This document shows positions 1 to 64,000 of a stretch of 64,000 bases of DNA, piece by piece; positions within the stretch are counted from its first letter, which is position 1; every line of letters begins with the position of its first letter. Under the pieces are notes generated by a model that made no database searches, was not told the origin of the DNA, and was given only the letters and a program-made list of their open reading frames with translations. Origin of the DNA: a virus; the UHGV virus genome UHGV-1378516. One strand, written 5' to 3'. The position numbers and the translations under genes are program-made.

Positions 1-430
1 CAAACTTACCAAATAGTTTCTTTGCAGCAGGCCATAAACCACCTTGTAGCTGTGTTGTATTTCGACGGAAATATACAGCATTATAATTAGGGTCTTCAAT
101 AAACCTTAAAGAATCCATTAACAATGCAGCAGTTTTACCAGCACCAGCAGCACCACCATAGAGAACCAAGTCAGCATTAGTATTTAAAAAGACCTCTTGA
201 GAACCCGGCTGAGGGGCTACATAATTCTTATCAGTCATCAATTTGAAGATAAGTCTAACTTGGTCTGGTGTGTATCTTAATAAAGTCAGAATTTGAGTTG
301 GAAGGAATTTAGAGGGGTCTTTACCGAATGATTTGATAATTTCTTTTACTTCATCAGAAAGCCCCAACTCTCCAGCTAGGACTTTCCTAACATCTTCCAC
401 TCTCTTCTGCTTAACAGCATTTAAGTCCAT
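1..430 (-). CDS. terminase large subunit, N-terminal ATPase part (CDS runs off the window at coordinate 1)
   Basis: Minus-strand ORF with ATG at 428-430 preceded by GGAGGTG RBS; translation MDLNAVKQKRVEDV... contains Walker-A-like LVLYGGAAGAGKT typical of TerL ATPase domains. Confidence 0.55.
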   Translation of the reverse strand, partial: MDLNAVKQKRVEDVRKVLAGELGLSDEVKEIIKSFGKDPSKFLPTQILTLLRYTPDQVRLIFKLMTDKNYVAPQPGSQEVFLNTNADLVLYGGAAGAGKTAALLMDSLRFIEDPNYNAVYFRRNTTQLQGGLWPAAKKLFGKF

Positions 431-451
431 TAAGCACCTCCGCAAATAGAA

Positions 452-652
452 TTATTCAGAGTCTGTAGCAGTCTCTTCTTTCTTAACTTCGAACTTTGCA
501 TCAACAGCATCAAGAAGTGCATCCATAGATGCTTCTTTAATATCAATACCTGTTGCTACAGACAATCTGTCTGCAATTGCCATGATAGTATTCTGCATAA
601 ATTCTAGCTTTTTATTAGCTTCATAAAGTTCTTTATAAACGGTCTCGCTCAT
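452..652 (-). CDS. hypothetical protein (66 aa)
   Basis: ORF track; tightly placed upstream of terL-like gene; no recognisable motif. Confidence 0.4.
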   Translation of the reverse strand: MSETVYKELYEANKKLEFMQNTIMAIADRLSVATGIDIKEASMDALLDAVDAKFEVKKEETATDSE

Positions 653-877
653 TATGTTTTCTCCAAATAGTTAACCATGTTTCCCCTTAAAAAAGACGGC
701 ACAGAGACCGTCAAGGAGAAACCACAATGTACGTCAGAGACATACTGTATAAGTCTTCCTATAAAGTATAACTCTGTAAAAAAGCCCTGTCTAAAAATAC
801 TCTTCGGTAGCGAAAGGAAGAATACTTATAGCAGGGCATTATTATTATTTTAATTGAGAGAGAGTAAAATAACTTGG

Positions 878-950
878 AGAATCCGAAGGGACTCGAACCC
901 TTATAAACCTGTTTTGCAGACAGGCACATAGCCATTTCTGTCACGGATTC
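878..950 (-). tRNA. tRNA-Cys (anticodon GCA)
   Basis: Perfect 7-bp acceptor stem GAATCCG/CGGATTC, T-arm GGGTTCGAGTCCC, anticodon loop CTGCAAA. Confidence 0.7.
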
Positions 951-954
951 AAAT

Positions 955-1047
955 TGGAGGAAGATACCAGACTTGAACTGGTACACCGATTTCTCAGCTA
1001 CTGGCAGTTTAGCAAACTGCTCCCTTACCTTTTAGGGTTAATCTTCC
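955..1047 (-). tRNA. tRNA-Ser (anticodon GCT), type II, CCA encoded
   Basis: Acceptor GGAAGAT/ATCTTCC, T-arm ACCAGTTCAAGTCTGGT, anticodon stem GCAGT/ACTGC with loop TTGCTAA, long variable arm. Confidence 0.6.
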
Positions 1048-1049
1048 AT

Positions 1050-1784
1050 TTATTTCTGTAATACGTTCTTCATTTCTGGTGTTGCAATAGTGTCAATTAC
1101 ACCAGTTTTACAAGCATCATCAAACCAGTCTGGTAAGATACCTGCTAAGAACCCATTGATATTCGTTTTAAGGTACTCTGCAATAAGAGCAGCTTCTTCT
1201 TCAATCATCTGCACAACTTCATCTGCATAAGCTGTAATTTTTGAAATACCTTCATTAATCTTACTAACAGCTTGGTTAGCTAAATCAGAAATAGTATCAA
1301 GACCTTTGTCAATAGCGTCTTGTAAGTCACTTAATACATCATTAACACCGTCTAGTGCACTGTTAATCGTATCAATAGCTTTTTGACCATACTCTGTAGC
1401 AACACCCATAATACCACTAAATGGTGTACAACCAACTTGTTCACCTGCTGCACCCATAACATTAGAATAGCCTTTTGCTACCTGCATACGTGATGAGAAC
1501 TCATCAATGGACTTTTGACCGTAATCTGTCAGTGTTTTGGTAGTTGATGTAGTGCTTGTCAGACTCGTGGTAAAGCTGTTAAGCAGAACTGTTGTGAGTC
1601 CAGCAGCAACAAGCTTATCCTTTACTGTAGGGTCTGATACAGAGCTAATAGAGCTTACAAGTGATGTAGAGGCAGCTACGGTTCCGCCGAGAACTGCTGC
1701 ACCAGTAATAAGGGGGTTAGAAAACCCTTTACCAGTTTTTAAGAGATTGAAAATCTCCTTACCTTGTTCTGTCATCTCTTTCAT
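1050..1784 (-). CDS. hypothetical Ala/Thr/Ser-rich protein (start moved to internal ATG so it does not overlap tRNA-Phe)
   Basis: ORF 1050-1847 in track; ATG at 1782-1784 with AAAGGTG RBS; upstream 20 codons overlap a tRNA. Confidence 0.5.
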   Translation of the reverse strand: MKEMTEQGKEIFNLLKTGKGFSNPLITGAAVLGGTVAASTSLVSSISSVSDPTVKDKLVAAGLTTVLLNSFTTSLTSTTSTTKTLTDYGQKSIDEFSSRMQVAKGYSNVMGAAGEQVGCTPFSGIMGVATEYGQKAIDTINSALDGVNDVLSDLQDAIDKGLDTISDLANQAVSKINEGISKITAYADEVVQMIEEEAALIAEYLKTNINGFLAGILPDWFDDACKTGVIDTIATPEMKNVLQK

Positions 1785-1802
1785 TAAGCACCTTTGAAAT
1801 TG

Positions 1803-1877
1803 GTAGTCCAGTGGGATTTGAACCCTCTTCTCATGTTTTTCAGACACGCGCTTTAACCATATAAGCTACTTGGACTA
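1803..1877 (-). tRNA. tRNA-Phe (anticodon GAA)
   Basis: Acceptor TAGTCCA/TGGACTA, T-loop TTCAAAT, anticodon loop CTGAAAA. Confidence 0.65.
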
Positions 1878-1885
1878 TAAATTGG

Positions 1886-1958
1886 GGTGACCTACGGGAT
1901 TTGAACCCGTATAGACCATGTTCACAGCATGGGTCATTACCATTTATGATAAGGCCAC
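1886..1958 (-). tRNA. tRNA-His (anticodon GTG)
   Basis: Acceptor GTGGCCT/AGGTCAC, T-arm ACGGGTTCAAATCCCGT, anticodon stem CCATG/CATGG loop CTGTGAA. Confidence 0.7.
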
Positions 1959-1992
1959 ATTTAAGGACTCTCGTAAGAATCCTTAGAAGTGG

Positions 1993-2065
1993 CAGCGGCA
2001 TAAGGATTTGAACCTTAATAGGACAGCTTCAGAGACTGTTGCATTGCCAGTTATGCTATACCGCT
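1993..2065 (-). tRNA. tRNA-Gln (anticodon CTG)
   Basis: Acceptor AGCGGTA/TGCCGCT, T-arm TAAGGTTCAAATCCTTA, anticodon loop CTCTGAA. Confidence 0.6.
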
Positions 2066-2072
2066 AAATTTG

Positions 2073-2142
2073 GTACTCCATATCGGATTCGAACCGATAC
2101 ATAACACAGATTTTAAGTCTGGCCTCTCTGCCAATTGGAGTA
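2073..2142 (-). tRNA. tRNA-like gene, short (about 68-70 nt), anticodon loop CTTAAAA (UAA, nominally Leu); non-canonical D-arm
   Basis: T-arm ATCGGTTCGAATCCGAT and acceptor pairing present; D-arm does not fold canonically. Confidence 0.4.
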
Positions 2143-2154
2143 ATGGAGCATTGG

Positions 2155-2227
2155 CGGGGGATGTTGGAATTGAACCAACTTCTTCGATTTCAAAGACCGA
2201 GGTTTTAACCTTGTAAACTAATCCCCT
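2155..2227 (-). tRNA. tRNA-Gln (anticodon TTG)
   Basis: T-arm GTTGGTTCAATTCCAAC, acceptor AGGGGAT/ATCCCCC (1-72 mismatch), anticodon loop CTTTGAA. Confidence 0.55.
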
Positions 2228-2235
2228 TTAAATCT

Positions 2236-2793
2236 TTACTTTCTTAGTGGATGAATAAAGAATGCCAACATAACTCTTTCCCTTGAGAATGCTCTTTCTT
2301 CTGGGACAACGCTTTTAAGTTTCCACCCAACATAAATTCTCCAGTAAAATTGTTTACCAAAGATTTTGATTGATGGCACAAAAGCGAATAACCCCCAAGC
2401 ATTACTGTTCCACATTAGGAGATAACCAGTTTGATTATCTTCAGGGTTAGAACTTACGTTGATATTACCTTTCCACTTAGTAACGTCTTTTACATCTCTT
2501 CCTAACACATGGTAAGAGAAGTTATAAGCTTTGTTTCTCCAGAGCCATCCAACTCTCTGCATGTAGACACCAAGCTTACCAATCTTTCTAATCTTAGCCC
2601 ATCGTTTGATATGACCTGCATCACCATCAATTGGGTTGTCATAAGTCTCCATCCATCTGAACCCGAAAGGCAAGTGTCCTTTCTTCTCACTGTAGAATGG
2701 AACTACAAAAGGTGCTAAGATAACTGCTAAGATTGCTGCAAATGGCTCTAACAAAGCTAAGAAAATCCATGAAGCATACTTTAAGTATCTCAT
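2236..2793 (-). CDS. hypothetical membrane protein embedded in tRNA cluster
   Basis: ORF track 185 aa; hydrophobic N-terminus IFLALLEPFAAILAVILAPFVVPF. Confidence 0.5.
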   Translation of the reverse strand: MRYLKYASWIFLALLEPFAAILAVILAPFVVPFYSEKKGHLPFGFRWMETYDNPIDGDAGHIKRWAKIRKIGKLGVYMQRVGWLWRNKAYNFSYHVLGRDVKDVTKWKGNINVSSNPEDNQTGYLLMWNSNAWGLFAFVPSIKIFGKQFYWRIYVGWKLKSVVPEERAFSRERVMLAFFIHPLRK

Positions 2794-3032
2794 TGTCTAA
2801 TCCTCGTAAGGAGGTAAATGTTATTATTAGTTTCTAAACCTTCTGGTAAAACTGTCTCAAAAATAACACTCTTCAGATGTCTACCACCAAAACAATCACG
2901 TATAAATCTTTCTACTCTAGCGGGGTCACATAAGTATCCCACTTTTAAGAAAATGTGGTGTTCAACACCAATGACCCTGACAAACTCAATACTCTCACAG
3001 TTTTCATGTTCAACTACTGTTAATGTTTGCAT
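2790..3032 (-). CDS. hypothetical protein (80 aa)
   Basis: ORF track; 4-nt overlap with downstream gene suggests translational coupling. Confidence 0.4.
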   Translation of the reverse strand: MQTLTVVEHENCESIEFVRVIGVEHHIFLKVGYLCDPARVERFIRDCFGGRHLKSVIFETVLPEGLETNNNIYLLTRIRQ

Positions 3033-3052
3033 AGTATCACCTTTTTATCTGG

Positions 3053-3125
3053 CGCAGGATAAGGGATTCGAACCCCTATTAACAGCTTCGTAGACTGTTG
3101 CTCTTTCCATTTGAACTAATCCTGC
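3053..3125 (-). tRNA. tRNA-Arg (anticodon ACG)
   Basis: Perfect acceptor GCAGGAT/ATCCTGC, T-loop TTCGAAT, anticodon loop CTACGAA. Confidence 0.7.
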
Positions 3126-3133
3126 AAAATTGG

Positions 3134-3208
3134 TGTTCCAAGACGGATTCGAACCGTCACTAATACAAGGTTTGAGCTTGCATCCTCTGCCAATTGGGAT
3201 ACTGGAAC
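3134..3208 (-). tRNA. tRNA with anticodon CAA (nominally Leu) but short type-I architecture
   Basis: Acceptor GTTCCAG/TTGGAAC, T-arm GACGGTTCGAATCCGTC, anticodon loop CTCAAAC, discriminator A; no long variable arm. Confidence 0.5.
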
Positions 3209-3212
3209 ATGG

Positions 3213-3284
3213 TACTCACTAAAGGACTTGAACCTTTTTCTTCATCTTGTAAGGGTGATGTTTTACCATATAAACTAAGCGAGT
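3213..3284 (-). tRNA. tRNA-Val (anticodon TAC)
   Basis: Acceptor ACTCGCT/AGTGAGT (one GU), T-arm AAAGGTTCAAGTCCTTT, anticodon loop CTTACAA. Confidence 0.55.
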
Positions 3285-3288
3285 ATGA

Positions 3289-3376
3289 AAGAGGTCTGGA
3301 GTTGTGCCGCTAACTCAACTCCGTGGAATTTGTTACGGTCTTCAGTTGACTCAAAGCGGTCTTTCACTTGACCTCT
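3289..3376 (-). ncRNA. tRNA-sized structured RNA candidate without canonical T-loop
   Basis: 7-bp terminal pairing AGAGGTC/GACCTCT spaced 88 nt apart, internal 7-bp hairpin GGAGTTG...CAACTCC; no TTCRANT T-loop. Confidence 0.25.
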
Positions 3377-3383
3377 GAATTGG

Positions 3384-3456
3384 TGCTCCCACAAGGACTC
3401 GAACCCTGATAAGTTGCTTACAAGGCAACCGTAATAACCAATTATACGATAGGAGC
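3384..3456 (-). tRNA. tRNA-Thr (anticodon TGT)
   Basis: Acceptor GCTCCTA/TGGGAGC, T-arm CAGGGTTCGAGTCCTTG, anticodon stem GTTGC/GCAAC loop CTTGTAA. Confidence 0.65.
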
Positions 3457-3466
3457 ATTAATTTGG

Positions 3467-3538
3467 AGCATCCAGAGGGAATCGAACCCTCAACCTCAGT
3501 TTGGAAGACTGTAATTTTCCCGTTTAAACTATGGATGC
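3467..3538 (-). tRNA. tRNA-Gly (anticodon TCC)
   Basis: Perfect acceptor GCATCCA/TGGATGC, T-arm GAGGGTTCGATTCCCTC, anticodon loop CTTCCAA. Confidence 0.65.
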
Positions 3539-3547
3539 ACTAATTGG

Positions 3548-3620
3548 TGGAGTCACCGAGAATTGAACTCGGTTCCCAAGTTTGCAAAACTCGAATTTTA
3601 ACCATATAAACTATGACCCC
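3548..3620 (-). tRNA. tRNA-Ala (anticodon TGC)
   Basis: Acceptor GGGGTCA/TGACTCC with G3-U70, T-arm CCGAGTTCAATTCTCGG, anticodon loop TTTGCAA. Confidence 0.7.
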
Positions 3621-3629
3621 AATGTCTGG

Positions 3630-3702
3630 TACAGGTGGAGGGAATTGAACCCATCGTCTTACTGATTAAGAGTCAGCCGCATAACCATTTTGCTACACCT
3701 GC
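3630..3702 (-). tRNA. tRNA-Lys (anticodon CTT)
   Basis: Acceptor GCAGGTG/CACCTGT, T-loop TTCAATT, anticodon stem GCTGA/TCAGT loop CTCTTAA. Confidence 0.55.
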
Positions 3703-3712
3703 ATTAATTTGG

Positions 3713-3788
3713 TAGGAGACAAGGGATTCGAACCCTCAAGCATCTCGTTCTAAGCGAGATAGGTCTACCAAGTTGCCGTCAATCTCCC
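3713..3788 (-). tRNA. tRNA with anticodon TAG (nominally Leu), type-I length
   Basis: Acceptor GGGAGAT/GTCTCCT (two GU), T-arm GAGGGTTCGAATCCCTT, perfectly palindromic anticodon arm ATCTCG-CTTAGAA-CGAGAT. Confidence 0.5.
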
Positions 3789-4044
3789 ATTAAATCTTTT
3801 TAGAGAACTTCTAAGAACCTGAGCAACAAGGTTCCACAACAAGCGACTAATAACCTTAGAAGCCCTCTAAAAAGACCTAAATAGGTCTTTGCATAGTCTT
3901 GTTTAATCCGGTGACTAGAACCTTTGGAGAGCTTGATATTATCTCTTCTCCGTGACACCTACTAGGTGCTTTGACAGTGTACGACAATACACGAGGGATA
4001 AACCGACAATGCGAACAAGCATGGACGGAGTAAATCTTATTAGG

Positions 4045-4132
4045 CGGTAAGTAAAGGAGTCGAACCCTCACCGTATCTCTACAGTGGCAACAGTTTTCAA
4101 GACTGTTTGGCTGCCATTAGCCGCTACCTACC
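4045..4132 (-). tRNA. tRNA-Ser (anticodon TGA), type II
   Basis: Acceptor GGTAGGT/ACTTACC, T-loop TTCGACT, anticodon stem ACAGT/ACTGT loop CTTGAAA, long variable arm. Confidence 0.6.
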
Positions 4133-4148
4133 CCTAATAAGACTTTGG

Positions 4149-4228
4149 CATGGGACGGAGGAGTTGAACCCCTTTGAAACGGTTTTGGAGGCCGTTGCTC
4201 ATGCCTTAGAGTCTTAACATCGTCCCAT
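4149..4228 (-). tRNA. tRNA-like gene (80 nt), anticodon undetermined (possible 9-nt loop containing CCA)
   Basis: Perfect acceptor ATGGGAC/GTCCCAT and T-arm AGGGGTTCAACTCCTCC; interior does not fold into canonical D/anticodon arms. Confidence 0.4.
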
Positions 4229-4373
4229 ATTATAATTCGAAGCTTACCCTGTTATCTCAACACTGTCAAGCTTCTTCTCAGATTATTTACATGTTCTGGA
4301 AAACATGAGATACAGACCACCTCCCTACAGGAAGACCCGCTAAGGCCGTCTAAGTAATCTGCTAACTATTTGG

Positions 4374-4447
4374 TACACCCTACAGGATTCGAACCTGTAA
4401 CTAACGATTTAGAAGACCGTTGCTCTATCCAATTGAACTAAGGGTGC
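4374..4447 (-). tRNA. tRNA-Arg (anticodon TCT)
   Basis: Acceptor GCACCCT/AGGGTGT, D-arm GTTCAATTGGATAGAGC, T-loop TTCGAAT, anticodon loop CTTCTAA. Confidence 0.65.
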
Positions 4448-4696
4448 ATTATCTTTAAAGACTCTCTTAGAAAGCCCTTAAAGATGCCCACCTTATTAAT
4501 CATACCGTGGGCGAGTACGCCAAATTCTTTGATGAGGGATTGGAAGACCTCACTGGTGTTTAGCCTATCAAGCTACTGCCAGAAAAACATTGTCGTTTGC
4601 ATTTATTTTAAATTTGCAAAATAGACGCTACGCAACGAAAACTAAGGTTACTATAAAGTAGTCACATCTCAATGTCAACAACTTTATTGAAATTGG

Positions 4697-4769
4697 TACT
4701 GGTAGGTGGAATCGAACCACCGATGTTCCCTTATCAGGGGAGTGTTATAACCTTCTTAACTATACCAGC
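4697..4769 (-). tRNA. tRNA-Ile (anticodon GAT)
   Basis: Acceptor GCTGGTA/TACCAGT, T-arm GGTGGTTCGATTCCACC, anticodon loop CTGATAA. Confidence 0.65.
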
Positions 4770-4773
4770 TTGG

Positions 4774-4847
4774 AGGTTCAGATGGGAATCGAACCCACAT
4801 TCATAGGGCTTATGAGACCCTTGCATTACCTTATCTGCGACTGAACC
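4774..4847 (-). tRNA. tRNA-Met (anticodon CAT; initiator-like GGG/CCC in anticodon stem)
   Basis: Perfect acceptor GGTTCAG/CTGAACC, T-loop TTCGATT, anticodon stem AGGGT/GCCCT loop CTCATAA. Confidence 0.6.
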
Positions 4848-4854
4848 ATATTGG

Positions 4855-4927
4855 TAGAAGTGGAGGGATTCGAACCCATCGCCTGTCAGATTAAAAGTCT
4901 GCCGCATCACCATTCTGCTACACTTCC
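4855..4927 (-). tRNA. tRNA-Lys (anticodon TTT)
   Basis: Acceptor GGAAGTG/CACTTCT, T-loop TTCGAAT, anticodon loop CTTTTAA. Confidence 0.6.
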
Positions 4928-5126
4928 ATTAAATTATCTTTGTAGATAAGCTACCCAGACTTGCTTAAGGTCTGTAGCGATGTGCCTTTTGGGTTTAAAT
5001 CTAGAATTTACCCATTCACCCTTTGTGGTCGCATACTCACAGGTAAGCTTAATAACTTATCTACAAAGATAATTACCAGACCGTTGTTTATCATCTTAAG
5101 TGCTACCATTACACCAACTCGACATC

Positions 5127-5172
5127 TGCCGAGTGAAGGAATCGAACCTTCGCCTTTTCTTTACCGGAGAAA
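5127..5172 (-). pseudogene. tRNA remnant: 3' half (T-arm + acceptor 3' strand) plus an anticodon-arm-like hairpin (loop CCGGTAA), no matching 5' acceptor strand
   Basis: T-arm GAAGGTTCGATTCCTTC present; no complementary 5' acceptor strand within 100 nt. Confidence 0.3.
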
Positions 5173-5358
5173 TAGATTGTTTAAGTTTTGCTGTAAACGG
5201 TCTTCTGTAAATTTGTTGAGCCAGACCAAGTTTTAAATTTTCAAAATTAAATTGGCTTGAAATTTCATACGTTCTTGCTGTATTTGGTCTTCTGCTCCTT
5301 TAAAGAATACTCGTAAGAACTCTTTAAGGGAGGGGCTAAATAGCCCTCTCAAAATTGG

Positions 5359-5433
5359 CGGTTACGAAGGGATTTGAACCCTCATCATCTCCCGTGACAG
5401 GGGAGTATTTTAACCAGATTAAACTACATAACC
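5359..5433 (-). tRNA. tRNA-Asp (anticodon GTC)
   Basis: Acceptor GGTTATG/CGTAACC, T-loop TTCAAAT, anticodon stem CTCCC/GGGAG loop CTGTCAC. Confidence 0.65.
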
Positions 5434-5441
5434 TTTATTGG

Positions 5442-5526
5442 TGTGCCGTGTAGGAGTCGAACCTACCGAGTCTCAATGACAAGGGATTTACAGTCCCCAC
5501 CGCTACCATCTACGGGATAACGACAC
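5442..5526 (-). tRNA. tRNA-Tyr (anticodon GTA), type II
   Basis: Acceptor GTGTCGT/ACGGCAC, T-arm GTAGGTTCGACTCCTAC, anticodon loop CTGTAAA, long variable arm. Confidence 0.6.
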
Positions 5527-5598
5527 ATTTAATTTCTATTCAGGCTAAGGACTTGCACCTTACAAATCGGTGAGCAATCGCTTCTCTCCTAAATTTGG

Positions 5599-5672
5599 CG
5601 GTTAGTCAGGGATTCGAACCCTGTGCCATTCGCTTAACAGGCGACCGCACATACCTTATGTGCTTCCTAACC
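5599..5672 (-). tRNA. tRNA-Asn (anticodon GTT)
   Basis: T-arm CAGGGTTCGAATCCCTG, acceptor GGTTAGG/ACTAACC, anticodon loop CTGTTAA. Confidence 0.6.
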
Positions 5673-5759
5673 ATGTTTAGTATTACCAGACCGTATCTTT
5701 CAATTTTTTCCGCTAAAAATTTAATAAATATTGCTGTAAACGGTCTTCTGTAAATTTGG

Positions 5760-5833
5760 AGGCGGGTGCAGGAGTCGAACCTGCCGATACCATGCTAATG
5801 AGACATGTGAGACGCCCTTTCTCTATACCCGCA
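5760..5833 (-). tRNA. tRNA-Met (anticodon CAT), 1-72 mismatch
   Basis: T-arm GCAGGTTCGACTCCTGC, acceptor TGCGGGT/ACCCGCC, anticodon stem CATGT/GCATG loop CTCATTA. Confidence 0.55.
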
Positions 5834-5927
5834 ATTCTTAATGACCAGACCAAATCTCTTCTTTGTCCGATTTACCTTCAGATGAATAAGATTAAGTTTG
5901 CTGTAATTGGTCTTCTGTCAAAACTGG

Positions 5928-6002
5928 CGTTCCAGAAGGGATTTGAACCCTCAAATATCCACTTTGAAAGAGTGGTGACTTTACCATTTTGTCTACTGGA
6001 AC
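5928..6002 (-). tRNA. tRNA-Glu (anticodon TTC)
   Basis: Perfect acceptor GTTCCAG/CTGGAAC, T-loop TTCAAAT, anticodon stem CCACT/AGTGG loop CTTTCAA. Confidence 0.65.
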
Positions 6003-6012
6003 ATTAATTTGG

Positions 6013-6086
6013 TCTCTGTTGGAGGACTTGAACCTCCGGCCTTACCGCCCCAAACGGAACGCTCTACCAAGCTGAGCTAAACAGAG
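6013..6086 (-). tRNA. tRNA-Pro (anticodon TGG)
   Basis: Perfect acceptor CTCTGTT/AACAGAG, canonical D-arm GCTCAGCTTGGTAGAGC, T-arm GGAGGTTCAAGTCCTCC, anticodon loop TTTGGGG. Confidence 0.65.
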
Positions 6087-6251
6087 ATAAACTTTTCAAA
6101 CTCTATGTAACCACTTTAACATTATTTTTTAGTGGTTGTCAAGAACTTTTTTAAAATATTCTTCAGTATCTTAGAAAAGCTCTCATTTCGTTTCTATGTA
6201 GAACATATTAAAGGGTATTAAACACATTGTCAATACCCTTTTTAAAACTTT

Positions 6252-7667
6252 TTACCAGATGTAACGGTCAATCATTACTGCTTTGAGCATTACGCTGATT
6301 GGGTCAAACTTCTCACCACCAAGCAGAGCTTTTAAAGTGGCTGGAGAGAAACCAGATACCATTGCTACACCGTTATCCTTAACGGACACTTCGCAAGTAC
6401 CATTACGGTTTGCTAAGTACCAGAATACCAGTTGTGGCATCTCATATCCAGCTTTTTTGTACTTGCTCTGAATTGCTTCAAAGTTTGTACGACCGTTAGC
6501 TCCATCAACCTGATTGAACTCCATATCAGAGAATATGATAAGCTTACTTGGCATATCTTTCTGAGTCAAGTTGTTTCTCTTACCTATTTCAAGAATGCGG
6601 TCAAAAGCTGCTTGTAAGTTAGTTGAACCATATTCAACATGACGCATTACCTGACGATGACGGTTTCGTAAATCACCACTCAGTTCGATGAAGTGAGGGT
6701 TTGTTGAATAAACCATCAACTCATTCTTAAAGCAACCTGTATTGCGTTCTGCTACATACAAGGCAAGTGATACACCAATATCAAGGGCGGTGATTGAACC
6801 AAGATTCACCCAAGACATTGAGCTTGAAACATCAGTCATACACAAGATGTTTTCACCTTCTGCCATCCAGTTTGGTAGTGCTTTCCACTGCTCATTGGCA
6901 ACATCTGCATTACCATGCTTGATAGACTTAATCACATCGTATGGGTAAACAGCACCAGCATTAATCTTAGCCTCACCCTTTGATAAGGACTCAATGTAAG
7001 CTTTGTAGCGTTCTCCATCTTTACGGTTAAACAGTTTTTGGTAACGTGCAGCAGCAAGTGAAGGAATCTTACTGTAGTCAATCTTACCAAACTCATTAGC
7101 AGAGATTTTTTGCTCAACTGTATCAGATAGTGCAGACAACAGTGTGCGGTACTCTTTCTCACTCAAGTTGGCAAACTTGCAGAAACGTTTTACAAACTGC
7201 TTATGACGTGGTTTGACTCGTGGTAACCACTTAGCTGCCAAACCTGCTGTTGCAGGGTCTAGTAATGCTGCTTCTAAATGTTTGAAGGCATCTGTCTCGA
7301 AACGAGTACCTACGAAGATTTTGAAGTCATCAAAACGGCCAAGTTCTGCAATCTTATCCATAATACGAAGAACCTGCGTAGACTCTAAAACTTTGTCTTC
7401 AATTGCTTGAAGCAAAACAGTTCTGAAGGCTTTACGCTCACCCATACCTTCTCGTACATCTCGCATATGAAGCAAAATACGAACTGCAACATCAACATCC
7501 TCACGCAAAGCTTTGTAGAACAGGTCTGGTAAGATTTCTACGTTGCTACGGCTTGAACCAGCAGCTTTGTAAAAGTCTACAAGAGCAGACATTGATGAAG
7601 TATGGTTTACAGCACCATTTTCAGTTCGACCTGCATGAAGGTGCGCATGTTTAAATAATTCGCTCAT
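6252..7667 (-). CDS. von Willebrand factor A (vWA) domain protein, DUF2828-like
   Basis: 471-aa ORF; MIDAS-type DxSxS motif (MTDVSSSM) followed by a vWA-like C-terminal region. Confidence 0.5.
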   Translation of the reverse strand: MSELFKHAHLHAGRTENGAVNHTSSMSALVDFYKAAGSSRSNVEILPDLFYKALREDVDVAVRILLHMRDVREGMGERKAFRTVLLQAIEDKVLESTQVLRIMDKIAELGRFDDFKIFVGTRFETDAFKHLEAALLDPATAGLAAKWLPRVKPRHKQFVKRFCKFANLSEKEYRTLLSALSDTVEQKISANEFGKIDYSKIPSLAAARYQKLFNRKDGERYKAYIESLSKGEAKINAGAVYPYDVIKSIKHGNADVANEQWKALPNWMAEGENILCMTDVSSSMSWVNLGSITALDIGVSLALYVAERNTGCFKNELMVYSTNPHFIELSGDLRNRHRQVMRHVEYGSTNLQAAFDRILEIGKRNNLTQKDMPSKLIIFSDMEFNQVDGANGRTNFEAIQSKYKKAGYEMPQLVFWYLANRNGTCEVSVKDNGVAMVSGFSPATLKALLGGEKFDPISVMLKAVMIDRYIW

Positions 7668-7748
7668 ATTTTACTCTCTTCTCTCATTTGTTGTTTGATG
7701 TGACAGACTTTAGAGCAACTTTGTAGAGCCTGTCAACACCTTTTAAAA

Positions 7749-8120
7749 TTATTTTTTAAGCGTTGCTACAGCAGAGAATGTTGGTTTGTTATCTGTCTGA
7801 GACTGACCAACATTATCAGGGGTCTTCTTAGTGTCTGCTGCAATTGCTTTCATCTCACCCGCTGAGTGGGTCATGATAGTTTTACCAGCTTCCATCATCG
7901 ACTTCAGGTTTACATCGTCAGTCGTCAAACCGAACTCTGCAAGCTTAGCAGCGTCCCTTGTAACAATCGCTTCAAACAACTTTGCAGCAAACTCAGCAGA
8001 ATTATCAATGGTCAGTTGAGCTTTTACAAGTGAACTTTTGTTACGAGAGCCTTTTGGTCTTCCAGATGGGTTTCCAGATTGGCCTTTTTTAAACTGGCCT
8101 TTGTTTGTTCTGTTTTTCAT
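7749..8120 (-). CDS. hypothetical protein with N-terminal basic Gly-rich motif (GNPSGRPKG)
   Basis: 123-aa ORF; motif KGQSGNPSGRPKGSRNK common in phage proteins of unknown function. Confidence 0.5.
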   Translation of the reverse strand: MKNRTNKGQFKKGQSGNPSGRPKGSRNKSSLVKAQLTIDNSAEFAAKLFEAIVTRDAAKLAEFGLTTDDVNLKSMMEAGKTIMTHSAGEMKAIAADTKKTPDNVGQSQTDNKPTFSAVATLKK

Positions 8121-8248
8121 TGGTATGCCTCTTATAAGACCTCTTAAAAGGCTTTTAAGATAAAAGATAGATATCCAGAAAGATATCTGTTTAAATAGCC
8201 TTTTTAGAGGAACCTTTTAAGTTATCTTCTAAGTATTTATAAGCCTAC

Positions 8249-8280
8249 ACCTTGTCAAGTACTTTGTCAACAACTTTTTT
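8249..8280 (+). promoter_or_regulatory. promoter/operator-like element CCTTGTCAAGTACTTTGTCAAC (direct TTGTCAA repeat 11 bp apart) at head of plus-strand block
   Basis: Near-identical copy at 52571-52592 upstream of DNA polymerase gene; lies in divergent intergenic region. Confidence 0.35.
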
Positions 8281-8369
8281 AACTTGCAATAGTTCTTGAC
8301 TTGTTGTATGGATTACTGTACCATCTTACTTAAAGCTGTAGGTCTGCCTTGTTCTACAAAGGAGACTTA

Positions 8370-8531
8370 ATGAGAAAATCAAATAAACCGAAGAAAGGTA
8401 AGAATACCAATCACTGTAAGGAATCAAAAAGGGTAGAGTTAATCTACTATTCATCCTCTGAAATTGGTCTGTACCTGTTCTTTCAAAATTACAGAAGACA
8501 AGAGGATTATCTATGTGTAGTTCCCAATTAG
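8370..8531 (+). CDS. hypothetical small basic protein
   Basis: ATG at 8370 preceded by AAGGAGA RBS; within track ORF 8349-8531. Confidence 0.35.
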   Translation: MRKSNKPKKGKNTNHCKESKRVELIYYSSSEIGLYLFFQNYRRQEDYLCVVPN

Positions 8532-8746
8532 AAATCGCAGATATTATAGATTTATATCAAACTGCAAAGAGTCATGGCTATATAACCTCAATTGGAAAGA
8601 ATAGTCACTATGATGCTTTGACTGGAATGTATTTCAGGGCAATGGCTCAATCTAGTGAACAACACTTAATGGTTTCTTCCAGTGAGTTTACTTCGTTTCT
8701 CTATTGCAGCAAAATTATAAATCGCAGGAGAACTGAAAAATGTTAA
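8513..8746 (+). CDS. hypothetical protein (77 aa)
   Basis: ORF track; compact spacing. Confidence 0.35.
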   Translation: MCSSQLEIADIIDLYQTAKSHGYITSIGKNSHYDALTGMYFRAMAQSSEQHLMVSSSEFTSFLYCSKIINRRRTEKC

Positions 8747-9330
8747 CAGTAAGTTTTAATTACAATAGTGATGGCTCTGTATCAATTAATTCACCATATG
8801 CAAATGACCTACTTAAAGAGCTAGTCAATCAGTGTGATAGAGGTCTTCACTATGTTCAAAATTCTTTTAAACAGAAGACTATTGCTAATAACTTGATGCG
8901 TGTAACAGTAACGGCATCAAATCCAAATTATGACTTTGATAGTGAAAGTCCGTACTCATTAGTTGCGCTTGGAGAGAGCAGCCAATTCAAACTTGTTTGC
9001 CACGACTCAGAAACATTTCTTAAGGTATTTTCCAACCTTATCCATAATAATAAGTACAGCTACGTTGATGGTAGTGTAAATTTCTATCCAGCAAACTATA
9101 CATGTTTGTTGGTTGATAATATGAGAAAAAGTAAGCAAGAGCCTACGGAAATTTCATTTGATGTGAACTCTAGTCCAGACGCAGAAACAAGTAAGAACTT
9201 TGATATGAGTTACGCATTGTCACTCAGTAAGAAATCCGAGTTCATTGATTATGTCAATGGATTTGGTTTTAAGTTTGATGAGAGTATGAATCTTAAAAAA
9301 CTTAAGAACCTACTTAAGACCAAAGCTTAA
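8740..9330 (+). CDS. hypothetical protein (196 aa)
   Basis: ORF track. Confidence 0.5.
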   Translation: MLTVSFNYNSDGSVSINSPYANDLLKELVNQCDRGLHYVQNSFKQKTIANNLMRVTVTASNPNYDFDSESPYSLVALGESSQFKLVCHDSETFLKVFSNLIHNNKYSYVDGSVNFYPANYTCLLVDNMRKSKQEPTEISFDVNSSPDAETSKNFDMSYALSLSKKSEFIDYVNGFGFKFDESMNLKKLKNLLKTKA

Positions 9331-9377
9331 GTGTGAATAGGGGCTGATGCCCCTTTAACTATTTATAAGGATATTTA

Positions 9378-9749
9378 ATGAAAGCTAAGAGTGCAAAAGA
9401 CTTTTATTGCTTCCTACAATCCTATATCAATTCCGTGCAAAATGGTGAAAGGTACAACCTTAATGATGTTATCCCAACACCTTTGACATGGAGACTCAGT
9501 AAATGGCCTGAAGAAGATATTACACCAACAATCGAACAATGCACCTACAAACCCGAAATAAATATTCCAGACTCTGAGAATCTATTATATCCAATGTTCC
9601 ATATTGTTGGTCTTGGAAGATTCCTTATGGATATCCAGTATGTAATTGGTAAAGGTTATAAGGTTAAAGGTATTGTTGTTGGTGATGTATCTCCGCATCA
9701 CAAAGGTTATTTTAGACTAAACGCACATTTAGAGGCTAAAAAGAAATGA
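9378..9749 (+). CDS. hypothetical protein, paralogue of the N-terminal domain of the following Ig-like protein
   Basis: Shares motifs with 9746-11131 N-terminus (...FxxxxxxNVxxGxRY..., WPEE/WPEAD, DxxYxIG...). Confidence 0.5.
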   Translation: MKAKSAKDFYCFLQSYINSVQNGERYNLNDVIPTPLTWRLSKWPEEDITPTIEQCTYKPEINIPDSENLLYPMFHIVGLGRFLMDIQYVIGKGYKVKGIVVGDVSPHHKGYFRLNAHLEAKKK

Positions 9750-11131
9750 TTAAAGCAAAGACTTACCCAGACTTCAAAGAGTTTGTGAAGGGCTTCATTG
9801 CAAATGTAAAGGCTGGTAAGAGATATGATTTTAGAACATATCAAGAGGCTATTTTACCACTCACCTATAGTTCATATTGGCCTGAAGCTGATATTGCAGA
9901 AGTTGAGGAGTTTGACTACAAACCAGACTACAAAGTCCCATTTAGCGATGAGTTGCTTTACAGCGTTGGTGCTCAAATGAGAACTTCTGACTTCTTCATG
10001 GACTTACAATATACAATTATCAATGGTAAAGACGTTGATACAGTTTATTGTGAATGGCTGGCAAGAGTTAAACCGTTCTCAATGTTGAATGCTAAGTTGA
10101 AGGATGCTATCAAGCCACCAGCAATCACTCAGCAACCAACCAATCAAACAGTAAATGAAGGTGGTACACTTAACCTAAGCGTTATTGCAACTAATGCCAC
10201 AGGATATCAATGGAAAAAAGATGGTGAGGATATCACTAGCGCCACATCTGCAACCTACACAAAACAGTCTGTAGTACCTTCTGATGCAGGTTCATACACT
10301 TGCGTTGTATCTGGAGAGGCTGGAACAAGCGTTACCTCAGATGCGGCAACAGTTACTGTTAACGCACTACCTGTGATTACACAGCAACCTTCTAGCCAGA
10401 CCATCAATGAGGGTGGAAACATCAGCTTGGAAGTGACTGCAACGGGTGCAACTGGTTACCAGTGGAAGAAAGATGGCTCTGACATTCCTTCGGCTACAGA
10501 GGCTACCTATAGCAAGTCTGGTGCTCTGCCAGCAGATGCAGGTTCATACACTTGCGTCGTAACAGGGGCAGGTGGTTCTGTTACTTCTAGCCCTGCAACT
10601 GTCACGGTAAATGCTTTACCAGTTATTACCAAGCAGCCAACCAATCAGGTAGTTAATGAGGGTAGCTCTTTGACACTGAGTGTTGAGGCGACAGGTGCGG
10701 AAGGTTACCAGTGGAAAAAGGACGATGTGAACATCCCTAGTGCAACTGGTGCAACTTACACGAAAGCTAACGCAGTTCCTGACGATGCTGGTTCATATAC
10801 CTGTGTAGTTACTGGTGCTGGTGGCACAACAGTCACATCTAATGCTGCAACGGTTACTGTGAATGCACTTCCTGTAATCACTCAACAGCCAATCAATCAA
10901 GAAATCACTGAAGGTGAGACCTTAACGCTGAATGTTGTGGCAACAGGTGCAACAGGCTATCAGTGGAAGAAGGGTGAGGAAAACATCCCAGACGCAACTA
11001 CTGCAACTTACACCAAAGAAGGTGCAACCACTGCTGATTCAGGAAGCTACACTTGTGTAGTGACTGGCGCAGGTGGCTCTGTAACATCTAATGCGGCAAC
11101 AGTTACAGTTAACCCAGCAGGGGAGGCATAA
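9746..11131 (+). CDS. Ig-like (I-set/Big-like) repeat protein, 4 tandem ~82-aa domains; Hoc-like decoration or adhesin candidate
   Basis: Repeated unit P(V/A)ITQQPxNQxxNEGxxLxLxVxATGATGYQWKKDGxDIxSATxATYTKxxxxxxDAGSYTCVVTGAGGxxTSxxATVTVN. Confidence 0.65.
   Translation: MIKAKTYPDFKEFVKGFIANVKAGKRYDFRTYQEAILPLTYSSYWPEADIAEVEEFDYKPDYKVPFSDELLYSVGAQMRTSDFFMDLQYTIINGKDVDTVYCEWLARVKPFSMLNAKLKDAIKPPAITQQPTNQTVNEGGTLNLSVIATNATGYQWKKDGEDITSATSATYTKQSVVPSDAGSYTCVVSGEAGTSVTSDAATVTVNALPVITQQPSSQTINEGGNISLEVTATGATGYQWKKDGSDIPSATEATYSKSGALPADAGSYTCVVTGAGGSVTSSPATVTVNALPVITKQPTNQVVNEGSSLTLSVEATGAEGYQWKKDDVNIPSATGATYTKANAVPDDAGSYTCVVTGAGGTTVTSNAATVTVNALPVITQQPINQEITEGETLTLNVVATGATGYQWKKGEENIPDATTATYTKEGATTADSGSYTCVVTGAGGSVTSNAATVTVNPAGEA
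10123..11106 (+). repeat. 4 tandem ~246-bp coding repeats (Ig-like domains)
   Basis: Units begin near 10123, 10369, 10615, 10861. Confidence 0.7.
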
Positions 11132-11595
11132 TGCAACTCTCACAGAAAGGTTTAGAAGCTATTAAGTTCTTTGAAGGTCTGAAGCTAGAGGCTTACGAAG
11201 ATTCTGCTGGAATCCCAACAATTGGGTATGGGACTATCCGTATTGCTGGTAAGCCTGTTAAGATGGGTATGAGGATTACCGCTGAACAAGCTGAACAGTA
11301 TCTTCTCGCAGATGTTGAAAAGTTCGTTGCAGCAGTGAACAAAGCCGTCAAGGTTCCAACTTCTCAGAATGAGTTTGACGCACTTGTAAGTGAAACATAC
11401 AACATTGGCATCACAGCCATGCAGGACTCTACATTTATCAAGCGCCACAACGATGGTAATAAGGTAGGTTGTGCAGAAGCTATGCAGTGGTGGAACAAGG
11501 TTACAGTCAAAGGTAAGAAGGTCACTTCAAACGGCCTGAAAAACAGACGTAGAATGGAAGCTGACATTTATCTTGACAGTGTATACCCAAAGTAA
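11131..11595 (+). CDS. endolysin, T4-lysozyme-like (GH24) muramidase
   Basis: N-terminal signature EGLKLEAYEDSAGIPTIGYGT matching catalytic Glu/Asp/Thr region of T4 lysozyme; 154 aa. Confidence 0.8.
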   Translation: MQLSQKGLEAIKFFEGLKLEAYEDSAGIPTIGYGTIRIAGKPVKMGMRITAEQAEQYLLADVEKFVAAVNKAVKVPTSQNEFDALVSETYNIGITAMQDSTFIKRHNDGNKVGCAEAMQWWNKVTVKGKKVTSNGLKNRRRMEADIYLDSVYPK

Positions 11596-11605
11596 TATCT
11601 TCATA

Positions 11606-11632
11606 GGCTCCTTCGGGAGCCTTTTTTATTTT
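11606..11632 (+). terminator. rho-independent terminator
   Basis: Hairpin GGCTCCTTCGGGAGCC followed by TTTTTTATTTT. Confidence 0.7.
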
Positions 11633-11646
11633 CTAAGGAGAAAACT

Positions 11647-12045
11647 ATGAAACTTTGGGCTAGTGACTTTGGAACTTTTAAGTACACTCGTAATGGCTCG
11701 CTTGTACGCATTGTCGGGAACAATGTGGTTTCAAGAGGTGACAAGGTATATACACGGTTTACTGTAGAGCTTGTTGAACTGTCACCTATTGAGTCTGTGA
11801 ACAATGGCCTGTTCAAGTTTGAGACTTACAATGTCAACGAACATGGACAATTCAACCCTCTTGGTGAAAGTGGACTTGATATTATTTCAGAGCACCCATT
11901 GACAAAAGAGCAACTTGCAGGTTACTATAAAACTGTTCTGGAAAGGCAGTTAGCAACACATGAACAAGAAGCTAACTACCATTTACAGCATTGCGAAACT
12001 TTAAGAGCAAAAATCGAACAAGCAGAGAGAGGTTTTTATGAATAA
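11647..12045 (+). CDS. hypothetical protein (132 aa)
   Basis: ORF track; RBS AAGGAG upstream. Confidence 0.5.
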   Translation: MKLWASDFGTFKYTRNGSLVRIVGNNVVSRGDKVYTRFTVELVELSPIESVNNGLFKFETYNVNEHGQFNPLGESGLDIISEHPLTKEQLAGYYKTVLERQLATHEQEANYHLQHCETLRAKIEQAERGFYE

Positions 12046-12427
12046 AGAGATTCAAGTAAAAGTTGACACTTTTGGACATGATGGTCGAGAAGATGCTGGA
12101 CTTGCCGACGCAGTGATTTTTGAGTGTAATGGTAATATCAGTCTTCGCTTTACAGGCTCAGGTAGCACCCTTCGCAGAATGCGAGATGATGCAGATGGTT
12201 GCCCTGTATTTGGTTGGTATGACATGGAGTTCCCACTTTATGCAATCCATTATCCAGATGGTGGGGAAGATTGGACGACTCAATCAATCCGTGATGAGCT
12301 TAACGGTATTCCAGTTGAGCAAGAAGAGCAAGAACCTGTTGAACTCACCTTCACTTTTATCAAAGAAGAGAAAGTTGGTGATTTGTCTGTAACTGAAGCA
12401 ATTCAAGTCTCACAGGTTATTCGTTAA
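12038..12427 (+). CDS. hypothetical protein (129 aa)
   Basis: ORF track; overlapping start/stop. Confidence 0.5.
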   Translation: MNKEIQVKVDTFGHDGREDAGLADAVIFECNGNISLRFTGSGSTLRRMRDDADGCPVFGWYDMEFPLYAIHYPDGGEDWTTQSIRDELNGIPVEQEEQEPVELTFTFIKEEKVGDLSVTEAIQVSQVIR

Positions 12428-12720
12428 TGAGTAAAGTACAGGTTGTTTTCCCTATTTGTGACTTCTCACTAGAGCGTGAACTTGACCTGTACGAAGAAAT
12501 TACTGACGAAATTATCTGGTCTGTTGTAGAAGAGGCTATCAAGAAGCTGTATGGTGGCCTCTTAAACCCATCAAGTAAGAAGTTAAGCACTAAGCAAGTA
12601 GCTGACTCATATGTTTCATATGATGCCTACAACAAACCTTTTGAGAATACCTGCTTTGACCTTATGGTAGGTAATAATAAAGTCAACTATTTCTTCGTCA
12701 GAGAGTTTAACGATGAGTAA
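12427..12720 (+). CDS. hypothetical protein (97 aa)
   Basis: ORF track. Confidence 0.45.
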   Translation: MSKVQVVFPICDFSLERELDLYEEITDEIIWSVVEEAIKKLYGGLLNPSSKKLSTKQVADSYVSYDAYNKPFENTCFDLMVGNNKVNYFFVREFNDE

Positions 12721-13057
12721 GCTCCATGTCACAGTGTACAAAAACTTCTCAGATATCAAAGAGTCTTTAACAAATAAGCTTGACTTACAACGTAAAAGAC
12801 TCTTTTTAATGTACGACATAGACAACTACAACCATCCTAAAGAGTTTAACTACAAAGATGGTACAAAGGTTGTTGAGTTTGAAGATTCTGTGACGGTATA
12901 TGTCAAGCATGACTTACCAGCAAAGTACATAGGGATGTTAGAGTACTACATATTCAAACATACTGGTATGCGTGGTGAATCTGTTAAGATATCTTCTATA
13001 GAAGTTTTTGAGAAACCTAACACACAACTTAAAAAGTATTTAATGAGGAAACTGTAA
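12713..13057 (+). CDS. hypothetical protein (114 aa)
   Basis: ORF track. Confidence 0.45.
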   Translation: MSKLHVTVYKNFSDIKESLTNKLDLQRKRLFLMYDIDNYNHPKEFNYKDGTKVVEFEDSVTVYVKHDLPAKYIGMLEYYIFKHTGMRGESVKISSIEVFEKPNTQLKKYLMRKL

Positions 13058-13638
13058 TGTCAGAAGAACATGAGCATATCCAACCAGAAGTTACATTAGT
13101 AAAACATTTCGGAAATGTAGAAGGCTGTGTAGCACTTTTTCAGACCAACATCAATTCTCCAGTCAAACTGTGCAAATTGACGATAAACACCAACAACATC
13201 AGTGTATGTGTGAATGAAGAAGTCCAATACTTCAAATTCAATGATAAAGAGGTTGATGCTGCACTGCTGAAATACAGAGCAAATCTTGAAAAAGATATTG
13301 ACCATAAAGAAGTTGTGAGTCTCTTTGCAGACCTCCATAAGCTTCTTGATAAGGTTGAAAAAAGAACATATTACATGAATAACGGCTCTATCATCACCAC
13401 TATGATTTCACCATGTATCTCTGAGCCAATCTTCACAGATGATGGTGCTTATTATATTGTAGCTTCAGCAGTGTCTGATTGGTGGTTAAAAAATAACGCC
13501 CTGAAAACAGTGATTGATGCTATCAGAGAGCACATCCCTACATTTAGCCCGTGGAAGGGTAAAGGTGATGAATTTATCGCACTGTTGAGTGAAGAGAGCA
13601 ATAAGCGTAGCGCATTACTGCCTAAAAAATACTCTTGA
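13057..13638 (+). CDS. hypothetical protein (193 aa)
   Basis: ORF track. Confidence 0.5.
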   Translation: MSEEHEHIQPEVTLVKHFGNVEGCVALFQTNINSPVKLCKLTINTNNISVCVNEEVQYFKFNDKEVDAALLKYRANLEKDIDHKEVVSLFADLHKLLDKVEKRTYYMNNGSIITTMISPCISEPIFTDDGAYYIVASAVSDWWLKNNALKTVIDAIREHIPTFSPWKGKGDEFIALLSEESNKRSALLPKKYS

Positions 13639-13710
13639 CCGAGTATACAATATTGATTATGATGGGAGCTATCGAGAGGTAGTTCCCTTTTTAGTTTCTG
13701 GAGAATAGAT

Positions 13711-14256
13711 ATGGCTAAAGTGAAAGAACACGATAAAATTATTTTGTATGTTAAACAGAATCCTTCAAAGAGTGTTGAGGCTGTTGTAACACACATCTCA
13801 CACAATGGGATAGTTTATTTTCGACCACTGAAGAACTTAGACTTTGACACAACACCAAACCATACATTTAGTACTTCTGCAAGACTGTGTGCTGGAACTG
13901 TATACTCGACTGCTGAGATTGAGTCCTTATCTTTCACAGGTGCTTACAAGAACTTTATAGGTATTGCTTTAAAGGACTCTGAGGAATCTTTTAAATTTTT
14001 CATGGAGACCAATAAAGGTTGCTATGCACATGTTATGCCAGTCTATAAGAAAGTTGACACAGAACTTACAAGCAAGTGCGAAGAGATTAGCAGCGACCTG
14101 AAGGAGCGTAAAACAGCTATTCAGAATGCCATTTACATCATTGAGAGGGACCACTTAGAAGTTCTTTTCAGAGATATGCTAAAAGCAGGGTTTACTCCAA
14201 ACGAAATTACAAGAGAAACACAACGCCAGTTCAGAAATGCTATGGTGAAAGAATGA
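13711..14256 (+). CDS. hypothetical protein (181 aa)
   Basis: ORF track; GGAG RBS. Confidence 0.5.
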   Translation: MAKVKEHDKIILYVKQNPSKSVEAVVTHISHNGIVYFRPLKNLDFDTTPNHTFSTSARLCAGTVYSTAEIESLSFTGAYKNFIGIALKDSEESFKFFMETNKGCYAHVMPVYKKVDTELTSKCEEISSDLKERKTAIQNAIYIIERDHLEVLFRDMLKAGFTPNEITRETQRQFRNAMVKE

Positions 14257-14471
14257 AAAAACTAACTACAGTTGAAGATTACTACAAACTGTCCTTGTTA
14301 GAACAGTATCGCAGAAGCCAGAATATAAGAAAATGCTATGGTAAGCACGCTGAAGGTGACTTTTACCATTGTTACGATGCAGATTTAAAAGGTGTAACAC
14401 CTAGAGGAAAAGTTCTGCAAAGATTTGTTGACCTTGAATGGAACAAACGATTGAGAGGGGTTGGGAAATGA
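14253..14471 (+). CDS. hypothetical protein (72 aa)
   Basis: ORF track. Confidence 0.4.
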   Translation: MKKLTTVEDYYKLSLLEQYRRSQNIRKCYGKHAEGDFYHCYDADLKGVTPRGKVLQRFVDLEWNKRLRGVGK

Positions 14472-14971
14472 TTTACGAAGAAAGATATAAGATAGACTAT
14501 CAGGATACTCGCCACCACACTTCTTTAAGAGTAACCAAACCAAATGGGGATACTGGTATCATAGCACATTTTGGTGGTGATTATTGGTACGGTACAGGTT
14601 GCTTTGAAGGCTACACTCAAGAATACTTGAAAGCTTTCTACAGAGACTTTACAAATGACTACAACAGGGTTGTTGAAGAGAAGAATAAGTGCATTAAGCA
14701 TGAATACCACGCCAGAGGTTGTCTGAATATTGTTATGATACTGGTTTTCTTCTTAGCAACATTACTAGCCGTATCATCAATCAGCTACATAGCTCAAGAC
14801 TTGACCATTACACAGATTACTGCAAAGGTACATGATGTTTGGTACTTGTATGCTGTTCCTTTAGCTGTTATCATCATCTCACTAATGAGGTTCAGAGTTC
14901 ATAAGAAACGACTTAAGGACTCTGAGGTTAAACTTGAAGAGGTAAGTAAAGAATGCAACCTACAATTATAG
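14468..14971 (+). CDS. hypothetical membrane protein
   Basis: ATGA overlap start; hydrophobic segment NIVMILVFFLATLLAVSSISYIA. Confidence 0.45.
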   Translation: MIYEERYKIDYQDTRHHTSLRVTKPNGDTGIIAHFGGDYWYGTGCFEGYTQEYLKAFYRDFTNDYNRVVEEKNKCIKHEYHARGCLNIVMILVFFLATLLAVSSISYIAQDLTITQITAKVHDVWYLYAVPLAVIIISLMRFRVHKKRLKDSEVKLEEVSKECNLQL

Positions 14972-15047
14972 CCGTATGTGTTCGTTTTGCAATCGCTGAA
15001 ATGATTAACAAGGCAATCTTGAAAGATGCCTATGGAGAGACTAAGTA

Positions 15048-15272
15048 ATGATTAAGACACCTGTACCAATTTTTGGATTTCCTTCTATAGAAGAGTTCAA
15101 AGTTTATCTTGACAAAAACTTCTACAATGAGCAGCCTGTTACTTTACTGAAGAGTGACTTATCAGAGCTTCTTGATATGGTTATCAAGGCAACTTCTGAG
15201 AAGGAACCTGAGCAGAAAGCTGAGAAGAAGACTAGCAAGAAATCCGATAAGAAGACTGAAAAGTCTGAGTAG
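15048..15272 (+). CDS. hypothetical protein with Lys-rich C-terminus
   Basis: ORF track; tail EQKAEKKTSKKSDKKTEKSE. Confidence 0.4.
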   Translation: MIKTPVPIFGFPSIEEFKVYLDKNFYNEQPVTLLKSDLSELLDMVIKATSEKEPEQKAEKKTSKKSDKKTEKSE

Positions 15273-15327
15273 TAACTTGAGGGGGTTACTTGATAGCCCC
15301 TTTGTAGAAACTTAGAAGGTAGCGAAT

Positions 15328-15756
15328 ATGCAAATCATTGCTGGTCAAGAGCTTGACATCATAGATGCAAAAACACAGAAGTATATCGCAACAGTGAAGG
15401 TTATAGGGGTTAGGGATTGGAATACTGAATACCCCATTCAATGCCTTGTGCTGGAAAAGTTTAAAGCTAATGGTGTACACTTTTATCATGGTGACTACAT
15501 CAGCTTTAACAAAGACGGCTATTGGCAAGGTAAGAACCATCCTCAAGCAAATGAGTTTGATATGCGTCTAGTGATACCACAAAAAGGTAATCCACAAAAC
15601 GTAAAAGATATCCTTGTGGAAGCCTATGCAGAAGGTATAATAGATGTTGTGCATGATGTTGAAGAAGCTTTAAAACTCATTATGCCACATTTAGAATCTG
15701 GAAAGCTGACTTTAGAGATGCTTAATAGGGTTATTCGGAGAGCTTATGAAAATTAA
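15328..15756 (+). CDS. hypothetical protein (142 aa)
   Basis: ORF track; GAAGGTAG RBS. Confidence 0.5.
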   Translation: MQIIAGQELDIIDAKTQKYIATVKVIGVRDWNTEYPIQCLVLEKFKANGVHFYHGDYISFNKDGYWQGKNHPQANEFDMRLVIPQKGNPQNVKDILVEAYAEGIIDVVHDVEEALKLIMPHLESGKLTLEMLNRVIRRAYEN

Positions 15757-16210
15757 AGAAGTAGTTCAAAAAGCAATGCTTAACAATTCAACTAAAGATA
15801 AAATGTACAAAGAGATTTGTGATAAGCTGAGTTGTTCAAGACATGCTGCTAAGGCTCTTGTGCATTGCTTTATCTTGGAATGCTCAGAAGCTTATATGAA
15901 ACATATAGCTTTTGAAAGTTCTAACTTACTAGGTGATGTAGAAGTTGGTGAGAAGCTAAAAGAACCTGAAGTGAAAACAGTTCCTAAAGTTGGTAATGTA
16001 TACCGACTTAAAGACTTCAAGACTGGAGAGGTTGTTGCAAAAGGTGTAGTAGAGTCTGTTTATCATGACGGTAAATACCTATTTAAGATATTTGAGTGTG
16101 ATAGCATCTATTTACATTTGTTTGGTCTTACATTCTTAGTAACAGAAGAAGACCTCATTAAGAACAACGGCAACAAGTTTGCAGTTCCAGCTTACCAAGT
16201 TTTACGATAA
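15746..16210 (+). CDS. hypothetical protein (154 aa)
   Basis: ORF track. Confidence 0.5.
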   Translation: MKIKEVVQKAMLNNSTKDKMYKEICDKLSCSRHAAKALVHCFILECSEAYMKHIAFESSNLLGDVEVGEKLKEPEVKTVPKVGNVYRLKDFKTGEVVAKGVVESVYHDGKYLFKIFECDSIYLHLFGLTFLVTEEDLIKNNGNKFAVPAYQVLR

Positions 16211-16223
16211 TGGTGTGATAGCT

Positions 16224-16772
16224 ATGGAAAAAGATAACTTAAAAGATGTTGAAGGTAACTATCTAGTCCTTGATTGGAGTGATGCTCAAGAAGCACTCTC
16301 TGAAGAAAGTCTTGACAGATTAAAACAGATTGTTTTTGCAGTACGGGGTTACAGAGAAGTTAAAAATGGTAAAGACCCACTTGAAGGAGTCTTTGTAGAG
16401 AAATCTTATCCGTTCTATGAAGACACTTTGCAGAAAGTTAAGATGTACTTTAGACAGAAGAACCGTAAAGTGGTCACTATGGTATCTCTTGGTGGACAGA
16501 ATATGTCTGTGATGGAAGATATTAATCCTAAGAGACCGAGTAAAGGTATCTGTATAAAAATCACAGGACATGAAGAGTATATCTCAGTGGATGACTTTAG
16601 TGCATTCTGTAATGGCTCTTGCGTCTTTAATGGTTTTCACTATGATATCCGAGTGTACCCAATTAAGGGTGATGATATCATGATGCAGGTATTCGATAAT
16701 AACAATGGATTTACTCATTTTTATCAGACAACCAAGTCATCATTGAAAACAGTTCTGGAAACACTGATTTAA
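16224..16772 (+). CDS. hypothetical protein (start moved to internal ATG after upstream stop)
   Basis: Track ORF 16179-16772 overlaps previous gene; ATG at 16224 is first after stop. Confidence 0.45.
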   Translation: MEKDNLKDVEGNYLVLDWSDAQEALSEESLDRLKQIVFAVRGYREVKNGKDPLEGVFVEKSYPFYEDTLQKVKMYFRQKNRKVVTMVSLGGQNMSVMEDINPKRPSKGICIKITGHEEYISVDDFSAFCNGSCVFNGFHYDIRVYPIKGDDIMMQVFDNNNGFTHFYQTTKSSLKTVLETLI

Positions 16773-16783
16773 AATATCTTAAG

Positions 16784-16810
16784 AGCCCCCTTAATTGGGG
16801 GCTTTTTAAT
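16784..16810 (+). terminator. rho-independent terminator
   Basis: Hairpin AGCCCCCTTAATTGGGGGCT followed by TTTTTAATTTTT. Confidence 0.7.
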
Positions 16811-16829
16811 TTTTATAAAATTTTATCGG

Positions 16830-17950
16830 TTGTTCCAACCTCTGGGTCACCATCATATGTGAATAAAATATCTATCCTTCTTAACAACCTTCTTAATCTT
16901 ACTCTCTATATAGTTATATAGTACTATATAGTATCTTAGTAACTATCTAGTGGTCTTAATAGCCCTCTGTATAACCCTTCTAAATAGCCCTCTAAACACT
17001 CTTCTAACAAGCCTTCTTAACAACCTATACAATCACCTTAACCATCTCTCTATACCCTCTTAGAAGCCCCTATACACCTCTTAATCTCTAGGTTAGCTAT
17101 GATACCCTCTATAGGTGTTCACTAGGTATTACTAAGCCTCTATATAGACTGTTTTAACAAACTTAACAGGAATATCTTCACAGACCTTATCTCACAAGGT
17201 CTAACACGGTACTAACAAGGTATCTTATAAGCCTGTTTCTACCTGTATTTTTAAAAGACTGTCTAGGTAATTATTCAGATTTTTAAAATTTTTATAAAAT
17301 AGGACTATCAAGTCATTTTTTAGGGTCTTTGAAGGAACTCAAAAATATCTGTAGGAGATGTATATCTGCTTGGTAGCCCTTAACAGCTCCCTTACAAGTA
17401 CTTTGCAAAATTTTAAAATATCCTTAACAATCTCTTAACAGTTCTCACATCTTCTTAACAACTCTTCAAAGGTCTTAACAGTTTCTTAACAGAACTAACA
17501 AGGGCTTAACAGTTTTCTAACAAGTGCTGAATAGGTTTTACAGAATCTTAACAGATGACTAACAAGAGCTAACAAGTTAATTTTAAAGAGTTATTTTGTT
17601 AGGGATTGGTAACAATACCAATTAGATAACTAACAAGTTCCTAATAAGTGTTTAATCTTTTTAACAAGCTATTAACATGGTCACTATCTCTTTTCTTATC
17701 GTTCCCTTTCTCTCTTAGTGATTCTCTAAACATACCTTTTAAAAACTCTCTATAGCTCCTTGTAAGCTCTTTTAAATCTCTTCCTAGTATCTACCCATCA
17801 ACTGTATGGATAGCTCTTTATAGGGCTTTACAGGAGCTTTTAAGGCTATGTCAAAGACTCTTACAAGGCTTTTACGTGGTCTTAACAGAGATTTAACAAG
17901 GGGCTAACAAGTCTCTAACAAGAATAACTATGTAGGGATTGTTAAGAAAT
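16830..17950. repeat. dense array of short YTAACAR motifs (CTTAACAA / CTTAACAG / CTAACAAG), more than 25 copies
   Basis: Read directly; densest at 17425-17580 with about 12 copies at 8-12 bp spacing; plus strand C+T-rich and G-poor. Confidence 0.6.
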
Positions 17951-18399
17951 TGTTAAGAAAATGTTAAGGGGGCTAGCATTTACGTAACTTTATAGCCTTT
18001 TTTACGTTACTTTGAAGTAACTTTATAGCCCCTATAACATGCTTTTTAGTGACTATCAAGGGGATTGTTTAGTTATTCACAAGATACTAGCCAGCCTATA
18101 AACTTTCACCCTTATAAGATTCTTTTAAGGCTCTGGGAAGCTCTATAAAGGGCTTTTTAGAGTGGGTTAATATGATTGCTTAAGTTAGGTTGATAAGGCT
18201 GTTATAGAGCTTTATAGAGCGTTTTAGTGGTTGCCCTTCCCTTTCGGATTATGGGCTTGTATTTAAGTTGATTTGATAAAAGGTTATAGAGTAGACTATA
18301 GAGTTATTGCTTTTAAGGTATGGGATAGATTCTATCGAATTAGTGGGATAGATTCTGGGAAGGAAAGGAAAGGGTTTTAATAGAGGCTATTACATAGAC

Positions 18400-18423
18400 G
18401 TAAAAAGCCCCATTTAAGGGGCT
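18400..18423 (-). terminator. rho-independent terminator ending the long minus-strand block
   Basis: Hairpin GCCCCTTAAATGGGGC followed by T-run on minus strand. Confidence 0.6.
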
Positions 18424-18461
18424 GTAAAGGTATCTGGGGCTATTTAGCCCCGTTGCGTCGA

Positions 18462-18710
18462 TTAGTTATGACCGTCTTTATCGTAATAAAGAGAAATAAT
18501 TTTATCGCCCCAATAGTGCCAATGTGTACCATCTTTCACCGCTTCTTGAATAGCTGCAATCCAAAAATCCGATTCAGGGTTATAATCCTTGACAATCTGG
18601 CTAACAAGGCTTTTCACCATGTCAAAAGCACTGTCAGTGCCTATAATGTCAAATTTAACGTCCAGAGAGTAGAAGCCAAATTCGTTAACAGTTGCGCGGA
18701 TAGTAGCCAT
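18462..18710 (-). CDS. hypothetical small protein (start trimmed to ATG after conserved RBS cassette)
   Basis: Track ORF read through the intergenic module; ATG at 18708-18710 follows AGGAG-ATTCTAAA spacer. Confidence 0.5.
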   Translation of the reverse strand: MATIRATVNEFGFYSLDVKFDIIGTDSAFDMVKSLVSQIVKDYNPESDFWIAAIQEAVKDGTHWHYWGDKIISLYYDKDGHN

Positions 18711-18780
18711 TTTAGAATCTCCTAGTTTAAGGGTTTTATTTAGTGGGGTGGGGGTTATCTCCTCCCCGTTGATTAGTAAT
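18711..18780 (-). repeat. intergenic cassette, variant A (GC-clamped hairpin + conserved RBS)
   Basis: TAGAATCTCCTAGTTTAAGG...TTTAGTGGGG...CTCCCCGTTGATTAGTAATTTA on plus strand. Confidence 0.6.
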
Positions 18781-19044
18781 TTACTGCATATTGGCGTATG
18801 TTGCAAGCCTTTTTTCGTTGTATTTTGTAAGAATCTCACAAGATAAAACATCGAACTTTGTAACCGCGTTGCCTTTGTCGAGGTCAAAAAAGCCAAACGC
18901 TTTACCATCTTTGAATCCGACAACTTCGTAAGACTCTTTGATGATTTCATCATTGAACAAATCGCTTTCGATACGGTGGAATAATGCTACATCTTCTTTG
19001 TCGGTTGCAATTTGTAAAAGTGTGGTTAATTCTACGTTTTCCAT
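18781..19044 (-). CDS. hypothetical small acidic protein (87 aa)
   Basis: ORF track; preceded by cassette copy. Confidence 0.5.
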   Translation of the reverse strand: MENVELTTLLQIATDKEDVALFHRIESDLFNDEIIKESYEVVGFKDGKAFGFFDLDKGNAVTKFDVLSCEILTKYNEKRLATYANMQ

Positions 19045-19110
19045 CTTGATAACTCCAGTTTAGGACTTTATTTAGTGGGGAAGGTCATTCCCTCCCCGTT
19101 GATTGACAAT
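19045..19110 (-). repeat. intergenic cassette, variant A
   Basis: GGACTTTATTTAGTGGGGAAGGTCATTCCCTCCCCGTTGATTGACAATTTAC. Confidence 0.6.
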
Positions 19111-19641
19111 TTACAGACTTTTGATTGTTTCGTCAATATCTTTTTCAATATCTTTTAAAGTTTTTTCTAAGTTCTTGATATTGAAAGATAAACCTTCACC
19201 GAGAGTCTTAGAGTAACCGCTAGGACGTAAATCATAAAGGCTAATTTGTTCTACATTAGAGAGGCTGACCATTTCACCGCTTACATCATAAGCTATTGAT
19301 ACAGTATTTTCAGGGGCTTTATAGAACTTGTTTAGTGACTTGATAGAACGTTCATAAGCCATTTTATAACCGTTTAAAAGGTTTTTAACATGGTTGTAAA
19401 CGTTTTTACACTCATCCAAGTAAATCCCTAAGAATAGCGGTAATAATTCTGCTACAGCTTGCATAAAGTGAGAGACTACAACGGTTGCAGCATTACGACG
19501 ATGAACGTAATAAGCTCCGTTTTCTGATTTAGTGATGGTTGCAAAGTGTACCCCATTGCAGCGAAATTCGTAGGTATCTTTGACAGGCTTTGACATTACA
19601 GCACTTGAGCGGATGTAATTGATGGCTTTGAACTTGTTCAT
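19111..19641 (-). CDS. hypothetical protein (176 aa; start trimmed)
   Basis: ATG at 19639-19641 directly after cassette RBS. Confidence 0.5.
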   Translation of the reverse strand: MNKFKAINYIRSSAVMSKPVKDTYEFRCNGVHFATITKSENGAYYVHRRNAATVVVSHFMQAVAELLPLFLGIYLDECKNVYNHVKNLLNGYKMAYERSIKSLNKFYKAPENTVSIAYDVSGEMVSLSNVEQISLYDLRPSGYSKTLGEGLSFNIKNLEKTLKDIEKDIDETIKSL

Positions 19642-19725
19642 TTTAGAGTCTCCTAGTTTAAGGATTTTGTTTAGTGGGAAGGTCATTCCCTCCCCGTTGA
19701 TTAGTAATTTACTTGCTTTGATAGC
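19642..19725 (-). repeat. intergenic cassette, variant A
   Basis: TTTAGAGTCTCCTAGTTTAAGGATTTTGTTTAGTGGGAAGGTCATTCCCTCCCCGTTGATTAGTAATTTAC. Confidence 0.6.
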
Positions 19726-19862
19726 TGATTGCAAGCAATTTTTTAAGCTTATCTATAAAGAATCTTTTAAGTGAATCCTTTTAGATAAACCCCCTCGAAC
19801 AAAGTTACCAATGTCAAGGGGTATTGTCAACACTTTTTTAAAAGTTTTTTGTAAGTTATTGA

Positions 19863-20204
19863 TTAACTGATGAATATTTTTTCAGGTTTTACATAGCTGA
19901 TACGCTGACTTTTTAGCAGGTCATCCCAGATTAACGCGGCGATATGGGCATAACCGGATTCACGTAAAAGTTTCATTGTTTTACTTCTCGTTTCAAAACG
20001 GCTTGCGTAGTACTCACTATTTAAAACCGTTTTATTCCCTTCGTTATCTACATGGATAACCTGCATCACTTGAAAGGGGCTTGTGTCCTCGCCTTTATTC
20101 CACTGTTCAAAGTATTTTAGGCACTGCATAGGTGACATCTTATCACTAACCTGAGTTGACCAAGATGAACCCTCTTTATCGGTAATTACGGTTACATAAG
20201 CCAT
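19863..20204 (-). CDS. hypothetical protein (113 aa)
   Basis: ORF track; ATG follows cassette. Confidence 0.5.
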   Translation of the reverse strand: MAYVTVITDKEGSSWSTQVSDKMSPMQCLKYFEQWNKGEDTSPFQVMQVIHVDNEGNKTVLNSEYYASRFETRSKTMKLLRESGYAHIAALIWDDLLKSQRISYVKPEKIFIS

Positions 20205-20285
20205 TTTTAGAATCTCCTAGTTTAAGGACTTTATTTAGTGGGGAAGGTCATTCCCTCCCCGTTGATGTGTAATTTAATCTATCTA
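20205..20285 (-). repeat. intergenic cassette, variant A
   Basis: Identical core to 21071-21160 copy including trailing TGTGTAATTTAATCTATCTAAAAAACAGTGTCAACA. Confidence 0.6.
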
Positions 20286-20308
20286 AAAAACAGTGTCAAC
20301 AAAATTTT

Positions 20309-20713
20309 TTAGAGTTCTGCATAAATTGCGTCGCAGATGTCACGAAAGTCATGATTTGCCAAATTACGTTGTAACCAAGTGGCAAAGAAATCAGCGATTG
20401 CAAAATTTGCGTCATACTCGACAGATAGCCACACTTTAACAGCAAATCTAAACATTTTCAAGTCTAACTCTTTATTCATTACCTTAGATTTGCCTAACAT
20501 GTCGGCCATTTCATATTGTGCGCCATCTAGTGTGATACCTGCTGCAACGTCAGCCAATGAACTTTTTACGTTTTCAACGTCTAAGATAACGCTTTGAATC
20601 TTTCCGATAATGTTGTGCAATGTTTCATCAGGCGCTGATGATGTCAGAACATTAATCCGGTTGACGGTCAAACGTGCTTTTAAGATTGATAATTCACGGT
20701 TATTAATGGTCAT
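20309..20713 (-). CDS. hypothetical protein (134 aa)
   Basis: ORF track; ATG 20711-20713 follows cassette. Confidence 0.5.
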   Translation of the reverse strand: MTINNRELSILKARLTVNRINVLTSSAPDETLHNIIGKIQSVILDVENVKSSLADVAAGITLDGAQYEMADMLGKSKVMNKELDLKMFRFAVKVWLSVEYDANFAIADFFATWLQRNLANHDFRDICDAIYAEL

Positions 20714-20797
20714 TTTAGAATCTCCAATTTAGGATTGAGTGGTAAAGCTCTTTATCTGGGGCTATCTTATCAGCTTGATAACCCCCTGTAAAGTACT
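20714..20797 (-). repeat. intergenic cassette, variant B (GGGGCT...CCCC hairpin + palindrome GTAAAGTACTTTAC)
   Basis: TTTAGAATCTCCAATTTAGGATTGAGTGGTAAAGCTCTTTATCTGGGGCT...CCCCCTGTAAAGTACTTTAC. Confidence 0.6.
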
Positions 20798-21070
20798 TTA
20801 CACTAAATGCAGTTTTTTACCTTTTACTATAATGTAACTCGATGCACTATTGCTTTGCACATCCTGATAAATTCTGCGCAAACGGCCTTCGTAGTGTACT
20901 TTCCAACTGGTTGGAATCTTTTTACCGTATCCCGTAGCAGTTTTTTGGAGTCCTGCGACTTGCCAATCTAAGATATGTTGTTCAGCTTGTAAGTCTTCAA
21001 AGTGCATGACACCATCTACATAGTGACGTAGTGTGACATTTAAAGTGCGACCGTTGTTAGTAGTATACAT
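20798..21070 (-). CDS. hypothetical protein (90 aa)
   Basis: ORF track. Confidence 0.5.
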   Translation of the reverse strand: MYTTNNGRTLNVTLRHYVDGVMHFEDLQAEQHILDWQVAGLQKTATGYGKKIPTSWKVHYEGRLRRIYQDVQSNSASSYIIVKGKKLHLV

Positions 21071-21160
21071 TTTAGAATCTCCTAGTTTAAGGATTTTATT
21101 TAGTGGGGAAGGTCATTCCCTCCCCGTTGATGTGTAATTTAATCTATCTAAAAAACAGTG
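21071..21160 (-). repeat. intergenic cassette, variant A
   Basis: Near-identical to 20205-20285 copy. Confidence 0.6.
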
Positions 21161-21493
21161 TCAACAGTTTTGTTTTCGTTTGCTCAATTCTTGAACAATT
21201 ACAGCGTAGTAGTCTTTTAAGTCACTGATATTTAAAGCATTTATTAGTGAATTATAATCATCGATTAACTGAAAATCATCTTTGAAAATGTCGCTAATCT
21301 GATACGTTCTCGCTTTAAATCTGAAGCTCATTTCTAACCGCTTTATTTGCTCATCACTGAGACGCCCTAGAAAGCTTTCTACAAGGTTATTGCTAACCTG
21401 CTGTGTGATTGCCTTATTTGCTAGATTATAGGCTTTATATGCCTTATATAGCGCGAAAATGGCAATGATTGCAGTGATACCAGTCATTAACAT
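21161..21493 (-). CDS. hypothetical membrane protein (N-terminal TM helix)
   Basis: MLMTGITAIIAIFALYKAYKAY hydrophobic start; overlaps upstream gene by 7 nt. Confidence 0.5.
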   Translation of the reverse strand: MLMTGITAIIAIFALYKAYKAYNLANKAITQQVSNNLVESFLGRLSDEQIKRLEMSFRFKARTYQISDIFKDDFQLIDDYNSLINALNISDLKDYYAVIVQELSKRKQNC

Positions 21494-21783
21494 GGTGTTT
21501 CCTCTTTACGTGATACTTTGCCATTTACAGTTATCTCATAGGATTCTAATAAATCGCTTTTAGACTTTACAGGGCTTTTAAAAGTATCATCATAGATATT
21601 GACTTGCAATACAGGTTTTTTATATTCCCTGCAACTATTCCATAAGCAAATCACTACACGACGGCCTTTGATTTTTCCGTGCAACCATTCCATAACATCA
21701 TGCCTATTCCTTGATGTTTCAATGAAATCAATTTTATTAAGTAACTTGCTTAGATTTTCACGGACTTTATTTGATAGTTTCAT
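21487..21783 (-). CDS. hypothetical protein (98 aa)
   Basis: ORF track; ATG follows cassette. Confidence 0.5.
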   Translation of the reverse strand: MKLSNKVRENLSKLLNKIDFIETSRNRHDVMEWLHGKIKGRRVVICLWNSCREYKKPVLQVNIYDDTFKSPVKSKSDLLESYEITVNGKVSRKEETPC

Positions 21784-21868
21784 TTTAGAATCTCCAGTTT
21801 AGGATTTAGTTGTAAAGCTCTTTATCTGGGGCTTAAGATATCAACTTTTAAACCCCCTGTAAAGTACT
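21784..21868 (-). repeat. intergenic cassette, variant B
   Basis: GGTAAAGCTCTTTATCTGGGGCTTAAG...CCCCCTGTAAAGTACTTTAT. Confidence 0.6.
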
Positions 21869-22162
21869 TTATTTGTTAATTTTCAGCTTTGCATAACCTC
21901 TCATTGTACGAATTGGAGATGTTAAGGCTACGCGTCTAATATATGCCTTTTTCGTGTATACATTTGTCTTCCCGATAGTGTTTACACATGTAAAAAGATT
22001 TATTGGTGAATTTTTTAACTTCAACTGTTTATCAGCCTTCACACCCCATCTTACAGCAGATTGTTTTCCGTTGTCAACCACTTTCCCGCCTAACTTTTTC
22101 GCCATGATGCGAGCGTCATCGCGAGTTTTTGCAGTAATTACAACGTTTTTAATAATAGCCAT
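21869..22162 (-). CDS. hypothetical basic protein (start trimmed to MAIIKN)
   Basis: ATG 22160-22162 after TGGAGAACTTAAAA cassette RBS. Confidence 0.5.
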   Translation of the reverse strand: MAIIKNVVITAKTRDDARIMAKKLGGKVVDNGKQSAVRWGVKADKQLKLKNSPINLFTCVNTIGKTNVYTKKAYIRRVALTSPIRTMRGYAKLKINK

Positions 22163-22248
22163 TTTTAAGTTCTCCAATTTAGGATTTAGTGGTAAAGCTC
22201 TTTATCTGGGGCTTACTTTATCGAACTATAAGCCCCCTGTAAAGTACT
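22163..22248 (-). repeat. intergenic cassette, variant B
   Basis: Hairpin GGGGCTTACTTTATCGAACTATAAGCCCC then CTGTAAAGTACTTTAT. Confidence 0.6.
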
Positions 22249-22629
22249 TTATTTAATTTTGAAGATTGTTACATAACCATCACTCCCGATGATTTGTGAT
22301 ACTCCAGCCTTTTCTACTTGATAGCCCATATTTTCAAGATGATAAATAGCATCATCATAACCATATGCGCCACCCTGATAACGTCTCTTATCACATCTTA
22401 TCAGGTTTTTTCCACGTCCAGCAAGTGCATGGAGAATGGTTTTTTCACTTGAAAGAGTGCCATCTAACATGGTTGCCGTGTAATGGTTGATTTTATTCCC
22501 GTTGATATCATACTTGAAATTGAACGAGTGAACAACAATCACATTACCTTTGAAATTTTCATCAAGTGACTTCTCCAGTACGCTACGAAAGTTGTCTTTG
22601 TTGATGAATTTAGGCGCACGATATTTCAT
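22249..22629 (-). CDS. hypothetical protein (126 aa), first gene of the cassette array
   Basis: ORF track. Confidence 0.5.
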   Translation of the reverse strand: MKYRAPKFINKDNFRSVLEKSLDENFKGNVIVVHSFNFKYDINGNKINHYTATMLDGTLSSEKTILHALAGRGKNLIRCDKRRYQGGAYGYDDAIYHLENMGYQVEKAGVSQIIGSDGYVTIFKIK

Positions 22630-22700
22630 TTTCTGAATCTCCTAGTTTAAGGACTTTATTTAGTGTGGAAGGTCATTCCCTCCCCGTTGATGCAAATACT
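22630..22700 (-). repeat. intergenic cassette, variant A (most upstream copy)
   Basis: TTCTGAATCTCCTAGTTTAAGGACTTTATTTAGTGTGGAAGGTCATTCCCTCCCCGTTGATG. Confidence 0.6.
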
Positions 22701-22897
22701 AGATAACCACGTTCAAAGAGTCAAGAAAAATTTTAAAAATATTTTTGACAAAACTGTAATGAAACGGGCGCACACGACTACCACAAAACAGAACACAAAT
22801 CAAGAATTATTTTTCAATCCGCTACAAATTTTTCCCTTGACTTTTGGGGAGAGGGGGAGTAAGAGGGGGAGAGGGGTTGGTCTGGCTCTCTATAAAA

Positions 22898-23110
22898 ACC
22901 TACCTGCACGATTCTAAAATGATTTTTCTTGCCCGACCTGAGCGGGGTCTGCACGTTTTGAAAATGAAAAATCTCTTTGGAGATTACCTGCACAGTTTGA
23001 AAATGAATTTCCTCTTTGGAGTTCAAAATTTCCTCTACAGATTTCTCTATAGAAATATACCTGCACAATTCTGAAATGAAAAAGCCCTCCTTACCTGAAA
23101 AATTTACCAG
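22898..23110. repeat. four direct repeats CCTGCACNNTTYTRAAATGA(W) with CTCTTTGGAG-like spacers, preceded by a G-rich tract (22850-22890)
   Basis: Copies at about 22898, 22946, 22988, 23061. Confidence 0.5.
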
Positions 23111-23152
23111 ATAAGAAAGGCTTAGTCTATTGTGAATATCCTACGAAGTTTC

Positions 23153-23938
23153 TTAGTTCTTTGCGTCTAAGAAGGTAACTTCTGGCGAAGAGAAAACTGT
23201 CTCAATATCCTCATCAGTTCTTGCATAGATGTAAGTGTCTGCATCACTGCCAAATGTTACTGCAATCCTGTGATTGCTCTTCGACAGGTGGGTAACTAGA
23301 GCGTTACTTAGAGACATCTTTTCAACCGGAGGGTTACTTTGATGTATCTTACCTTTTCTTCGTCTGAAGAGGGTAACTGCATTATCCGTGAACACAACTA
23401 CACCTGCGAAGTATTCTGGTTCACAGTAGTTCTTCCAACCTGAGCGTAACTTGTGGTACATCTCTCCTTCATAGACATATAGATAAACATCTACACTCTT
23501 CATTGCCTGATTGATGATAACTGTGACGGCTTGAGGGTCCAACCCACCGATACCTGCACCAATCATAGGTAAACCAACTTTCTTCAACTGATTAACTTCA
23601 CAGTATCTGTTAAGCTGTTTCAAAGATGACTCTAAAGCACTGTATCGGGCATCTTTACCAGTCTTAAGCTGAGTGTAAAGGTTAGCTATACGGCCTTGTT
23701 TTACACGTGCTACAGAGAAATTACCCAGTAAATTTTCACAGGGTTTGTGTCCTATACCACCTGCATATAGATAAACTTCTGTATCGGTCTCATATGCTTT
23801 TGGGTAAAGTTTAGAAATCTTGTCAGCGATACCTGCACCCATTAAATTCATACAGTTGCAACCGTGACCGATGATGTCAAACTTACCTTTATCAAATGCG
23901 GAAAAGATATCACCGTTGATAATTTTTACAATACCCAT
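23153..23938 (-). CDS. macro-domain-like protein (putative ADP-ribose binding/processing) with C-terminal extension
   Basis: N-terminal GDIF...DIIGHGCNCMNLMGAGIA and later VGLPMIGAGIGGLD resemble the GDIT...VNAAN...GGGV and ...FPAISTGVYGYP elements of macro domains (by-eye alignment to E. coli YmdB). Confidence 0.45.
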   Translation of the reverse strand: MGIVKIINGDIFSAFDKGKFDIIGHGCNCMNLMGAGIADKISKLYPKAYETDTEVYLYAGGIGHKPCENLLGNFSVARVKQGRIANLYTQLKTGKDARYSALESSLKQLNRYCEVNQLKKVGLPMIGAGIGGLDPQAVTVIINQAMKSVDVYLYVYEGEMYHKLRSGWKNYCEPEYFAGVVVFTDNAVTLFRRRKGKIHQSNPPVEKMSLSNALVTHLSKSNHRIAVTFGSDADTYIYARTDEDIETVFSSPEVTFLDAKN

Positions 23939-23939
23939 A

Positions 23940-24140
23940 CTAATAATGCTCCCAACGTTGCATGTCTTCGGATGGTTTTACACGGTTACCCTCATGGTCT
24001 ACATAACCTGCACCACAACCTTCACAGATAACTGGCATAGCTGAACCAGCTTCAAACTCTTCTTTGGTGAAGAGACCTTTCAAGTCCCCTGTATCAACAC
24101 CAAAATGTTCTATTGCACACTTCTTGCAGAAATCAGCCAT
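23940..24140 (-). CDS. small zinc-ribbon protein
   Basis: CKKC ... CEGC Cys pairs in 66 aa. Confidence 0.45.
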   Translation of the reverse strand: MADFCKKCAIEHFGVDTGDLKGLFTKEEFEAGSAMPVICEGCGAGYVDHEGNRVKPSEDMQRWEHY

Positions 24141-24360
24141 GAATAATTACCTCTTGAATGATGATACCTTTACCACAACGGCTTTTAAAGTCTTCCAATG
24201 GTTGGGAGATGAAGCCACGCAAGCAATCACTAAATACTAAGTTTTTCCTGTAGGCTATCACATCGTTTGCTGTAAACGGGATGACTTCATTTCTTCCAAT
24301 GAATACTGCTGACCGGATGAGTTTCCGTGTCTTTTTATCTCTGGCTAGAATTACTCTCAT
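24133..24360 (-). CDS. hypothetical protein (75 aa)
   Basis: ORF track; overlapping neighbours. Confidence 0.4.
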   Translation of the reverse strand: MRVILARDKKTRKLIRSAVFIGRNEVIPFTANDVIAYRKNLVFSDCLRGFISQPLEDFKSRCGKGIIIQEVIIHG

Positions 24361-24661
24361 AATTTACCTTCTCAGTTAGCTCATATAAATCAACATGCTC
24401 AATACTATCAATGTTGATATCAATCTTTTTGAAGCGTTCTATCACTTCGTTGTCAGTCATCCATATCAGACACCAATGATTCTGAATGGATTCTTCAAGA
24501 AGGTCAACACAATCTTTAAAAGTTTTTGTATCACTTCTCGTTCCAACTACTGCGATTGTTCCATATAGCCACCCACCATTGCCATAAGATACTTGCGCTA
24601 CGCCAACTTCTTTATCTTTCTCGTAGTAAACGGCTACAAAGTCTCTTCCATTAATCTGCAT
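24335..24661 (-). CDS. hypothetical protein (108 aa)
   Basis: ORF track. Confidence 0.45.
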   Translation of the reverse strand: MQINGRDFVAVYYEKDKEVGVAQVSYGNGGWLYGTIAVVGTRSDTKTFKDCVDLLEESIQNHWCLIWMTDNEVIERFKKIDINIDSIEHVDLYELTEKVNYESNSSQR

Positions 24662-24663
24662 AG

Positions 24664-24933
24664 TTACTTCCTCGTTTTAAGAACTGCTAAGATTTCTTTA
24701 GAGTCTGGTAAGAACCATGTGTAGTGATTCTCTTTGATTTCTGGATGAGTGTCAACCTTTATTTTGCACTCTTTACCAACATGCTTAAGCTGTGCTGTGA
24801 CACCCTGCATAAAGATATGACACATCACATTATCCATAATGGTTGGTATAAAGTCAATTCGCATATAAGTTTCTTTTGGTCGCGGTAACAGTAAGTACCC
24901 TTCTACGTAAAAAGTATCTTCATTCTCTGTCAT
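24664..24933 (-). CDS. hypothetical protein (89 aa)
   Basis: ORF track. Confidence 0.45.
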   Translation of the reverse strand: MTENEDTFYVEGYLLLPRPKETYMRIDFIPTIMDNVMCHIFMQGVTAQLKHVGKECKIKVDTHPEIKENHYTWFLPDSKEILAVLKTRK

Positions 24934-25199
24934 TGCTGTTTATTTCCTAATAAAATCATATCAATAAGGTTATTAGCTTTGATTGTGCACTGGTAAAATC
25001 CATCACGATAGAACTCAAGGGCTGCTGCCACATCACTACCAGTATTGCCTTTGATAGTGAATCTTGAATCTTCTTGAGTGTACTTATCACTCTCACTTAC
25101 TTGGGAGTTTTTGAATGTACTGCTCACTTTGTTCGTTGAACACCCTGACATAATTATCAGTAACACAAACATTATAAAACTCTGGCTTAGTTTTTTCAT
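24930..25199 (-). CDS. o-spanin-like outer-membrane lipoprotein (Rz1-like), overlapping the i-spanin gene
   Basis: Signal peptide with lipobox LIIMSGC; gene starts inside the 3' end of 25093-25440 in another frame. Confidence 0.5.
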   Translation of the reverse strand: MKKLSQSFIMFVLLIIMSGCSTNKVSSTFKNSQVSESDKYTQEDSRFTIKGNTGSDVAAALEFYRDGFYQCTIKANNLIDMILLGNKQQ

Positions 25200-25440
25200 A
25201 TGTTAGTACCTCTTTTGTGTGCTTATTCTTAGCAAGCACATCTTTCAAATCATTTTTGTAATTGGTGCTCAGTGTAGCTAATCCTTCCTGATAAGCGTCT
25301 TTAGCTACACTTATCAGCTTCTCATTGTTTAGCTCAGTTTCAGCAACTTGGTAGTCTCTGTAAGAGTATCCTCCCCAGACACCTGCCCCAACTAAGAAAA
25401 CAATTATGAAAGTAGCTTGACAGAACTCTTTAAATGTCAT
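25093..25440 (-). CDS. i-spanin-like protein (Rz-like): N-terminal TM helix + periplasmic domain
   Basis: TM segment FIIVFLVGAGVWGGY followed by charged helical region; overlapped architecture with lipoprotein gene. Confidence 0.55.
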   Translation of the reverse strand: MTFKEFCQATFIIVFLVGAGVWGGYSYRDYQVAETELNNEKLISVAKDAYQEGLATLSTNYKNDLKDVLAKNKHTKEVLTYEKTKPEFYNVCVTDNYVRVFNEQSEQYIQKLPSK

Positions 25441-25457
25441 TTAACAATCTCCTGAAA

Positions 25458-25480
25458 TGAAAAAGGCTCCCGAAGGAGCC
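25458..25480 (-). terminator. rho-independent terminator
   Basis: Hairpin GGCTCCTTCGGGAGCC followed by T-run on minus strand. Confidence 0.65.
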
Positions 25481-25492
25481 TGTATCTTAACC

Positions 25493-25972
25493 TTAACCGA
25501 GGACTTTAGCAAGGATATTTGCAGCCATCGAAGAAGCTTTTGCAGCAGCAACTACGCCAGCTTTGACAGTGCTATCCTTAATAGCAGATACCGTTGCAGC
25601 ATCAGTAAAGAGATAAGTGATTGTTTTGGAACCACTTGTAAAGGAAAGCATAAGAGTAGTTTCCAGATTGAAAGAGCGATACGGAGCACCTTCTTTAACG
25701 ATACCTTCAGCACCTAACTCTGAAGCCTTACCCATATCATAGATAGTCATCAGGTTTTCTTTGTGTGCAGTCGTTGAACCAACACCTTTTACGTGCTTCT
25801 TAACGTTCAACAATGCACGATATTCACGAATGCTGCCATCAGCTTTTACATTAACAGCACGGAAAATTTTACCTTCAAAGTTACCTTGAATCATTTTACG
25901 AACTACTTCAGATTTGTTTGCCGTATCATCCAGTGCTACCGTAATGATATTGTTCATAAGTTTTTCTCTCAA
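25493..25972 (-). CDS. hypothetical protein (159 aa)
   Basis: ORF track. Confidence 0.45.
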   Translation of the reverse strand: MREKLMNNIITVALDDTANKSEVVRKMIQGNFEGKIFRAVNVKADGSIREYRALLNVKKHVKGVGSTTAHKENLMTIYDMGKASELGAEGIVKEGAPYRSFNLETTLMLSFTSGSKTITYLFTDAATVSAIKDSTVKAGVVAAAKASSMAANILAKVLG

Positions 25973-26664
25973 TGTTTAACTAACATGGTTTTAATGTGTG
26001 GAAGGATTCTGTTTACCTTCTGAACATTCTTCTCTGTATCTTCTATAAAGCATACTATATTAAAGTAAGGAAGAATGCAAGACTGAATCATCCTCACTTT
26101 CAAACTTTCTGCACTTATAGAGTTAGTTCCAAAACCACGCATAAAAAGCAAGTAATCATGCTCTATATTGTGCCTTAAAAACATCTCAGTAGGTATTCTC
26201 TGAGATTCACCTCTTGCTGTCAAGAGTCCAACTGCTGCATGATTTGCAATTGCATCAATAATGTTGAAAACATATGTTGGTTTTGCTCTTACAGAATCAA
26301 GAAGATTAGTGTACTGTGAGAATGACCCATCAGTCAATTCCGTTGAGCAATCTTCGTGATTAAAATTTGTAAGAACACCATCAATATCTGCTAAGATGAG
26401 GTTACCTTTTTCTACAAGGTCTTTATTGACTATCACTAAACTATCACGCCTTACACCTATAGCTTGTCCAGTCTCTTTGTCCACAACGTTCACAATGGGT
26501 TCTGATGTGTGGAACTCTTCAAGTGAACATACAACCTCTCTTGCAGTGTCTTCAAAATCTCTGCACTGTTCTGGAGTCCATACACAGGAATCAAGACCTA
26601 ACTCATGAGGATGCAAGTCATAAGCGTGGCACAGGACTTCATCAGACTTTCTTAATTTTTTCAT
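25969..26664 (-). CDS. HAD-superfamily phosphatase-like protein (possible nucleotidase)
   Basis: Motif I-like LILADIDGVLT and downstream GLLTAR / IEDTEKN elements. Confidence 0.4.
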   Translation of the reverse strand: MKKLRKSDEVLCHAYDLHPHELGLDSCVWTPEQCRDFEDTAREVVCSLEEFHTSEPIVNVVDKETGQAIGVRRDSLVIVNKDLVEKGNLILADIDGVLTNFNHEDCSTELTDGSFSQYTNLLDSVRAKPTYVFNIIDAIANHAAVGLLTARGESQRIPTEMFLRHNIEHDYLLFMRGFGTNSISAESLKVRMIQSCILPYFNIVCFIEDTEKNVQKVNRILPHIKTMLVKH

Positions 26665-27190
26665 GATTTACCTTAGAAATGTTTGTTGCAAATTCACATT
26701 GAGCGATAACTTTCATATTGTTATAGACATCTTGAGAGTATTTCTTAGCTTTAGGGATTTTGTACGAATACCCAGCATTATATGATGCTAAAACTTTTTG
26801 TAAAGTCTTCTTTGACTTTGGGTGACCATGTACCTTCGTCCAAAACTCAAGCTCTTTATGTGTTTCTTTTGCGGCATAGTCAAAATCTTTTAAGAGTTTC
26901 TTTTTAGCAACATTAGGACTAATTTTGTTACGCTTTACAACAGTCTTCAAGTGATTCTGGAAGATACCGTAGTCATGGGTCTTTTTATTTTCTACCTTCA
27001 GACCTAACTCTGACTCTTGTAAGGCTATAGCTGCTAGAGTGATACCCCAACCTTTACCCATGTTATTCTCACCATACTGGTAAGCTTTTAACATGTTCAC
27101 TTTTTGGCTAATTGATAGCTCTGGGCAGTCAACTGCATAAGATAAGTGTGCTGTAAACATTAAGCACAAACCTAGAATCAATTTCTTCAT
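26642..27190 (-). CDS. secreted lytic-transglycosylase-like (SLT domain) protein
   Basis: Cleavable-looking signal peptide MKKLILGLCLMFTAHLSYA; AIALQESELG...YGIFQ resembles SLT catalytic region. Confidence 0.45.
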   Translation of the reverse strand: MKKLILGLCLMFTAHLSYAVDCPELSISQKVNMLKAYQYGENNMGKGWGITLAAIALQESELGLKVENKKTHDYGIFQNHLKTVVKRNKISPNVAKKKLLKDFDYAAKETHKELEFWTKVHGHPKSKKTLQKVLASYNAGYSYKIPKAKKYSQDVYNNMKVIAQCEFATNISKVNHEKIKKV

Positions 27191-27246
27191 TGGTTCTCCT
27201 GTTTAGTTTATCGTGACAACAATTATACAGCACTCTGCACAAAATA

Positions 27247-27274
27247 CAAATAAAAAAGGCCGCCGAAGCAGCCT
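27247..27274 (-). terminator. rho-independent terminator
   Basis: Hairpin GGCTGCTTCGGCGGCC followed by TTTTTTATTT on minus strand. Confidence 0.6.
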
Positions 27275-27290
27275 TTTAAGAAATTACTTA

Positions 27291-28400
27291 TTAGATTTCA
27301 CGTTTACGTTGAGAGATAAGTTCACCAGCAGTGCCAACGATGACATGCAAAGCTTCAGTCTTACCGTCCCATGCTTCCAGCACTTTACGTTGATTATCAA
27401 CGATTGCTGCAACTTCATAACGAGAGGAACGCATCTTCATATCGTTGTAATCAGTTGGAACAGATACAACATCTCGTGGGTGGACACGAACTTTCAGGAT
27501 TGTATCACCTGAGAAGCTGCGAACATAATCCCAAGCACCAACATGAAGACCTTGAGAGCAAGTCACGTTACGGTTATTATCAACCATCCAACGTGGCATC
27601 TCTACAATGTTACCCAAATCGTTAGGAACTTTGTAGGTGTGGGAGTCAACCAGCTTACCTTCACGAGTAGAGACTTTCTTCCAACCAATGATGTAGCCTT
27701 CTTCATCAATCTCAACATCGAGATGAGATACGAATCCCCAAAGCTGTTCTACAGAGTCTTTTGATGGGTTTTCCATCAGTTTTTCGAAGAACATTACAAG
27801 TCGTTCAAAACCTTTATCACCAGTCTTCATCATGTGAAGAATACGGTCAACCAGAGTAGAACGCATCTCAACAGCACCGTAGAAGAGCTTGTCACCTTTG
27901 ATTGTGATAGCACCCTGAGTGAAGTTTTCGATAGACTTACGAATGTTCATCAGTTCAAATGCTTTCTTGAACTCACCTTTCACAACATGAACTACAATCT
28001 CTTGATAGTTTGGATGAGTAGACTCAACAATTTCAGATTCTGAACCATAAGTCATAATTACAGAATCACCAGTAATCATGTACTCAATCTTGTCATCTTT
28101 CTGCATAGCTTCGTGCAGTTTATTTACTGGAGCTTTCTGTACAGTGTCTTTAACGACCTTTTCAACTGGTTTGCCAGCTTTCTTTTTAAAAGTCTTAGCA
28201 ACTTGTTTCAAAGTCTTCGTAGCTGGTGTAGAAGTTACCTTTTTATTCCCTTTTAGGGTTGCTTCATGACGCTCTACAGCACGACCAACTGAACGGGTTG
28301 AAGTGTTAAATTTCTGTGCAATAGCTGTTTTGGTCAGCTTACCTTCTTTAACCAGTTTGTAAATTTCTGCGTCAATCTGTGCTTTAGTTTTAGTAGTCAT
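27291..28400 (-). CDS. rIIB: rIIB-like protein (assignment by position next to rIIA-like gene; N-terminal HTH-like segment)
   Basis: 369-aa ORF immediately downstream of rIIA-like gene. Confidence 0.35.
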   Translation of the reverse strand: MTTKTKAQIDAEIYKLVKEGKLTKTAIAQKFNTSTRSVGRAVERHEATLKGNKKVTSTPATKTLKQVAKTFKKKAGKPVEKVVKDTVQKAPVNKLHEAMQKDDKIEYMITGDSVIMTYGSESEIVESTHPNYQEIVVHVVKGEFKKAFELMNIRKSIENFTQGAITIKGDKLFYGAVEMRSTLVDRILHMMKTGDKGFERLVMFFEKLMENPSKDSVEQLWGFVSHLDVEIDEEGYIIGWKKVSTREGKLVDSHTYKVPNDLGNIVEMPRWMVDNNRNVTCSQGLHVGAWDYVRSFSGDTILKVRVHPRDVVSVPTDYNDMKMRSSRYEVAAIVDNQRKVLEAWDGKTEALHVIVGTAGELISQRKREI

Positions 28401-28479
28401 CTTATTACTCTCTCTTGTTAGTTAATCAATCAATTTGTGAGGCTATTTTAAGGGGCTTTGAAGCCCCTTGTCAAACACT

Positions 28480-30846
28480 TTAATCGTAAATTGTAGTCCC
28501 TTCTGGAACACACTTCACATCAAAGCCTAAAAACTTACTCACTTCGATAGGTGATACTTTATTCCAATCTAAGTGTGAAAGCAAGAAGTTTTCTTGTTTT
28601 CTTTTTGAAAGATAGTTTGTCAGCTTAATAACCATGCGGTCACCAGCTTTCTTAATCTTTTTGTACAGTTTTGTGTCATTATCAAGGCATGACTTCAAAT
28701 CCTGAAGAACACTGATAGTGTAAGTGTATGCAAACGGTGCAGCCACATACTGAATCTTACCGAACATTGCCTCAACAGCATCTTCATTCCCTTCTAAGAA
28801 GATTGTCTTAATAGTATCCCTTGAATAACAATACCCACGAGAAATCTTCCTGTTATTAAACGTAAAGTTTCTGGCAATAATCCAACTGCTTGTAAGGTCA
28901 AGGACACCATTCATATAGATACGTGTCATATATCTGTTATGGTTAATCCAGTGAACATCAGTTAAGCTGTCATTCAAGAGTTTCTCATCTACTTCAATCC
29001 AATCTTCTGGTATCTTTTTCCAATTTGCTTTTCGGAAAACATAGACTGTCTTACCTGTAACATTAGCAACTGACTTAGCTACATCTTCTGGAGATGAGCA
29101 AAAACATCTACCATCAACTGTGTCACCAACTGCCTTAATGTAAAGTTGAGGTTCTTCAATTGTGTCTAAGTCTTCTGACACCTCTTTGTATGAAGCTACA
29201 GATTCTGCTGGAACAGCTTTCCATAGTTTTACAACACCTCTCACAGCCTCTTTACGCTGATAATGATGCTCCTTATCAGACATTTTCACAATCTTTAACA
29301 AGCTTTTATCAAGTTTGTGTAGATTGATTAAATCATCTAACTCTTTTTCAGTCGAGAATACAAACACAATACCATTGTATCTGTGGAACAGGCCTGACTC
29401 GTTAGCGTAGTCTCGACATGCACCACGCAAGATTTGATTTCGTCCTACAGTCTTCTCAGTACCGTTTTTATTGCGACGGTCATTAATCACGAACAAAAAC
29501 TGTTCAATTTGGCTTTTACGCATTGCACCAAAGATATTGAACATGCTTGCCTCTTGAGTGTAGGAAAGTGCTGTTGCACGAATCTTACTCTCTAAAGAGT
29601 TGAACTTGACATAAGCAACTGGGTCATAAAGATAATCTACTTTAGGGATATTGTTCCCGTTCCTATCAACCTTAATATTGCCTTTACCGTCACGTTCATA
29701 AATGACTGAGCCGTCTTCTGCGTAGATAATTCCACGACGAATGTTTAACAATTCTTCTTCCAGAGAATCAAGCTTAACGCCTCCCCACTCTAGCTTTGGA
29801 CACACAGCATTAAACATCTCTCGTGAGTTCAAACGTAACTCTGCATAAGCCTGTGCAGCATCCATGAGTGTAGGTTGGCTATTAACTTTCTTGATAACAT
29901 CCTTTGTAATTGCTTCAGTTATCTTTTTGGTAGCCTCGATGATAACATTTTTTGTCGTATCATTCATCTGCAATGCTTCACGAGAAGCTGCTATAGCAAC
30001 TGAACCAATAGGCATGTAGATGTTTACAAGGTCTACGCTCCTACGGAAAAACTCTGGCAAGACTTTGAAGAAATCATCACCAAGTAACGCTTCCATGTTC
30101 ACTGGATAGGCAATATTACCCATCACCACATTAAACTCTGTCCTGTTACCACTAGAACGCCAGCTTTGCTTATGAATCATGGCATCATAAACACCTTCTT
30201 CACGGGCAATGACGTTCATATCTGCTAATACATCGTCGTACTCAATATTACTTTCTGGTTTTACAGTGAAGTATGAGTACACATTCCCAGCTTCTTCAAA
30301 GAACTTTGAGATACGGTGGTCAGCAACTGCCACACGTACAGCTAAACCATTAGGCTCTTTTGTTGGGTTAGTTGTCAGCTTAGTTACTTGAGGGATGCCA
30401 TTCTCAAGATAAACAGAGTACTTATTAACAACACCGTCAACATAGCTAGACACTGTGAATGACTGAGCAATTGCAAATGGGGATTTTGAGCCGATACCCA
30501 TTGCACCAATGTAGTCATTAGAGTCATTCTTCGTAGAAGCCCCGTAGTTTAGGTACAAACTCATAACTTTATCATGAGTCAATCCAGTTCCAAAATCACG
30601 AACTTCAAAGTAAGGCTCAAAACGAGTAGGTAAATGCACATGGAACGGAATGTTCTCTTTTCCAGCTTCTTTCTGAGCATCTACTGCGTTACATGACAGT
30701 TCACGAATCACTGCCCTTTCTTTAAAGGTATATACACCAGAACTCAAAAGGCTGAACATCTCAGGTGTCATTGTAATCTGTGCTTGAGACGTCTCTAAAG
30801 AAGTTGAACTCTTAATCACTTCTGCGTGGTCATTTACCATGCGCAT
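28480..30846 (-). CDS. rIIA: rIIA-like protein with N-terminal GHKL (histidine-kinase-like) ATPase domain
   Basis: GHKL N-box RELSCNAVDA, G1 box VRDFGTGL, G2 box GAMGIGSKS; 788 aa. Confidence 0.55.
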   Translation of the reverse strand: MRMVNDHAEVIKSSTSLETSQAQITMTPEMFSLLSSGVYTFKERAVIRELSCNAVDAQKEAGKENIPFHVHLPTRFEPYFEVRDFGTGLTHDKVMSLYLNYGASTKNDSNDYIGAMGIGSKSPFAIAQSFTVSSYVDGVVNKYSVYLENGIPQVTKLTTNPTKEPNGLAVRVAVADHRISKFFEEAGNVYSYFTVKPESNIEYDDVLADMNVIAREEGVYDAMIHKQSWRSSGNRTEFNVVMGNIAYPVNMEALLGDDFFKVLPEFFRRSVDLVNIYMPIGSVAIAASREALQMNDTTKNVIIEATKKITEAITKDVIKKVNSQPTLMDAAQAYAELRLNSREMFNAVCPKLEWGGVKLDSLEEELLNIRRGIIYAEDGSVIYERDGKGNIKVDRNGNNIPKVDYLYDPVAYVKFNSLESKIRATALSYTQEASMFNIFGAMRKSQIEQFLFVINDRRNKNGTEKTVGRNQILRGACRDYANESGLFHRYNGIVFVFSTEKELDDLINLHKLDKSLLKIVKMSDKEHHYQRKEAVRGVVKLWKAVPAESVASYKEVSEDLDTIEEPQLYIKAVGDTVDGRCFCSSPEDVAKSVANVTGKTVYVFRKANWKKIPEDWIEVDEKLLNDSLTDVHWINHNRYMTRIYMNGVLDLTSSWIIARNFTFNNRKISRGYCYSRDTIKTIFLEGNEDAVEAMFGKIQYVAAPFAYTYTISVLQDLKSCLDNDTKLYKKIKKAGDRMVIKLTNYLSKRKQENFLLSHLDWNKVSPIEVSKFLGFDVKCVPEGTTIYD

Positions 30847-30874
30847 AATACTTTCCTCTTAGTTTACTGTTAAA

Positions 30875-31051
30875 TTACTTATTAAACATTTTACCAGAAC
30901 CGCCACACATAGGGCAACAACCTGCTCTTGTATAGCCTTCTCCATTACAGTAGTCACATTTTTTGTGCTCTGCATAGTACTTGCAAAGAAGGTAAACAAA
31001 CACTGCTACACTACCAAGTGACAGTAAAATTTCTATCCAATATGCTTGCAT
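30875..31051 (-). CDS. small membrane zinc-ribbon protein (58 aa), not in ORF track
   Basis: ATG with GAGGTGAG RBS; translation MQAYWIEILLSLGSVAVFVYLLCKYYAEHKKCDYCNGEGYTRAGCCPMCGGSGKMFNK. Confidence 0.4.
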   Translation of the reverse strand: MQAYWIEILLSLGSVAVFVYLLCKYYAEHKKCDYCNGEGYTRAGCCPMCGGSGKMFNK

Positions 31052-31368
31052 GACTCACCTCTCATATTCTTGTAAAGGATAAAGCTTCTGTCATGGACGA
31101 TACTTGTAGATACTGCAAAGTTACTTTCAAGCATCTGTTTGTTTGGATTGTAGAAGCTTTCTTTAAACTCGTCAAGTGCAAATTGGTGATTGTCTGGAAG
31201 ACCTTTTACACACACCTTTATTGTGATTGCTGCTGCAATCTTGCCAGTCAGTTCTTCTTTAGCTGCTACTAAGATTTTATTGAGGAACTTATGACCATTT
31301 TCAGGTTTCTTGATGTTCTCCCAACGCTCTTCTAAGACAATGTTGATGTTCATCTCTTTGATTTTCAT
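31033..31368 (-). CDS. hypothetical protein (111 aa)
   Basis: ORF track. Confidence 0.5.
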   Translation of the reverse strand: MKIKEMNINIVLEERWENIKKPENGHKFLNKILVAAKEELTGKIAAAITIKVCVKGLPDNHQFALDEFKESFYNPNKQMLESNFAVSTSIVHDRSFILYKNMRGESCKHIG

Positions 31369-31383
31369 AATTTTCTCCAGAAA

Positions 31384-31406
31384 TTAAAAAGGCTCCCGTA
31401 GGAGCC
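31384..31406 (-). terminator. rho-independent terminator downstream of NAMPT-family gene
   Basis: Hairpin GGCTCCTACGGGAGCC + T-run on minus strand. Confidence 0.65.
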
Positions 31407-31421
31407 TCTTATCATATACTT

Positions 31422-33203
31422 TTAAAGTTGCTTGTCAATATTATTTCGAATATCACCAAGAGTTGTGTAGCCGAACTGCTCAGAGTCGCTAAAGACTAAA
31501 CGTAAAGCACAAGCTGGATGCTCAAGTGCATCTGCAAAACTCTGGAATCCATAGCCATCTACAGCTTTCAGGTTCTCACCATCCCACATAGGGGCTACAC
31601 CACCAAAAGCAGACTTCTTAATACCACTGTCTGTTTTAGGGTCTTTTGCAAGCATAATCTCTTTACCACCAATACTTGCAAGAGTTGCTTTGACAGCAAA
31701 TGCAAAGGTGTCACGAGTCATGTACTGGTAAGTGTAAGAACCTACACCAAACACTACGTTAGAGCTTGCAAAACCCATTTCATACAAACGCTTCAGGATT
31801 TCGTTTGCACGTTCCAACGTGATAGAGTCACCATAGATAAGGCCAATGTGCTCATCCAGTACCTTAAACCCTTTAGAGTTGATAGTTCCTCCAAAGATGT
31901 TATACAGTGTCTTGATAGCTCCATCAATCTCCGCTACAGGACGTGTTACAACGTTTGCAGAACCAACCATATAAGCATTTTTCAACATCACTGTATCAGC
32001 AACTTCAAAGTCTTCTCTGTCAACAACCATTTCGTAACCTTCTGACAGTAGCCATCCAGCAATACCATAATTGATGTTTTCAAGCTTCATGTTCAGAACA
32101 GCATTCAGCATTGTGTCGCTGGCTTCCAGCTTACTTAGGTGTTCGTAATAAGCCTTTTTAGCACACTCTAAATGGATTGCTTTGTATCCTGTGACAATAT
32201 GTACAGGGTCTCCAGAATCAGGACGAATTACCAGTTTGCCATCACGTTCCATAATCTCTTTACGGAGTTCTGGCAATATGACTGATACAGTTCTCCAGAA
32301 GTTATAAGTATCTGAAACAACACTTGCAATACCAGTTGGGTAAGTTTCTGTTAAGAAACGACGGAAGGTTTGTAACTCACCTTTAAAGCGTCTTTCTTCT
32401 TCAATCAACTCGTTACCACCTTCCCAAGCAATGTTTGCACACATTACAGAATGTTCAGTGGCTGGTACAGAACTACCAATATCAGAGATTTGGTAGGACT
32501 GTCCATAGATGCGTTTAGCTGTATACACAGCAGGGAAGCTATCAGTCCCTTTAAAGCTTGTTAAGTGACCTACAGCGTTAAATGCGTCATCAGTAAAGCC
32601 GGACATACCACGCATAGCAAAATCATGGCACTGATAAGGTAAATGTAAGTCATTGTCACAAGTAAGGTCAGCCCACTTCTTACAGATGCGTTTGTAATGC
32701 AATGCAATAGTTGCAATGGTGCAAGCCTTCCAAATTTCAGCAGAGAAAGCATCTTCCAGATAACCTGCTACCCAATGAAAACCTGAAACAGTGTTCTGAA
32801 AGACAATCATCGGGACACGCATTGGAACAACTGTGCCTTCTTCTACAGCGTATACTTCAACTGGTAGATAACCTAAGTCGTGAAGTGCTTCCCAATGCTC
32901 TCGACCGATAGCATCTTTACCCAGAACACCATTCATGACTTCTAAGATTTCATCAATGGCTTCTTTTTTATCACGTTCAAAGAAAGTGGCATTCCAGTGG
33001 TCTATCAAGTAATCTTTAACAAAACGTTGAATACCAAAAGCCACTACACCGTCAATTGCTAAAGGGCTGTTAAACCATTTATCACTACGTGGTGTTAGGT
33101 TGAACATCAAGTACTCTGTTGCGCTAGGATACTGGTAAACATGACCAGATTTGTAAGCATCTGCATTTAAACCTGCTGGTACTGCATAAAGTGATTTAGT
33201 CAT
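31422..33203 (-). CDS. NAMPT-family phosphoribosyltransferase; best interpreted as Namat (nicotinamide ADP-ribose transferase) of NARP1
   Basis: 593-aa ORF; N-terminus MTKSLYAVPAGLNADAYKSGHVYQYP typical of NAMPT/NadV family; adjacent Prs-family gene. Confidence 0.7.
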   Translation of the reverse strand: MTKSLYAVPAGLNADAYKSGHVYQYPSATEYLMFNLTPRSDKWFNSPLAIDGVVAFGIQRFVKDYLIDHWNATFFERDKKEAIDEILEVMNGVLGKDAIGREHWEALHDLGYLPVEVYAVEEGTVVPMRVPMIVFQNTVSGFHWVAGYLEDAFSAEIWKACTIATIALHYKRICKKWADLTCDNDLHLPYQCHDFAMRGMSGFTDDAFNAVGHLTSFKGTDSFPAVYTAKRIYGQSYQISDIGSSVPATEHSVMCANIAWEGGNELIEEERRFKGELQTFRRFLTETYPTGIASVVSDTYNFWRTVSVILPELRKEIMERDGKLVIRPDSGDPVHIVTGYKAIHLECAKKAYYEHLSKLEASDTMLNAVLNMKLENINYGIAGWLLSEGYEMVVDREDFEVADTVMLKNAYMVGSANVVTRPVAEIDGAIKTLYNIFGGTINSKGFKVLDEHIGLIYGDSITLERANEILKRLYEMGFASSNVVFGVGSYTYQYMTRDTFAFAVKATLASIGGKEIMLAKDPKTDSGIKKSAFGGVAPMWDGENLKAVDGYGFQSFADALEHPACALRLVFSDSEQFGYTTLGDIRNNIDKQL

Positions 33204-33248
33204 CTTTTAATCTCTCTCAAAATGGGGCTTGGAAGCCCCTATAAAGTT

Positions 33249-34145
33249 TTAATCAAGGTTTGCTACAGTAACTTGGCTATAATGTGTTAAGCCACGGTCT
33301 TTAGCTTCCCCTAAAGAGTTTGTAGTGTAGATATGGTCAATGCCATTGTCAAGCAAGTTTTCAACATCTTTAGAGAAGATACCATGTGTTACATAGAGTT
33401 CCACACGTTTTGCACCTGCTTCACGAAGATGCTTAGCTGCTTCTATGAAGGTTCGACCACCATCACAGATATCATCCAGAATCATGACGGTTTTATCTGT
33501 CAAATCAACATCATCAAGGATTCGCATACCAGTAATTTCACCAGTCTTAAGGTTACGCACCTTAGACATTGTGATATATGGTTTATCCACCTCTTTAGCG
33601 GTCTCTGCAACCTTCTTAGCAGCACCTGCATCTGGGGCTACTAAGTAATCAACCAGTGGGTCATTTGCATAGTGGACTGCAATTTCCTTTTGAGGAATAC
33701 TCTGGAAGCAGTTAAACAGGTTATCTGGAACGTAACTGTGAGGGTCAACTGCACAGACTGCACCAAATCCCATTGCATTTACCTGTTTAGCAAAAACCTT
33801 CAAAGCTGCTGCGTCGCCTTTAAACATGTGACGGTCATAACGTGCATTTGGTAAGTAGTAAAAGATGACAGTCTTTAAAGCATAATCATGAGGAATTAAA
33901 TCATCAATTGCTTCTTTAGCAAGTGCCACAGCAAACAATGTATCCTTATCATAACCTTTTACAATCATAATCACATTGTTTATGGATGATGCTGCATAAG
34001 CAGTGAAATCAACAAACTCTGGCGAAAAGTGTCCACCAATCTCACCAGAAGGAAATTGGATGATGTTAAACTCCTCTTCATGAGTTCCTTTAGTTGGTGA
34101 ATGAACTGTAACACGGATAGATGTTTTCATAGTTTTCTCTCTCAA
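33249..34145 (-). CDS. Prs-family (ribose-phosphate pyrophosphokinase-like) enzyme; best interpreted as Adps (ADP-ribose pyrophosphate synthetase) of NARP1
   Basis: PRPP-synthetase signatures YYLPNARYDRHMF and VMILDDICDGGRTF...VTHGIFS; no HxGH nucleotidyltransferase motif (so not NMNAT). Confidence 0.7.
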   Translation of the reverse strand: MREKTMKTSIRVTVHSPTKGTHEEEFNIIQFPSGEIGGHFSPEFVDFTAYAASSINNVIMIVKGYDKDTLFAVALAKEAIDDLIPHDYALKTVIFYYLPNARYDRHMFKGDAAALKVFAKQVNAMGFGAVCAVDPHSYVPDNLFNCFQSIPQKEIAVHYANDPLVDYLVAPDAGAAKKVAETAKEVDKPYITMSKVRNLKTGEITGMRILDDVDLTDKTVMILDDICDGGRTFIEAAKHLREAGAKRVELYVTHGIFSKDVENLLDNGIDHIYTTNSLGEAKDRGLTHYSQVTVANLD

Positions 34146-34420
34146 TCAAAAGTTACGTTTGTTACTGCCATTGCAGATTTGCATTTTGCAGGGTCTACAA
34201 CGTGATAAAGTACACTACAGTTACCTGTGCTGTCTGGTACAGGTTTAACCCATTGTTGCTTGACAGTTGGTTCGCCTAAGTCTTTGTAAGAACCATCTGT
34301 AAAGTTGTTTACCATCTCAAGTGCGATTGGCTCTGGAACATGACCACGTATCATGTACATTTCACAACCATTGCCTCCTTCACTGACTAATGGTAAAATC
34401 TCCCACTTTTCTTTAGCCAT
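34142..34420 (-). CDS. hypothetical protein (92 aa) co-transcribed downstream of Prs-family gene
   Basis: ORF track; 4-nt overlap with upstream gene. Confidence 0.45.
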   Translation of the reverse strand: MAKEKWEILPLVSEGGNGCEMYMIRGHVPEPIALEMVNNFTDGSYKDLGEPTVKQQWVKPVPDSTGNCSVLYHVVDPAKCKSAMAVTNVTFD

Positions 34421-34928
34421 TATAAGTTGCCCTATAAACTATCTCGAACTTCAACAGGAGAGATATTGCCAAATCTGTATAGTTGTTGTCAAGCACATCT
34501 GGCATATTATTTTTGATATATCTCTCTTGCTCTTCATAGGTCATCTTAGGGGCACTTAAAAGGCTATCTCCTTGCTTCTGGTTATCAGCTTTAGTCTGAA
34601 TAAACCAGTTTGCACAGTGATGTTCACCACCTTTTGTAACAGGTTTGTGGTGGCCTAATGTGAAGGATTGACTGCCTGTGTATCTGCAAAGTTTATTGAG
34701 TACTGTAATGGTGTTCTTCACAACAAAACATTCATACAGGTTGTCTATGGTGTAGTGTGGATAATATCGAAATAATGCTCTTTCACGAGTACTCTCACGA
34801 TTCCAGAGAATCATGTGATTGGAGTTGGAAGGGTCGTATTGGTGGGAGTCAATGAACTCTTGACGTTCCTCAAAACTGAGTCTTAACACTGACATTGCAG
34901 CAGAACGTTTCAGATTTGACAGATACAT
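34413..34928 (-). CDS. HNH homing-endonuclease-like protein
   Basis: HNH-type motif LGHHKPVTKGGEHHCANW. Confidence 0.5.
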   Translation of the reverse strand: MYLSNLKRSAAMSVLRLSFEERQEFIDSHQYDPSNSNHMILWNRESTRERALFRYYPHYTIDNLYECFVVKNTITVLNKLCRYTGSQSFTLGHHKPVTKGGEHHCANWFIQTKADNQKQGDSLLSAPKMTYEEQERYIKNNMPDVLDNNYTDLAISLLLKFEIVYRATYNG

Positions 34929-34979
34929 ATTATCTCCAAAATAAAAAGGGAACCTTTACAGTTCCCTTATAGTATCTGC

Positions 34980-35300
34980 TTACTGAGCTACTTTCAAGAT
35001 TCTTGTGAATGGAATTTCACTTTCTTCCATTAACTCTTTAGTTTCTTTGGTAACTTTCACAAAGTTATCTAGGCAGATAATCTTCTTATCTTTCTTACTA
35101 TAGGTTAATTTAACCTTTTCAATATCTTTCTCAGAGCTTTTCTCTTCATTGAAGAGTTTTACAGCCTCTTTGAATGGGAGATATGAGCCATCATTATCAC
35201 TAATGAATCCTGTACCACAATAGTAGGAGTTATGCTCTCTAGCCATAAACTGGCACAGTAAGAAAATCTGTAATTTACGAGTGTTATAAACTTTGCTCAT
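34980..35300 (-). CDS. hypothetical protein (106 aa)
   Basis: ORF track. Confidence 0.45.
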   Translation of the reverse strand: MSKVYNTRKLQIFLLCQFMAREHNSYYCGTGFISDNDGSYLPFKEAVKLFNEEKSSEKDIEKVKLTYSKKDKKIICLDNFVKVTKETKELMEESEIPFTRILKVAQ

Positions 35301-35302
35301 GA

Positions 35303-35569
35303 TTATTTAGCCTTCTTATTACGTTTACGGTTACGAGCTTTCTTAGCTGCTCGTTTAATAGCTGCTGCACCAGACGGACGATGGGCTTGTTTCTTACCAC
35401 CTTTGCCACGGCCTACATAGATGTAAGGCTGCTGTTCAATTTGGCTTGTAAGAACCTGTGCAACCGCTGAAGCATCTACACCGACCTGCTTTCCAGTCAT
35501 AGAAACAATTGCTGCTGCTTTTGCCAGTGCCTTCAAGAATCCAGCTTTCATATTACCTAAAATTCCCAT
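35303..35569 (-). CDS. hypothetical protein with highly basic C-terminus
   Basis: C-terminal KRAAKKARNRKRNKKAK. Confidence 0.45.
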   Translation of the reverse strand: MGILGNMKAGFLKALAKAAAIVSMTGKQVGVDASAVAQVLTSQIEQQPYIYVGRGKGGKKQAHRPSGAAAIKRAAKKARNRKRNKKAK

Positions 35570-35665
35570 TTTTAGTCTCTCTCATTAAAGTTTAATACAG
35601 AACTTATGAAGTTCTTCTTCAGTGATACCAATTGGAGTTATACCTTAGCCCATTTGCCAGAATAA

Positions 35666-36166
35666 TCACTCTGCTCTCCACTGACAATCACCTTGCCACC
35701 CATACTCTTTTCTCCAGAGGTTTTGGTTATCAGAACCACGATATGGTTTAACTGTTGGTTTAGATGAATCATACTTACCATCAATCACCACGTCAACATA
35801 TTTCATCACATCAAGGTGAATTTTTTCATGTAACTGAAAACCTGTCCAGAGCCAGATAGATTTCTCTGGATAGATTGATTTAACCTTCTGACAAATCTTA
35901 GTGACTTCTCCAATGTTACGGTCATCCAATGGTTCTCCACCGAGGATAGACAGCCCACTTAAAGAGTCATCTTCCAAAAGTCTTAGAATGCCATAAAGGT
36001 TTGCATAAGTGAACTCTTTACCAGCATTAAACTTCCAAGACTCCCTGTTAAAGCAACCTTCACAGTGATGTTTGCAGCCAGCTACGAAGAGACTTACACG
36101 GACCCCTTCACCATTAGCTGTGTCAAATGGCCTAATCTCCATGTAATTCATTAGTTTAACCTCCAA
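35666..36166 (-). CDS. nrdG: anaerobic ribonucleotide reductase activating protein (radical SAM)
   Basis: CxxxCxxC cluster GCKHHCEGCFN; size 166 aa; adjacent to nrdD. Confidence 0.8.
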   Translation of the reverse strand: MEVKLMNYMEIRPFDTANGEGVRVSLFVAGCKHHCEGCFNRESWKFNAGKEFTYANLYGILRLLEDDSLSGLSILGGEPLDDRNIGEVTKICQKVKSIYPEKSIWLWTGFQLHEKIHLDVMKYVDVVIDGKYDSSKPTVKPYRGSDNQNLWRKEYGWQGDCQWRAE

Positions 36167-36273
36167 ATCAAAGGGTTTGGTAATCCAATTACTGACGCTA
36201 CTAATGTATATACAAATGCCACCATTAAGAAAATGACAAACGCACCTATAACCCTATACATTCACAAATTACC

Positions 36274-36573
36274 TCACCAATACATATAGACGTTCTTTGC
36301 AGCTTTCTTTGGAGACTTGCTATCAATGTCAAAGTCTTCATCTAAGAAGGATGTCTTAGAAAGCTGTCTTATTTGTGTTCTTGTAATACGTTTAGTAGCC
36401 TTCTTAATCTCTCTACAAGGTTGACTTGTAAAGTCATAAGAGCCACCTTTTCTGGACATCATATCAGAATGGAAGTAGATATCTGAAGCGTTCTCTCTGT
36501 TACGCGCTTCATTTCTCCACTCATAGAATCCGTGAACGTTCTTTAAACCTTTTCTTCGAATTGTTTTACTCAT
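36274..36573 (-). CDS. hypothetical protein (99 aa)
   Basis: ORF track. Confidence 0.45.
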   Translation of the reverse strand: MSKTIRRKGLKNVHGFYEWRNEARNRENASDIYFHSDMMSRKGGSYDFTSQPCREIKKATKRITRTQIRQLSKTSFLDEDFDIDSKSPKKAAKNVYMYW

Positions 36574-36965
36574 TCAAATACCACCTGACAAGGTACATGC
36601 TTAGTAATAAACTCTTCGCAGTGTTTCTTGATGAAATCCTGCAAGATTACACAGTCTTGTGCACAGGTCATTAGTGCAATATACTCTGGGTTCATAATAT
36701 TTTCAAGACTATAGAAGACAACATTGTTAGATAGTTCATGACCGTCTTCTTCAGACCAAGTTCCAGTGACTACAGCTAATTTGTCAAGCAATCCATTAGG
36801 CAATGCTACACCATCTTCTACAGAATCACTTAGAACGTTGTCGCTGATGTACAATGTGAAGGTCGTATGGAATGTTGAATATCTTACGTGATTCTTTTCG
36901 CAAGAGCCACACTCTGAGGCATAATCTTTAATCCACTCTAACTGTTTTTTGTTCAACTTAATCAT
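36570..36965 (-). CDS. hypothetical protein (131 aa)
   Basis: ORF track. Confidence 0.45.
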   Translation of the reverse strand: MIKLNKKQLEWIKDYASECGSCEKNHVRYSTFHTTFTLYISDNVLSDSVEDGVALPNGLLDKLAVVTGTWSEEDGHELSNNVVFYSLENIMNPEYIALMTCAQDCVILQDFIKKHCEEFITKHVPCQVVFE

Positions 36966-37162
36966 AATTTCACCTTAGTTGGTAATGCACTGAATGCTAT
37001 GACTAACCCTAAAAATGGTTTGAAGCATGACCATAAATCCATCTGACCCTGATATGCGAAACTCCATTGTGGGTCTGAAAAACCCCATACCATAACACTA
37101 ACCCCAAAGAAGAAGATTAGAATGTGGAGAATGTATATCAATGCTTTTGATATTTTAAACAT
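36962..37162 (-). CDS. small membrane protein
   Basis: Hydrophobic ALIYILHILIFFFGVSVMVWGF. Confidence 0.4.
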   Translation of the reverse strand: MFKISKALIYILHILIFFFGVSVMVWGFSDPQWSFAYQGQMDLWSCFKPFLGLVIAFSALPTKVKL

Positions 37163-37315
37163 TTTAACTTGCCTCTTAATTCACAATAAGAGAGTCCTAA
37201 AAAGAACCCTAGTAAGACAGAACCTATGAACAACCCAATAATACTCTCTGCCATATCTAACATCCAATAAAAAGGTGATGTAAGCCTATCAAGACTCACA
37301 CCACCATGTCAAGTT

Positions 37316-39460
37316 TTACATAGAAACTCTGTCACGAATCTCAGCGATTTTTGCATCGTTCATTCGGGATTCACCTTTAATCTTAGTCCATCCAAGATAC
37401 CCACACACTCTGTTAATCACAGAGATATCATGTGAGTGACAAACTTCACACTCTTCAACATCTGATTTTGGTCTGTTACCACAATGCTCACAGATTGCTA
37501 AGTCAAAGTTAAGTCCCTGATAGAAACCTTTCAACATACCTCTGGTAATACAACTTTTAAGTGCTGATAAGTTTTCTGGGTTAGCTACTCTTACATACTG
37601 GATTCTACCGCCTCTACAGATATGGAAGTATGGCTCTTCTAAGTCCTGCTTCTCAAATGGCGAGATGTCTGCTGCAACATTCATATGGAAACTGTTTGTA
37701 AAGTATTCCTTATCGGAAACACCTTTGATAACCCCAAACATATCTCTGAACTGTTTTAGCTGAGTCCCACATAGTGATTCTGCTGGAGTACCATAGACGG
37801 CATATAAGAAGCCATCTTCATTTTTAAACTCTTCGGTTTTCATGTTGATGTATGCCAGAACATCATATGCAAAACTATAGCTTCCAACTTCATGAAGTCG
37901 TTTACCTTCAGCAAGAACAGACAACTCATCAAGCGCAGTAACACCAAAAGAAGCTGTGAAGGACTTCACAATATCCCAACCAACCTTGTCAGTAGGTTTC
38001 TTAGTTCCTTTGTACAGACCACCTTGTGTGAATGCAAGAGGGTTAGAACTTGCTGGCATATTAGCAATCATTTCGTAGCGTTTCTTATGGAAACTACGAA
38101 TCATCTCTAGGTACTTATCAAGCTCTTTCCAGAAATCTAAACCATTCTCTTTAGAATACTGGTAAATCATTGGTAAGTTCAAAGATACAGCACCAATGTT
38201 AGCACGACCAACGTAGAACTCTTCTCCACCCTCATTAAGATATGGAGATAAGAAAGCTCTACAACCCATCGGTGAAATTACCTTACCAGAACGCTCAAAA
38301 GCCTCTGCTACAGCACCATGACCAGACACACTTAAGAAATCTGGGTACATTGCTTTAGAGCAACACTCAATAGCTTTACTGTACAGGTGACCTTGACAGA
38401 TATTTTCATCATGTCTCTTCTGGTCATAAATATAAACCAGTTTAGGGAATACAACAGGTTTTTTGCTCTTGCCTTGTCCATTCATACGAACATCTAGGAG
38501 AGTACTTGCAATCATGTATTGTAGTCGATTATCCTCATTAGACATATCTGAGTCAAGTAAACCAAATGTTAAAGTTGTGAATGCAAAATCACCACGGCTA
38601 CAAGGTACGGTATTTAGTTTCATCTCAAGTGACTGAAAACCTTGAGTCAGTTCAATTTGTAACTGCTCCATTACATAATTGTGGTAATGCTCTTTAGGAA
38701 TACCATAAGATGATGCTTTCTCAGCATGATAGCGTAGAGACTTCTTAGCATACGGTACAAGTACCTTATCAATCTCTGCTAAAGTAAAACCACCAAATTG
38801 CTGTGCAGTTGCTGAAAGTACTACGTCACCAATAACCTGCAACGCTGACAGTACAGATTTAGGTTCACAGTACTCAATGCCGGACATTTCAAAGCCACCT
38901 TTTAGTACTTTACCAATGTCAAACAGGCAACAGTTAATACCACCAAAAATCAGGTCTCTCAAATCGTGGATATAGATAAAGCCTTTCTCAATGGCTTCAA
39001 GTTCCTCTGGTGTTAGATGATACTGTTTAAAGATTTCTTTAGTCAGGTAACCACGGATAATTGAACCTTTCGTAGAAATTAAACTGCTGTCAAAGTTAGC
39101 ATTTTCACGGTCACCTAAGAAGAGTGTGTCTCTAGTCTTTTGGTAAAGTTCATCCCAATTTTGAGCAACCTCTTTACGGTAATTTCTGTATGTTGAGTAA
39201 GACTCGTAAATCTCGTGATTAACTTCTGCCAAAGCACCCTCAACAATACTGTGAATATCATTTACTGAAATGAGCAAATTATTCTGCTTAGTGGACTTTA
39301 CCAGAATCCTCATGAATGCTGACTCAAGAGCTTGGGTAACATCTGGTGGCAGTTCTTTATATCCAACCCTGTTAGCTGACTTTGTTACTGCCGCTAAAAC
39401 TTTTTTGATATCAGGTTCTTCAAGTGAGCCATTCTTTTTAATAATCTGTACTTTGTTCAT
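37316..39460 (-). CDS. nrdD: anaerobic ribonucleoside-triphosphate reductase (class III)
   Basis: 714 aa; C-terminal glycyl-radical region RVCGYLGWTKIKGESRMNDAKIAEIRDR and Cys-rich zinc ribbon CEHCGNRPKSDVEECEVCHS. Confidence 0.85.
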   Translation of the reverse strand: MNKVQIIKKNGSLEEPDIKKVLAAVTKSANRVGYKELPPDVTQALESAFMRILVKSTKQNNLLISVNDIHSIVEGALAEVNHEIYESYSTYRNYRKEVAQNWDELYQKTRDTLFLGDRENANFDSSLISTKGSIIRGYLTKEIFKQYHLTPEELEAIEKGFIYIHDLRDLIFGGINCCLFDIGKVLKGGFEMSGIEYCEPKSVLSALQVIGDVVLSATAQQFGGFTLAEIDKVLVPYAKKSLRYHAEKASSYGIPKEHYHNYVMEQLQIELTQGFQSLEMKLNTVPCSRGDFAFTTLTFGLLDSDMSNEDNRLQYMIASTLLDVRMNGQGKSKKPVVFPKLVYIYDQKRHDENICQGHLYSKAIECCSKAMYPDFLSVSGHGAVAEAFERSGKVISPMGCRAFLSPYLNEGGEEFYVGRANIGAVSLNLPMIYQYSKENGLDFWKELDKYLEMIRSFHKKRYEMIANMPASSNPLAFTQGGLYKGTKKPTDKVGWDIVKSFTASFGVTALDELSVLAEGKRLHEVGSYSFAYDVLAYINMKTEEFKNEDGFLYAVYGTPAESLCGTQLKQFRDMFGVIKGVSDKEYFTNSFHMNVAADISPFEKQDLEEPYFHICRGGRIQYVRVANPENLSALKSCITRGMLKGFYQGLNFDLAICEHCGNRPKSDVEECEVCHSHDISVINRVCGYLGWTKIKGESRMNDAKIAEIRDRVSM

Positions 39461-39478
39461 TATTGCCCCTTTACATGC

Positions 39479-39500
39479 TAAAAAGGTCTCCGAAGAGACC
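39479..39500 (-). terminator. terminator/attenuator hairpin between upstream small gene and nrdD
   Basis: Hairpin GGTCTCTTCGGAGACC followed by T-run on minus strand. Confidence 0.55.
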
Positions 39501-39508
39501 CTTTCATT

Positions 39509-39715
39509 TTAAATCTTTTTAGAAAACTTCGAAACGAGTTTTCTTAGTTTTTCAGTGATGCCTAACTGTATCTCTAATATTTCAAAGATAACCCATAGTA
39601 ACATGGCCCCAAACAATGAACCTTGTTCAAAATCAGTAAATAGGTTAACAATCAGCATACCAATCACAATAGCTGGTGCATCAACAACCAAACCTTCCCA
39701 AATGCGTTTAAGCAT
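39509..39715 (-). CDS. small membrane protein
   Basis: Hydrophobic stretches in 68 aa. Confidence 0.4.
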   Translation of the reverse strand: MLKRIWEGLVVDAPAIVIGMLIVNLFTDFEQGSLFGAMLLWVIFEILEIQLGITEKLRKLVSKFSKKI

Positions 39716-39950
39716 TATTCACCTCTGCCATAAAATTCTGTAGCGTCCCAACAGGCTTTAGGTTTTGTCCATCAGTTTTCATGATGAATGGCATCTGACG
39801 AACTGGCATCTGTGCAATATCCATCAGGTCTGACAGTTCATAATCCTGCCCTAACATTCTCACAACATGGTCAATACCACGAGCTTTTGCAAAATTCTTT
39901 GCAGTCTCACACTGAGGGCATCCAGTTTTGGAGTAAATCACATAAGTCAT
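39708..39950 (-). CDS. glutaredoxin/NrdH-like redoxin
   Basis: CPQC active site in MTYVIYSKTGCPQCETAK; 80 aa; adjacent to nrdB. Confidence 0.65.
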   Translation of the reverse strand: MTYVIYSKTGCPQCETAKNFAKARGIDHVVRMLGQDYELSDLMDIAQMPVRQMPFIMKTDGQNLKPVGTLQNFMAEVNNA

Positions 39951-41023
39951 TAAGGAACCTCTAAAAATCCACTATTCAAATCATCTACAACAGTATTCAA
40001 CAGGTACGCACCGTTCTGTTGCTCCTGATTAGCATTCTGCTCTTTATCAATTTCCATCTTCTTAATCATATACTTCAAAGGTGGTTCTTTAGGAGCTACA
40101 AAATCTCTGGGAATGCCAAACATATCATACAGTGGGGCAGCATTATAGTAAACCCACTCATGAAGAAGTTTTGTATTTAAGCCAACTACAGCACGTCCTT
40201 CGGAGAAGATATAATACGACCATTTCTCTTCACTTTCAACTACTTCATCTAAGATTACTTTAATCTCTGGAAGAATTTGTTGAAAAGCTTTCTGCCACTC
40301 ATCATCTCTTAAAGTTTCTTTTAAAACTTCAATATCAATTTTGGTGTGAAGGATTTCATCAAGCATAATCTTCTGGACAGCTTGAGCAATACCCTGAAAT
40401 TTATCCTGAGCATCAAGTGCAAAGGTACATGCAAAAGATGCCATGAAGGAAATACCTTCAAGTGCAGTCACTGCAAACAGCCCTTTCAGAATCACTTTAT
40501 GGAAGTGTAAAGGGTCTTTGTCCAGAAGTGAATCACGGACATAACTCAGGCGATAGTTTATACCTTCATCCAGTAATTCTTCAAGAACACGATTCACAGT
40601 TTTTAATCGGTCTTGTACAGCAACATTCTGGTTAATCTCATCTAAGATTGTTTCAGGGTTTTTAATACATTGCCTTACAATCTCTGAGTAAGTAAGAGCA
40701 TGTAGGTTTTCAATCTCAGACTGCTTCATAATTGCAGTTGCATAGATGTCATCAGAGATGAATGGTGCAAAGGCGAATGCCAAGCTCTTAGCAACTTGGG
40801 TATCTGCTTCCCACTGCCACTTAAGAATCTCAAGCATTACACCTGACATTGATGCTGGCACACTCTCAAAATCAAGACGTGATTGTTCAAAAGGAAACTC
40901 ATCTTCTGACCAGTCTTGCGCTTTTTGTTGTTTATATAGCTCAAAGATTTTTGGGTAGTGTTTATTAAGTGAGTCAAATGTCTTTCTCTCACCACCTAAA
41001 AAGATTGGGTGTTGGTTAATCAT
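39950..41023 (-). CDS. nrdB: ribonucleotide reductase class Ia beta subunit
   Basis: Ferritin-like di-iron helices; start set at MINQHPIF with AAGGAGA RBS. Confidence 0.8.
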   Translation of the reverse strand: MINQHPIFLGGERKTFDSLNKHYPKIFELYKQQKAQDWSEDEFPFEQSRLDFESVPASMSGVMLEILKWQWEADTQVAKSLAFAFAPFISDDIYATAIMKQSEIENLHALTYSEIVRQCIKNPETILDEINQNVAVQDRLKTVNRVLEELLDEGINYRLSYVRDSLLDKDPLHFHKVILKGLFAVTALEGISFMASFACTFALDAQDKFQGIAQAVQKIMLDEILHTKIDIEVLKETLRDDEWQKAFQQILPEIKVILDEVVESEEKWSYYIFSEGRAVVGLNTKLLHEWVYYNAAPLYDMFGIPRDFVAPKEPPLKYMIKKMEIDKEQNANQEQQNGAYLLNTVVDDLNSGFLEVP

Positions 41024-41277
41024 AGTGTGATTTCTCCTTTCTTTATCATCTCTAAGGCTTGTTTTCTGTCTAAAACTTCCCAATTTTCTTTGTTAAACAT
41101 GTCATAAGGTCTTGCATATATTTTACCATCTGCTGTAGAGATGTAAGAGACACCAGCGACCCATGAGTCATCATTCTGTTTTATCATCATATATGTGCTA
41201 CTCACATAGTACAGCGTTTTCCGAGGTTTGTGGAGCAAGTATATAGGCCACTCGTGATTTGCTATTAAATCTTTCAT
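41020..41277 (-). CDS. hypothetical protein between nrdA and nrdB (start trimmed to MKDLIANHEW)
   Basis: Track ORF 41020-41361; upstream part overlaps nrdA 3' end. Confidence 0.4.
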   Translation of the reverse strand: MKDLIANHEWPIYLLHKPRKTLYYVSSTYMMIKQNDDSWVAGVSYISTADGKIYARPYDMFNKENWEVLDRKQALEMIKKGEITL

Positions 41278-41332
41278 AGTCTCTCCAAAGTTAATTTTAG
41301 AGGGTCTTTTACGACCCTCATAGTTATTAAAA

Positions 41333-43567
41333 CTAAACACCACAACCCTCGCAATAAGCATCTTGCAGTGCAGATTTACCTACACCAATGCGACTGTTAA
41401 GGTAGTACATGGTTTTCATACCTACCGAGTTGGCATAAATCATGTACTTCAAAGCTTGAGCCAATGATACCTTCTTAGCTTTTGCGTAGTCAACATAGAA
41501 ATCTGAAGAGATAGCTTGACCAGTGAACTTTTGAACAATTGCATAACAATCAATCAGGTCAAAGGTGTCAATACCCCAAGCAATTTCATATACATACTTC
41601 AACTCTTCATAATCTGGAACAATAAACAGCACGTTACCAGTTGCAGACTTTTTAGTTAAAATAAAGTCACGAATTGGGTACAAGCCATTTGTCGTATTAG
41701 TTGCTAGTGAAGAACTCTCATTAGGCATGTAAGCTTCTAATACAGAGTTTCGGATTCCACCATTCTCTTTGATACGTTGTGCTAAGTCATCCCAATCATA
41801 TCGTAGTTTCGCATCATGCTTTTCATCAATCTTCTTGTTAGCTGTCTTTGGAGGAACCCACCCTTCAGGATACTTAGTGAACTGCATATACTCAGGTACA
41901 CCACGTTCTTTAGCAAGTCTCAAAGAAGCTTCGTGTAAGTAGTAAGAGTGCATTTCAGCAAGCTCATGAAGCTTCGTTTTACCTGCTCTTGAAGAATAGT
42001 TCACGTAGTTCTTCGCAAGGTAATGAGCCACATTTGTAAGGCCAATCCCAACAGAACGACGCTTCTGAACATGGTTACGCATCGACGGATACGGATAATC
42101 CATAAGGTCAATAACGGAGTCAACCATTGCAAGAGCATAATAAGCAACGTCAGCGTATTCATCTTCTGAAATTCTCCCTGCAACCAAACTAGCTAGGAAG
42201 CAAAGAGCCACCTCACCATCCTCTTTCACAGCATCGTCTCTGTAAAGGTCTGTCTCTTTCTCAAAACCATACACTGGCAATACAATTTCCATACAAAGAT
42301 TTGACATCTTCAATGGTTCTTTAAATGGTGTATGTGTGTTTGCATTGTTAGTGAAGAATGGATACACACGGCCTGTAGCATAACGCTGTTGAATAAACAG
42401 CTTAGCAATTTCACGAGCCTTGACTCGTCTGTGTTTAACACCTGAATGTACTGCATGACCAACTGCCATAGCAAACTCATCAGCAGATGCTGTGTAGAAC
42501 ATGTCATAGAGTTTTGGTGCATCTTTGTAAGAGAATAGCAACCAATCTGTATCATACTGAACACACTGCCAGAAATAATCGTTTGTGCCGAATGAGTAGT
42601 CCATCTCATTAATACGTTTAGAAGGAACCGTTGTAGGGTGCTTCAAACGCAGTAAATCTTCAATCTGCGGGTCTAGAGCAGTGTAGAAGTTATTAGCTGA
42701 ACCACCACGACTCTTCTGTTTGTTTGCCTCTACAGATGAACGTACAAGCTTGTAATAAGGTAGCTTACCCATGTGCTCAATAGTATTTTGACGAATACCA
42801 TCACCAATAGTGCGAGTCTCCATCAGCATACCAATACCAGCTTGCTTTGTAGTCATATCATAAGCAACCTTTGCAGCAATACCAAGTGATTCAGCGGTAT
42901 CATTCGCCTTAATCAAACAGCATGACGCATAACCTGATTTAGTAGCCCTTAAACCATTCAGATAAGGCGTAGGAGCATTAATCTTAAGGTCAGATAGGTA
43001 AGTGTACAGTTTGATAACATCTTGCAGTCTACGGTGCTTTGGTTGCTTCTCAAAGGCTTTCATAGCCATACCCATAAACATAAATTGTGGTGACTCAAAA
43101 AGTCTTCCCGTTTTAATATCACGGATACCATACTTGTCTCTGAACTGTTTCAAGACTGCATAACCGTAAGAGATATCTTTTGAGTGCACAATGTACCCTT
43201 GCAGATATTCAAGCTCTTCCTGAGAATAGTCCATCTTCTCCCAAAGTCCTGCTCTCTCCATATTTTTAACGAAGGTAACCAGCGTAGGAACCTTAGTAAA
43301 GCCTCCAAAGGCTTCTTTGTAGATAATCCCTAGAAGTAGCCGTCCAGCCATGTCTGAGTACTCTTGAGTTTGTTTATCAACACAAACATCAATCATGGCT
43401 TGGTGCATCTCTTTTGTGGTGCAACCCTCGTAGACACGCTTCATGGCTTCCATAGTGACTTCTGACCAGATAATTCCACGCTTGTCTGCCCATGATGCCC
43501 ACTTATTCAGTCTTTCTGGGTCAAAGCTTACTACTGTACCGTTTGATTTTTTAATTGTCTTAATCAT
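41333..43567 (-). CDS. nrdA: ribonucleotide reductase class Ia alpha subunit
   Basis: 744 aa; N-terminal ATP-cone-like MIKTIKKSNGTVVSFDPERLNKW; C-terminal redox Cys pair region. Confidence 0.85.
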   Translation of the reverse strand: MIKTIKKSNGTVVSFDPERLNKWASWADKRGIIWSEVTMEAMKRVYEGCTTKEMHQAMIDVCVDKQTQEYSDMAGRLLLGIIYKEAFGGFTKVPTLVTFVKNMERAGLWEKMDYSQEELEYLQGYIVHSKDISYGYAVLKQFRDKYGIRDIKTGRLFESPQFMFMGMAMKAFEKQPKHRRLQDVIKLYTYLSDLKINAPTPYLNGLRATKSGYASCCLIKANDTAESLGIAAKVAYDMTTKQAGIGMLMETRTIGDGIRQNTIEHMGKLPYYKLVRSSVEANKQKSRGGSANNFYTALDPQIEDLLRLKHPTTVPSKRINEMDYSFGTNDYFWQCVQYDTDWLLFSYKDAPKLYDMFYTASADEFAMAVGHAVHSGVKHRRVKAREIAKLFIQQRYATGRVYPFFTNNANTHTPFKEPLKMSNLCMEIVLPVYGFEKETDLYRDDAVKEDGEVALCFLASLVAGRISEDEYADVAYYALAMVDSVIDLMDYPYPSMRNHVQKRRSVGIGLTNVAHYLAKNYVNYSSRAGKTKLHELAEMHSYYLHEASLRLAKERGVPEYMQFTKYPEGWVPPKTANKKIDEKHDAKLRYDWDDLAQRIKENGGIRNSVLEAYMPNESSSLATNTTNGLYPIRDFILTKKSATGNVLFIVPDYEELKYVYEIAWGIDTFDLIDCYAIVQKFTGQAISSDFYVDYAKAKKVSLAQALKYMIYANSVGMKTMYYLNSRIGVGKSALQDAYCEGCGV

Positions 43568-43583
43568 TTTTAAATCCTACAGA

Positions 43584-43606
43584 TGAAAAGAGCCTCCAAA
43601 GAGGCT
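43584..43606 (-). terminator. rho-independent terminator
   Basis: Hairpin GAGCCTCTTTGGAGGCTC + T-run on minus strand. Confidence 0.6.
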
Positions 43607-43613
43607 CCCTAGT

Positions 43614-43946
43614 TTAAATCTTGAAAATTTGCTCATTCTGCCACATATCGTAAAACTTATCACTTACTTTTGTGACTGATGAAGTGTGCATACAGTTGAC
43701 GAACCATGATATATTATTATTCATAATTATTTCAAGCTGTTTTGTGACATCCACATTCATGTCTTCAACAACGTAATTACCTCGCATCTTGCAAACAATT
43801 CTCCCAAACAAGATTGCACTTCTGCCTCTTCGGTCATCACAGTACATAACTGTGTCCCCGTGCTTAACATCTTGTCCGATACTATCAACACCTAATTTAG
43901 CACCTGAGATAATGTCATCATAAGATAGCTTTTTTGCTTTAGACAC
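43614..43946 (-). CDS. hypothetical protein (110 aa)
   Basis: ORF track. Confidence 0.45.
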   Translation of the reverse strand: MSKAKKLSYDDIISGAKLGVDSIGQDVKHGDTVMYCDDRRGRSAILFGRIVCKMRGNYVVEDMNVDVTKQLEIIMNNNISWFVNCMHTSSVTKVSDKFYDMWQNEQIFKI

Positions 43947-44271
43947 GGTATTTCTCCAAGTTTCTTTTTAGATATAACCAACCATAGTCAGTCCTTTCTA
44001 CACCCATGAAGAGTGGAGCCATTACAACTTTACCAAAAGTATTCCTGTGTTGACAGATTTCAAAAGAATACTCTTTCTCAATATCAATCCCGTATTTGTA
44101 CAGAACTGCTTTTAAAACTTGTTCATTGTCCAGAAGTGTATCTGGAGTCTCACCATACTTCTCAAGTAACGGGTCATTCATAAACACCGTCATAGAAATA
44201 TTATAGTTTGAGAAGTGGCTCTTCTGAGCCACACCTTCTTTATTAATGTTCTGTGAATCCATTATAACCAA
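43939..44271 (-). CDS. hypothetical protein (110 aa)
   Basis: ORF track. Confidence 0.45.
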   Translation of the reverse strand: MVIMDSQNINKEGVAQKSHFSNYNISMTVFMNDPLLEKYGETPDTLLDNEQVLKAVLYKYGIDIEKEYSFEICQHRNTFGKVVMAPLFMGVERTDYGWLYLKRNLEKYRV

Positions 44272-44998
44272 CCCCTTTTAACCAGCACTTCAGGTTATTA
44301 GCATCATAATTCAGTTTCGGGTATGAGGTTACATGGAACTGCTCACCATCATAGTAGACAATATCTGCAATCCATAGTCCGTTCTCTTTACAGAAATCTT
44401 TATCTGCTTTAGAGGTAATTGGATTAACTTCTACAAAACCATCTACACCCAAATCCTTTAAGCTACCTACAATACCTTTGCAGATAACGCATGTCTCAGA
44501 TACTACCACAAAAAGTTCTTGGCTTTCAAGTTCTACAATGTATTCACCAAGCTGTACTTTTGGGAGATTCGATTGCTTCATAATCTTCCCATCGGCTACA
44601 CGAACAATTGCATACCATTCTTTACCATCAACAACTGACATTCTGATAATACACTCTTGACCAGTGCGCTTTTCAATGTCTGCAAGACGTTTTAAAGCTT
44701 CTTCATAATTGTCTGTGTATTTCAGGTCATTATTATGGCAAACAGCTTTCATAGCACCGTTATGGTCATGCTGTGACAGATAAATCAAGCCGTCAAGGAC
44801 ATATTGCAAATCTGCCTGAGCATCCAGTGTCTCAATGGGGTCTTTCTCTTCAATTGCTTTTACAAGCTCTTTTGCTTCTTCAAGCATACACAGAGATTGA
44901 GATTTCAAAGACTCCCAATACTCATTACTGTAGGGTTGTTTTTGAGTATTTCCGCAACGAAGATTCCAGTTTTTTACTGATTCTCTTGAGTTAAACAT
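44243..44998 (-). CDS. hypothetical protein (251 aa)
   Basis: ORF track. Confidence 0.5.
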   Translation of the reverse strand: MFNSRESVKNWNLRCGNTQKQPYSNEYWESLKSQSLCMLEEAKELVKAIEEKDPIETLDAQADLQYVLDGLIYLSQHDHNGAMKAVCHNNDLKYTDNYEEALKRLADIEKRTGQECIIRMSVVDGKEWYAIVRVADGKIMKQSNLPKVQLGEYIVELESQELFVVVSETCVICKGIVGSLKDLGVDGFVEVNPITSKADKDFCKENGLWIADIVYYDGEQFHVTSYPKLNYDANNLKCWLKGVGYNGFTEH

Positions 44999-45236
44999 TC
45001 GGACTCCTTAAAAATCTGTTAACTTTTAGCTCTCGTGTTTCAATATATTCTAGATGCTCACGTAGCTCTTGGCGTTTAAGCATTAGGTGCTGCATTTGTG
45101 ATTCAACAGCTTCAACTTCTTTAATTATTGACTCTCTGGCATTTGCAAGGATGCGCTCAAGTTCTTCAATCTTGCTGTCAACTTTTGCTACATGGCTCAC
45201 AGCTTTACTTTTGTTAAACATTTTATTCTCTCTCAA
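44991..45236 (-). CDS. hypothetical coiled-coil protein (81 aa)
   Basis: ORF track. Confidence 0.4.
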   Translation of the reverse strand: MRENKMFNKSKAVSHVAKVDSKIEELERILANARESIIKEVEAVESQMQHLMLKRQELREHLEYIETRELKVNRFLRSPNV

Positions 45237-45242
45237 TAGTTA

Positions 45243-45740
45243 TCAAGCACAGTTTGCTTTCATTACCTTATGGATTCTTTTTTCAGCATCTTCATAAGTT
45301 TCTTTAGTAATAAACTTAATTGCTGCAATATTGGCATTGTAGAAGAGTCTGAGCTTAGAGTCAATCCTTTTTGTCATTACATCGAATTTATGTTGAAGGT
45401 TTGCTTCACCATAGACTAGGCCACCTTTCGTGTAGTAGGTCTGAATAATGTAAAAGTCAAAAAATTCTTTTCCAAAGCTCTCAATATCTTTTTTAATATA
45501 CTCAGAAGAAGTTTCATAAGTCATCCAATCACTCTCCTTAGTGACTACCTTCTTCCGAGTCTTGCCAGCAACTTTTCTTTTAGTCACACTATTAAGCTGT
45601 TTCTTTCCGATATAATATTGTCCGGTTTTCTTACAGTGTACTAAATAGACAAAACCAAAATGTTTAGTGGGGTCAACTTCCCCACATAAAGATACCCAAT
45701 GACCATAGGTGGGGCAATTGCCAAATCCTTTAATCTTCAT
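45243..45740 (-). CDS. GIY-YIG homing-endonuclease-like protein
   Basis: GIY-YIG-type N-terminus FGFVYLVHCKKTGQYYIGK. Confidence 0.5.
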   Translation of the reverse strand: MKIKGFGNCPTYGHWVSLCGEVDPTKHFGFVYLVHCKKTGQYYIGKKQLNSVTKRKVAGKTRKKVVTKESDWMTYETSSEYIKKDIESFGKEFFDFYIIQTYYTKGGLVYGEANLQHKFDVMTKRIDSKLRLFYNANIAAIKFITKETYEDAEKRIHKVMKANCA

Positions 45741-46770
45741 TCATACGTGGCTCCCAATTATATTTCTTAAAAGAGAAATTATCTTTTGGATTTCTTTCTT
45801 GATAAGCTATCCAGAAATGCTGTTCCATTAACTCTAACGGTGTCTTTGTAACTGTCTGTCCATCCCATGATACATAGGTGTAAGAGTCTTTTTTAGCATA
45901 GAGTTCATAGATAGCATCAAGACACTCTTTGTATGTCTCTTTGCCATCTAAAGCATTCATCACAGCTACTTTACCAGCACCTTTAAGGCCAAAGTAGTTG
46001 TCTGCATTATCTCCAGCAACAGCCTGATAGCACAAGAATTTAAAACCTACACCAACTGTTTTTGCAGCTTTTGGTTTTGATTTGATAGGACAATCCCAGA
46101 TATCACCAACATTATTATCAGCAATAAAGATTAGTGGTGATTTTTCATAAGTCATATCAATACAATAAGTTCCTTCAGCTTGTCGAAGGTCTTTGTCAAT
46201 ACTCATAAGAGCAGCCTTCTTACCCATCTTTTCAGCTTTAGCAATTACGATTGAATCGGCTTCGAAGCCTCCCTTTAAGAGCTTGAACTCTGGTCTGGAT
46301 AAAAGGTATTCACGACAAGCGACTAAGTGTGTTGGTGTGACAGCATCTTTACGGTTACCTTGATATTGGTGCTCAAGACCTTTAATGTCTTTATGTTTAT
46401 GCACACCTTTCTCTGTTAAATAACCCACCCAAGTTCTTTCTTTACCAACAACCTTAAGCCATTCCTGAAGAACCTGTTGAGTAGCCATGATAGCTTCTTT
46501 TTCACTCTTAGCTTCTTTCCAAGTTTGTCTTTCCCATTCATCTTCATCAAATGTCAGGCCAAGCTCTTCCACAAGGATTCTCTGGTCTGCTAACCATCTT
46601 GCAGCATCTTTCGCATTATCAAATGGTTCAGATTCTTCTGCTGTGAGTTTATTAACGTATTTATACTTTGCTTTCTCAACTACACAAGCACCTTTATAGG
46701 CAATGCTGTCAGAGTCAATAAAGACATGTGTAACTGAATCGGGAAGCTTTGTTAATGTGTACTTCTCCAT
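45730..46770 (-). CDS. 5'-3' exonuclease / flap endonuclease (FEN-like)
   Basis: Asp clusters FIDSDSIAY, MSIDKDL and H3TH-like AGDNADNYFGLKGAGKV. Confidence 0.6.
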   Translation of the reverse strand: MEKYTLTKLPDSVTHVFIDSDSIAYKGACVVEKAKYKYVNKLTAEESEPFDNAKDAARWLADQRILVEELGLTFDEDEWERQTWKEAKSEKEAIMATQQVLQEWLKVVGKERTWVGYLTEKGVHKHKDIKGLEHQYQGNRKDAVTPTHLVACREYLLSRPEFKLLKGGFEADSIVIAKAEKMGKKAALMSIDKDLRQAEGTYCIDMTYEKSPLIFIADNNVGDIWDCPIKSKPKAAKTVGVGFKFLCYQAVAGDNADNYFGLKGAGKVAVMNALDGKETYKECLDAIYELYAKKDSYTYVSWDGQTVTKTPLELMEQHFWIAYQERNPKDNFSFKKYNWEPRMNED

Positions 46771-46783
46771 TATGGCTCTCCAT

Positions 46784-46816
46784 ATGAAAAAGCCCCATAC
46801 TAAGTACAGGGCTTTA
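46784..46816 (-). terminator. rho-independent terminator
   Basis: 7-bp stem AAAGCCC/GGGCTTT + T-run on minus strand. Confidence 0.5.
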
Positions 46817-46832
46817 AAGTAACTTTTAGAGA

Positions 46833-47690
46833 TTAGTCTTCTGTATCGAAGTCTTCCTCTTCTTCGTCATCTGGGTCCGGCAAGTCTTCGTCATCACCAT
46901 CATCAGAGTCATTCGAAGGTTTGTGGTCTGTTGCATCTTCTTCAGTGATTTCACCGTTATCTTCAACGCCATCAAGACCAAGCATAGCCAGTTCATCTTC
47001 ATCCAGTTCAGGTTCACCGTTAGCACCGTTACCCCCAGTGTAAGGTACAAGAGTATCAATGATAAACTGTTCCTGAATAGGTTTTGTCAGAACGTTATTC
47101 TCAAAAGTGTAGAAGTGAGTAGAGAGAATCACACTACCAAAAGAACCGTTACCAACTGCAATATCTGGATGAATTACATCATAGTTCTTATCATCTTCAT
47201 GTTTGTCAGATGCTTGAGCTTTGATTTTCTTCATCGGCTGTTTAACAGCTACACGCTTACCATTTACTTCTTCAATCAGCATTACAGGGAATGACTGTTT
47301 AGCTGTCCACACAGCACCATCTTTATAAGCTGCTGCACGACTTACTTTCAAGATGTAGTAAGTATCTGCTTCAAATGGTGGTTTGCAACCAAACTTCTCT
47401 TCGAAGTCATCTGCATCAACTGCTTCAGTAGTAACTTTATCCCAACCTTCTGGGTTTTTCTTAGACTTAGTAAACTCTTTAAACAGCTTGTTACCATCTT
47501 CTGCCAGAATTGAAACGCTGTAGTTACAGTCTTTGCCTGGGAATTTCTTATCAATGGACTTACCTTTTCCCGGACGTGGTGAAGTGTTCAGGTAATAAAA
47601 CCAGACATCTTTCAGAAGGTAACGCAGAGTTTGACGTTCAGTACCGTTGTACTTCTCTACCGGAGCTTTCATTTTAACAACTTTAGACAT
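46833..47690 (-). CDS. single-stranded DNA-binding protein candidate (T7 gp2.5-like acidic C-terminal tail)
   Basis: Very acidic C-terminus ...DDGDDEDLPDPDDEEEEDFDTED; genomic context among replication genes. Confidence 0.4.
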   Translation of the reverse strand: MSKVVKMKAPVEKYNGTERQTLRYLLKDVWFYYLNTSPRPGKGKSIDKKFPGKDCNYSVSILAEDGNKLFKEFTKSKKNPEGWDKVTTEAVDADDFEEKFGCKPPFEADTYYILKVSRAAAYKDGAVWTAKQSFPVMLIEEVNGKRVAVKQPMKKIKAQASDKHEDDKNYDVIHPDIAVGNGSFGSVILSTHFYTFENNVLTKPIQEQFIIDTLVPYTGGNGANGEPELDEDELAMLGLDGVEDNGEITEEDATDHKPSNDSDDGDDEDLPDPDDEEEEDFDTED

Positions 47691-47762
47691 TATTTAAACC
47701 TCTATCTCAATTTATGAAGAGTACCAATTCTAATTTGTTGATACTCTATTGTCAAACATTAA

Positions 47763-47912
47763 TTACTGGAAGTTGTGCTTATCTTTAGAAGCTGCTTTAC
47801 GTGCAGTTTTTCCAGTTCTTACACGCTTCTCTTCATAGTATTTTGCTGGTTTTCCAGCAGTGGCTTTTAAGGAATCCCCAAAAACTTTTTCAAATGCTTT
47901 AGAGTGTTTCAT
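47763..47912 (-). CDS. small basic protein (49 aa), not in ORF track
   Basis: ATG coupled (ATGA) to stop of upstream gene, GGAGAA RBS. Confidence 0.35.
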   Translation of the reverse strand: MKHSKAFEKVFGDSLKATAGKPAKYYEEKRVRTGKTARKAASKDKHNFQ

Positions 47913-48202
47913 GATATTCTCCGATATACTTGATATTCAAACACATTTTCTTTTATTACAAACAGCCAACCAATATTATGTTCAGGCATAGTGATGATGA
48001 CTGTGACAGTATTGTGATAGGACTTTTTCTCTACTTCGACACCACCATCACATTTCATGTAGAGCATTCTATAGAACCTATCAACCTTTGTCAAACACTC
48101 TTCCTGAAATTTATTTAAACTTTTTTCTTCAAAGAAGGGTATGAACCCCTCTCTTTTATAGCTATCACTCAGTTTCGAACGGGCAGTCATCTGCATCCTC
48201 AC
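47909..48202 (-). CDS. hypothetical protein (97 aa)
   Basis: ORF track. Confidence 0.45.
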   Translation of the reverse strand: MRMQMTARSKLSDSYKREGFIPFFEEKSLNKFQEECLTKVDRFYRMLYMKCDGGVEVEKKSYHNTVTVIITMPEHNIGWLFVIKENVFEYQVYRRIS

Positions 48203-50156
48203 TTAATACAGGTGGAATCGTTGAGCTTTGACGCTGCTCATCAGTATAGACTTCACCAGTCTCACGGTCAAACACTTCATCCTCATAATGTGGCAAAGAG
48301 TCATCGTAATGGTCTTCAGCCTCACCAATACCAAACTGTTGACGGATATTTTCTGCTGCACCATCAATGTCAACTCCACAACCAGATGCTTTAATGAGAC
48401 GCCCTGTATCTGGATTGTACCAAGTATGACCAGCAATACCCGTTGACTTACCGTGACGACGACATTTAGTTAACTTGATTTTTGTCAAGTTTTTCTTAAC
48501 AGGGTCTGGGTCAACCTTGTTGCGCATTAACAGAATGTTGTTCATAGAAATCTGGAAATACGCACCAGAGCCTTTAATATCCTCTTCAGAGATATCTCCA
48601 CCTTCAGAGTTAGCTTTCTGACCACCTGCACTCTTACGAACGTGACAGACGTTTACCTGTGCATACTGGTAGCGTTTACAACGACGCAATAGCTCAGACA
48701 AAACTTCCTCTTCATCCGTATCGGAACGTGACAGAGCCAATGTAATAGGGTCAAGAATGATAATCTTGCAATCTAAACTGTTAACAAGATAGTCAACAAA
48801 TTCCAGCAGGTTATCTTGGTCAATTGCCCCTTGATGGTCAACGATATGTATACGACGGCCTTTAGACAGTTCTGCGTGTGCTTCCTTCAATTCATCCCAA
48901 TCACGTTCGTCATAAGGAATCTCAGAAATCTGCTTGCTCAGGTGGATTGCACAGAGCATTTCCATAAGTTCTTCGTAAGTATCTTCTACAGGAATTACAC
49001 CGATATTGTAATCAGTTTCTTTCCAAGCTGAATAAATCATCTCACGAGTGTAAGCTGACTTACCTACTGAAGATGGTGCTGCAATAGTCGTAATCTCACC
49101 CAAACCATAACCACCGTAAGTCAGTCTGTTCAAATCCCCGAAAGATTCTGGGAAAGGAATCAATGGAATCTGACCACGATTCTTCATTGCCTCAAAACCA
49201 TCTGCAAAGTTCTTGATACCAGCAGGACAGTAACGAGGTGCGTTGTAGATACGCTGCTTAAATCCTTCCAGAACTGTGTCTTTCTCTTTATAGAACTTTG
49301 TCCACCATTCGTTAAGGTCTTTTACACCCTCTGGATACTGGAATAAACGAACCTTCTCAATAGGTAAGATACCAGCAGCCTCTTTGGTAGCTTTAGCACC
49401 TGCTTCATCGTTATCAAAGCACAAGTAGATTTCATCAAATGATGTGATGTACTGATAGTTATCTTTGATAGACTTGATGTTTGCACCTGACGGAACAGAT
49501 ACATGACAGTAATTCTTACGACGAGACTTGTCTTTAATCGCAAGAGAGGTCATATAGATTGCTGTCGCACATTCCATCTCACCTTCCCAGATGAATAGAC
49601 GGTTACCACCTTCTGGAGCAATCCATGAACCGAACATTGCCAGTTCACCTTTAATGTCTCCAACACCACCTGAAAAGTCTTTTAGCTTACCACGTAGGTG
49701 CTCTTTTGGATGGTCTTCTGGGTAACGGTGACGAACACGGTAGCCAACATGTTCTAGCTTACCATCTTCATTACGTTTGTAAGTTGGATAGAAGTGCGCA
49801 TCAATTTCACCGTCACTGTCAATGTCAACCTTGATACCTAAGCGTTCAAGGACTTTTGCAGGAATCTTCCTATCTTTCAAGTCCATTGCTTCTAGGTTTT
49901 CTTTTACATCGTCTAAATCCATTCCACGGAAAGTACGGTTTTTATTGTCTGAACCAGTAGAATAAGTGCTCACGATTTGTCCTTTATCAAAATCCCATTC
50001 TGGGAAACCTTTGTTACAACTAAAGCAAGTCATTGAATAAGAATCATCGTCATGATGATAGATTGAACCAGCATCTGATGAACCACAACGTGGACATGCG
50101 CAATGACCAACAAACTGACCAGCCTCTTTCAATTTACGACCTTTAGACATTAGCAC
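48165..50156 (-). CDS. bifunctional DNA primase-helicase (T7 gp4-like)
   Basis: N-terminal Cys4 zinc finger CPRCGSSD...CFSCNKG, central TOPRIM-like region, C-terminal Walker A APSSVGKSAYTRE. Confidence 0.8.
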   Translation of the reverse strand: MLMSKGRKLKEAGQFVGHCACPRCGSSDAGSIYHHDDDSYSMTCFSCNKGFPEWDFDKGQIVSTYSTGSDNKNRTFRGMDLDDVKENLEAMDLKDRKIPAKVLERLGIKVDIDSDGEIDAHFYPTYKRNEDGKLEHVGYRVRHRYPEDHPKEHLRGKLKDFSGGVGDIKGELAMFGSWIAPEGGNRLFIWEGEMECATAIYMTSLAIKDKSRRKNYCHVSVPSGANIKSIKDNYQYITSFDEIYLCFDNDEAGAKATKEAAGILPIEKVRLFQYPEGVKDLNEWWTKFYKEKDTVLEGFKQRIYNAPRYCPAGIKNFADGFEAMKNRGQIPLIPFPESFGDLNRLTYGGYGLGEITTIAAPSSVGKSAYTREMIYSAWKETDYNIGVIPVEDTYEELMEMLCAIHLSKQISEIPYDERDWDELKEAHAELSKGRRIHIVDHQGAIDQDNLLEFVDYLVNSLDCKIIILDPITLALSRSDTDEEEVLSELLRRCKRYQYAQVNVCHVRKSAGGQKANSEGGDISEEDIKGSGAYFQISMNNILLMRNKVDPDPVKKNLTKIKLTKCRRHGKSTGIAGHTWYNPDTGRLIKASGCGVDIDGAAENIRQQFGIGEAEDHYDDSLPHYEDEVFDRETGEVYTDEQRQSSTIPPVLSEDADDCPFETE

Positions 50157-50343
50157 CTCTTCGTTGTAGTTCTGCCCTCAATCCATTTTCAATCTTGTCC
50201 AGTTCATGAATTTCATCTGCAATCTCTTTCCTTCGTGATTCAACTCTCTTAAGACGTTCAATCATTACCTCATTGGAAAGAGATGAGAGTTCCACTAAAC
50301 GGTGGTCAATAACTTTAAAATTGTCTTTTACTCTCATCTTCAT
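50143..50343 (-). CDS. hypothetical coiled-coil protein (66 aa)
   Basis: ORF track. Confidence 0.4.
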   Translation of the reverse strand: MKMRVKDNFKVIDHRLVELSSLSNEVMIERLKRVESRRKEIADEIHELDKIENGLRAELQRRGANV

Positions 50344-50351
50344 TCTCTCTT

Positions 50352-51095
50352 TTAAACTTTAATGATGGCTCTTAGCTTGTTCTCAAGGTCTGCAAGAGTA
50401 CCATTATTATGAATAATGTCACGCTCATATTTTGTAGAAATACCATTTTCTGAAACATGTGATGAAACTTTGTCCACATTGTCTCTTTTTACTTCAATAG
50501 TTTGGTGTGCAAATCTACTCAGCCATTCAGCTTCAGAGTCAAATCTTAAATCACTGATTAAGACAAAACCATATTGATTTCTAAGTGAGCACATTTCATG
50601 GAATCTAACCATTCTTTTTTCAAGGTCTTTAGACCAGAACTTGTCGCCCATTACTTTACGGACAACTTCAGTACCCCAAATCTGTTGAATTTGTCTTGAT
50701 GAGAATTTATACTTTTTACTAAACCCCAGACGTGTCAATAGAGTCGGTTTAGCAACCTTCTTAAGCTCCATGATTAATCGTCCGGTTAACTCTGACATAA
50801 GCTTGAAGTCCATATGGTAACGTTCATCTCTGAAGGTGAACTCCATAGCTTCCGTAACTTTAAACATCAGTTCAGGATATGATAAGTCAAAAACCTGTGG
50901 AGTCTCTTTAGTTTCACCGTACAGGTCATTCCAAGTCAAGTCAAATATCTTTGATGCAGATAGTTTAAGGTTGTCTGCAAAGGCCATTACTTCAACATTG
51001 TAGCCATACTCATCCTCTAAGATGTTCTTCACAATAGAACATGAGGTGTCTTTTCCAGAACGTGCCTTTCCAGTAAATGCGATAATATTACTCAT
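50352..51095 (-). CDS. deoxynucleoside monophosphate kinase (T4 gp1-like)
   Basis: P-loop FTGKARSGKDT closely matching T4 gp1 N-terminus; 247 aa. Confidence 0.7.
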   Translation of the reverse strand: MSNIIAFTGKARSGKDTSCSIVKNILEDEYGYNVEVMAFADNLKLSASKIFDLTWNDLYGETKETPQVFDLSYPELMFKVTEAMEFTFRDERYHMDFKLMSELTGRLIMELKKVAKPTLLTRLGFSKKYKFSSRQIQQIWGTEVVRKVMGDKFWSKDLEKRMVRFHEMCSLRNQYGFVLISDLRFDSEAEWLSRFAHQTIEVKRDNVDKVSSHVSENGISTKYERDIIHNNGTLADLENKLRAIIKV

Positions 51096-51113
51096 TTTAT
51101 CTCCATTAATTAC

Positions 51114-51140
51114 TAAAAAGCCCCCAACTAAGGAGGCTTG
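51114..51140 (-). terminator. terminator-like hairpin
   Basis: AGCCTCC...GGGGGCT stem + T-run on minus strand. Confidence 0.45.
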
Positions 51141-51156
51141 TAAGATTTATAAAGAC

Positions 51157-51957
51157 TTAGTGCAGTTGCTCAGCAGACTCTTTTTCAGCCATAGCTGAGA
51201 GTTGCTTCACAAAATCATCACCGAAGTTAATGCGTAGTTTCTCTTCAATGATGGAAGCACCAATGTTCACCAAAACATCATTGATTGCTTGCATACTGAC
51301 GCCACCAGTCATCTCTTCAATGAACTCAATACTCACACCCATCATCTGTGAAAGTTGTATTAGTGCAACGATATTCATCATCGTAGAGATAGCTGGAATC
51401 ATCAGTGCAACTTTCACCTGAAGAGGTTCTATATCAGCTACAGAGTCATTTTCAATAGCTTCTTCCAAAGACTCTTTAGTTTGCTGGATAATTTCTTTGA
51501 TTCGTGGGCTTAATTCTTCTACGCCCCAATCAAGTTTTTCATATCGTGAAAGTTTCTCTTCCATACGCTTCTCAAGAACAGCCATAACAGCACTTGTTGA
51601 TGAGATAAGCGTATCAATAATGAAATCAGTGTCCTTAGTCAGCAACAGCTCCTTATCTTCGTCTGACATCCTGATATAGTCATTTCTCTGCATCTCATAA
51701 AAAATGAACTCTGCAAGAGCATCAACACCAACCGCAATAGATGCCAGAGCAAGTGTTTTGTCGCAAAGCATCATGTTAACCTGTTCTGCAAAAGCATCGT
51801 TATCAGACTTGTCTTTAGGCAGATTGTAGCTTGCAGGCATAAACTGTTCTGTATAGTTGTTACCACGAAGAATCATAGCCATGCTTTCTACGGCATTGAT
51901 TAAAAATGCTTCGTCAATACCTTTTTCTTCAAGCATCTTTTCTACATCGATATTCAT
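51157..51957 (-). CDS. hypothetical acidic protein (266 aa)
   Basis: ORF track. Confidence 0.5.
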   Translation of the reverse strand: MNIDVEKMLEEKGIDEAFLINAVESMAMILRGNNYTEQFMPASYNLPKDKSDNDAFAEQVNMMLCDKTLALASIAVGVDALAEFIFYEMQRNDYIRMSDEDKELLLTKDTDFIIDTLISSTSAVMAVLEKRMEEKLSRYEKLDWGVEELSPRIKEIIQQTKESLEEAIENDSVADIEPLQVKVALMIPAISTMMNIVALIQLSQMMGVSIEFIEEMTGGVSMQAINDVLVNIGASIIEEKLRINFGDDFVKQLSAMAEKESAEQLH

Positions 51958-51958
51958 A

Positions 51959-52381
51959 TTATTTCTCTCTCAGTTGGTTAAGTTTCTTTCTAGAACATTT
52001 TAAGTTTTCAGATGAAGAAAAGTCAAGTGTCTTTTCAGAACGTGGATAGTAATGCCTATCCCAAGAAGTTTCAACATCGTTAATCAGTGATGCTAGATTA
52101 CACAGGTCTGTACCACTTTGCAACCTCTTTTTAAGAGAATCTAGTAAAGCAACTGTGTCTTTAGCTTTACGTCTCGCTGTAGCAACATCTTTCATATGCT
52201 CAAATACAGAGCATTTTAAGTCATCTTCATAGTCTTCTGATAACTCTATCTCATGTTGTATATCAACCATTCTCCTGTGATGGTGAGCATATTCCCGTTG
52301 AGCAGCAATGTCAAGTTCTTCCAACTTCTGCAAAGCTCTAACAAAGTCAGCTATGTCTGGGTGAACAAACATTTTCTGCAT
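51959..52381 (-). CDS. hypothetical protein (140 aa), first gene of long minus block
   Basis: ORF track. Confidence 0.5.
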   Translation of the reverse strand: MQKMFVHPDIADFVRALQKLEELDIAAQREYAHHHRRMVDIQHEIELSEDYEDDLKCSVFEHMKDVATARRKAKDTVALLDSLKKRLQSGTDLCNLASLINDVETSWDRHYYPRSEKTLDFSSSENLKCSRKKLNQLREK

Positions 52382-52570
52382 GTAAGCCTCTTTTAAGTAA
52401 CTATTAAGTTTTAATCTTTTATCTTAACGTATTCTATACGTTATACTTTAAAGCTTTTTAAAAGCTATTAAATAATCTTTTAAGAGTTTTAAAGTATCTG
52501 TATAGTTAAACTGTTAAGTAACCTTTTAAGTAAAAACCCACTTCGCAAAGATTAACACCTTGTCAAGTAC

Positions 52571-52600
52571 ATTGTCAACTTGCTTTTTATAATTTTTTGC
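52571..52600 (+). promoter_or_regulatory. promoter/operator-like element CCTTGTCAAGTACATTGTCAAC + TTATAAT upstream of DNA polymerase
   Basis: Direct TTGTCAA repeat; TATAAT-like hexamer 52590-52596; copy of 8249-8270 element. Confidence 0.4.
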
Positions 52601-52638
52601 AGTAATGTATGAGGTTAATGCTTTTAGAGGGAGTAAAA

Positions 52639-55338
52639 ATGGAAAACGTAGATTTTAAAAACTTACATTTAGTTGGTGATACAGAAACTGATGGTTTACT
52701 CCTTGAGTTCACTAAAGTTCACGTAATGGCTTTCGCAGACTACAAATCTGACGACGAAGAACCACCAGTATGGGTTTTTACTGATGAGCCTATTCTCGGT
52801 CACAAGTACACTAAGTACATCAAGGGTGGATTACGTGAAGGTATTGAGTTTGCGTTGAAGGCAAAACGACTTTGTATCCATAATGGTCTCGGTTATGACT
52901 GGTGGGTTTTCAATCACATTGCGCCGGATTTATGGAACTTTGATAATCCAAAATGTAAGCCGTGGAGTAATTTCTTTCAGGACTCTCTTATCCAGTCTCG
53001 TGTTCAGTGGATGGATAGACCAACTCCAAAGGGTTATAAAGGTGCTCATGGTTTGGCTGCATGGGGTGCTCGTGTTGGTGTTCGTAAACCAGAGATTGAA
53101 CATTGGGGTGTGTGGAATGCAGAAATCTTCACTCGTGTTGTAGAAGATATCCGTATTAACGCCAAAACTAAACGGGCACTTGATAACGAGTATCTCAAGC
53201 TTAAGAAGTGTGGTATAGACACTTATGAAACTTACATGCGAGCTAAAGAGACATCTTTCTGGATGAGCCAACAAGCTATCAATGGTTGGAAAGCTGATAA
53301 GGAGCTTATGGAGTTCCATGTAAAGGAACTTGACAAGTTGACTAATGAGCTTGCTTCAGAGGTTGAACCACACCTTCCTCCAACTATTAAGACCAAAGGT
53401 AAAGTCACTGGAGAAGAGTTTGCAAAAGCTTGGAATGAGTATGTTGAAACATTTGGTCATGCAGATGGACTGAAGAGAATTACCAAGTATCCTAAGACAA
53501 AGTATCGTCAACAGGTGCGTAACGGTGAGATGCAGACATACGAAATCAAGCCATTTGGTAAGCCAACTACAAAGATTTTTAACATTGAAAAGAGGAATTG
53601 CTATACACCAACCAACTCTGTAACTGGCGAAGAGTACAAGGAAGGATTTGTAGCAATGAAGGATGCTCGTGCAATTTGCAATGAGTTGAACGCAAAGATT
53701 GGTAAGAAATGCAAAGACTGGAAGCCAGTAAAAACAGTCAAAACTGTGAAGTACTATAACAGCCACGTTGTTAATCACTTTGAACTTGAGTCAAGTCGCT
53801 ACACAGGTTTGATTGATGCACCATATACACCAATTGAGTTTGAAGTTTCTCGTATGACTCAGGTAGCAGTTGTTAAAGACTACTTGAAATCAGTTGGTTG
53901 GATTCCAGATGACTGGAATTACAAAAAAGACTCAGATGGTCGCCCTGTCAAAGTTTGTCGTTTCAAAGACAATAAAAAGATGATTACAAAGCATCCTAAG
54001 TGGCAGGAAATGGTTGAGCGGTGTGGTTTGAGTTATGTTGAACATGAAGGTGTACAGTACATCGAGCATAACTGGTCTGTGAAGAAATACACAGATTTGC
54101 TTGAACCTTGCTTAATCCGTACTTCACCAAAACTTACTGAATCATCTTATGATACGATTGAAGGTGAGCTTGGACAGAAGATTGCTAAGTACTATACTTT
54201 GATGCACCGACGCAGAACTATTGAGAACTCAAAGGATGATGAAAAAGGTTGGTTGAACCAGATTCGTCCTGATGGTCGCCTTAGTGCTGGTGCAATGGTG
54301 TTTGGCACTTCAACTGGACGTATGACACAATATGGTATTGTAAACGTACCGTCTGGTGCTGCTGTCTATGGGGAACCAATGAGGGCAGTGTGGATTTGTG
54401 AAGAAGGTACTAACGTTGTCTCTGTAGACATGAACTCAGCCCAGCTAGTTCTCCTTTGTAACTTTATGGGTGACAAAGACTTCACCAAAGCGGTAACGCA
54501 AGGTAAAGAAGAGATTGAGTTTATTCGTCAAGAAGATGGACGCTATTACTGCAAACACTTTGATGAGTACCTCAACCCAGAGATTGATAAGTACCTTCGT
54601 TATGACTCTGAGAATGACCTGTACGTTGTCTATTCAGGGACTGATGCACATACACTGAACAGTATTTACTTTAGCTTGAATGATGAGCAGGATATTTTGA
54701 CTTGTCGAGCTACTCAGGATGAGAACCTTCTCCATGAGATTAGTAAGGGTCGTAAGAAAGCTAAGAATGGTATCTATGCACTGCTGTTCGGTGCAGGTGA
54801 TGAGAAGTTTGCTAAGACGATTAAAGCTGCAACTACTCAGGAAGGCGCACTAACTAAACAGACTTACTTTATTCGTTTGCCTAAAATTAAGAAGCTGCTA
54901 GATGACTTGGAAGCTGACTACAAAGCAACTAAAAAGGCACTTGAAGAGGTGTTTGGTAAGACTGCTGCAATCTCTAAAGGGGGTTTTGTAAAGGTTGCTG
55001 GAGCTTGGTTGTGGTGTAAATCTCCACACAAACTGTTGAACTATCTTTTGATGGGTTCAGAGGCTCAGATTCAAAATGAGGCAATTAACCTTGCTTGTCG
55101 TCGTATGATTGACGAAGGTTTGATGAAGTTGAATGGTCGTCAACCAGCTATTGGTGCTCGTTTGCTCTGCGCATATCACGATGAAACAAGTTGGGAATGT
55201 CCAGAAAGTATGACGGCAGAAGTGAAAGCAGTTACTGACTGGTATTATGGACAAGCTTCTAAAAACTTAGGTCTTAAGAAAGAAACACTTGTTACAGGTA
55301 CTGGTAAGGTTGGTAAAAGCTGGCTTGAGGTTCACTAA
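52639..55338 (+). CDS. DNA polymerase, family A, with 3'-5' exonuclease domain
   Basis: Start at ATG 52639 with GAGGGAG RBS; Exo I DTETDGL; motif A-like VSVDMNSAQLVLL; motif B-like KGRKKAKNGIYALLFGAG; motif C YHDE. Confidence 0.85.
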   Translation: MENVDFKNLHLVGDTETDGLLLEFTKVHVMAFADYKSDDEEPPVWVFTDEPILGHKYTKYIKGGLREGIEFALKAKRLCIHNGLGYDWWVFNHIAPDLWNFDNPKCKPWSNFFQDSLIQSRVQWMDRPTPKGYKGAHGLAAWGARVGVRKPEIEHWGVWNAEIFTRVVEDIRINAKTKRALDNEYLKLKKCGIDTYETYMRAKETSFWMSQQAINGWKADKELMEFHVKELDKLTNELASEVEPHLPPTIKTKGKVTGEEFAKAWNEYVETFGHADGLKRITKYPKTKYRQQVRNGEMQTYEIKPFGKPTTKIFNIEKRNCYTPTNSVTGEEYKEGFVAMKDARAICNELNAKIGKKCKDWKPVKTVKTVKYYNSHVVNHFELESSRYTGLIDAPYTPIEFEVSRMTQVAVVKDYLKSVGWIPDDWNYKKDSDGRPVKVCRFKDNKKMITKHPKWQEMVERCGLSYVEHEGVQYIEHNWSVKKYTDLLEPCLIRTSPKLTESSYDTIEGELGQKIAKYYTLMHRRRTIENSKDDEKGWLNQIRPDGRLSAGAMVFGTSTGRMTQYGIVNVPSGAAVYGEPMRAVWICEEGTNVVSVDMNSAQLVLLCNFMGDKDFTKAVTQGKEEIEFIRQEDGRYYCKHFDEYLNPEIDKYLRYDSENDLYVVYSGTDAHTLNSIYFSLNDEQDILTCRATQDENLLHEISKGRKKAKNGIYALLFGAGDEKFAKTIKAATTQEGALTKQTYFIRLPKIKKLLDDLEADYKATKKALEEVFGKTAAISKGGFVKVAGAWLWCKSPHKLLNYLLMGSEAQIQNEAINLACRRMIDEGLMKLNGRQPAIGARLLCAYHDETSWECPESMTAEVKAVTDWYYGQASKNLGLKKETLVTGTGKVGKSWLEVH

Positions 55339-55399
55339 TTAGTATTGACAAGGTGCTCATGGAAGAGTACCTTATACTGTATCTTATATAGGAGTGATT

Positions 55400-55609
55400 A
55401 TGAGCCACCGTGGAAGAACCCATGCAGCAATGATGAAAGGTGCTTCAAAGGAAACCATCAAGAATCGTAAGCAGAAGTTGTTTGAGAGAATGAACAGGCT
55501 AATTGATAATTCATCTCTTTCAGGTTCTGAGAAGGTTTTCTTGAAAGGTAATCTGAAAAGCATTGCACAAGAGCTTATTGACATTGAATATTGGAGACAT
55601 CAAAAATGA
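55400..55609 (+). CDS. hypothetical protein (69 aa)
   Basis: ATG with GGAGTG RBS. Confidence 0.4.
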   Translation: MSHRGRTHAAMMKGASKETIKNRKQKLFERMNRLIDNSSLSGSEKVFLKGNLKSIAQELIDIEYWRHQK

Positions 55610-55824
55610 CACTTGCAGACGTTATTCAGCAACTTCATGATAACTGCTACACTCCAGAGTTAATTCAGGAGATGTCCATTGTAGTCATGCCTAGCAAGTT
55701 CGTAAAAACCTTTAACAACGACGCTTTAAGGTCTACACACATCCTTATCGTTGACGGTAAGATTGCAAAAGACCATACTGGAGTACTCAAAGGTGAACGT
55801 ATTGATATTCTGGAGTTGCTATGA
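55606..55824 (+). CDS. hypothetical protein (72 aa)
   Basis: ATGA overlap; GGAGA RBS. Confidence 0.4.
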   Translation: MTLADVIQQLHDNCYTPELIQEMSIVVMPSKFVKTFNNDALRSTHILIVDGKIAKDHTGVLKGERIDILELL

Positions 55825-55956
55825 AGAAGATGTACAGTCTCTGGGGAAGGGTTGGTAAAGGTTTTGACTGGACACTTCTTCGTTCAAACGTTAAACGTAG
55901 TGAATTACCAGAACTCATCACTCACTATTTAAAAACATACAGAGAGGTAGACTATC

Positions 55957-56214
55957 GTGAACAATAAGGTTAAGAGTTGTGTGAAAGCAATGGTTGCACT
56001 TGGAGTAATTTTTCTGGCTGGCTGCAACCCATCTTATGAAAACAAAGATGCTTCTTACAGCCTCCCTCCAGAGATGCAAGACTGCAAAATCTACAAACTC
56101 AATGGTGATGCTATAAGCAGAGATATTGTTGTTGTCAGATGCCCAAACTCTCAAACAACAACATCTTATAGCTATGGTAAAAATGGTCAATCACATACCA
56201 CGGTTATTGAGTGA
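55957..56214 (+). CDS. small lipoprotein (GTG start)
   Basis: Signal peptide with lipobox FLAGC (MNNKVKSCVKAMVALGVIFLAGCNPS). Confidence 0.5.
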   Translation: MNNKVKSCVKAMVALGVIFLAGCNPSYENKDASYSLPPEMQDCKIYKLNGDAISRDIVVVRCPNSQTTTSYSYGKNGQSHTTVIE

Positions 56215-56224
56215 GGTTTTTACG

Positions 56225-56431
56225 ATGGAAGTATTAGTAAACTATATCTATCGTTATGATGTTGTTCACTCCACTACAACTGTAGCTCAACGCAATCCAA
56301 TAGTTCCACGAGAAGGTGAGCTTGTTCGCATTGATGGTTGGACTTACACTGTGGAAAGCATCATTCATAAGTTTGATGTTGTTGGTGATGTTCAAGTTAT
56401 CGACGTGGAAATTGGTGGTAAGAGAAAATGA
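56225..56431 (+). CDS. hypothetical protein (68 aa)
   Basis: ATG after GAGG RBS. Confidence 0.4.
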   Translation: MEVLVNYIYRYDVVHSTTTVAQRNPIVPREGELVRIDGWTYTVESIIHKFDVVGDVQVIDVEIGGKRK

Positions 56432-56587
56432 AATCTAAGCAAACAATGACAGATGCAATCTTCACAGTACACAGTTTCGAAAGGTTGCACATTAAAGATG
56501 TAAAAAATACACCAAAATGCGTTGTACATTTCATTAAAAGACGTAGTGAGAGGTCTTATATAAAATCTGACACAGGCGAGAGTACAA

Positions 56588-56806
56588 ATGGGTAAAGATA
56601 ATAAATTTCAGAACGCAGTTCTTACAGAAGATGGTGAGCTTGAAACATTCATTCTTCGTGTTGATGGTAAGTTATTCCGGTGTCGTTGTGGGTCAAACTG
56701 TTTCCATAAACCAGATAAAAACGACTTAGAGCTTTACGCATGTAATGCTTGCAACACTTGGTATCACTCAGAGGTTAAAAATGACAATTCTGTACAAACA
56801 AAATAA
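56588..56806 (+). CDS. small zinc-ribbon protein
   Basis: CRCGSNC ... CNACN Cys pairs. Confidence 0.45.
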   Translation: MGKDNKFQNAVLTEDGELETFILRVDGKLFRCRCGSNCFHKPDKNDLELYACNACNTWYHSEVKNDNSVQTK

Positions 56807-57884
56807 AGATGGTTCCTTCAACGTCTGGTCATGTGTTGCTGTAGGTGACAAAGTTATCACAACCTATGGTAAAGAAAATGGCAAGATGATGTTTGAAGAG
56901 TACACAGCAGAGCCTAAGAACATCGGTAAAAAGAATGAGCGTAATGCTGAACAGCAAGCTCTCTTTGAAGTTGCTGCTAAGTATAAAAAGCAAGTTGACC
57001 GTAAAGGTTATGCTTACACAAAAGAGTCTGCACAGAATACTGAGAAGGTAGGTGTACAGCTTGCTCATGATGCTGCAAAGGTTAGTCATGCAAAGTATCT
57101 GAAGTTCCCTGCTGATGCTCAACCAAAACTTGATGGTGTCCGTTGTAGAATTTCAAGACACTTGAGTATTGGCAGTGTATTTACAGCATATTCTCGTGAG
57201 AATACTGTTTACAAAATCCCTACTGAGCTAATACCTGACATTATGGCAATGTTAAGGCTCCACAAAGATGTTGATGAATTTGATGGAGAGATTTATGCTC
57301 ATGGGTGGGACTTAGAAGATATCGTCTCCATGATTAAAAATGAAGACAATCCTGACAGACACTTACTCAAGTTTTACTGGTATGATATCTGTGACAGTAC
57401 TAAGACGTGGCCTGAGCGTAGAGATATTATTGAGACTTCACCATTGAATGACTTCAGAGACGGCTGTAAAGTTGTTCCTGTTAAGTCTCGTCGTGTGAAC
57501 TCTTGGGAAGAGTTTGATGAAGCTCATGATAAGTGGGTTGAAGCTAAGTTTGAAGGTGCAATGTACCGTTCAATCTCTGAAGAATCTTTCTATGAGTGTG
57601 GTCACCGTTCATACTTCTTGATTAAGCACAAGAAGATGCACACTGAAGAGTTTAAAGTGACTGGTGTCAAGACTGATAAACGTGGCCACGGTAAGTTCGT
57701 TGTAGAGACTCTTCCTAACGTCTTTGTAGATGTCTCATGGAAGACTACTCATGAGAAGAAACAGTATCTTGCTGAGCATCCTGAAGAGTTTATCGGGAAG
57801 CCTTTAACGGTTCAGTTCCAGAAGATGACTCGTAAGGGTTCTTTACAGTTCCCTGTTGGTCTCGTTATACGAGATTATGAATAA
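56781..57884 (+). CDS. ATP-dependent DNA ligase
   Basis: Adenylation motif I KLDGVR (QPKLDGVRCRI); size and C-terminal OB-like region typical of T7-type ligases. Confidence 0.75.
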   Translation: MTILYKQNKDGSFNVWSCVAVGDKVITTYGKENGKMMFEEYTAEPKNIGKKNERNAEQQALFEVAAKYKKQVDRKGYAYTKESAQNTEKVGVQLAHDAAKVSHAKYLKFPADAQPKLDGVRCRISRHLSIGSVFTAYSRENTVYKIPTELIPDIMAMLRLHKDVDEFDGEIYAHGWDLEDIVSMIKNEDNPDRHLLKFYWYDICDSTKTWPERRDIIETSPLNDFRDGCKVVPVKSRRVNSWEEFDEAHDKWVEAKFEGAMYRSISEESFYECGHRSYFLIKHKKMHTEEFKVTGVKTDKRGHGKFVVETLPNVFVDVSWKTTHEKKQYLAEHPEEFIGKPLTVQFQKMTRKGSLQFPVGLVIRDYE

Positions 57885-57939
57885 AAGTTGTTGACATAGA
57901 AAATTTGGTGAGTATACTGAGCAGCATAAACCAACGGGT

Positions 57940-58260
57940 ACTCACCAGCATCACTTAAGAGTCTTTTAAAAGGGTTTTTAAGTGATGTTTGGTTAGGTAT
58001 GGTTGGGTGGTGTGAGGTCAGGTTTAGTTTGGTCTGGTAAGGTATGGGTAGTTAGTCTCAGCTACATTAAAATGAGACTTACCTTTTTAAAAGGTCTTTA
58101 GAGAGGGTCTTTTAATAAGGTCTGGTCGTGTCCGGTTCGGTAGTGTTGGGCTTGGCTTGGTCTGGTCTGGTAAGGGTGGATGGTAGTAGCCACGTTAAAA
58201 ATCTACCAAGTTTCTAAAGAGTCTTCTGTTGAGGGTTCTTTACAAACAACTTAACAATCA
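57940..58260. repeat. composite non-coding module A: palindrome CACTTAAGAG...TTAAGTGATG, GGT-rich tract, AAAAGGTCTTTAGAGAGGGTCTTTTAAT box
   Basis: Second copy at 59320-59640. Confidence 0.55.
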
Positions 58261-58265
58261 ACTAA

Positions 58266-58871
<606 letters not shown>

Positions 58872-58873
58872 TT

Positions 58874-59314
58874 ATGAATACAAAAGCATTAGCAGCAAAG
58901 TTCAGTTACGGTGACACTGTATCACATTCTGAGATGGACACCTTCTTAGGTATTGTGAAGCCAACTTATCAAGGTGACATTGTTAAGTACGAAGATGAAA
59001 TGAAGGCTTATGCACTTACACGACTAAACCGACTTGAGAAGTTTATTGAAAAGCTTCTTAAAGAAGAGAAGATTTATCTGGTTGCTTCAATGGGTGTTGG
59101 CTATCGTGTGGTTGAACCTAAACATCAAGCAACTATTGCAAAACGTAAAATGTCTGGTAAGATTGGTCGTGCTTTAAAGCAAGCCACTCAAGCGATTGAG
59201 AATGTGAACACTATGGCACTTAGCCATCAAGAACGCTCACGACTGATTGAACAGCAAAACCATTTAGCTGCTATGAAAGCTAACATTAACAAGCAACGTA
59301 GAAAACCTTTCTAA
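58874..59314 (+). CDS. hypothetical protein (146 aa)
   Basis: ORF track. Confidence 0.5.
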   Translation: MNTKALAAKFSYGDTVSHSEMDTFLGIVKPTYQGDIVKYEDEMKAYALTRLNRLEKFIEKLLKEEKIYLVASMGVGYRVVEPKHQATIAKRKMSGKIGRALKQATQAIENVNTMALSHQERSRLIEQQNHLAAMKANINKQRRKPF

Positions 59315-59325
59315 GTTGACTAGGT

Positions 59326-59349
59326 AGCCTCTTCGGAGGCTCCTTTTTA
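59326..59349 (+). terminator. rho-independent terminator
   Basis: Hairpin AGCCTCTTCGGAGGCT followed by CCTTTTTAAAA. Confidence 0.65.
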
Positions 59350-59640
59350 AAAGGTCTTTAAGAGGGTCTTTTAATGAGGTACGGCGCGGTTAGGTAAGGT
59401 CTGGTAGGGTAGGGTGAGGTTTGGTAAAGTGCGGGTAGTTAATCGGAGCTACATAAAAATTCGATTACATCACTTAAGAGTCTTCTAAGAGGATTTTTAA
59501 GTGATGCTCGGTCGGGTTTGGTAGGGTTTGGTAGGGTGTGGTTCGGTATGGTGTGGTTTGGTGTGGTATGGTATGGAAGGATGGCAGTAGCCTTATAAAA
59601 AATCTGCCAAATAAGCTATAAAATCTGTTGACAAGTCAGG
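59350..59640. repeat. composite non-coding module B (second copy of 57940-58260 module)
   Basis: GGT-rich tract GGTTTGGTAGGGTTTGGTAGGGTGTGGTTCGGTATGGTGTGG; palindrome CATCACTTAAGAG...TTAAGTGATG. Confidence 0.55.
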
Positions 59641-59672
59641 TGTTATAGCTTATTTTTATACTCAACGTAATA
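59636..59672 (+). promoter_or_regulatory. sigma70-like promoter candidate (TTGACA ... TATACT)
   Basis: TTGACA at 59636 with AT-rich -10-like hexamers downstream, upstream of secreted-protein gene. Confidence 0.4.
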
Positions 59673-59700
59673 CAAAATTTAATATAACTTTGAGGTCATT

Positions 59701-60084
59701 ATGAAAAAGATTTTATTAGCTGCTGCAATGGTTATGGCAATGAATTTACCAGTCAATGCAACAGAACTTCCAAATGTGGACTTATCAGGTGTTCCAGAAG
59801 ACACTTGCCAGATTGTAAAAGGTATTGCTCTAGCTAATGGTGAGTTACTTAAACCAATCTCTGAAGAGTCTTTGACAGAGATGACTGATAAGGTAACTGA
59901 CTATCAATATCGTGTTCTTGCAGAGTATTTCCTGCAATCTGCAAACATTAAAGAGAAACACCATGATGATATTGATGTACAGGCGATGCTCAACCACCGT
60001 ATCCAGTTTAAAGAAGATTTGATGCAAAAAGCTATGTATGGTGTTGAGTATTTCTTAGAAAACAGAAGCTGCACAGGTATTTGA
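59701..60084 (+). CDS. secreted/periplasmic hypothetical protein
   Basis: Signal peptide MKKILLAAAMVMAMNLPVNA; GAGG RBS. Confidence 0.5.
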   Translation: MKKILLAAAMVMAMNLPVNATELPNVDLSGVPEDTCQIVKGIALANGELLKPISEESLTEMTDKVTDYQYRVLAEYFLQSANIKEKHHDDIDVQAMLNHRIQFKEDLMQKAMYGVEYFLENRSCTGI

Positions 60085-60085
60085 T

Positions 60086-60298
60086 ATGGCTCTTAAAAAG
60101 TTACATCCCAGAAGCGGTTATGGTAAGATAATTGACGATACAGACGGCTTTACAGTTTTTACAGTTATCTGTCAAGATGATTCACAGATTGAAAAGGTTC
60201 TTGACGATTATCTTAACGATGAACGTGAAAAGGTTAGGGCTACAAACATAGATTCATTGATTGACACTTCACGCAAACGGAAGAAGAAAGATGAATGA
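60086..60298 (+). CDS. hypothetical protein (70 aa)
   Basis: ORF track. Confidence 0.4.
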   Translation: MALKKLHPRSGYGKIIDDTDGFTVFTVICQDDSQIEKVLDDYLNDEREKVRATNIDSLIDTSRKRKKKDE

Positions 60299-60590
60299 GG
60301 TTTTTGACCCTTATGCCCCACAAGATGATTGGGAGGCTGATAGAGAGGCTGAAATGGAGAGTTATATTTGTCCAATGGATGTAGACGAAATGAGAGACTT
60401 CGTTGCACATCGTTTTAAGAGAGAGATTAAATCAAGAGGTCTTTCTCAAGAGCAAGTTGCTAAAATTTGTGGTATCTCTCAGGCTCGTGTATCCAACATA
60501 ATCCACCTCACTGGGAATGTTTCCCTTGAGTATATGTTGGAAGTATGTGAAAAATTTGGTGTTAATTTTAATTTAAGGTTGGCAGATTAA
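60291..60590 (+). CDS. HTH (XRE-like) DNA-binding protein
   Basis: Helix-turn-helix-like segment QEQVAKICGISQARVSNII. Confidence 0.45.
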   Translation: MNEVFDPYAPQDDWEADREAEMESYICPMDVDEMRDFVAHRFKREIKSRGLSQEQVAKICGISQARVSNIIHLTGNVSLEYMLEVCEKFGVNFNLRLAD

Positions 60591-60591
60591 T

Positions 60592-60951
60592 ATGAAACGT
60601 GAAAACATTATCCACTCTGAAAACTTCGCATTAGGCTTTTATGGTGTACCTACTCACCTTGAAAAGTATTATGGTGTAAAAATTCTTTCCAATCTCATTA
60701 TGGCTTACAAAGATGGTAAGATTAAGCACACTGAGAAGAAACGTGTCATGGGCTATATGGCGGTAGGTTCAGCAATCTCGAACATTAAGCTGGAAACAAC
60801 TAGCAGTCAGATTGTGAAAGACCACTTCATCAAAGAGCTTTACCACAATCTTGATGGTGTAGATGTTCAGGCTGTTTGGCTGGATGTTGACGGTCATAAC
60901 TACACAAGTTTCGTTTTCAAAAACGATGACATTAAGTGTTTATTCCCTTAA
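60592..60951 (+). CDS. hypothetical protein (119 aa)
   Basis: ORF track. Confidence 0.45.
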   Translation: MKRENIIHSENFALGFYGVPTHLEKYYGVKILSNLIMAYKDGKIKHTEKKRVMGYMAVGSAISNIKLETTSSQIVKDHFIKELYHNLDGVDVQAVWLDVDGHNYTSFVFKNDDIKCLFP

Positions 60952-60964
60952 TAGGTGATTAACT

Positions 60965-61480
60965 ATGATTGATATCTACTTACAAGATGCTCATGCAGAC
61001 TTCCTTAAAGTGATGCTTAAAAAGTTTATGGCTTCACAGGGTGAGAATGAAGCATCTTTTAAAATAGTTACATGTGGCGACGAAGCTGGTTTTGTTGAGG
61101 TTGAACATGAAGGTACTGGAAAGACTGTTTGTAAGTTACCTGATAGTATGTTCTCTAGCACGTTCTTAACAAAGACTAGTATAAATGTTAAGCTTGTACC
61201 TCAGATTGAAACATACTCTGGTACAGATTACCCTAAAGGTTTCAAGTCACTGATGAAGTACTTCTTAGATGACTTTGTGAGTAATCTTCTTCGGGAGGTA
61301 AAAGAAAGTCGTACAGTGTTAACTGTAGAGAATATAGGAGGCACTATAAGGGTCACTTCTGACTGTTTTGTTATGAGCCTCTTTGACTTCGTTCCTAAGA
61401 ATTTTGACGGTATTCTGGATGAAGAAGACGACTGTGTAGATTTTATATTGGTTCTTGAACCAGTTTTTGAGGTTAAATAA
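60965..61480 (+). CDS. hypothetical protein (171 aa)
   Basis: ORF track. Confidence 0.45.
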   Translation: MIDIYLQDAHADFLKVMLKKFMASQGENEASFKIVTCGDEAGFVEVEHEGTGKTVCKLPDSMFSSTFLTKTSINVKLVPQIETYSGTDYPKGFKSLMKYFLDDFVSNLLREVKESRTVLTVENIGGTIRVTSDCFVMSLFDFVPKNFDGILDEEDDCVDFILVLEPVFEVK

Positions 61481-61741
61481 ATGAAAATTGAACACTGCTA
61501 TGAGTCTGATGGAACACCTATCCGATGCCCACATTGTGGATGTACAGACTTGCAAGGTGAAGTTCATGTGATTGTTAATGGTCATATAGCTGAAGAGAGT
61601 ACGACATGTGTTGGTTGTGGTGAGCATCTATCATTCTGGGCCTATGGTTCATACCAACCTACACCACACTTAATCTACCACAGCAATAAAGCTGTGAAGA
61701 ATGTCATCAACTGGTTCATTAAGAAAGGATTTACAAAATGA
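61481..61741 (+). CDS. small zinc-ribbon protein
   Basis: CPHCGC ... CVGCGEH. Confidence 0.45.
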   Translation: MKIEHCYESDGTPIRCPHCGCTDLQGEVHVIVNGHIAEESTTCVGCGEHLSFWAYGSYQPTPHLIYHSNKAVKNVINWFIKKGFTK

Positions 61742-62283
61742 TTAAACTAATCTTTGCAAGTGGCGAAAATGGTGAATTTGGTACACCGACTGGTATGCCG
61801 TGGCCTAGACATAAACAGGACATGCAAGAGTTTAAGAGACTCACTAAAAATAACTTAGTAGTCATGGGTAATGAGACTTTTAAGACTCTGGGTAGTAAAC
61901 CTTTACCAGAACGTGCAAACCTCATCTTAACAAATTCTGTACCATACTTAGGCATAGACTTTGGCAAAGATGATGTAATGTATGCTAAAGCCAGTAAAGA
62001 GTCATTTGGAGCATTTTTGAAGTATCTTGATAGCTCTATTGATGAAGATGTCTTTGTAATTGGTGGTGCAGGTATCCTTGTCAATGCTTTACCGTATGCT
62101 AGTGTGGTGTTCCATACTGTTTTCCATAAAGTTACTGAAGAGGCCACTGTGCATTTACCTTTTGAAAACTTCTTTGAGAAGCTGTATGATAACCGTGTGT
62201 TTACAAAGGTACAGTCAAAACCATCAGAGGATGGTAAAGCAACTTTTGAAATTTATGTTCCACAAGTAAAAGGACACTTTTGA
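61738..62283 (+). CDS. folA: dihydrofolate reductase
   Basis: N-terminal MIKLIFASGENGEFG...MPW and LVVMGNETFKTLG motifs typical of DHFR; 181 aa; directly upstream of thyA. Confidence 0.8.
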   Translation: MIKLIFASGENGEFGTPTGMPWPRHKQDMQEFKRLTKNNLVVMGNETFKTLGSKPLPERANLILTNSVPYLGIDFGKDDVMYAKASKESFGAFLKYLDSSIDEDVFVIGGAGILVNALPYASVVFHTVFHKVTEEATVHLPFENFFEKLYDNRVFTKVQSKPSEDGKATFEIYVPQVKGHF

Positions 62284-62284
62284 T

Positions 62285-63184
62285 ATGTCACAAGCAGATA
62301 CAAGTTACAAAAATATCCTGAACCATGTTTTATCCGTTGGTGAACTGCGTACTACACGAACTGGAGATGTTATCTCTGCTTTTGCTCCACCTCAGTTTCG
62401 TTTTGATATGCGTACTGGTTTCCCGCTCTTAACATCTAAACAGGTGTTTACACGGCAAGTTATTGGGGAGGCTTTATGGTTCCTGAATGGTGAGAATAAG
62501 CTTGGTGAACTTCGTTACCGTACTTGGGATGAAAATGACGGAGAACGCTGGACTATCTGGTCAGATGATTTTAAACGTTGGTTAAGCTCTAATTATTCTT
62601 CTGAACAAGACTGGTTAGATGACGCAGGTGGGAGAATCTACGGGGTTCAGTGGAGAAACTTTGAAGGTCATAATGGTTGTGTTGTAGACCAGTTAGAGAC
62701 CTTAGTAACGAAGATGAAGGGTGATATTACAGACCGCTACATGCTTGTTAATGCTTGGAATGCAGCAGATATTGCATCCAACTCGATGGCTTTAGCACCT
62801 TGTCATGTTCTGTTTCAGATTTATATCACTAATGAGGGTGAAGTTGACTTACAGTGGTATCAACGTTCAGTAGACACCTTTTTAGGACTTCCGTTTAATA
62901 TTGCATCTTACGGTTTTATTCTGGAAGTTCTTTGTAAGATGACTGGATACACTCCACGGTACTTGATAGGTGTCTTTGGAGATACTCAGATTTATCAGAA
63001 CCATATGAAACAGGTTTATGAACTGATGAACAATGAAGAGTTCCATGCACCTACTTTTGAGATTGGTGTACCACTTAACACACTAAGTGACCTAAAACAC
63101 CTTACTGCAAGTGATTTTATTGGTGGCATTTACAACTACCAACATGCAGGAAAGATTGAAGCACCTTTGTCAGTAGGTAAGTAG
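62285..63184 (+). CDS. thyA: thymidylate synthase
   Basis: Signatures RTGxG (RTGDVIS), LAPCH active-site Cys (ALAPCHVLFQ), 299 aa. Confidence 0.9.
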   Translation: MSQADTSYKNILNHVLSVGELRTTRTGDVISAFAPPQFRFDMRTGFPLLTSKQVFTRQVIGEALWFLNGENKLGELRYRTWDENDGERWTIWSDDFKRWLSSNYSSEQDWLDDAGGRIYGVQWRNFEGHNGCVVDQLETLVTKMKGDITDRYMLVNAWNAADIASNSMALAPCHVLFQIYITNEGEVDLQWYQRSVDTFLGLPFNIASYGFILEVLCKMTGYTPRYLIGVFGDTQIYQNHMKQVYELMNNEEFHAPTFEIGVPLNTLSDLKHLTASDFIGGIYNYQHAGKIEAPLSVGK

Positions 63185-63194
63185 AAACAAAAAA

Positions 63195-63222
63195 GGCTCC
63201 TTTTTACGGGAGCCTTAAACTT
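63195..63222. terminator. bidirectional rho-independent terminator between convergent genes
   Basis: Hairpin GGCTCCTTTTTACGGGAGCC flanked by A-run upstream and T-run downstream. Confidence 0.65.
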
Positions 63223-63593
63223 TATTTTTCAGTACTTTTTGTGTTCTTCTCAGTAATAGCTTGGAGGGCTGATACTGATTGAGCCAGATTATTTACACTG
63301 TCAGAGAACTTATCAAGAGTTTTGGTAAGTTTTGCATTCTCACCCTTAACATTCTCTAACTGAACTTTCTGATTCTCCATCCCTAACTGAATAAGTCTCA
63401 TGTCAGACTGTAAATCACGAATAGCTGAATAGTTACTTTTGGTGTAATTATCTAGCTGCTGTAACTTCGTTGTGACAGACACTTCTTGCTTACCACTTGA
63501 AACTTGCATCGTGGTATACATCCCAATAACACTAAAAATACCAACTACAATTGCACCAATATTATTTTTAAAAGCATCCTCTAGCCACTTCAT
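63222..63593 (-). CDS. hypothetical membrane-anchored coiled-coil protein
   Basis: N-terminal TM IGAIVVGIFSVIGMYT then heptad-rich region. Confidence 0.45.
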   Translation of the reverse strand: MKWLEDAFKNNIGAIVVGIFSVIGMYTTMQVSSGKQEVSVTTKLQQLDNYTKSNYSAIRDLQSDMRLIQLGMENQKVQLENVKGENAKLTKTLDKFSDSVNNLAQSVSALQAITEKNTKSTEK

Positions 63594-63787
63594 TTATTCT
63601 CCCCCTTAAAAGCTTTTTCTAAGTTATCTACGAACTCATCATCAATAGGTGTGTCTGTTTTACTCGCAAGGTATCTTGCAAGCTTAAAGAACACTTTCTC
63701 AATCATGTATTCACTTAGAAGGGATAAAATGAGTTTCCAGAAGAAGCTACCTAGATTTTTTAGAAGAATTGCTAGGATTGTAGGCAT
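63590..63787 (-). CDS. small membrane protein
   Basis: Hydrophobic N-terminus MPTILAILLKNLGSFFWKLILSLL. Confidence 0.4.
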   Translation of the reverse strand: MPTILAILLKNLGSFFWKLILSLLSEYMIEKVFFKLARYLASKTDTPIDDEFVDNLEKAFKGENK

Positions 63788-63862
63788 TTAATCACCTCAT
63801 CAGCCAAGATGGTGAGAATACCCATAAAGAATATTAACACCATCTTAACAATCAGTCAACAA

Positions 63863-64000
63863 GGGATTAAGCAGTTCTTACCCAAGCCATTAACTTATAG
63901 AACTGGTTAGTAACACTAAATGCTGAACCAGAACCAGTACCACCTGTGTTACCACTAACTGTGTGGCTGTGAGCACCAATACCAACAGTGTGGCTGTGGT
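63863..64000 (-). CDS. C-terminal end of a probable tail fibre protein (CDS starts beyond window end)
   Basis: Open frame to window edge ending ...HSHTVGIGAHSHTVSGNTGGTGSGSAFSVTNQFYKLMAWVRTA; His-box-like HSHTV repeats. Confidence 0.35.

What the first reader, a model, noticed from the sequence alone, without database searches (positions are those of the whole stretch)
878..6086. Large minus-strand tRNA cluster (about 30 genes) with embedded CDSs and several non-canonical tRNA-like elements
tRNAs for Cys, Ser(x2), Phe, His, Gln(x2), Arg(x2), Val, Thr, Gly, Ala, Lys(x2), Ile, Met(x2), Asp, Tyr, Asn, Glu and Pro were identified by acceptor/T-arm pairing. Three genes carry Leu anticodons (UAA, CAA, UAG) but have short type-I architecture without the long variable arm expected for bacterial tRNA-Leu. 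Two further elements (3289-3376, 4149-4228) have perfect terminal pairing but an aberrant T-loop or a 9-nt anticodon loop, and a 3' half-tRNA remnant lies at 5127-5172. These may be unusual functional tRNAs, processing intermediates, or decoys/substitutes relevant to tRNA-targeting host defences.
Basis: partly seen in the sequence, partly recalled or inferred. Interest (0 to 1): 0.65.

Follow-up and report, generated by a model that had tools for sequence, protein, structure and literature searches.

The report
Phage tRNA island hides Y-like RNAs
The region is the known tRNA gene cluster of a Felix O1-like phage, but the supposed "half-tRNA remnant" belongs to one of four small RNAs that look like partners of the Ro60-like protein encoded next door. 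The same protein-plus-RNA pairing turns up in hundreds of unrelated phages, and I found no description of it.

Summary
The window is a Felixounavirus (98.6% identical to AN17P8).

The three Leu tRNAs do lack the long variable arm (7, 5 and 5 nt). They keep the E. coli LeuRS identity set: A73, A15/U48, G18G19 and A20a.

4146-4228 is a conserved, covarying, non-canonical tRNA-Trp-like gene (CCA anticodon, G73, A1-U72, 10-nt connector). 3289-3376 is conserved but not tRNA-like.

The "remnant" at 5127-5172 is not decay. It is part of a circularly permuted tRNA-like module (T arm, closed acceptor hairpin, D arm) inside a 138-nt stem-closed element.

That element is one of four paralogues sharing an invariant AG..CU helix base, a bulged G and a CAGCAA motif. 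The CDS upstream (6252-7667) folds as Ro60.

The same RNA motif lies beside homologues of this protein, always on the gene's strand. It occurs in IMG/VR contigs, MAGs and Listeria, Staphylococcus, Campylobacter, Mycobacterium, Vibrio, Aeromonas and Yersinia phages.

No Rfam family matches, and no paper I found describes it. Expression and protein binding are untested.

The parts
6252..7667 (-). CDS, 471 aa, Ro60-like protein (Pfam DUF2828 + DUF7788/vWA; PHROG 850 'RNA-binding protein')
   Evidence: Pfam. PHROGs. AF2 model pLDDT 88.4. The top 12 Foldseek PDB hits are all Ro60/Rsr/phage Ro60, E 4e-9 to 4e-7, TM up to 0.65. MIDAS residues D279, S281, S283, T349, D381 are invariant.
5842..5920 (-). 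Ya: Y-like RNA, UGAC-AGA-AGACCAA-UUA-CAGCAA ... UUGGUCU-G-GUCA. It fills the spacer between tRNA-Glu and tRNA-Met.
   Evidence: CM R1 42.9 bits, E 1e-5.
5683..5753 (-). Yb: Y-like RNA, UUAC-AGA-AGACCGU-UUA-CAGCAA ... ACGGUCU-G-GUAA. It fills the spacer between tRNA-Met and tRNA-Asn.
   Evidence: CM R1 50.9 bits, E 2e-7.
5218..5297 (-). Yc: Y-like RNA, GAGC-AGA-AGACCAA-AUA-CAGCAA ... UUGGUCU-G-GCUC
   Evidence: CM R1 33.1 bits, E 0.0016.
5073..5210 (-). Yd: 138-nt Y-like RNA with the same closing module and an internal permuted tRNA-like domain
   Evidence: The MFE fold shows the four-way interior. 15 sequence variants are known. Rfam tRNA gives a partial hit of 22 bits.
5156..5172 (-). Yd 'V'/anticodon-arm-like hairpin UUUCU-CCGGUAA-AGAAA
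   Evidence: Aligned to the anticodon arm by the Rfam tRNA model.
5135..5151 (-). Yd T arm GAAGG-UUCGAUU-CCUUC
   Evidence: Invariant in all variants but two, each with a single base change.
5117..5134 (-). Yd closed acceptor-like hairpin ACUCGGC-AGAU-GUCGAGU (7 bp)
   Evidence: Covaries across phages: ACACGU/GCGUGU in SUSP2 and Sf16, ACCCUUC/GAAGGGU in Moogle and L074.
5100..5114 (-). Yd D arm GUGU-AAUGGUA-GCAC, preceded by UG (positions 8-9)
4146..4228 (-). Non-canonical tRNA-Trp-like gene: A1-U72, G73, encoded CCA, anticodon CCA, 31-39 C.A mismatch, 10-nt connector before a 3-bp D stem
   Evidence: Conserved out to Yersinia phage P778, with compensatory changes in the anticodon stem (AACGG/CCGUU, GUAAG/CUUAC, GUAGG/CCUAC) and the D stem (CUC/GAG, CAC/GUG). 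Not called by ARAGORN at 80% thresholds. Rfam tRNA-Sec 23 bits, E 0.57.
3289..3376 (-). Conserved structured element of unknown kind, not tRNA-like. It contains GAAGACCGU, a partial copy of the Y 5' motif.
   Evidence: Fold z -3.8. Nearly invariant in 16 variants, with one compensatory change in the hairpin GGAGUUG/CAACUCC. No R1 or Rfam hit.
4932..5074 (-). About 143-nt element closed by a ~24-bp stem, directly 3' of Yd
   Evidence: MFE -49.2 kcal/mol, z -5.65, 0 of 200 shuffles fold as well.
2071..2149 (-). tRNA-Leu(UAA), class-I architecture, 7-nt variable loop, A73
   Evidence: (47.5 bits).
3131..3208 (-). tRNA-Leu(CAA), class-I architecture, 5-nt variable loop, A73
   Evidence: (44 bits).
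3710..3788 (-). tRNA-Leu(UAG), class-I architecture, 5-nt variable loop, A73, weak D stem
   Evidence: (30.5 bits). The anticodon stem varies among relatives.
875..950 (-). tRNA-Cys(GCA)
955..1047 (-). tRNA-Ser(GCU)
1801..1876 (-). tRNA-Phe(GAA)
1883..1958 (-). tRNA-His(GUG)
1990..2065 (-). tRNA-Gln(CUG)
2152..2227 (-). tRNA-Gln(UUG)
3050..3125 (-). tRNA-Arg(ACG)
3210..3284 (-). tRNA-Val(UAC)
3381..3456 (-). tRNA-Thr(UGU)
3464..3538 (-). tRNA-Gly(UCC)
3545..3620 (-). tRNA-Ala(UGC)
3627..3702 (-). tRNA-Lys(CUU)
4043..4132 (-). tRNA-Ser(UGA), the only tRNA here without an encoded CCA
   Evidence: (31.1 bits).
4371..4447 (-). tRNA-Arg(UCU)
4694..4769 (-). tRNA-Ile(GAU)
4771..4847 (-). tRNA-Met(CAU)
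4852..4927 (-). tRNA-Lys(UUU)
5356..5433 (-). tRNA-Asp(GUC)
5439..5526 (-). tRNA-Tyr(GUA), class II
   Evidence: Rfam assigns it to the tRNA-Sec model at 29.6 bits.
5596..5672 (-). tRNA-Asn(GUU)
5757..5833 (-). tRNA-Met(CAU) with a U1.C72 mismatch
   Evidence: ARAGORN. No Rfam hit. Ends shown.
5925..6002 (-). tRNA-Glu(UUC)
6010..6086 (-). tRNA-Pro(UGG)
1050..1784 (-). Embedded CDS, 244 aa, DUF7217
   Evidence: Annotated in relatives.
2236..2793 (-). Embedded CDS, 185 aa, DUF7338
2790..3032 (-). Embedded CDS, 80 aa, PHROG 14202
6113..6233 (-). Two sigma-70-like promoters (6233-6205 and 6142-6113) between the Ro-like gene and tRNA-Pro
   Evidence: Consensus scan only; the total promoter-like count in the region (16) does not exceed the shuffled expectation (15.1).
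4650..4678 (-). Sigma-70-like promoter (11 of 12 matches) upstream of tRNA-Ile
   Evidence: Consensus scan only; the total promoter-like count in the region (16) does not exceed the shuffled expectation (15.1).
695..712 (-). Terminator-like hairpin plus U tract after the last tRNA
   Evidence: Consensus scan only.

Best explanation
This is the tRNA island of a Felix O1-like phage. It holds three kinds of gene on one strand, downstream of a Ro60-like protein gene.

(1) 26 working tRNA genes for 19 amino acids. Three are tRNA-Leu that have lost the long variable arm but keep everything E. coli LeuRS is known to need, so they are probably charged with leucine.

(2) A 27th, structurally odd tRNA-Trp-like gene. 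It would supply the missing 20th amino acid.

(3) Four paralogous small RNAs, Ya to Yd, built like Y RNAs. Their ends pair into a stem with an invariant AG..CU base, a bulged G and an adjacent single-stranded CAGCAA. This stem encloses a variable module. In Yd the module is a circularly permuted tRNA mimic (T arm, acceptor hairpin closed by a tetraloop, D arm), the same layout as bacterial YrlA.

Inferred mechanism: the island is transcribed from early sigma-70-type promoters as polycistronic precursors. RNase P and the 3'-end processing of the flanking tRNAs release the Y-like RNAs, since Ya and Yb fill whole inter-tRNA spacers. The conserved closing module docks on the Ro60-like ring protein, and the variable module recruits or mimics a substrate of tRNA-handling or RNA-decay and repair enzymes.

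Shown here: the sequences, folds, covariation, protein fold and gene linkage. Inferred: expression, processing, protein binding and function.
For: tRNAs. The cluster is annotated in relatives.

Leu determinants: A73. D loop AAUUGGYAGA gives A15, G18G19 and A20a, with U48 before the T stem. These match the E. coli identity set, and truncated tRNA-Leu lacking the variable arm remains a substrate (PMC9976931).

Trp-like gene: compensatory changes in two stems across genera; G73, A1-U72 and CCA are the E. coli tRNA-Trp determinants. Trp is the only amino acid missing from the 26 tRNAs.

Y-like RNAs in the window: the 19-nt motif occurs 4 times exactly, against 0.79 expected. The outer 4 bp and inner 3 bp covary between paralogues. 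The acceptor-like hairpin takes three unrelated but fully paired sequences.

Protein: the AF2 model matches only Ro60 structures over its full length.

Linkage across phages:
- In 75 IMG/VR loci with 39-48% identical proteins, a strict descriptor gives 64 hits on the gene strand, 1 on the other strand and 0.8 in shuffles. None lies inside the gene, and 43 of 75 loci have one within 1.5 kb.
- In a sequence-only test, 58 of 115 motif sites have the exact reverse complement downstream, against 0-2 for control transforms and 0 of 16 on the opposite strand.
- 6 of 7 helix pairs show double changes.
- CM R1 gives 60 of 60 significant hits on the gene strand in 0.9 Mb, and 32 of 32 in genome/MAG loci.
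- R1 also hits beside the gene in Listeria, Staphylococcus, Campylobacter, Mycobacterium and Vibrio phages. Manual reading finds the motif in Aeromonas LAh_6 and Yersinia P778.

tRNA-like cargo recurs: 9 of 30 long elements carry a T arm, several in the same T / closed-acceptor / D order.
Against: - No expression, end-mapping or binding data exist for any of these RNAs.
- The conserved motif (CAGCAA) differs from the Ro-binding GNCGAAN0-1G / GGUCCGA motifs of known Y RNAs. No Rfam family matches.
- The protein is not detectably related to Ro60 by sequence (E 0.5).
- Bas63 gp130 alone, moved into T7 or expressed from a plasmid, counters the Ppl defence without the phage's RNAs. At least that activity does not need them, unless host RNAs substitute.
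- MFE z-scores of the single elements are modest (-1.1 to -2.3).
- A Levitt 15-48 pair is not evident in Yd.
- The percentage-paired figure on alignment A2 is circular, because the sequences were picked by a pairing descriptor.
- The Trp-like gene has a 10-nt connector unknown in functional tRNAs and fails all tRNA detectors.
Confidence: 0.7

Rival explanations
1. The CAGCAA stem elements are cis-acting signals on the Ro-like gene's own transcript rather than free trans-acting RNAs. They could be autoregulatory operators, stabilisers or terminators.
For: In many distant loci a single element lies 25-60 nt after the stop codon or just before the start codon of the gene. In Vibrio phi-Grn1 and Aeromonas LAh_6 one overlaps the annotated start region.
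Against: In the window the four copies lie 330-1180 nt downstream, separated from the gene by two promoter-like sites and several tRNAs. Arrays of up to 8 tandem copies occur. The stems are AU-rich without U tracts. Some copies carry complete tRNA-like domains, which a terminator or operator does not need.
Confidence: 0.12
2. The non-canonical elements are decaying tRNA pseudogenes and spacer hairpins. They would serve at most as processing sites (RNase III/E/P) for the polycistronic tRNA precursor.
For: They sit in inter-tRNA spacers. Yd contains tRNA-derived arms. Relatives annotate 4146-4228 as a pseudo 'tRNA-OTHER'. A long RNase III-like stem lies next to Yd.
Against: The same motif occurs beside the Ro-like gene in about half of the distant loci that have no tRNA genes at all. 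Compensatory changes keep the stems. The permuted T / closed-acceptor / D order recurs independently with unrelated sequences. Pseudogenes would not keep an invariant CAGCAA across phages of Gram-positive, Gram-negative and actinobacterial hosts.
Confidence: 0.08
3. One reading: the short Leu tRNAs, the Trp-like gene and the tRNA mimic are substitutes or decoys that let the phage escape host tRNA-cleaving defences.
For: Phage tRNAs that resist anticodon nucleases are a known concept (my own knowledge; the PhageMaP text cites it). Short Leu tRNAs are kept in Felixounavirus, P778, an 88-kb IMG/VR relative and KVP40-like Vibrio phages. The neighbouring Ro-like protein is a proven anti-defence factor in Bas63.
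Against: Nothing here links a specific nuclease to tRNA-Leu or tRNA-Trp. Ppl is predicted to act on DNA, and gp130 works without the RNAs. Bas63 tRNAs were mostly non-essential on the hosts tested. This rival overlaps with the main explanation rather than replacing it.
Confidence: 0.25

Closest known systems
YrlA-type bacterial Y RNAs with Rsr/Ro60 (Chen et al. 2014, PMC4201824)
   Same: Encoded within a few kb of the ring-protein gene, on the same strand and often in several copies. The ends pair into a conserved stem. At least one copy carries a tRNA-like domain in the order V, T, closed acceptor stem-loop, D, with invariant T and D arms and a variable, covarying acceptor stem.
   Different: The conserved motif is AG..CU/G plus CAGCAA, not GNCGAAN0-1G. 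No Rfam covariance model matches. The partner protein belongs to Pfam DUF2828/DUF7788, not TROVE, and is similar to Ro60 only in fold. The phages listed by Chen et al. were chosen by TROVE annotation.
Thermus phage phiLo Ro60 with Yrl1/Yrl2 (PMC12135203)
   Same: A phage-encoded Ro60-fold protein with small stem-bulge-stem RNAs next to its gene, proposed to hijack host PNPase. Its structures (9kop, 9l5y) are among the top fold matches.
   Different: phiLo's protein is a recognisable Ro60 homologue and its RNAs carry the CGAA motif. The family here has another motif and far wider phage distribution.
Bas63 gp130 (PhageMaP preprint, 10.1101/2024.10.10.617714)
   Same: Same phage genus and same position directly upstream of the tRNA genes. 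It was reported as a Ro60 structural homologue and a counter of the Ppl defence. The authors speculate that some annotated tRNAs might be Y RNAs.
   Different: They identified no RNA. Here the candidates are not among the annotated tRNAs; they lie in the unannotated spacers. Orthology to the window's CDS is inferred from genus and position and was not checked by alignment.
Class-I tRNA-Leu of animal mitochondria and minimal E. coli tRNA-Leu substrates (reviewed in PMC9976931)
   Same: Leu-accepting tRNAs without the long variable arm. A73 and the D/T-loop tertiary core suffice for LeuRS.
   Different: These are phage genes used in a bacterial cytoplasm. The review states that tRNA-Leu has the long arm everywhere except animal mitochondria.
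Stable small RNAs in the phage T5 (RNAI, RNAIII, RNA1, RNA2H, RNAIV) and T4 (species 1 and 2) tRNA regions
   Same: Non-tRNA small RNAs of unknown function interspersed with phage tRNA genes (T5 annotation; T4 from my own knowledge).
   Different: None of the T5 RNAs matches model R1. The T5 tRNA-Leu in the stretch examined is 85 nt, class II.

Membership tests
Canonical tRNA (Rfam RF00005 / ARAGORN) | Cloverleaf called by ARAGORN and covariance score at or above 29 bits | tested here: met
   26 of 26 by ARAGORN and 24 of 26 by Rfam. Exceptions: Tyr goes to the tRNA-Sec model, and Met 5757-5833 has no hit.
Canonical tRNA (Rfam RF00005 / ARAGORN) | The same test applied to 4146-4228 and 3289-3376 | tested here: not met
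   4146-4228 gets only tRNA-Sec at 23 bits, E 0.57. 3289-3376 gets nothing. ARAGORN at 90% and 80% thresholds calls neither.
Bacterial class-II tRNA-Leu | Long variable arm (stem-loop of 10 nt or more) | tested here: not met
   Variable loops of 7, 5 and 5 nt with no stem.
Bacterial class-II tRNA-Leu | E. coli LeuRS determinants A73, A15:U48, G18G19, A20a | tested here: met
   A73 in all three. D loops AAUUGGCAGA / AACUUGGUAGA, with U immediately before the T stem. The determinant list is from PMC9976931.
Bacterial class-II tRNA-Leu | Charged with leucine | not testable with these tools
   Needs an aminoacylation assay.
E. coli-type tRNA-Trp | Anticodon CCA, discriminator G73, first pair A1-U72 | tested here: met
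   Read from the sequence. Determinants from PMC9976931.
E. coli-type tRNA-Trp | Standard core: 2-nt connector at positions 8-9, 4-bp D stem, Watson-Crick 31-39 pair | tested here: not met
   10-nt connector, 3-bp D stem and a C.A (C.C in P778) at 31-39.
YrlA / Y RNA | Gene within about 4 kb of a Ro60-type gene, on the same strand | tested here: met
   In the window the elements lie 330-1180 nt downstream on the same strand. Across loci, hits are 64 vs 1, 60 vs 0 and 32 vs 0 in favour of the gene strand.
YrlA / Y RNA | 5' and 3' ends pair into a conserved, bulged stem | tested here: met
   Covarying 7-bp helix, bulged G, and an outer stem in the paralogues. The real RNA ends are not mapped.
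YrlA / Y RNA | Ro-binding motif GNCGAAN0-1G (bacteria) or GGUCCGA (animals) | tested here: not met
   The conserved sequence is A-AG(N5)-NNN-CAGCAA.
YrlA / Y RNA | tRNA-like domain in the order V, T, closed acceptor stem-loop, D | tested here: met
   Yd. Also L151, L123 and L091.
YrlA / Y RNA | Match to a curated covariance model | tested here: not met
   No Rfam 15 family other than tRNA matches, at E<=10 on a 201-nt stretch or at gathering score on 10 loci.
YrlA / Y RNA | Bound by the Ro protein; carries tRNA modifications | not testable with these tools
   Needs RIP/EMSA and modification mapping.
Ro60 / TROVE protein | Pfam TROVE domain or significant sequence similarity to Ro60 | tested here: not met
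   Pfam gives DUF2828 + DUF7788. phmmer against PDB finds nothing. The profile against PDB reaches E 0.5 on the vWA part only.
Ro60 / TROVE protein | HEAT-repeat ring plus C-terminal vWA domain with MIDAS | tested here: met
   AF2 pLDDT 88, pTM 0.88. Full-length Foldseek matches go to 2i91, 1yvp, 2nvo, 9l5y and 9nfa only. DxSxS..T..D is invariant.

The most novel reading that the evidence does not exclude
A previously unrecognised family of Y-RNA-like non-coding RNAs ('CAGCAA-stem RNAs') spans phages of many host phyla. Some members carry permuted tRNA mimics. They would be the cognate RNA partners of the DUF2828-type Ro60-like protein found in at least 710 sequenced phages. These include Felix O1-, P100/A511-, KVP40-, Campylobacter- and mycobacteriophage LeBron (Bronvirus)-type phages. 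Together they would form a viral Ro-type RNP that manipulates host tRNA/RNA surveillance or defence.
Probability: 0.5. Interest if true: 0.85.

Novelty: new variant of a known kind. Interest (0 to 1): 0.74.

Why it matters
- The Ro60-like DUF2828 protein is conserved in hundreds of phages, including therapeutic and model phages. In Bas63 it defeats a bacterial defence, yet no RNA partner has been named. A defined, searchable RNA motif with a covariance model makes that question directly testable by RIP, EMSA and deletion.
- It extends the Ro/Y-RNA paradigm, including tRNA mimicry, to a second protein family related only in structure.
- It corrects annotation. The spacers in more than 200 Felixounavirus records hold genes, and at least one phage has the RNA mis-called as a 29-aa ORF.
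- Phage tRNA-Leu genes without the long variable arm contradict the textbook statement that only animal mitochondria have them. They are ready-made natural substrates for LeuRS recognition studies.

Tried and rejected
- Rfam at gathering and at E<=10, on the window and on 10 related loci: nothing but tRNA, a group I intron and chance hits.
- Sequence searches of the protein against PDB: no significant hit. Only the fold search was informative.
- DNA-level search for relatives of the Y region finds only Felixounavirus-like phages plus unrelated tRNA hits. Distant relatives had to be reached through the protein.
- The IMG/VR scan with the exact Felix motif returned many single chance matches in unrelated contigs, which I discarded.
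- A first Yd alignment used wrong minus-strand coordinates for three loci and was dropped.
- A recurring U-rich/A-rich 5-bp hairpin with a 7-nt loop inside the elements turned out not to be general (8 of 71).
- A Levitt 15-48 pair in Yd could not be supported.
- The T5 small RNAs do not belong to the family.
- Literature searches found no description of phage class-I tRNA-Leu, no paper linking DUF2828 to an RNA, and no Felix O1 small-RNA transcriptomics. This is absence within the held library only.
- ARAGORN at 70% threshold forces an implausible fold on the Trp-like gene, which I ignored.

Full report
**Identity of the window.** The 5.7-kb region is 98.6% identical to Felixounavirus AN17P8 and 94-98% identical to more than 200 Felix O1-like phages of Escherichia, Salmonella and Shigella. 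RefSeq relatives (E. coli O157 typing phage 1, wV8) already annotate the same tRNA cluster. It is flanked by the large terminase on one side and by a 471-aa 'RNA-binding protein' on the other. The cluster as such is known.

**The tRNA observation.**
- 24 pass the Rfam gathering score. Tyr is captured by the related tRNA-Sec model, and Met 5757-5833 gets no Rfam hit.
- 25 of 26 encode CCA.
- The set covers 19 amino acids; only Trp is missing.
- Relaxing ARAGORN to 90% and 80% of its thresholds adds no credible gene on this strand.

**The three Leu tRNAs.**
- ARAGORN's structures give 3-bp D stems with 11-nt D loops, as in class-II tRNAs, but variable loops of only 7, 5 and 5 nt.
- All three have A73.
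- Their D loops read AAUUGGCAGA or AACUUGGUAGA, giving A14, A15, G18G19 and A20a. A U precedes the T stem, at position 48.
- According to the identity review PMC9976931, these are the elements E. coli LeuRS needs. The long arm and the anticodon are dispensable, and even truncated tRNA-Leu without it is charged. The same review states that tRNA-Leu carries the long arm everywhere except animal mitochondria.
- Short Leu tRNAs also occur in Yersinia phage P778, in an 88-kb IMG/VR relative (L081) and in a KVP40-like Vibrio phage. T5's tRNA-Leu is 85 nt.
- I infer these are functional Leu tRNAs with a secondarily lost arm. Charging is untested.

**The element at 4146-4228.**
- It has a 7-bp acceptor stem starting A1-U72, G73 and an encoded CCA.
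- It has a T arm with one A.C mismatch.
- Its anticodon arm aligns with E. coli tRNA-Trp (loop CUCCAAA) if C31.A39 is read as a mismatch.
- Homologues in Moogle, IMG/VR contigs and P778 show compensatory changes in the anticodon stem (AACGG/CCGUU, GUAAG/CUUAC, GUAGG/CCUAC). They also show them in a 3-bp D-like stem (CUC/GAG to CAC/GUG).
- G73, CCA and the first pair are the bacterial Trp determinants.
- Ten nucleotides, not two, separate the acceptor and D stems, and no detector accepts it.
- It is under selection for structure and is best read as a non-canonical tRNA-Trp. Whether it is charged is open.

**The element at 3289-3376.** It folds well (z -3.8) and is almost invariant in 16 variants, with one compensatory change. 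It is not tRNA-like. It contains a partial copy of the motif described below. Its function is unknown.

**The 'half-tRNA remnant'.**
- Reading the minus strand shows a motif AGAAGACCnnnUACAGCAA four times, against 0.79 expected. Each copy is followed 60-120 nt later by nnnGGUCUGG.
- All four fold as stem-closed elements: an outer 4-bp stem, a 3x1 internal loop AGA/G, a 7-bp helix, then UUACAGCAA.
- Between paralogues the outer stem covaries (UGAC/GUCA, UUAC/GUAA, GAGC/GCUC; UUGC/GCAA in SUSP2). So do the inner three pairs (CAA/UUG, CGU/ACG).
- Ya and Yb fill the entire spacers Glu-Met and Met-Asn. Processing of the flanking tRNAs would therefore release them.
Its interior runs in this order: a 5-bp/7-nt hairpin, a T arm GAAGG-UUCGAUU-CCUUC, and a 7-bp acceptor-like stem closed by AGAU. 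These are followed by UG and a D arm GUGU-AAUGGUA-GCAC.
- That is a circularly permuted tRNA. Across phages the T and D arms are nearly invariant, while the acceptor hairpin takes three unrelated, fully paired sequences.
- This is the architecture described for YrlA.

**The neighbouring protein.**
- CDS 6252-7667 is Pfam DUF2828 + DUF7788/vWA. It has no significant sequence match to solved structures.
- An AlphaFold model from 41 homologues (pLDDT 88.4, pTM 0.88) matches only Ro60 proteins over its full length. These are Xenopus Ro60, Deinococcus Rsr, Thermus phage phiLo Ro60 and human Ro60, at E 4e-9 to 4e-7. Isolated vWA domains follow much further down.
- The MIDAS residues are invariant.
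- The PhageMaP preprint reports the same for Bas63 gp130 and shows that it counters the Ppl defence. It only speculates that some annotated tRNAs might be Y RNAs.

**Is the RNA tied to the protein?** Homologues of the protein occur in 710 phage records from many host phyla.
- By eye, Yersinia phage P778 (53% identity) has at least three elements with a changed but complementary helix (GGACUGU/ACAGUCC, GGAUUC/GAAUCC, GGACUC/GAGUCC). They keep the U(A/U)CAGCAA motif, and one carries a T arm.
- Aeromonas phage LAh_6 (43% identity, a different genus) has about eight tandem copies directly upstream of the gene.
- In 75 IMG/VR loci (39-48% identity) a strict descriptor gives 64 hits on the gene strand, 1 on the other and 0.8 in shuffles. 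None is inside the gene, and most are within a few hundred nt. There are 52 distinct helix sequences.
- In a test that does not presuppose pairing, 58 of 115 sequence-only motif sites have the exact reverse complement downstream. Control transforms give 0-2, and the opposite strand gives 0 of 16.
- On a 38-sequence alignment, six of seven helix pairs show double changes. G12-C79 is invariant, and slid controls drop to 32-44% paired.
- A covariance model (R1) gives 60 significant hits in 0.9 Mb, all on the gene strand. In the 64-kb window it hits only Ya, Yb and Yc.
- R1 gives 32 of 32 hits on the gene strand in bacterial and MAG contigs.
- R1 also hits beside the gene in Listeria phage LMLPA3 (two copies), Staphylococcus phage S-CoN_Ph13 and Campylobacter phage F352. 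It does the same in mycobacteriophage LeBron and Vibrio phage phi-Grn1.
- About half of the distant loci have no tRNA genes. The RNA therefore follows the protein, not the tRNAs.
- Nine of 30 long elements carry a canonical T arm, and several repeat the T / closed-acceptor / D order with unrelated sequences. One instead encloses an unpermuted tRNA-Thr-like sequence.

**Comparison with known systems.**
- The layout, gene linkage, multiplicity and tRNA mimicry are those of Ro60/Y RNA systems, especially YrlA.
- Membership in that family is not established. The conserved motif differs from GNCGAAN0-1G and CGAA. No Rfam model matches. The protein is related to Ro60 only in fold.
- Known phage Y-like RNAs belong to TROVE-annotated Ro60 genes.
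- I found no paper linking DUF2828 proteins to an RNA.
- I therefore class it as a new variant of a known kind.

**Limits.**
- Everything is computational.
- gp130 alone protects T7 from Ppl, so the RNAs are not required for that activity. Their role may lie elsewhere, for example in RNA or tRNA surveillance or repair. RtcB or Rnl2 ligase genes lie nearby in two phages.
- Orthology of the window's CDS to Bas63 gp130 rests on genus and position.
- Promoter and terminator calls are consensus matches only.

Noticed in passing
window 4932-5074 (-): A ~143-nt element closed by a ~24-bp near-perfect stem lies directly 3' of Yd. MFE is -49.2 kcal/mol with z -5.65. It looks like an RNase III substrate or another structured RNA.
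   Followed up: partly
window ~1965-1990, ~3800-3885, ~4455-4485, ~5300-5345 (-); also L003 ~10720-10760: Spacer hairpins with similar loops (UUCUUACGAG / CUAAGAG) recur between tRNAs. They may be processing or termination signals.
   Followed up: no
window 5757-5833 (-): This tRNA-Met(CAU) has a U1.C72 mismatch and an extra nucleotide before the D stem. It gets no Rfam tRNA hit even at E<=10. It could be an initiator-like or Ile2-type (lysidine) tRNA.
   Followed up: no
window 4043-4132 (-): tRNA-Ser(UGA) is the only one of the 26 tRNAs without an encoded CCA; it has CCU.
   Followed up: yes
L161 3971-4060 (Staphylococcus phage S-CoN_Ph13): An annotated 29-aa hypothetical CDS coincides with a significant hit of RNA model R1 (3974-4057). 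It is probably a mis-called ORF.
   Followed up: partly
L157 5306-6455 (Listeria phage LMLPA3); L007 11070-11993 (Aeromonas phage LAh_6): An RtcB-type RNA ligase and an RNA ligase 2 are encoded near the Ro-like gene. This echoes the bacterial rsr-yrlBA-rtcBA operon.
   Followed up: no
L003 ~11005-11150 (Yersinia phage P778): tRNA-like 5' and 3' halves (GCGGGUGUAGUUUACGUUGGUAAAAAC ... GACGAGGGUUCGAUUCCCUCCACCUGC) are separated by about 70 nt. This may be an intron-containing or split tRNA.
   Followed up: no
L083, L084, L087, L089, L100, L101, L102, L104 (IMG/VR): ARAGORN-95-nt 'tRNA-Ile(UAU)' genes, mostly next to a tRNA-Ser (UGA, or CGA in L104). The length is unusual for Ile.
   Followed up: no
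L242 4288-7087 (phage T5, AY692264): The T5 tRNA region has six annotated stable RNAs of unknown function (RNAI, RNAIII, RNA1, RNA2H, RNAIV, rna2). None matches model R1. RNA1 has a tRNA-Leu-like D arm and a T arm.
   Followed up: partly
L119 4730-4838 (IMG/VR): A CAGCAA-stem element encloses an unpermuted tRNA-Thr-like sequence with a shortened acceptor stem (Rfam tRNA 52.9 bits). ARAGORN reports it as an ordinary tRNA-Thr.
   Followed up: partly
L095 10696-10922; L100 1257-1707; L105 10822-11176 (IMG/VR): A group I intron and two tmRNA genes lie in phage contigs that also carry the Ro-like gene.
   Followed up: no

What the first reader, a model, noticed from the sequence alone, without database searches (positions are those of the whole stretch)
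5070..5920. Repeated spacer module between tRNA genes: CCAGACC...TTGCTGTAAACGGTCTTCTGTAAA (at least four copies)
Copies at about 5075-5215, 5222-5300, 5680-5760 and 5840-5915 share a left arm (ACCAGACCG-like) and a right arm (TGCTGTAA(A/T)(C/T)GGTCTTCTG) that are partly inverted relative to each other (GACCG / CGGTC). They are not tRNAs. They could be precursor-processing hairpins, small stable RNAs like those in other phage tRNA regions, or footprints of tRNA-gene duplication.
Basis: seen in the sequence. Interest (0 to 1): 0.5.

Follow-up and report, generated by a model that had tools for sequence, protein, structure and literature searches.

The report
Y-RNA-like small RNAs between phage tRNAs
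The four repeated "spacers" in this Felix O1-like phage tRNA cluster are conserved folded small RNAs that always travel with a neighbouring Ro60-like RNA-binding protein gene, and they share their signature (end-to-end stem plus UUACAGCAA) with the unexplained Class I RNAs of the social amoeba Dictyostelium.

Summary
There are four copies, all on the minus (tRNA) strand: M1 5073-5210, M2 5218-5297, M3 5683-5753 and M4 5842-5920.

Each copy folds as a 4-bp outer stem, an AGA/G internal loop and a 7-bp inner stem, followed by an invariant single-stranded UUACAGCAA-type motif. Across 10 Felix-like genomes, 297 of 297 stem cells pair, with compensatory and G·U changes that fit only the minus-strand RNA.

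M1 also carries a tRNA-like domain (V hairpin, T arm, closed acceptor-like hairpin, D arm), as in bacterial YrlA Y RNAs.

The gene just upstream (6252-7667, DUF2828/DUF7788) is predicted to have the Ro60 ring fold.

Covariance models find the same RNA beside DUF2828 genes in distant phages and metagenome-assembled genomes. All 103 hits lie on the gene strand, against about 1 per Mb in control DNA. Twelve of 36 such loci have no tRNAs.

Best reading: these are Y-RNA-like partner RNAs of the phage Ro60-like protein, released by tRNA processing. No expression or binding data exist.

Unexpectedly, the signature also matches Dictyostelium Class I RNAs. One simple descriptor hits 24 of 34 of them. 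I could not test whether Dictyostelium has the matching protein.

The parts
5073..5210 (-). M1, the long form (138 nt). Closing bulged stem: outer UUAC 5210-5207 / GUAA 5076-5073; AGA 5206-5204; G 5077; inner stem 5203-5197 / 5084-5078. UUACAGCAA motif at 5196-5188. tRNA-like domain: V hairpin 5156-5172, T arm 5135-5151, closed acceptor-like hairpin 5117-5134, D arm 5100-5114.
   Evidence: Fold. Six-genome alignment with 97.5% of cells paired; the acceptor-like helix is 100% paired with 3 compensatory pairs; T and D arms are invariant. CM hits of 55.3 bits (R2) and 33.4 bits (R3, built without Felix-like sequences). Partial tRNA hit of 22 bits.
5218..5297 (-). M2, a short form. Outer stem GAGC/GCUC, AGA/G loop, inner stem AGACCAA/UUGGUCU, then AUACAGCAA. 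It lies 7 nt upstream of M1 on the RNA.
   Evidence: 81.1 bits; 31.7 bits.
5683..5753 (-). M3, a short form between tRNA-Met and tRNA-Asn. It starts 3 nt after the CCA end of tRNA-Met and ends 10 nt before tRNA-Asn. Outer stem UUAC/GUAA, inner stem AGACCGU/ACGGUCU, then UUACAGCAA. The interior holds a hairpin with a 7-nt loop.
   Evidence: 78.5 bits; 46.5 bits. Rfam Dicty_Class_I_RNA gives 20.5 bits.
5842..5920 (-). M4, a short form between tRNA-Glu and tRNA-Met. It starts 4 nt after the CCA end of tRNA-Glu and ends 8 nt before tRNA-Met. Outer stem UGAC/GUCA, inner stem AGACCAA/UUGGUCU, then UUACAGCAA.
   Evidence: 77.9 bits; 37.5 bits. Rfam Dicty_Class_I_RNA gives 19.7 bits.
6252..7667 (-). 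Gene for a 471-aa Ro60-like protein (Pfam DUF2828 + DUF7788/vWA; PHROG 850 'RNA-binding protein'). This is the proposed protein partner of the modules.
   Evidence: Pfam; PHROG. AlphaFold model with pLDDT 86.6. The top 9 Foldseek PDB hits are all Ro60/TROVE over the full length (E 1e-8 to 7e-7, TM 0.47-0.65 normalised to the query). The homologue Bas63 gp130 is described as Ro60-like and as countering the Ppl defence (PMC11482910).
6205..6233 (-). Sigma-70-like promoter (TTGACA-17-TAATAT), between the Ro60-like gene and the tRNA/module array.
   Evidence: This is a consensus match only.
6113..6142 (-). Second sigma-70-like promoter (TTGACA-18-TAAAGT, with TG), upstream of tRNA-Pro.
   Evidence: This is a consensus match only.
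5356..6086 (-). The tRNA genes interleaved with the modules, in transcript order: Pro 6010-6086, Glu 5925-6002, [M4], Met 5757-5833, [M3], Asn 5596-5672, Tyr 5439-5526, Asp 5356-5433, [M2][M1].
   Evidence: ARAGORN.

Best explanation
The four modules are genes for small structured RNAs. Three are short forms of about 70-80 nt. One is a 138-nt long form with a tRNA-like domain. They belong to a widespread RNA family that accompanies genes for DUF2828-type Ro60-like proteins.

Shown here:
- The repeats exist.
- The bulged closing stem is conserved by compensatory changes on the tRNA-sense strand.
- An invariant unpaired UUACAGCAA-type motif follows the 5' strand of the stem.
- M1 has a YrlA-like order of V, T, closed-acceptor and D elements.
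- The adjacent gene product is predicted to have the Ro60 fold.
- Across more than 150 distant loci, the RNA lies on the gene's strand, in arrays of 1 to about 5, usually within about 400 nt of the gene.

Inferred:
- The modules are transcribed with the tRNAs from the two sigma-70-like promoters just downstream of the Ro60-like gene.
- They are cut out by the enzymes that trim the neighbouring tRNAs (RNase P and 3' processing), because they lie only 3-10 nt from tRNA ends.
- The stem plus motif is the docking site for the Ro60-like ring, as the bulged helix of Y RNAs is for Ro60.
- The variable interior, or the tRNA-like domain of M1, tethers or gates another factor such as an exoribonuclease or a tRNA-binding enzyme.
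- The particle acts in RNA surveillance or counter-defence during infection.
For: Repeat significance: 4 hits against 0 expected.

Structure in Felix-like genomes: 27 distinct short modules from 10 genomes give 297/297 paired cells. Five of 11 pairs show changes on both sides. Slid controls pair at 21-46%. All single changes are G·U on the minus-strand RNA.

Structure in distant phages: 48 distinct members are 96% paired, and all 11 pairs show compensatory changes.

M1: the acceptor-like helix changes completely between genera (ACUCGGC/GUCGAGU, ACCCUUC/GAAGGGU, ACACGUU/GGCGUGU) yet stays 100% paired. The T and D arms are invariant. This matches the published description of YrlA (PMC4201824).

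Protein: predicted Ro60 fold. It is homologous to mycobacteriophage 'Ro-like RNA binding protein'.

Linkage to the gene:
- R2 gives 54 hits at E<=1 in 873 kb of distant viral DUF2828 loci. All are on the gene strand, in 36 loci, and 41 of 54 lie within about 415 nt of the gene.
- R2 gives 49 of 49 hits on the gene strand in 507 kb of genome-collection loci.
- In 925 kb of control viral DNA there is one weak hit, besides one Felix-like fragment.
- 12 of 36 hit loci have no tRNA.
- Model R3, built only from non-Felix hits, finds exactly the four window modules (E 9e-10 to 7e-6).

Rfam YrlA hits long forms in related loci, below its threshold: L008 42.1, L063 43.5, L204 39.8 and L032 39.2 bits.
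Against: - No expression, processing or binding data exist for these RNAs in any Felix-like phage.
- The protein matches Pfam DUF2828/DUF7788, not TROVE. Its profile hits Ro60 by sequence only at E=0.92.
- The published bacterial Ro60-binding motif GNCGAA(N0-1)G / CGAA is absent from all four modules.
- Rfam YrlA does not detect M1 even at E<=10.
- Only 36 of 75 distant viral loci gave a hit at E<=1.
- R2 and R3 derive from Felix-seeded searches, and the alignments made by the models lean towards the model structure.
- Promoters are consensus matches only.
Confidence: 0.7

Rival explanations
1. The hairpins are processing signals for the polycistronic tRNA precursor, for example RNase III/E entry sites or spacers that help RNase P and 3' trimming. 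They have no life of their own.
For: They lie 3-10 nt from tRNA ends inside a tRNA array. DUF2828 genes usually sit next to same-strand tRNA arrays: 24 of 36 hit loci have tRNAs, and 296 of 299 tRNAs are on the gene strand.
Against: The same RNA is found next to DUF2828 genes in 12 loci with no tRNA within about 6 kb, including mycobacteriophage LeBron. Most of the 26 tRNAs in the window have no such spacer. An invariant unpaired 9-nt motif and a tRNA-like domain are not needed for a cleavage hairpin. The stems (4+7 bp) are short for RNase III.
Confidence: 0.07
2. They are decaying remnants of duplicated tRNA genes, that is pseudogenes without function.
For: M1 contains a perfect T arm and D arm, and Rfam's tRNA model gives a partial 22-bit hit. 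The short forms are tRNA-sized with a 7-bp stem and an anticodon-arm-like hairpin.
Against: Every stem pair is maintained through compensatory and wobble changes across three genera and in far more distant phages. The T-AS-D order with a closed acceptor recurs independently in distant loci. The conserved arms are not tRNA sequence. A tRNA origin is possible, but decay is not.
Confidence: 0.03
3. They are cis-acting regulatory elements of the Ro60-like gene, such as autoregulatory protein-binding sites or attenuators in its leader or trailer, rather than free RNAs.
For: They lie on the gene strand, directly upstream or downstream of the gene in most loci.
Against: In the window they are separated from the gene by two strong promoter-like sites and two to six tRNA genes. 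In L063 and L008 promoter-like sequences stand between the array and the gene or precede the array. They come in arrays of up to about 5, on either side of the gene. The long forms mimic tRNA.
Confidence: 0.08
4. They are real small RNAs that work without the Ro60-like protein. They could be tRNA-like decoys for host anticodon nucleases or other defence proteins, or could bind a different partner. The gene linkage would then reflect a shared RNA-centred module.
For: Phage tRNA regions are linked to defence evasion, and Bas63 gp130 counters Ppl. The canonical Ro60-binding motif is absent. In Dictyostelium the look-alike Class I RNA binds an RRM protein directly.
Against: Linkage to the DUF2828 gene is very tight in strand and distance, over 30-50% protein identity and with or without tRNAs. 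That is the pattern seen for Y RNAs and Ro60 (PMC4201824).
Confidence: 0.1
5. They are DNA-level elements: recombination or homing-endonuclease sites, miniature mobile elements or single-strand DNA hairpins.
For: They are inverted repeats in a region where homing endonuclease genes are inserted in some relatives.
Against: Single substitutions in the stems are G·U on one strand only and would be A·C mismatches on the other. All 103 CM hits and all 105 descriptor hits are on one strand. Positions are syntenic in all Felix-like genomes examined. There are no further copies elsewhere in the 64-kb window.
Confidence: 0.02

Closest known systems
Bacterial and phage Y RNAs of the YrlA/YrlB type (Rfam RF02553; Chen et al. 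2014, PMC4201824), and Yrl1/Yrl2 of Thermus phage phiLo (PMC12135203)
   Same: They are encoded next to a Ro60-type ring protein, often several per locus. The 5' and 3' ends form a bulged closing stem next to a short conserved unpaired motif. One member per locus (here M1) carries a tRNA-like domain in the order V, T arm, closed acceptor-like stem-loop, D arm, with T and D conserved and the acceptor-like stem covarying. Long forms in related DUF2828 loci, including mycobacteriophage LeBron, are hit by Rfam YrlA at 39-44 bits.
   Different: The partner is a DUF2828/DUF7788 protein, not a Pfam TROVE protein. The conserved motif is UUACAGCAA rather than GNCGAA(N0-1)G / CGAA. M1 is not detected by the Rfam YrlA model. 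The genes are interleaved with tRNA genes, so release would be by tRNA processing. Binding is untested.
Class I RNAs of Dictyostelia (Rfam RF01414; Kjellin et al. 2021, PMC7919456)
   Same: Shared features: a short covarying stem joining the 5' and 3' ends; a conserved G at the base pairing with the C of a 3' CUG(U); the motif (C)CUUACAGCAA immediately after the 5' strand of the stem; a G-poor, A/U-rich variable interior; about 60 nt in length; 30-40% G+C; many paralogues.

The Rfam model built from Dictyostelium sequences hits M3 (20.5 bits), M4 (19.7) and M1 (12.8), plus six modules in relatives (24.7-28.8 bits). Every hit lies inside a module array, and eight of the nine coincide with a hit of my own models.

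One simple descriptor detects 24 of 34 curated D. discoideum Class I RNAs, all four window modules and 105 gene-strand sites in DUF2828 loci. It detects nothing on the opposite strand and nothing in 1 Mb of control DNA.
   Different: No phage module reaches the Rfam gathering score of 41.5. The spacing between stem and motif is one nucleotide shorter. The Felix-like copies add an outer stem and an AGA/G loop. The promoters are bacterial rather than the DUSE element. Long tRNA-like forms are not described in Dictyostelium. Class I RNAs are reported as unique to Dictyostelia and as binding an RRM protein (Rnp1A). Whether Dictyostelium has a DUF2828 protein was not testable here.
Small stable RNAs in the phage T4 tRNA gene cluster (species 1 and 2; from my own knowledge, not checked here)
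   Same: Non-tRNA small RNAs encoded within a phage tRNA cluster, co-transcribed with the tRNAs and excised with them.
   Different: No sequence or structural relationship was tested. T4 is not known to me to pair them with a Ro60-like protein.

Membership tests
Y RNA / YrlA (Rfam RF02553) | Encoded adjacent to a Ro60 (TROVE + vWA ring) gene | tested here: met
   The gene at 6252-7667 lies 166 nt upstream of the array. Its predicted structure matches Ro60 chains over the full length. By sequence, however, it is DUF2828/DUF7788 and not Pfam TROVE.
Y RNA / YrlA (Rfam RF02553) | The 5' and 3' ends pair into a bulged closing helix | tested here: met
   4-bp + 7-bp stems with an AGA/G loop. 100% of cells pair in Felix-like genomes and 96% in distant loci.
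Y RNA / YrlA (Rfam RF02553) | Conserved Ro60-contact motif GNCGAA(N0-1)G (bacteria) or GGUCCGA (animals) on the 5' strand | tested here: not met
   Reading the four modules shows no such motif. UUACAGCAA occupies the equivalent place.
Y RNA / YrlA (Rfam RF02553) | tRNA-like domain: V loop, conserved T arm, variable closed 'acceptor' stem-loop, conserved D arm | tested here: met
   Met for M1 only. M2-M4 lack the domain and resemble the shorter YrlB class.
Y RNA / YrlA (Rfam RF02553) | Reaches the Rfam gathering score (69 bits) | tested here: not met
   No YrlA hit on M1 even at E<=10. Related long forms score 39-44 bits.
Y RNA / YrlA (Rfam RF02553) | Physically bound by the Ro60 protein; stable RNA in vivo | not testable with these tools
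   No expression or binding data were found for Felix-like phages.
Dictyostelium Class I RNA (Rfam RF01414) | Short terminal stem joining the 5' and 3' ends, with structure but not sequence conserved | tested here: met
Dictyostelium Class I RNA (Rfam RF01414) | 11-nt motif CCUUACAGCAA next to the 5' strand of the stem (near-invariant U3, C6, C9, A10, A11) | tested here: met
   UUACAGCAA/AUACAGCAA is present in all four modules. In 48 distant members CAGCAA is 45-48/48 at each position and the preceding U is 46/48. The spacing to the stem is 1 nt shorter than in D. discoideum.
Dictyostelium Class I RNA (Rfam RF01414) | Invariant 5' G pairing with the C of a conserved 3' CUGU | tested here: met
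   The G-C pair is 47/48, followed by U (35/48, which pairs with the base 5' of that G) and then G (42/48) in distant members. The window modules read ...GGUCU-G-G.
Dictyostelium Class I RNA (Rfam RF01414) | Reaches the Rfam gathering score (41.5 bits) | tested here: not met
   Window: 20.5, 19.7 and 12.8 bits. Relatives reach at most 28.8 bits. There was no hit at gathering threshold in 20 further loci.
Dictyostelium Class I RNA (Rfam RF01414) | DUSE promoter about 60 nt upstream; found in Dictyostelia | tested here: not met
   This is a phage genome with sigma-70-like promoters.
tRNA | Complete cloverleaf with an open acceptor end, recognised by ARAGORN or the Rfam tRNA model (29 bits) | tested here: not met
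   ARAGORN calls none of the modules. The Rfam tRNA model gives 22 bits on part of M1 only.
Ro60 / TROVE protein family (for the neighbouring gene) | HEAT-repeat ring plus vWA/MIDAS domain | tested here: met
   Met at the level of fold. The top 9 Foldseek PDB hits are Ro60/TROVE entries. Met only faintly by sequence, with E=0.92 to 1yvp. There is no Pfam TROVE hit.

The most novel reading that the evidence does not exclude
The phage modules and the Class I RNAs of dictyostelid amoebae would be the same kind of RNA: the dedicated partner of DUF2828-type Ro60-like proteins. This protein family is also present in giant viruses of protists and is mentioned in plant studies.

If so, Class I RNAs are not unique to Dictyostelia. 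They would be Y-RNA-like. Their unidentified partner might be a Dictyostelium DUF2828 protein; a candidate to check is DDB_G0281243, the pull-down protein of unknown function.
Probability: 0.45. Interest if true: 0.9.

Novelty: new variant of a known kind. Interest (0 to 1): 0.72.

Why it matters
First, it names concrete RNA partners for the Ro60-like protein of Felix O1-like phages. Its Bas63 homologue is needed against the Ppl defence system. The authors of that study only guessed that "some tRNA genes" might be Y RNAs. The candidates identified here lie between the tRNA genes.

Second, it defines a distinct and very widespread RNA signature: a terminal stem with a G-C base, UUACAGCAA, and a 3' CUG. 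This signature marks DUF2828-type Ro60-like genes in phages of many bacterial phyla. It is absent from Rfam and from the papers I could search.

Third, the same signature defines the abundant, developmentally regulated Class I RNAs of Dictyostelium. Their mechanism has been open since 2004, and they are described as restricted to that group. A shared protein partner would make that question directly testable. It would also extend the Ro60/Y-RNA principle to a second protein clade spanning phages, giant viruses and eukaryotes.

Tried and rejected
- Known RNA families. Rfam scans of the region at E<=1 and E<=10 gave no ribozyme, riboswitch, Y RNA or YrlA match to the modules. I had considered hammerhead-like or other self-cleaving motifs and a kink-turn reading of the AGA bulge; nothing supports them.
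- Permuted tRNA gene. M1 reads 3' half, then 4 nt, then 5' half, with perfectly complementary acceptor strands. I rejected this in favour of the YrlA-type closed acceptor. The same order recurs in distant loci, and the place of the anticodon stem is taken by the family's closing stem.
- Exact-pattern scan of viral contigs with CAGAAGACCNNNNNCAGCAA. This returned mostly chance single matches. I reused them as control DNA.
- Sequence-only comparison (nhmmer) of a phage-module HMM against Dictyostelium Class I RNAs. Scores were 9 bits or less on a tiny database, which is uninformative.
- Dictyostelium protein link. I could not test whether DDB_G0281243, or any Dictyostelium protein, is DUF2828. 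The AlphaFold-database library was unavailable. Avesson et al. 2011 is not held. The proteome file in the supplement is truncated and contains no family motif. Literature searches for DUF2828 and UCP015417 gave nothing relevant.
- Expression data for Felix-like phages. None found.
- PDB sequence search with the protein alone. Nothing useful.
- NCBIfam. No hit.
Full report
**Context.** The window is from a Felix O1-like phage (Felixounavirus). Positions 4000-8000 are 98% identical to Felixounavirus AN17P8, and 324 phage records match. ARAGORN finds 26 tRNA genes between 875 and 6086, all on the minus strand. The finding lies at the promoter-proximal end of this array.

**Observation.** The right arm TGCTGTAAACGGTCTTCTG occurs four times with up to 3 mismatches, against none in 100 shuffles. 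The left arm ACCAGACC (GCCAGACC in copy 2) precedes each one, and the repeat finder recovers the family. The 871-nt region is held at 80% coverage or more by 236 phage records.

**Anatomy.** All four copies, read as minus-strand RNA, fold the same way:
- a 4-bp outer stem;
- an internal loop with AGA on the 5' side and a single G on the 3' side;
- a 7-bp inner stem (AGACCGU/ACGGUCU or AGACCAA/UUGGUCU);
- then an unpaired (U/A)UACAGCAA.

Stem-to-stem coordinates are M1 5073-5210, M2 5218-5297, M3 5683-5753 and M4 5842-5920.

The interiors of M2-M4 differ in sequence. Each has a small hairpin, often 5 bp with a 7-nt loop, and an A-rich 3' segment.

M1 is longer. Between the arms it holds a V hairpin (5156-5172), a canonical T arm GAAGG-UUCGAUU-CCUUC (5135-5151), a hairpin ACUCGGC-AGAU-GUCGAGU (5117-5134) and a D arm GUGU-AAUGGUA-GCAC (5100-5114). 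This is a tRNA body whose acceptor end is closed by a loop and whose anticodon stem is replaced by the module's closing stem. Rfam's tRNA model sees only part of it (22 bits), and ARAGORN calls nothing.

**Selection on structure.** I extracted the modules from ten Felix-like genomes: the window, seven IMG/VR contigs including Moogle, SUSP2 and Sf16.
- In 27 distinct short modules, all 297 stem cells are standard pairs. Five of 11 pairs show changes on both sides, for example UUAC/GUAA to UUGC/GCAA within orthologous M3. Slid controls pair at only 21-46%.
- Every one-sided change is a G·U on the minus-strand RNA. It would be an A·C mismatch on the other strand. The functional molecule is therefore RNA of the tRNA sense.
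- In M1 the closed acceptor-like helix is rewritten between genera (ACUCGGC/GUCGAGU, ACCCUUC/GAAGGGU, ACACGUU/GGCGUGU). It stays 100% paired, while the T and D arms never change.
- This is what Chen et al. describe for YrlA Y RNAs: conserved T and D stem-loops, a variable stem-loop between them in the acceptor position, and a V loop upstream (PMC4201824).

**The neighbouring gene.** The ORF at 6252-7667 on the minus strand encodes 471 aa. It matches Pfam DUF2828 and DUF7788 with a weak VWA_2 hit, and PHROG 850 'RNA-binding protein'.
- An AlphaFold model built on 40 homologues has mean pLDDT 86.6.
- Its nine best Foldseek matches in the PDB are all Ro60/TROVE proteins over the full length: Thermus phage phiLo, Xenopus, human and Deinococcus (E 1e-8 to 7e-7).
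- By sequence the link to Ro60 is faint (E=0.92).
- The family includes the mycobacteriophage 'Ro-like RNA binding protein'.
- The Bas63 homologue gp130 was reported as Ro60-like and as required against the Ppl defence. Those authors only conjectured that some of the downstream 'tRNA genes' might be Y RNAs (PMC11482910).
- Two strong sigma-70-like promoters lie between this gene and tRNA-Pro.

**Family-wide linkage.** A covariance model of the Felix-like short modules (R1) was searched against 74 loci around distant DUF2828 genes (40-53% protein identity). It gave 33 hits, all on the gene strand and mostly beside the gene.

The refined model R2 gave these results:

| Sequence searched | Size | Hits at E<=1 | On gene strand |
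|---|---|---|---|
| Distant viral DUF2828 loci (75 loci) | 873 kb | 54, in 36 loci | 54 |
| Genome-collection DUF2828 loci, many phyla | 507 kb | 49 | 49 |
| Unrelated viral DNA (control) | 925 kb | 1 weak hit, plus 4 in a Felix-like fragment | n/a |

- Of the 54 viral hits, 41 lie within about 415 nt of the gene's start or end.
- Each control stretch had been pre-selected to contain the 5'-arm pattern, so the control is conservative.
- In the 48 distinct distant members the stems are 96% paired, and all 11 pairs show compensatory changes.
- The consensus is A-G-N5-N-U-W-CAGCAA ... N5'-C-U-G.
- Model R3, built only from these non-Felix hits, finds exactly the four window modules (46.5, 37.5, 33.4 and 31.7 bits). 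The next best hit scores 17.7 bits.
- Twelve of the 36 hit loci have no tRNA within about 6 kb. Mycobacteriophage LeBron shows three modules directly after its Ro-like gene. The RNA therefore follows the protein gene, not the tRNAs.
- Distant loci carry arrays that mix short and long forms. L008 has five (three short, two with T/AS/D arms) and L063 has four.
- The Rfam YrlA model hits long forms there below threshold, at 39-44 bits.

**Interpretation.** The best-supported reading is that the modules are Y-RNA-like partner RNAs of the phage Ro60-like protein.

What is shown:
- the conserved RNA structure and its strand;
- the invariant unpaired motif;
- the YrlA-like domain of M1;
- the predicted Ro60 fold of the neighbouring gene product;
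- the tight linkage between RNA and gene across the family.

What is inferred:
- co-transcription with the tRNAs from the promoters at 6233 and 6142;
- excision by the tRNA-processing enzymes, since the modules start 3-4 nt after a tRNA CCA end and end 8-10 nt before the next tRNA;
- docking of the Ro60-like ring on the stem plus UUACAGCAA;
- a tethering or gating role, by analogy with Ro60-Y RNA-PNPase complexes (PMC4201824; PMC12135203).

Against membership in the YrlA family proper: the GNCGAA/CGAA motif is absent, M1 gets no Rfam YrlA hit, and the protein is not a Pfam TROVE protein. I therefore file this as a new variant, not as a member.

**An unexpected resemblance.** The only Rfam family that repeatedly touched the modules is RF01414, the Class I RNA of Dictyostelium.
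- Scores are M3 20.5, M4 19.7 and M1 12.8 bits in the window. In relatives they are L077 27.5, L008 25.0 and 24.9, L033 28.8, L064 26.4 and L035 24.7 bits.
- None reaches the gathering score (41.5), and none is significant alone.
- All nine lie inside module arrays on the gene strand. Eight coincide with hits of my own models. The ninth (L035 5802-5860) sits directly upstream of a model hit. The Rfam model was built from amoeba sequences only.
- Kjellin et al. define Class I RNAs by a roughly 6-bp covarying stem joining the ends, an invariant 5' G pairing with the C of a 3' CUGU, an 11-nt motif next to the 5' strand of the stem, about 60 nt length and 32-41% G+C. They report them as unique to Dictyostelia, with unknown mechanism (PMC7919456).
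- The curated D. discoideum sequences read, for example, GUUGAC-CUUACAGCAA-...-GUCAAC-UG. The phage consensus is GGAUUG-UUACAGCAA-...-CAAUCC-UG.

I wrote one descriptor: G-N5, then 0-2 nt, then U[A/U]CAGCAA, then 15-130 nt, then the complementary N5-C, then UG. Its results:

| Sequence set | Hits |
|---|---|
| Curated D. discoideum Class I RNAs | 24 of 34 |
| Window modules | 4 of 4 |
| DUF2828 loci, gene strand (1.49 Mb) | 105 |
| DUF2828 loci, opposite strand | 0 |
| Control viral DNA, both strands (1.02 Mb) | 0 |

The descriptor was written after I had seen both data sets, so it measures resemblance rather than serving as a blind test.

Proteins with the DUF2828 fold also occur in giant viruses of protists: Pithovirus (TM 0.87), CroV, Marseillevirus and mimivirids. 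The domain is also mentioned in plant studies.

A Class I RNA pull-down recovered four proteins: Rnp1A, GuaB, NdkC and DDB_G0281243, which has unknown function (bioRxiv 10.1101/2020.04.05.026054). I could not determine whether any Dictyostelium protein is DUF2828. The cross-kingdom reading therefore stays a hypothesis. I put it at about 45%.

**Rivals.** Processing hairpins, decayed tRNAs, cis-regulatory elements of the gene, partner-independent decoy RNAs and DNA-level elements are each weighed in the rival list. The tRNA-free loci, the strand-specific wobble pairs, the invariant unpaired motif and the syntenic positions argue against all but the decoy and cis-regulatory options. Those two remain minor possibilities.

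**Verdict.** The finding is real and is not ordinary spacer DNA. It is a new variant of the Ro60/Y-RNA theme: a distinct protein clade, a distinct RNA motif and genes punctuated by tRNAs. The documented resemblance to Dictyostelium Class I RNAs could make an old question testable. No expression or binding evidence exists yet.

Noticed in passing
window 4930-5076 (minus strand): A structured element of about 145 nt lies directly after M1 and before tRNA-Lys. Its closing stem has 22-nt arms that are 95% complementary and encloses several hairpins (MFE -49.2 kcal/mol, z = -6.15). The long stem differs between Felix-like and Moogle/SUSP2/Sf16 genomes but stays paired (GUAGAUAAG.../...CUUAUCUAC versus GCAGUGAC.../...GUUACUGC). 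One inner hairpin loop carries UUAAGCAA or UUUAGCAA. It may be another small RNA or an RNase III site.
   Followed up: partly
window 4152-4226 (minus strand): A tRNA-like sequence that ARAGORN does not call. Rfam scores it 23 bits with the tRNA-Sec model. By eye the anticodon loop reads CUCCAAA (CCA, Trp). Some related records annotate 'tRNA-OTHER' or pseudo-tRNAs in this region.
   Followed up: no
window 5757-5833 (minus strand): ARAGORN calls the tRNA-Met(CAU) between M4 and M3. It does not appear among the Rfam tRNA hits; the only match is tRNA-Sec at 15.9 bits, E=5.3. It seems to be an atypical tRNA.
   Followed up: no
window 3790-3880: An inverted repeat with 26-nt arms (85% complementary, 39 nt apart) just after tRNA-Leu(UAG). 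It overlaps a weak chance-level Rfam MIR473 hit.
   Followed up: no
L081 (Escherichia phage SUSP2, KT454806.2) 6368-6538: An annotated 'hypothetical protein' CDS (ALH47156.1) overlaps module M3 (L081 6407-6479). It is probably a mis-annotation of the RNA gene.
   Followed up: partly
Distant DUF2828 loci L008-L080, L083, L204: DUF2828 genes very often sit beside large tRNA arrays on the same strand. Of 299 tRNAs in these loci, 296 are on the gene strand, with up to 26 per 13-kb locus. The Ro60-like gene, the Y-like RNAs and the tRNAs appear to form one RNA-centred block.
   Followed up: partly
L235 1007-1068 (MAG contig labelled Micavibrio sp.): The orphan Rfam motif 'freshwater-1 RNA' (RF02979, 82.7 bits, above its threshold) lies within the array of modules and tRNAs just upstream of a DUF2828 gene.
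   Followed up: no
L032 11696-11922; L063 12103-12310: Group I intron matches (71.5 bits, above threshold, in L032; 36.7 bits in L063) a few kb downstream of the DUF2828 gene in two distant phage contigs.
   Followed up: no
window 7749-8120 (minus strand): A 123-aa DUF5681 protein (PHROG 4114, unknown function) is encoded directly upstream of the Ro60-like gene. The same pair of genes is annotated in Felix-like, SUSP2, Sf16 and Yersinia phage P778 records.
   Followed up: no
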